This document shows positions 1 through 64,000 of a stretch of DNA of 64,000 nt, one piece after another. The stretch is from Eledone cirrhosa (Eukaryota): assembly GCA_964016885.1 (NCBI GenBank), contig OZ024756.1, positions 35,774,001 through 35,838,000 of the forward strand, given 5' to 3'. The translations under genes were made by a program, and so were the position numbers. The notes beneath the pieces were generated by a model. It searched no databases, was not told where the DNA came from, and saw only the letters and a program-made list of their open reading frames with translations. Every line of letters starts with the position of its first letter. Position 1 is the first letter of the stretch.

Positions 1-43388: not shown

Positions 43389-45039
43389 ATATTTAAGTTA
43401 AATACTAGACTATTTCATAGCAGGAATCCATATAAGTGCATGTGAATGTATGTTTTAATCCATGTATAAATATCTAAAAAATTTTTATCATCATCATCAT
43501 CATCAAAAACATTTCTTTGTTAATAAAGATGTAGCAGAAATCAATAAACCAAGCTATGGACCACTGGTGGGTTCAATGTCCTTATCAAAGTTCAACCATT
43601 ACATAATAACTTCCGCAGTTAGGATGAAATAAAGAATATTTAAAAAGCTAAGCAATTAATCACCAATTACATCCTGCAGTTCAAGTCTCGATCAGGATTT
43701 TAACAAAGCATTCTGAAAAATAAATAAACAAGCCCTCAATTAGTTAATACATACCTACATACATGTGGCAAATTGATAGAGACATTAGGGCATCAAATTA
43801 AATACCTCAGCATTTGTTTTAGCTCAATGTATTCAGAGTTCAAATCCCATCGAGGTCAACTCTGCCTTTCATCCTTTCCAAGTTGTTAAATAAAATAAGA
43901 CAGTGGGTTAACCCTTTAGCATTCACATTACTCTATATATACTATTGTATTTTCATGGTAAAGGCTTTATCTCACATAATGTCGAATCTATGAGATTTTG
44001 AAAGTATTTACTTTGAGAACAATACCTTAACATCAGTTTCAACGACCAGTTACAGCCAGCTTCAACAGAAAGAGGTAGAGAATTCTGGCCGGTTTTGGCC
44101 GGTTTGAACATTAAAGGGTTAAGGGAATTTTTAAAGAGTCAGACAGGATGCTTTGCAATGTCTAATTTGGCCTCCTCCTGCCAGTTGTGGCAGGTAAATA
44201 GTCTCAGCAATGGAAAGACCAAAGGAAACATTTCTTTGGTCAGAGTTGACAATTGACATCTTTCCTTTCCTACATACATATATGTATATATCCAGTTTAG
44301 AATAGGTAAACCATATCTCTGCATAATATAACAGCTGACTAAAAGTGTTGATACCAGGATGGGCATCTGATCATTGCCTCGTGAAAGACCCCATAATATA
44401 AAGCTTATCATGAGGCTCCGCAAGTTTAACCCCTCAATGAAGGCTTTTCCTCATCCTCGTCTCAAACTGGTAATGCCACTCTGTAGCACTTCCATGCCAA
44501 AAGAATTTTGGAAACAATCTTTAAACCATAATAATCATTTGCATATTTACACAACTAAATTTAATAACTTACATCTGGAAAATTGAAATGTCAACCATGA
44601 CAACACTTTGGATGGCTCAATCTACTTAAATGTAAATAGGAATCATAGGTGGGGAGAGGGAGTGGGAAGGAGGTAGAGGTGGTATTGTATAATAAACGAA
44701 TATTCCATCAGCCAACAATGATAGTAAATAACTGTCAGTACTATAAACAGGGCACCGAACAAAAACAGATGAAAAGTTGTAGGAAATTGGGAGTAAAAGT
44801 AAAAATTCCAATGTACCGGATGTTTTCATTAAACGATTATAGCCAAGATGTAGATGAAACGAAAACAAAATAAATGTAGTTGACCACAAATATAAAACTC
44901 TTTTATAGATGCATGTGTGCATATATATATATATGCACACAAAAAAGACAACCTTAACGATTGGAGCTTCCAGGAAGCTCCAATCGTTAAGGTTGTCTTT
45001 TTTCCAGATATGTCAATATTTATTTATAAAACAAATCTG

Positions 45040-45105
45040 TATTTTATCTGATGAAAGCGCACCATAATTTGCTTTGGTTGCCCTTGAAATATATATAATA
45101 AAATA
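45040..45105 (+). ncRNA. Type I hammerhead ribozyme motif with intact core
   Basis: TATTTTAT-CTGATGA-[stem II AAGCGCACCA...TGGTTGCCCTT]-GAAA-TATATA-TA-ATAAAATA: 8-bp stem I, both conserved core boxes, palindromic stem III, NUH triplet AUA. Confidence 0.75.
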
Positions 45106-45236
45106 AATATGGTTTTATAAATATAGTTTCCATTTATTAATATATTGTGTATTTACTCCACTAAACTGTTGAGTGCTTTATACCAGTTATAAACAATTTT
45201 AAGCTTGTTGAATCCCAACAAATTAAATATAACCTC

Positions 45237-45273
<37 letters not shown>

Positions 45274-46778
45274 TGTCATTCCAATTCCATCCCGCCCGTC
45301 TCCTCAATCTATTTTATTTCTCATTCTTTCTTCTGATGAAGGACTAGCGTCCTAAATGTTAAGACCCTCTTCCTGCTATTTCAAGTGTTAACCTAATATA
45401 TTCCTTCCATATACTGTACCGATTGTGTTGTTATTTCAGTTTACCTTTTACACGAACACACACATATATGTGTGTGTACTTTATAAGACTAAGCTTTAGT
45501 TTTGTCACTGTGAAGTTCCTCCTATGCAATGACAAATTGGTTCCTGTGAGTACACTGGAAAATCTCAATGGTAACAAGACTCAAGCTTGGCCTTAAAGAC
45601 TATACTAATCTGTACTATAGTACAGAGTACTCATTCTCGTGACTATCATTACTTATAACAAGATGACAATTATTTTACAAGAACATGAAGACAAAATATT
45701 CTGCGATGAAGAAAAATAAACATGGTTGTGTGTTGAACATAGACATGCAATGTAAATATATATCAAAGAATCAGAATAAACGTAGTTACATACGCATAAT
45801 AGATTATCTCATGTGTTGAAAAACATAATATATATCAAAGAACCAGAATAAACGTAGTTACATACACATAATAGGTTATCTCATATGTGTTGAAAAATAT
45901 AATTGATTATCAAATAATAAGACTGAAGTATTTAATACCTGATATGTTTTAAAGGGCCCAACATGTACAAAACACACATATTGTTAGAAAGTGATGGTTC
46001 ACAGGAAAATACGACGATGTTGCTAGAATAAGGGAGGTTATTCTCAATTGTGTAAATCGGGGTTATATGAGGTAAGGGGTTCGATAAGGAACCGAAAAGA
46101 AACAGTTATTGTTTATAGCTGAAACTACGAAGTGAATGAATTATTTGAAATGTGATACTGTCGTTGAGCTGAGAGAAAGATTTCCACAGTTAATATGGCG
46201 GTAATAGTAAAACAAGGGAGGTAATTCTGGCGAGTTTCTATTTAAAAGATTGTAGCTGACTACAAACAAATATAGTATTTTTTTATGTTTAACAGTTAAT
46301 GAACAACAGAAGTAAAAAGGAAAAATACAATGCGATGATGGGAGATATTTTTCTACAAATCTAAAGAATAATGTGATCATAATATTTCAGATGAAACTAA
46401 TAGCGAGTTGCTATGCAATGACAATTTTATTGTTTAAGAATGGCTGTGTGGCAGCGTTGCTACAATGAGTTAGATGAGTCGTCCAGATGTGAGCCAAACC
46501 AGATAAGATGACTGTGTCTTGCTCACACTGGGCCGACTTTAGCTTGCTTTCTACGACTTGATGCCCTTCCTAATGCCAAACGCATTATATATATTAAATA
46601 AATTTAAATAAAACCAAACAATGCATTAGAAAGAAAATTAAATCGCTAAGATAACAAACGAATCTTACCTTATTTGTGTTTCCTATTCAACGGAACATGC
46701 GTAAAGTTGTTAGGCGGTGTTATAGGAAATATATTACCCAGAGTTATCGTGTCTCATAAGGAAGTAGAGTCCTCGAAA

Positions 46779-48041
46779 ATGGATGACATATTCCGCGACG
46801 TTCTGGTCAAATGTCGAGTGTATCTCGTAACCAATATCGAATATTCGTGTTTGGGAGATTTTCTCACACAAGAAAAAGTCTTCTCAACGAATCAAATAGA
46901 AAAAATTGATGCAAAATCAACTAGAGTTGCCAAGATAAGAGAAATGCTTGATATGCTTCCGCGTCGCTCTAACAATCACTTTGCCGCTTTCGTGAAGTGT
47001 CTCCATTTTTCAGGACAGCAACACATCGCAAGTAATTTGATTGAATACCTCCACAAACTTTACGGAGAAAATTACCCCAATTATAAAAGAGAGCGACAGG
47101 AATGTATTACCAAACTTCTATCTAATTTGGCAATTACACACAGCAGCAATTCCATAACTGAAAACGATGACACAATTTTAACGACTCCTTGTCAAGTTAG
47201 TTCTTTAAACAGCAGTCGGTCGAGCGAAAGTTTTGATGAAAATCGTCTTGATGGTGCTTCTAATTATAATAACGTCCAGCAAATTGATATCCGACCAAAA
47301 TCTAGAGACCTGGAATGTTATAAAATGACTTCACACCCAAAAGGTTTGTTTTTTATTATTAACAACGATACATTTTACGATGAGAAACTAAATCGCAATG
47401 GATCTGGAAAAGATGCGAACGATTTAATGTCTTTATTCTCCGGATTAGATTTTTCATGTCATAAGTCTGAAAATCTAAATGGTTACGAAATGAAAAATGA
47501 GTTAATTCGATTTTCCCATCTCCCGCAATTATCAAAATGTGACTGCTGTGTTGTTGCCATTCTTACACATGGAAGAACTCAAAACAAGGTGATGGGAGTT
47601 GACGGTGGTGAAGTTGATCTGGAAGAATTACTCAGCTACTTCAATGACACTAAATGTGTTTATTTGTCAGGCAAGCCCAAATTATTCATTATCCAATGTT
47701 GTCGAGATAACGTCCTAACAGAATGTAGAAGTCAAGCGGCTATTCATTCCGACATAGTCATCGCTTACTCAACATCACCAGGAAATATTTCCTTAAGACA
47801 TACTACAGATGGAAGTATTTTCATCCAAGAGATTGTCAGTGTATTCAGTGAGAGTTCTAAAGTCATGTCTGTTATAGATATGTTAATAAAGGTTAGGGCA
47901 AATACACGGGAGAAATATCAGCAATTAACACAATCAATGGAACTATTACAATTCCCAATTAACGAATTTGCCTTAGAAAAGAGTTGGTATCTAAATCCAC
48001 CTCCTAACATTGATGAACGCTTCAACAGCGTCATATTCTAA
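46779..48041 (+). CDS. Intronless CARD-containing initiator-type caspase (caspase-2/9-like), 420 aa from first ATG
   Basis: N-terminal CARD (..KIREMLDMLPRRSNNHFAAFVKCL..QQHIA); KGLFFIINN; RNGS; ILTHG (His codon 47568); GKPKLFIIQCCRD (Cys codon 47700); SDIVIAYSTSPGNISLR; GSIFIQ. The ORF-track start at 46674 is a TTG, not an ATG. Confidence 0.93.
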   Translation: MDDIFRDVLVKCRVYLVTNIEYSCLGDFLTQEKVFSTNQIEKIDAKSTRVAKIREMLDMLPRRSNNHFAAFVKCLHFSGQQHIASNLIEYLHKLYGENYPNYKRERQECITKLLSNLAITHSSNSITENDDTILTTPCQVSSLNSSRSSESFDENRLDGASNYNNVQQIDIRPKSRDLECYKMTSHPKGLFFIINNDTFYDEKLNRNGSGKDANDLMSLFSGLDFSCHKSENLNGYEMKNELIRFSHLPQLSKCDCCVVAILTHGRTQNKVMGVDGGEVDLEELLSYFNDTKCVYLSGKPKLFIIQCCRDNVLTECRSQAAIHSDIVIAYSTSPGNISLRHTTDGSIFIQEIVSVFSESSKVMSVIDMLIKVRANTREKYQQLTQSMELLQFPINEFALEKSWYLNPPPNIDERFNSVIF

Positions 48042-48103
48042 TTCTTGTTTCTCTCCCCACAGTACACCTGTGCATATATATATTTCGTACAATCTGATTT
48101 AAA

Positions 48104-48144
48104 CCGAGCTGATGATCCGACCAAGGTGAAATAATTGTTCTCAG
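48104..48144 (+). ncRNA. Minimal hammerhead ribozyme motif in the 5' Penelope repeat
   Basis: CCGAG-CTGATGA-TCCGACCAAGGT-GAAA-TAATTG-TT-CTCAG; sister copy at 50615-50653 reads GAG-CTGATGA-TCCGACTAAGGT-GAAA-CAATTA-TT-CTCGG. Confidence 0.65.
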
Positions 48145-50614
48145 AAATGGTGAACTACTTCTACCAAACTCGTCCCATCGAATGAGTGCTCTACTACTAC
48201 CGATATAACCCACCACGTCTTCCACACCAATCAGCAGATTCTTTTCACCACATGGAAGTTTTTTTTCTACCCTGTGAGCGCTCTTTATATCCCCTTGTCT
48301 TACATAACCTTGTATCTCACCAACGTTTGAATGGATTTGTATGAACTGGATTACTCTATGAAGAATATTCCCACTCCCTCCAACCATGTTTACTCAAAGC
48401 TTCTACAGAAAGGAGAAGATGTTGTTAAACGCTTAAGATGGCGAGCCCTAGCTTTCAATGGTAAAATTACAGGCACCACTAACACCTACAACCTGAAATC
48501 AAGAGCCTACTCTCCTAAGGTAATTGAACTCGTTCCCTTTGAAACGGACCTTCTTGATTTAGTCGCTAACATTTCTTTTCGCAAACACTCTAGCACCTTC
48601 CAAAACAAACCTAGAAATGACATTAAGAAATTTAGGTCTTCCGTTAACACTTTTGTCCTTTCTGATAAAACTAATAACATTTACGAAGTCGATAATACAA
48701 CATACAGCCACTTGGCACACAACGCTTTAACTTCTAAATATAAGAAGGCAGACCCCACAGCCTACCACGACATCATTACAGAAGCCAAACACCTAGCTTC
48801 CACCCTTAAGGTAGATAAGAAACTCCAATGCTTAGCTAAGCGTGAGACCTTTCTCACCTTTAAAGATCACAAGGTAAACTTTGCTTCTAATCCCATGTGT
48901 AGACTACTGAAGCCAGCACGTACGGAGATGGGGCTAGTCAATAAGGCTATACTTAGAAATATAGTTAAGAATGTTAGGACTAAGTCCAACCTGTCCCAGT
49001 GGGAGAACAGTGACTCTGTCATTAAGTGGTTTAACTCTTTTAGCTCCAAAAAAGCGTCAGTTCGACATTGTGGATTTTTACCCATTGATCTCGGCAACCC
49101 TGTTGAACAAAGTGTTGGACTTTGCCACCACTTACACCACCATTAATGATTTAGACAGGGGTATTATTGCAAATTACCAGAAAACCCTCCCCTTCACAAT
49201 GGAGTAGCCGGTCAAAGAAGTCAGCTACTTCAGAACTTATCGACGTATCAATGGGATGATTCGATAGTGCTGATGTATGCGACTTGGTTGGCTTATTTAT
49301 TTTAGATATGTTATGTACTAGATTCCTGGACTTCCACACCGGATTATACTGCAACGAGGGTCTGACCCTATCGGGCCATAAAAGTAGTCACGATCTGGAC
49401 CGTTTTAAAAAAGATTTAATTGCAACATTTAATGAGTTAGGACTTAGGATAACAGTAGCTACTAATCTTACTAGCATAGATTACTTAGACATAAATTTAG
49501 ATTTTCCCACAAACACACACACACCTTTAGACCCTTCCATAAACTAAATGAAAAGCTAAATTACATACACAAGGACTTTCACCACCCACCTACAGTTTTT
49601 AGAAACCTTGTGAAAAATATCGGCACTAGAATCTTTAACCTCTCTTCTGATAAAACAATATTTGACAGAGTGGCACCCTATTACAATGCGGCGTTAGTTA
49701 ACAGTGGCTTCTCGTAACCAATTGCTTACTCCCCTACTATCGCCAACAACAATAGAAAAAGAAATTGTGCTAATAGAAAAATAATATGGTTCCCTCCCCC
49801 TTCTCACTCAATGTTAAAACTAATGTAGGTAAAAGATTTTAGCTCTCTTAGATAGACATTTCCCCATATGTCATAAATACCACTCCATCTTTAACAGACA
49901 CAGAGTGAAACTAGGATACTCCTGTGCTAAGAATATGAAGGTCCACATAACCAACAACCCTAAGAGCAGAACCCCACCAGGATGCTCTTGCTGAAGGCCT
50001 TAAGCTTGTCCCTTTCAACAACAATGTAACACACCCGCTGTAATTTATGAAGCTGTGGTCACTTCTAACCGACCAAATCAACAAGAGGTCAAATCCTATG
50101 TAGCTATGGCAGAGGGCCGGTTTAAAGAATGCTTCCTGAATCATCTATCAACATTCAGACACCCAGACAAACAATCGTCCACAAAGCTCGCGAGCCAGAT
50201 ATGATCCCTCAAGGATGCAGGCGTGGATTACTCCATTCAATGGAAAGTTATTACTAAGTCTAAGCCATACAGAAATGGGAATCCCTCTTGTGGGCTGTGC
50301 ATTGAAGACAGAATCAATATCCTGAGGAGTTGGCGTAGTAGCGCTTATCTAAATTCAAGGAATGAGCTTTTTTCTCACATTGTCCACACGTTTGGAAACA
50401 CCTATTGCATAATTACAAAGCTCCAGACTGACTAACATGAATAATCTATAATATTCTGGACTGAATAACATGAATAATTTATTATTCTGAGTTTCCACAG
50501 TCATCTCCCTTGCACCCATTTAACGTGGGTTACCTCCCATTTGGGAAGTGACTCCTTCTGCACATGACTATTAGTACAATTGTTTTTCCTTTTCTGTACA
50601 ATCTCATTTAAATA

Positions 50615-50653
50615 GAGCTGATGATCCGACTAAGGTGAAACAATTATTCTCGG
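50615..50653 (+). ncRNA. Minimal hammerhead ribozyme motif in the 3' Penelope repeat
   Basis: CTGATGA at 50618-50624 and GAAA at 50637-50640; stem III has a C-A mismatch, so probably impaired. Confidence 0.55.
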
Positions 50654-51649
50654 AAATGATGAATTAACTGTTGTGGAACTACTTTATATATATATATATA
50701 CGATATTAACAAATGGAAACTATATTTATAAAACCATATTTATTTTATTATACATATTTCAAGGACACCAAGTTAAATTATGGTGTGCTTTTATCAGATA
50801 AAATATAATATAGAGCAGTTTTATAAATAAATATTGACATACCCTTAAAGAATGCAACCATTACTGTTGGAAGCTCCAGGATAGTGGGGTTATATTTTTA
50901 ATTATACTATTATGTAAGTTAGTATTGGATATTTTTAAATAAGCCGCTGGGTTACGGAGAAAGAGAGAGAGATAGAAGAAACAAGAGAGAAAAGAGAAAG
51001 GAGAGAGAGCAAAACTCTAAGTGATAGGTTGTTGAGTTATCTTAACATTTGAGATGAAGTGAAAGAGTAAATAAATATTTATTTTTTTATGGATGAATAT
51101 GGAATGTAAATAATCATGAATAGAAGATACATTTATAATATGAGAATTTTAACCATTGTTTAAATATGATTAAATGTTTAGTTAATCAATTAAATTATTG
51201 AGATCCATACATTAAAAATTGAGATCTATATATTAAGAAATCTATATATTATTATTAATTATTAAGACTATATATTATTATTAAAAATCTATATATTATT
51301 AGAAGAATATATTCACACATATACACACGCAAGTACATATACATATAAAAATATATATACACACGTATAAATATATATACATATATATCTACGTATATAA
51401 TATATACATACAAAATATAAAGGATTTTTTAATTTATGATATAGGAATCTTATAAAATCAGAGAAAATCATTTCTATGTAATATCAAAGCAGCGTGAAGG
51501 AGAAATTACGTTATTTAGTTATATAAATGTTACAATTGTTAAGATACTAAAGGAAATTTTTATGTTATACACACTTTATGTTATTATACAATTTTTTTTA
51601 ATATAAGTTTTATATCTAATAAGATTACCTGTTATGTAGTTATGACTGT

Positions 51650-51652
51650 TAT

Positions 51653-51731
<79 letters not shown>

Positions 51732-51734
51732 AAT

Positions 51735-51823
<89 letters not shown>

Positions 51824-51843
51824 AATATAAATATATATATATA

Positions 51844-51875
<32 letters not shown>

Positions 51876-51939
51876 AATATATATATATATAAATATATAT
51901 ATATATAAATATAAATATATAAATATATATAAATATATA

Positions 51940-51979
<40 letters not shown>

Positions 51980-51980
51980 G
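51650..51980. repeat. (TA)n/TAAA microsatellite
   Basis: Direct inspection. Confidence 0.95.
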
Positions 51981-53996
51981 TAATAATAATAAATTTGAAG
52001 ACTAAAATCCAAAGAGTGCTCGATAAGGATAAATGTATATCAAATATATAAGAACTGTAGAGCAAATATTTATTAAAATAACAGATTAAAGTTTAAGCAA
52101 AGAATCGCTGCTTTCACCCTTAAGGGGATCTTCTGAAACTAAAAAAATCAATCTGTGAACGCAGAAGTAAATATTTCAAAAAACGTTGCAACCGAAGGAA
52201 GACAAGAAGATGATACTTTGGTTCGTGGAAACGTTCCCTGGCAAAGAACGGGAAAAAAACGACAGATTTACGTCATTATTTGGAGAGGTGAAAACAATTG
52301 CACGCAAAGACAAAACCACGTTTATAGTATAAATAAAGTCGTAGACTAATATTCTATTTAGGAAACCGAATGATTCTCGACTTCAGAGTTAAGAATAAAG
52401 TAAATAAATTACAGAGGTAATTGAAATTAAATATATACATATATATGTATGTGTATATTTATATATATATTTATTATTTTCTCTATTACATTACATCCAT
52501 TATTTTATTTTATATCAGCTTCGCTTTCAATTGTTTTAGCCTTTGTTTTTAAATCCATATCTTACATCCACTGCAAATAAAATTTCATTCTGGTGAGCGA
52601 TTTCAGACGTCAGTGTTGAGCTCATCTGTCTTCGTGAAACCTTTGGTAAATGGAAAAATTGTCTTATGTTGTTTATTACATAACTATATACATATTAGAA
52701 TATGGGGTTAACCAAGGACTTTGGGGCCATGTTCATGAGTGATGGAAGGCAGGAGGTTGAATTGAGTGCAAGAATTGCAATAGCTGATGCAGTAATGCAC
52801 CAACTTCAGTAATCAGAAGGGAGTAGGTGTAGGGGTACCGTATTGACATAGAGTTTCTAGGGCATTTTAAGCCTGGTGGAACCCATCTCCTCTCCAGGTC
52901 TGAGTACAGCAGATTTCTACCAGAGAAAGAGAGGAAATGAGAAAGTGGTATAGAGGAAGAATTGACACCAATACTAGACTGGTACTTTTTTATTGACCTC
53001 GAAAGGATGAAAGGCAAAGTTGACCTCGGCGGGATTTGAACTCAGAAAGCAGAGAGCCAGAACGAATACCATAAAGCATTCTATCCGACGTTCAAATGAA
53101 TCAGCCAATTTGCCACCTATATGTGTATAAATATATGTATATATGTAGCGAAACATTGTATTAGTAGATGCACATGCTATTTGCAGTTGCACACAATGCT
53201 GATAGCTATACTTCACATCTTGTCACACTCACTGCGGAATGCACACTTGGCTTTTTTAACATATGAAGTGCAACTCAAGGCTCCATATAACTAAAGCCAG
53301 CATAGATCTTGATCCCACATTTTTCAAATCATACTCTAGCAGTTCGCTGCCTCTTCTATTACCAATCACTGATCCCAGATCAATCTGAGCAAGGAAATAA
53401 TGTAGTGAAACCTCAACATATTTTTCACATAATGGTTTTCTTTGTTTGCCATACACAACCACTAAAAGACTGACCTATTATCTCAGATAATGTTCTCTTG
53501 TAGGAGGCTCACAGCACCAGATTGTCCAAAAAGAGAACAGGTCTAAATCGCTATCTGTTTAATGTTTCTGGGCAACCTAATCCTTATATACAAGAGATTT
53601 CAACCCCCAAATATAGTCTGCTTATCGACTCTACAATAAACAGGCCATTTGTTTGGTCAGCCATATATATATATCAACCTGAAACATTTCCATTCATATA
53701 TATATATACACACACACAATATAGTCTTGCACTCTGAATATGGCACATGGGGAAAAACTTCAATTGAGTTAATCCCAGTCATTTCTTGAAATTGAGAAGC
53801 AAACAAGAGAAAGAATTCTCATAGCTTGAGCTGATCGAAATAAGTTGAAACAATTTAAGACAATTCATAGGGAATGAACCTTCTCTATAAGCCAACTTGG
53901 TTAAAGCAATGAACATATTTTAATTATATTGGCTCTTCATGGTGAAATATAATGACTCAACAAGTTGGTTAGACTAAACGACTAAAAATAGATGTT

Positions 53997-54197
53997 TGAG
54001 GGTCAGCTGAAAAGTTCATAGGTTGACCAAGATATTCTCAAGGAATTACCAATTGAGGTTTATTTTTCAACAACATAGTCCCTGGAAAGAACCAATGCAG
54101 TTATTGATAAGAAGAGTTGAAATTAATGCATGCAAGATTTCACAGCTCTAGCATCACTTCTTCATAGTCAACTTCTGAACTTTTCAGCCAACCCTCA
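53997..54197. mobile_element. ~200-bp mariner-derived MITE (internal-deletion derivative)
   Basis: TIRs TGAGGGTCAGCTGAAAAGTTCA / TGAACTTTTCAGCCAACCCTCA; both halves match the two ends of the mariner at 59687-60936. Confidence 0.8.
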
Positions 54198-54525
54198 GAT
54201 CTTGAAATTGTGAGCTGGTTTCAGCTGAATAATTTTTTTTTTTTTTTTTTTTTTGTCACCTTATTCAAACTGAGAAGACACCTCAACCATCATCAAACAA
54301 TCACATATTACTTTTCAGGTACAGAAAATTGTGGTTAACAGATGGTCTATTCCCCACTGGATAACCTATGATGAAATGAAATTATATATGTGTGTGTTGC
54401 AATGAAAGAACTTTAGCTACATATGTGCAGGAGTAACGAATAAACAAGAATCCTTTCTCCGATTTCATTTCCTCCATAAGACATTACTATAACGTACAAT
54501 TCAAATAAAGATTAAAATTTATTTT

Positions 54526-55530
54526 GGCGATACTTGGTTTTAGTGTCCTAAATTATCATCATCGACATTCAATTATTAGCTTCACCCACTACACGAAACG
54601 TCACGAATTGATACTAATAATCCCCGCAATATTTTTCTCCATGAAATCCCTGATCGTACTGCTGAGACTCTGCTGCCTCTCATTGAAAGGCACTGTGGCC
54701 ATACAGATGAATGGCGGGCATACAATCAAATACCAAATTTGCCTGGTCGTTATACACATCTGACTGTCAATCATTCAAAGCATTTCGTTGATCCCATATC
54801 AAGTACACACACGCAAAATATTGAGGGGATGTGGTCTCATACCAAAAAGAAACTAAAACGTATCAATGGTACCAGCCGACCAGTATTTCAGTCGTATTTA
54901 AGGGAGTTTGAGTGGCGATGGCGCAATGTCACGTATCCAACTGGTGAAGGTAAATGTTTCGAAAAAATTTTAAACTGTATATCGCAACAATATATTGTTT
55001 AAAGAATACTGTATATCGCAACAATATATTGTTAAAGAAATTTTTTTTCTCTTGTTAAAAACTGTAAATCTGTTTTTAAAAAAATACTGTATATCGCACC
55101 AATATATTGTTTAAAGAAATTTGTTTTCTGTTGTTAAAAACTGTAAATCTGTTTTTTAAAAAATGTATTTCGCAACAATATTTTTTCTGTTAAAAACTGT
55201 AAATAAATATTCATGTAAAAATGAAACATAGTGTTTCTGTTAAAAACTTAAAAACTGTAAATAAATATTCATGTTAAAATGAAGCATAGTTTTTCTGTGA
55301 AAAACTGTAAATAAATATTTATTTTGTTCAAAAAATAAATCAAAAATCTAATTTTCTCTGTTAATATTTTAATAAATATTTATTCTAAAAATTCAATGTT
55401 TTTTCGTGCAAAAATGAAGCATGTAAGAAAATTAACATGTAAAAATCAAGCAGCTGATGACGTGTCGTGGGTGGAAGTAATAATTGAATGTCGATGATGA
55501 TAATTTAGGACACTAAAACCCAGTATCGCC
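54526..55530 (+). mobile_element. Non-autonomous Merlin (IS1595/ISXO2-like) DNA transposon, 1005 bp
   Basis: TIRs of more than 50 bp starting GGCGATACT(T/G)GGTTTTAGTGTCCTAAATTATCATCATCGACATTCAATTATTA; flanks TTTATTTT/TTTATTTG (7/8 TSD); in-frame transposase remnant 54646-55002 IPDRTAETLLPLIERH..TDEWRAY..VNHSKHFVDP..HTQNIEGMWS..GTS..YLREFEWR. Confidence 0.9.
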
Positions 55531-55625
55531 TTTATTTGTATAGAATATTTCGTAATTTACAATGTTAAAAATGATCCATTTATTGATACAGATGACGTAC
55601 CAACAATGAAAGCGTCTTGTTTCAT

Positions 55626-55650
55626 GGGAAATTCCTTTCGGCTATAAATA
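55626..55650 (+). promoter_or_regulatory. Candidate promoter: kB site plus TATA box, flanked by TGACGT sites
   Basis: GGGAAATTCC at 55626-55635 fits GGGRNNYYCC; TATAAATA at 55643-55650; TGACGT at 55593 and 55662; about 230 bp upstream of the CARD ATG. Confidence 0.55.
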
Positions 55651-55880
55651 TATAATTGTAATGACGTGTGTTTATAGTTTAGATAATAACGAGGTGAAGG
55701 GCTGAATTTTCTATTTGCAAAGTTGACTTAACGTAGACAAGAAGCAGTGTTATATGAAATATTATCTGAACTGAATCAGTATCCTACTGAGCGTTACACT
55801 AACAACAACAGAAATACAAGTTGTCAGGCGATGTTATAGGAAACATTACCCAGAGTTATTCGATGTGATAATTAGAAGTA

Positions 55881-56301
55881 ATGTCGTTAATAATGGATGA
55901 TTTGATAGTCAACACTATACTGAAATGTCGGATTTATCTCCTGAAAAATATCGACTATTCGTGTTTGAGAGATTTCCTCATACAAGAACAAGTCTTAACA
56001 AAGAGTGAAATAGAAACGATCGATGCCAAGTCAGATCGCAAATCCCGGATAAGAGAAATACTCGATGTAATCCCACGTCGCTCTGACGAAGTTTTTATAT
56101 CGTTCATCAAGTCTCTCAATTTTTCTAAACAGCAACATATTAGCCAACATATAGTGGATGTTTTCCAAGAATTTTATACAAAAAAAGGCTCTTTGAAAAA
56201 AAATGAATATATTAACGGTTGCCTACTTAAAATGAATTCATCTTCAAAAGAAGAAATGCAATCGGATGATGAGGAAAGTTTAGAACTCAAGATTAAAAGA
56301 G
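55881..56301 (+). CDS. CARD-RING protein exon 1 (CARD paralogous to the neighbouring caspase)
   Basis: Gapless alignment to the caspase CARD, 47/83 identities by manual count; ends AGA G|gtttgt, a phase-1 donor. Confidence 0.82.
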
Positions 56302-56464
56302 GTTTGTTTTTTTATTTTTATTATAAATAAACAACGATTTACAGAAGAAGAAAAACCCCAGCGTTCTACATTGTATTTCTTGTGTCATAATTCTGAAAAT
56401 CTAAATGATTTCACTTTCAGTTGACTGTTGTGATGTGATAGTCGCACTTGGTGGTGAATTAATC
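56301..56464 (+). pseudogene. Decayed caspase large-subunit coding remnant at the 5' end of the CARD-RING intron
   Basis: Five collinear blocks match caspase 47343-47619, including TGTCATAATTCTGAAAATCTAAATG (56383-56407) vs TGTCATAAGTCTGAAAATCTAAATG (47457-47481), 24/25 identical. Confidence 0.8.
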
Positions 56465-56714
56465 ATGTTTTGTTTTTTTGTTGTTTCTCTTTTTATTTAT
56501 TTATTTTTTCTTTCTCTCGCTCTGGTCGTATATTGTGTTATATATGTGTGAGGTTCCTAGCAGTAGTTAATTGTATTTATTGTATGATTATATTTTCATT
56601 CTGAAAGAAGTGTGAACAATTTATAATGTTATTTATACAACTGTGAATAAAATTTAAACTAAGATCTCAATAGTAAAAAAGAAAAACAAATATTTAGTTG
56701 GGTTTCCCGTTATT

Positions 56715-57110
56715 CACTCTCGTGAACTCTTTCGGCCTCCACCCGCTTTCCTGTCGCCACAGTGCCGGCCGCCTTTCACGCCATGCTGCCCTCAACGAGG
56801 TCATAAAGCATGGCTTGGACACTGCAGGCTTCCCTTCCCAGCTCGAGCCGGTGGGGCTGGACCGAGGGGACGGCAAAATACCGGTCGCTCTCCGACAGGT
56901 TTGCGGTTGTACCCTTTGCAGTGGAGACTTCTGGTGTCCTCGGCCCCTAGGGCTACCTCCCTACTCACCACCATAGGCAGTGAGCTGGCCAGTCGCAGGT
57001 GTGAGCCTTGCGAGCTGGAATGGATTTTCCAGCGCGTCTCCCTTGCCGTCTTCCAGGGAAACGCCTTCTCTATTCTGTCCGCCGTGGTTGTGGGGAGGCC
57101 ACCAATATGA
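56715..57110 (+). mobile_element. CRE-like (RLE) non-LTR retrotransposon 3' fragment inside the CARD-RING intron
   Basis: GC-rich island translating [46 protein letters not shown] and WIFQRVSLAVFQGNAFSIL. Confidence 0.75.
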
Positions 57111-57819
57111 TTGACTGACTTGTCATGTTATCAGTCAGATGTTATATGTATATAGGTAAAGGCGGCCGAGATAGACGGATTGGAACAGTATCTCTTGTCA
57201 CCCTTTTTGAAAATTGGGATTATCACTCCCCACTAACTTATTTGGGGGATGGTTATTGGTTAGAGCGTCCGTCTTACAATCGTAAGGTTGCTACTTCGAT
57301 TCTCGGGTCGCGCTTTGCTTTGTGTTCTTGAGCAAAACATTTTATTTCATGTTGCTCCAGTTTACTCAGCTATAGAAATGAATTGCGACGTCACTGGTGC
57401 CAAGCTGTATCGGCCTTTTTCATGCTGGCATGGGTTAGACGATTTTGAACTATGGTAGGTCAGGTGACCATGTCTTGCTCATACAGAACTGATTTGGGCT
57501 AGGTTTCTACGTCTGGATGCACTTCCTAGTGCCAACTTCATTTACAATGAGTCCTGGGTGCTTTTTGTCGTGATACCTACACGACCACTTTATAGTGTAG
57601 ACTGGGTGATTTTTGTCGTATTGCCATCATGACCACTTTACAGTGTGGGCTGGGTGCTTTTTGTTGTGGCACCTACACGACCACTTTAGAGTGTGTTAGT
57701 CTTTTATTTATTGACTCTCTGCAGAATATTGCTTTGCTGCAGTTTTCTTATGAATTGTTTGAAATTAAGATTTCTAACTAAATATACTGACATATACAAT
57801 TGTATATTTATCATTTCAG

Positions 57820-57983
57820 ATGAGAACGAAGATGTGAATCGCCTATGTCTAATTTGTAGTGAGAAATATGTCAACATAGCCTTTATGTGTGGACATTGCG
57901 TTTGTGATGTGTGTGCAAAGAAGATGATTGTGTGCCATCTCTGTAGGAAAAATATTAACGAAAAGATACCTCTTTATTTCTAA
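57820..57983 (+). CDS. CARD-RING protein exon 2 (C3HC4 RING, Mind bomb/IAP-like C-terminal type)
   Basis: catttcag acceptor, phase 1, in frame with exon 1: (D)ENEDVNRLCLICSEKYVNIAFMCGHCVCDVCAKKMIVCHLCRKNINEKIPLYF*; all eight Zn ligands present. Spliced product 194 aa. Confidence 0.8.
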
Positions 57984-59686
57984 TGAGCAATTTTTTTTAA
58001 ATATTTACTTCTCCATCCACAGATTGATATTCCTGTTTCAGATTATCATCATTATTTAACGTCCATTGTCACTGTTAACAAGGGTTGTATGGGTGTTCAC
58101 AAACCAAATCAGTAAATTAATCAGAGCTAGGCACCATTCAGACAGGCTTGAGTCTAATGTCTCGCTTACATACGTTCCTGCATTCTACAGAGTCTACTAT
58201 TGTACATTTTATCATGACAATACCATTAGAAAGGTTGTCATGTCTTTGACTCAACTGAAGAGTCCTCACAACCCTTTCTTTTGCAAGTTTTCTATGCTTG
58301 GATTCCTTTTCAATTGCCAACCACCTTACAGAGTGTACTTGGTGCATTTTTTGTGGCACCAACACTAGAGAGACTGGAGGTTCCTCTCTTTTTTTTGGCA
58401 TGGTTTCTACAGCTGGATGCTCTTCCTAACATTAACTACTTTACAGAGTGTATTAGATGCATTTTATCATGGAATCATAACTAGGGCAGTTGTTGATCAT
58501 AGACTGTACCAAAAGGTCCTCCCTACTCTATGGTGGGAGGTAAGGAAGATGATTTCATTGGTAAATGACAAGGTGATCAAAGAAGGGGTCTGATGAAGTT
58601 TAACAGGGTGAACAGAGGGAGGAAGGGATGAGGTGTTCAGTGGGGGGGTCATGTCATATTCTTCTGAGAGAAAAGCCATTTGTTGTCAGCAGAAATAGTA
58701 TCTCCCTCAACTGCTTTCAGTCCATTCTTATTTTGGCTACCACACTTTAAGAGCATCCTCCCTCACTGCTGATTAGATCACCTAGGTAACAAAAAATGTC
58801 AACAACTATGGAGCCTGCTGAGCAATTGAGGGAATCTATTTGACATGTGCTCATAGTGTATACTGCTCTTGTGTATCTACTGCATATAAAGTTTATCTTC
58901 TCTACCTATAATCCCACTTCATCCTTTGTACATCCATTGATTACACTCTGTTCACCTTATAGAGATTCTGCCCACTCCTTTCTGACATATCAAACAAAGT
59001 CACTTCCCTGGCAGTATCAGGATCTTGTCTTCTTTCCCTACTTATAAAGACTTTAGTTATCGTTAAGTTTAGGTTTGTCTTGAATTATGATTCTAACTCT
59101 TCTACTGATTCAGCATTCAACTGTAGAAACCATGCCAAACAAAGAGCAGAAAGGAGTCTTTAGTTGTGTCAAAGTCATGATGACTACCCCAACATTGGTG
59201 CCATGACGAAATTCACAGTGCACTCTGTAAAGTGCAAGAGCATATGTAAGTGAGATGCAGGCCCCATCCTATCTGAGAGATCAGTAGCTCTAATTAAGTA
59301 CTTTAAATATCACCAACTGTAATTTATTGATTTTCTCCAATCTTTTGATGTTATTATAACTTGAGCATAGTGGATTGGCAGTATCAGTAGAGGGTCGGAC
59401 GCCATGCTTTGCAACAAAGAGTTACGGCCCTTTATGGTCTGAGTTCAAATCCCGCTGAGTTAACTTTGCCTTTCATCCTTACAGAATCGATAAAATAAAG
59501 TACCAGTAATACACTGGGATAATTTTGAGCCTTGTGCCAAAAGTAGAAACAATTATAACTCTTGTAGCGTGCTAATTTCACTGTGTTGAATTAGCAATAG
59601 AAATATTTTTATTAATGTAAATAAATGTTATTGAGAAACACCTGTTCTTTTTTGTCATTCTTTATATCACTGGTGAAAACCATTTA

Positions 59687-60936
59687 CTAGGGTCGGCTGA
59701 AAAGTTCCCCGGCTGACCAAGATACTCTCATGGAACGTGACCCAATGAGGTTTATTTTTCAACATAGTCCCCCTTGTGGTCAACACACTTCTTCCATCAG
59801 TGTTGCTGTGCTTGGATCCCATTGGTGAAGAAGCTTTTATCCTGTTGGTCAAAAAAGGTCATCAACAGCAGATATGACATCATCATTACTGAAACACTGG
59901 TTCCCAGCCAGGTGTTTTTTCATGTTTGGGAACAGATGGGGCCAAATCAGGAGAATAGGGAGAGTGGTCAGCCAGTTCAAAGCCATAGTCATGCACAGCA
60001 GCCATTGAAACCAAGGACTTGTGTGCTGGAACAGTGTCCTGATGCGACAAGACCCCTTTCCTCAGTTTCCCTAGCCTTTCATAATTGCCTCAGCAAGTCA
60101 GCATAATACTCTCATCGTGTGGCCTTTTTGAAGATTGTCAATAGCACAATGTCTTTTGCATCCCCAAAAAACTGAGGCCATCACCTTCCCTGCAGATGAA
60201 ACAACCTTGGCCTTCTTTGGAGCAGGTGAGGAGGCATGATTCCAGTGCATGAATTGTCTCTGGCTCAAAGTGATGAACCCAACACTCATCCTGGGTTGGG
60301 AAACGTTCAAGGAAACCAGATGAATCTGCCTCAAACAATGTCAGATTTTCTTGTGATGTAATCAGCTTGGTGCACTTTTGATGGGTGTCAGACAGTGTGG
60401 CACCCACTGAGCAGAAACCTTATCATGTCAAGTTCATTGTGCAGAATATTCTCAATGCTAATAACATTGGCTATTTGATTTTATAGTCAATCATCTGCCA
60501 TCCATCACCATGTGGTGAACACACTGAATGTTTTCCTCAGTGGTGGCAGTTGCATGATGTCCAGACCCTGAGTCATTTTCAAGACTCTGGCTTCTTCTAA
60601 ATTCATCTGTTCACTTTTGCACTGTTGATAAAGCTGGAGCGTCATCCCCCATGTCAGCATTAATGGCTAAACCCCTTGTCTGCAGATAATTGATATCTTC
60701 AAGACTCTCCCTTCCCCTCCTAATGTATGTCCTTGGGAACTAAACCCATTTTCTGCAGACACTTGATAACACCATGATGCCAAATTTTGTCCATTTTCAA
60801 GAAAAGTCACTACCGGTTACTTTGAAAGTCTTCTTTGTACAGCCAAATATCAGTTTACCTGGAAAGAGTTGAAATTAATGTATGCAAGATTTCCCAACGC
60901 TAGCATTCACTCCTTCATAATCAGCCTATGAGCTTT
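59687..60936 (-). mobile_element. Decayed Tc1/mariner transposon
   Basis: TA followed by TIR CTAGGGTCGGCTGAAAAGTTC; minus-strand motifs WVPH, TQDECWVHHFEPET, PKKAKVVSSAGKVMASVFW, YSPDLAP; frameshifted. Confidence 0.88.
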
Positions 60937-61199
60937 AAACTGGTTTCACTCAGCAGACGACAGTTGACTACTTAAGCCTGATATTGCTTATCTCCCTTTC
61001 GACTATATTTGAACCAAATATCTGCACACACGCATTTATCTTCCAATGACCAGGTTTACTTTCAAAATTATCCGAGCTTTGTCGTTCAATTACTCGTACG
61101 TTATAAATCGATTCGTGTACATATAGAGATGGTTATGACTAGACATTGAAACAAAGTTAGCGCTTTCCTATTCTGTGTGTGAACATAAACAAAGAATAT

Positions 61200-61660
61200 A
61201 TATATAATTGAATATAAAAGAGAGATAAACCCAGATAGATACATATGTGTTGAAATCGTAAGGGACCAGATTGCCCCAATATCGGTTTGTATTTATTTTA
61301 TTTATTTATTCTTTTAAATTGAGTCTGGCAAACCCTATTGTTCATAGTTAGTATTTTTTTCACCCAAGTGAATCTGGTCCCTTATGATTTGAACACATAT
61401 ATGTATATATCTGTGTTTATCTCTCTTTTATATTCAATTAGGGCTAAATGCCGCTTACTTGCTGTAGTTGCTGCTTACTTCAATGTATGAGTGGTCAACA
61501 GACAACTAGAACTTGAACAGAAAAAACAGAAATACACACACAGATATATATATATATATATTATCAAAGGTATATTTTGAGTTAGAAACTCAAAATAGTC
61601 TCTTACAATTAAATAGCTCAAGGAAAGATTTTTTCCGGGCCGTATAATATAATTGAATAA
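61200..61660. repeat. Rearranged direct and inverted pieces of a dispersed repeat also present at ~38175-38400
   Basis: 61306-61440 is a direct match to 38175-38310; 61200-61270 and 61561-61657 are inverted matches to parts of the same unit. Confidence 0.75.
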
Positions 61661-61738
61661 TGGTTATCACCGAAATATATATTGCAGCGAATATGAATAA
61701 ACGAAGTTAATTTTAACATGTTGACTTACAACTCTTAT

Positions 61739-61779
<41 letters not shown>

Positions 61780-62595
61780 ATATTTGTAAATCGAACTTCA
61801 GCTGCAGTACAACACATACAATTCGATTTGTTTTGAAGCAATCACAGAACACTCAATGGATCGAAAGTTAAAAACAAACATTAAGTCCAGAGTTAAACAC
61901 CGTAGTTATAAAGTGTGACACCAAGAGAACCGACCGAAGGCACAAACTATACATACAACAAAATAACGATGTATACAAAAAGGTATATATATATATATAT
62001 ACACACACACAAACTCATTGCTAGAACAGCCGTTAAAACACCCAAATGCCGTCAAAGAAAGCGATGTATTCAACTCTTTTCGCAATTCTGCCAGCTATAA
62101 CCATGAAGTAACATCTATCTGCCGTTTTGCACTTCAGAAAGACAGAACTATTCTGATATTGAAATTTGTAGAGTAAAATTAAAGAAATAAGATAAGTTTA
62201 TGCCATTTTATTTATTCCAATGAAAAATATTTGTAAATTTTGCTTCTTTCGGGAATTCTTGAGAAATTAGTTACAACTTTGTCCTTCCATAGGTATTGGT
62301 GTTTACTTATTGAGACACGTTAGTTATATATGACAAATGTTAGGAATTAACAGCAACAATTGATGCATATCATTTGATTTCTAACTGAGTTGAAATCGAT
62401 TAAAGGGATCTTGTATTATTAACCCGACCTTGTGCCAAATGTAGAAACAATTATTAACCCGTCCTTCTCCTAAAGGAATATATATATAATCGACATTAGC
62501 GGGATCTGAACTCAGAACGTAAAGAGACGTAACTATATGCCGCAAAGCATGCTGTCCGACGCTCTACCATGTCCCAAATAGGATTACACCACAAA

Positions 62596-62645
<50 letters not shown>

Positions 62646-63449
62646 TTGTTAATTTCGAACCTCTTAGAAATAAATATATATACTGTATATATTTTTTTAA
62701 CGCTAAATTATTAATAACAATATACCGTGTTTGCCGGCCTATTGGACGCCCCCCCCCCCCTTCTTTTATTATATTTTACGTTATATTTTGATGTTTATAA
62801 GCATTTTTATGGACCACGTCCAATATGTTTCACTCTTCGCGGGTGCTCTAGGAACGTAATCTACGCGAATACCGGGGGACAACTTTGTGTGTGTATATAT
62901 ATATATATATATAATATATATATATATATATAATATCTATATATATATAATATCTATATATATATAATCGACCTTAGCGGGATTTGAACTCAGAACGTAA
63001 AGAACCGTTACCAAAATTCCGCAAGATATTTTGTTCCGACTGTCCTGTATAATAGTAGGCCTACTATGTTAGTAAAACCGGAAAGAAAAAAAAAGTAAAG
63101 TGTGAAGTTTGTCTCGCTATAACGAGAAATGAAGGTGGGTGAAGGAAGTTAACTGAGAAAGGAAATTCCATGTATGGCAACGTTTTGTTGAATGTGAGGA
63201 GGTGTAGGCGAGAAAGTTGCCTGACTAGTTGTTTTTCACTGCTAGAGCAGACAATACAGACACTCTTCTCTCTCTTATACAATTATTTATCTCGCACACA
63301 ACAATAACACTCCTATAATTCTCCCCTCACACCCTAAACAACACTAAGTTCTCATAATCAGAACGTGTTCGTTAACTTTCAAAGTCAGGCTGACGGAGAG
63401 AGTAAGAGACAGACAGACAGACACATACAGTCATGCCACACGTTACGAT

Positions 63450-63890
63450 GTTGGCCCATCTTGGATTTTACCTGGTACTGCTTCCTACATTCTTGTTTGC
63501 AGATGTCCCAGTATGGCGATCGGACAACTATCCTCACCCAAGAAATCAGTTTGTCTTGTGTAAACAAAACAAACCGGAATGGTTGTGTGACCCAGATGGC
63601 CTACTTGACGACAACGCGAAAAAAATGCTTAACTTGGAGCTGGAAGAAATGAACGCTAAGTACACTCTGTGTCCTTGTAGTGCCTGGGTTTGTGAGAGCA
63701 ACTCTGGCGGATACTATACTTCTGTTATTCTGGCCAAGAAGATTGAAACAGGCACCAATACCAGTCAGGCTGCAATACTGCATAATGCCATTAACTTTGT
63801 ATCTTCGCTCGACCTACGCTGGTCATTCGACGAAGAACGATGCCAAGAAGGAGTCATTTTATTCTACTCCAGAGATGACGATACTTTACT
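63450..63890 (+). mobile_element. Possible degenerate LINE APE-endonuclease fragment
   Basis: More GC-rich; STYAGHSTKNDAKKESFYS resembles the S-x-Y-A-P-T...KE-x-FY motif of RTE-type endonucleases. Weak. Confidence 0.35.
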
Positions 63891-64000
63891 GACATACAGT
63901 GGTAAAACGGCGCGCAAAGTTCTCACCCCTGAACTAATCCGTGAGATAACAAACCATGCCGGACAACATTTCCTGCCTAACGAAGATATGTCTGTGGGTC

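Follow-up and report, generated by a model that had tools for sequence, protein, structure and literature searches.

A caspase copy joined at a latent exonic donor to a Mind-bomb-type RING exon, probably through an imported acceptor, in Eledone cirrhosa

The window, as we call the whole stretch of 64,000 nucleotides of Eledone cirrhosa DNA analysed here (G000:C17:35774001-35838000 of a 3.0-Gb assembly), contains a spliced gene that appears to have two parents: a partial copy of a CARD-caspase gene is cut at a donor that was latent in the caspase coding sequence and is joined, through a likely imported acceptor, to a Mind-bomb-type RING exon. The product is likely a CARD-targeted ubiquitin ligase, and we regard this reading as a whole as probable. 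The event is a chimeric gene duplication with half-intronization and not a classical intronization. A first-pass annotation of this DNA had proposed that protease DNA became the intron of the new gene; a spliced intron does begin with caspase-coding DNA, but this DNA makes up only 109 of the 1518 intron nucleotides (the first 7%), most of the remainder is repeat DNA, and the acceptor appears to stem from the RING module.

The caspase, its copy and the transposon close to the copy have the following positions in the window:

46779..48041, plus strand: parent gene, an uninterrupted CARD-caspase open reading frame of 420 aa (Pfam CARD 1e-13, Peptidase_C14 2e-42)
47341..47349, plus strand: latent donor AAG|GTTTGT within the KGL codons of the parent, read from the sequence
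54526..55530, no strand assigned: DNA transposon bounded by 70-nt terminal inverted repeats (93%), with an 8-bp flanking duplication that matches at 7/8 positions; it carries a fragment of a transposase (PF12762)
55818..55892, plus strand: duplicated stretch 5´ of the ATG, homologous to 46704-46778, with an additional in-frame ATG at 55881
55893..56301, plus strand: coding part of exon 1, CARD (residues 7-86) and shortened linker, 136 codons and 1 nt, phase 1 (Pfam CARD 5.5e-14; covered by the X4 contig)

The parent caspase has both catalytic residues, the His in THG and the Cys in QCCRD, and shows 52%, 51% and 45% identity to named relatives from O. vulgaris, O. bimaculoides and Argonauta, respectively. 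The active-site motif at 47690-47707 reads QCCRD in the parent and QACR or QTCR in relatives. Elsewhere in the genome (L008-L027), many caspase domains are each encoded by one open frame with a length of 250-360 codons, and several are arranged in tandem (C28, C8, C2, C1). Three CARD proteins with a caspase-like part (P0020, P0022, P0025) are without the catalytic motif (QVPD, QVPN or QIPN for QACR) and form a second family of protease-dead CARD-caspase relatives.

The copy is located about 9 kb downstream of the parent; its DNA at 55818-56140 is 72% identical to 46704-47026, the sole other DNA match in the genome. Over 263 nt the two CARDs align without any indel, and 47 of 83 residues are identical. 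The dS of the CARD is 0.68 (0.40-1.13) and dN/dS is 0.45 (bootstrap 0.24-0.80), a value summed over both lineages that may thus partly reflect the parent; in neutral simulations, 96 codons remained open and free of indels in 0-6.6% of the runs. Selection on the CARD, for which the first-pass annotation had argued, is supported by these comparisons as purifying. The proposed direction from caspase to CARD-RING gene fits the intact CARD-caspases of Octopus, Argonauta and other relatives, a protein-level outgroup comparison in which the relatives' proteins are intact caspases; the CARD tree is without resolution. It places the window pair together at 61/61 support, keeps an alternative (AU 0.21) and does not date the copy, and a 16-row CARD tree equally gives no settled placement.

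Between CARD and donor the linker has a net loss of 156 nt, that is 52 codons, so that the frame at the donor is the same as in the caspase. Homology to the parent was not above chance in the linker (225/1000 and 186/1000) or in the upstream promoter (156/500 and 40/500). The linker contains a KMNSSSK motif, whose match to the caspase KMTS codons (12/13 nt) is not significant, and between this motif and the donor an acidic stretch of 17 codons (56250-56300), which may be an in-frame insertion.

The transposase fragment of the transposon at 54526-55530 is one that we take to be Merlin-like. The 5´ end of the X4 contig (about 55491) is located within the right terminal repeat of this transposon, and this repeat may supply the start of the CARD-RING gene. 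A second element, presumably Penelope-like, is found at 48087-50666: it begins 45 nt past the caspase stop, has 71-nt direct terminal repeats (87%) and broken long frames, and a Pfam search of its 271-aa frame gave no match. The window also contains the last exons of a voltage-gated sodium-channel-like gene (7273-10540), a single-exon C2H2 zinc-finger gene (41240-43159) and an exon of a further protein-coding gene (63406-63999), all labelled from their translations.

The first-pass annotation had placed the donor AG|GTTTGT on the Gly codon of the KGLFF motif, and there the block AGGTTTGTTTTT indeed matches at 12 of 12 positions (56300 vs 47342). The letters are AAG|GTTTGT in the parent but GAG|GTTTGT in the copy; since GTTTGT is identical at 47344 and 56302, the site was created by no change. 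In the parent, the open reading frame continues through AAG|GTTTGT, a site which, by a crude score, is tied for the closest fit to the consensus of all GT sites in the parent. Judged by this comparison of parent and copy, the donor is a pre-existing, latent site of the caspase coding sequence. AAG|GT matches the protosplice consensus (A/C)AG|Gt, as given in the available part of PMC3488318, and an intronization model gives co-opted cryptic sites a central role (PMC9612004, available part).

Downstream of exon 1, the following features were determined:

56302..57819, plus strand: intron of 1518 nt, GT..AG; the joint is spanned by X4 record 25, coordinates checked
56302..56410, plus strand: ex-coding caspase remnant starting with the donor GTTTGT, homologous to 47344-47484, with an in-frame stop at 56328-56330
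56415..56655, plus strand: dispersed high-copy repeat, here truncated on its 5´ side and with its end close to AATAAA (56646), containing TGACTGTTGTGATGT and GGTGGTGAA
57704..57819, plus strand: acceptor-side intron DNA with TTTCAG, common to G000:C18:30508006-30508111(-)
57820..57983, plus strand: coding part of exon 2, a Mind-bomb-type C3HC4 RING (PF13920, 1e-7) with the stop at 57981-57983
57984..58419, plus strand: 3´ UTR, up to the reach of the X4 contig
G000:C18:30507800-30508111, minus strand: sister module (L076), an orphan broken Mind-bomb-type RING exon found by genome match

Splicing is documented by one assembled contig of 1411 nt (X4 record 25) that joins 56301 to 57820 at GT..AG. 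Letters 603-1402 of the contig are placed on 55500-56299 and letters 1-602 on 57818-58419 with no extra letters between; an AG common to both ends lets the joint slide, and it is therefore set at 56301^57820. The junction is thus read from the placed segments of one contig from one run of one study, and X4 is taken as RNA from its contig total (88 vs about 1400 Mb) and the GT..AG joint; in a separate table of joints, 56301^57820 is not among the 15 listed rows, which are filled by repeats. In X4, both exons have a depth of 78, compared to 1.2 and 2.9 in the bins just within the intron (56308-56509). In X1-X3, three runs of one other sample with about 1.4 Gb of contigs each, the donor is crossed by an uninterrupted contig (55500-56467, 0 differences). 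The predicted donor is thus the one used in the X4 contig. The intron is in phase 1 on both sides, and 409 and 164 nt add up to a CARD-RING frame of 190 codons plus stop. At 56308-56509 the X1-X3 contigs reach a depth of 21-25, about double the 10-13 of the single-copy flank, an excess that is probably due to repeat copies for the 3´ side only, 56308-56408 not being covered by this explanation.

Without splicing the frame stops 9 codons past the donor, at 56328-30, and two AATAAA are found in the intron (56326 and 56646). The selected product might therefore be, or might first have been, a CARD-only decoy of 145 aa, with the RING added later or being incidental. Caspase-1-derived CARD-only proteins provide a precedent (PMC11630849, available part), and one genome cannot give the order of events. 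We nevertheless consider such a decoy unlikely: the depth of 78 on both exons compares with 1-3 just within the intron, the CARD runs into the RING in one contig, so that this transcript form carries a second domain, and all RING ligands are kept here while the sister copy has decayed.

The 5´ end of the intron is clearly of caspase origin. Between 56302-56410 and 47344-47484, 79 of 94 aligned columns are identical with 6 gaps, a match reached by none of 2000 dinucleotide shuffles under each of three scorings, so that the similarity survives comparison with shuffled sequence; the piece 56296-56369 was matched by 6 and 1 of 2000 such shuffles in two scorings. A block with 24 of 25 identical positions (56383 vs 47457) was found in 0/2000 shuffles, and its pattern occurs at exactly two places in the 3.0-Gb assembly, both within the window. 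With 56298-56470 as query, the neighbouring caspase scores 58, against 19-28 for each of the 20 further caspase loci compared. Gene conversion is not needed for the 24/25 block, as the CARD alignment itself has windows of 23/25 and 37/41. The first-pass annotation had listed five collinear caspase remnants, and all five strings are present at the positions given; AGGTTTGTTTTT, AACAACGA(T) at 56330 (vs 47361) and the 24/25 block are confirmed as caspase remnants by the shuffle tests, but TGACTGTTGTGATGT and GGTGGTGAA are located inside the dispersed repeat. The notion of a wrecked protease beside an intact CARD applies to indels, with 6 gaps in the 109 nt of the remnant against none in the 263 nt of the CARD, but not to substitutions: identity is 84% in the remnant (gap-optimised alignment) and 70% in the CARD.

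The repeat at 56415-56655 is 72-76% identical over 235-276 columns to all four copies examined on other contigs; a first look gave 1641 candidates, and 40 of these were scored. A further 85-110 nt upstream, absent in the window, is common to three of the four copies. A genome search with 56140-56470 found five other places, which match 56412-56463 only. Taken alone, TGACTGTTGTGATGT (56422) and GGTGGTGAA (56450) are marginal matches to the caspase (26-89 of 2000 shuffles) and ambiguous ones, since 56419-36 also fits 47597-614 at 15/18; moreover, GGTGGTGAA is present in 4/4 repeat copies, and these score 18-23 against the caspase compared to 22 for the copy in the intron. Caspase homology ends at 47484 (56410 in the copy), and the His codon at 47568 is located about 84 nt further. 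Thus, with TGACTGTTGTGATGT and GGTGGTGAA being repeat DNA, deletions that remove the catalytic His, as claimed in the first-pass annotation, are not supported. A reading of 56438-56452 as the His region, with the His codon replaced, was considered and rejected, this stretch being repeat DNA as well. That nothing matches the Cys region was borne out (92/200 and 29/200 shuffles).

The 3´ end of the intron has a different source. No caspase similarity was found at the acceptor and the downstream exon (57700-58420; 47/200 and 67/200 shuffles), and 57718-57822 is 81% identical over 105 nt to C18:30508006-30508111(-) (E 1.5e-16), the two being the only such places in the genome. The TACTGAC at 57785-57791 we assume to be branch-point-like. 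Sequence comparison thus makes it likely that the acceptor was imported together with the Mind-bomb-type RING exon. In a classical intronization, donor and acceptor would both derive from one continuous caspase exon. Caspase coding DNA does make up the donor and the first 109 nt, but the acceptor region and the downstream exon match the RING module on C18, and the caspase frame is not resumed after the intron; we find this explanation hardly credible.

The RING exon has kept 8 of 8 zinc ligands and has an Arg after the last Cys. The best PDB match of the RING is MIB1 RING3 (8v0d). Among 38 genomic RING loci (30 of 39 PF13920 matches plus 8 more, with one Mind bomb inner RING row left out), the best two are Mind bomb terminal RINGs, aligned without gaps, and among the RING-like rows of these loci an ungapped fit is limited to L062 and L064. 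The RING tree gives no settled placement beside Mind bomb. The sister exon on C18 has in-frame stops, a frame-shifting length and a Tyr at one ligand (7/8 ligands). At the junction, C18 reads TTCAG|ATGGATCC and L004, which we take to be MIB2-like from its ankyrin-like and RING exons, reads TTCAG|ATGGCTCC. The distance from the acceptor to the first Cys is 89 nt in L004, 58 nt in C18 and 26 nt in the window. L004 has two AGs that could serve as its acceptor. The last intron is in phase 1 in L004 and in phase 0 in the MIB1-like L005, which is nearly identical to MIB1 RING3.

Over 36 codons, the synonymous difference is 0.46 between window and C18, 0.83 between window and L004 and 0.95 between C18 and L004; the value for the two CARDs is 0.45, so that the split between the RING module and its sister seems to be roughly as old as the CARD copy. 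At the 13 positions that have one residue in all three, the codon is identical between window and C18 at 10 and between window and L004 at 5. The high GC3 of L004 (0.66 vs 0.36) inflates its synonymous distance and weakens the age contrast. That the RING was copied directly and recently from the last exon of the Mind-bomb-2-like gene was rejected, the synonymous sites being saturated and the flanks unalignable. When 11 exon peptides of two Mind bomb loci were searched around the window module (44000-64000 plus 10 kb), only RING peptides matched, all on the one RING exon; other Mind bomb exons were likewise not found near the C18 module. With no further Mind bomb exon beside either module, an intermediate donor gene was not found. 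The simplest reading of these sequences would be that an older Mind-bomb-derived terminal exon and its acceptor were duplicated together, at roughly the same time as the CARD, and that this exon is alive here and dead on C18.

The direction could also be the reverse, C18 being a dead copy of an earlier state of the CARD-RING gene whose RING came straight from Mind bomb 2. The module occurs at only two places in the genome, and within 20 kb on each side of the C18 exon no host gene was found except helicase-like exons about 4 kb upstream. However, an older carrier gene is indicated by the synonymous sites, which are saturated between either copy and L004 but differ by 0.45 in the CARD copy, and the exon start on C18 is longer and more L004-like; we thus regard the reverse direction as somewhat unlikely. 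Under either direction the acceptor is not derived from the caspase. The exons upstream of the C18 module, on the same strand and about 4 kb away, belong to a DnaB/AAA_25 helicase gene, presumably Twinkle-like.

It might also be possible that the locus is a transcribed chimeric pseudogene that makes no useful protein. The 5´ part of the X4 contig contains 11 upstream ATGs, which could limit translation of the CARD-RING frame, and the CARD has diverged fast (47/83). Against this, the 190-codon frame is open, dN/dS is below 1, the CARD is free of indels and the RING is intact beside a decayed sister, making a pseudogene very unlikely.

Compared with known routes, the gene combines features of several. 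As in intronization, the 5´ splice site derives from a former exon (GTTTGT at 47344 and 56302, used at the junction), but the 3´ splice site does not derive from that exon (no caspase similarity; 81% match to C18), and the parental gene does not resume downstream, where the exon is a RING. In human retrogenes, exonic splice sites that are silent in the parent are activated unchanged in the duplicate, to which the caspase donor would be comparable; there, internal exonic sequence gives both intron ends and the parental frame usually resumes, whereas here the donor alone is parental and the frame enters a foreign exon (PMC3565874, available part). At least two donor sequences are present in the genome, one of them genic (the caspase, and the module L076/L004), which agrees with the chimeric duplicates of Katju: a unique terminal exon in the derived paralog with its donor sequence elsewhere in the genome is what that paper requires in its available text (PMC3449122). 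Here, however, the breakpoint is located within a coding exon and the intron itself unites former coding DNA and repeats with the imported acceptor.

At the protein level, the gene resembles CARD16/17/18, which arose by duplication of caspase-1 and inhibit it (PMC11630849, available part), in being a local caspase duplicate that kept the CARD and lost the protease. Like cIAP1/2, for which the insertion of an exon module has been proposed, it has the CARD directly upstream of a C-terminal RING (PMC13159474, PMC8917759, available parts). It differs from them in that no BIR domain is present, as Pfam finds CARD and RING only in the two coding parts with all 190 codons accounted for, in that the RING is Mind-bomb-type and not IAP-type, and in its independent origin. 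According to the available text of these papers, the CARD of cIAPs restrains the RING and does not pick substrates, no CARD was found in the mollusc IAPs studied (PMC8917759), and some other lophotrochozoan IAPs have a CARD (PMC13159474). With Mind bomb E3s the gene shares a C3HC4 RING with terminal-RING spacing, identical and ungapped, at the protein C-terminus (MIB1 RING3, PDB 8v0d), but only the last exon is present and no ankyrin or other Mind bomb exon is located nearby or upstream. When exon 1 was used in a full HMMER scan, 159 hits were obtained, and the 150 that were listed are all without a RING motif. A word search, which is weak evidence, and the listed Atlas rows gave no CARD-RING orthologue, and orthologues may exist unannotated. 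A literature search, with supplements and most subscription papers outside its scope, found no description of the gene studied here; by titles and abstract starts, the "card-ring" papers listed appear to concern IAP/RIPK signalling.

The history that we propose would start with a local duplication of the caspase 5´ part, shown by homology, either as a tandem DNA copy or, perhaps, partial from the start. A terminal RING exon, still attached to about 105 nt of the intron that preceded it, would have been placed downstream, as the sister on C18 suggests, presumably in this direction. The latent AG|GTTTGT would then have paired with the imported phase-1 acceptor with the frame kept (one contig; identity with the parent), and the skipped protease DNA, as the sequence shows, decayed by indels and was cut off by repeat insertions. 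The CARD and the RING would have been kept by selection (dN/dS 0.45; 8/8 ligands vs 7/8 and stops in the dead sister). We are highly confident of the local duplication, the donor-acceptor pairing and the protease decay, and quite confident of the arrival of the RING exon with its own acceptor.

From domain knowledge, the CARD may dock on the parent caspase or on a CARD adaptor, and the RING would ubiquitylate this partner and damp activation; by analogy, we put the chances of this last step a little below even. In lophotrochozoans, which have CARD caspases, CRADD is the predicted adaptor (PMC11463336), the CARD is placed before the RING in cIAPs (PMC13159474), and mammalian MIB2 ubiquitylates cFLIP-L, a caspase-like death regulator (PMC7815719), each according to the available part of the source. 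A CARD-CARD complex prediction, in which alignments were unused, gave a score of 0.00 and counts neither way.

The component mechanisms, cryptic sites and chimeric duplicates, are already known. Both sources of an intron gain are rarely visible; here the donor parent is located 9 kb away and the acceptor sister on another contig, which allows the event to be placed in time and in sequence across octopods. When a latent AG|GT of a coding exon is paired with an imported acceptor, an intron is gained and a domain exchanged at once, by a route that common classifications divide. Only tentatively do we suggest a lineage-restricted octopod gene, with intron birth readable at both ends, that encodes an independently invented BIR-less CARD-RING ligase acting on its source caspase. 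A caspase that spawned its own regulator would be a testable case of convergence on CARD-only proteins and cIAPs, and it would come from a group in which the control of cell death has received little study.
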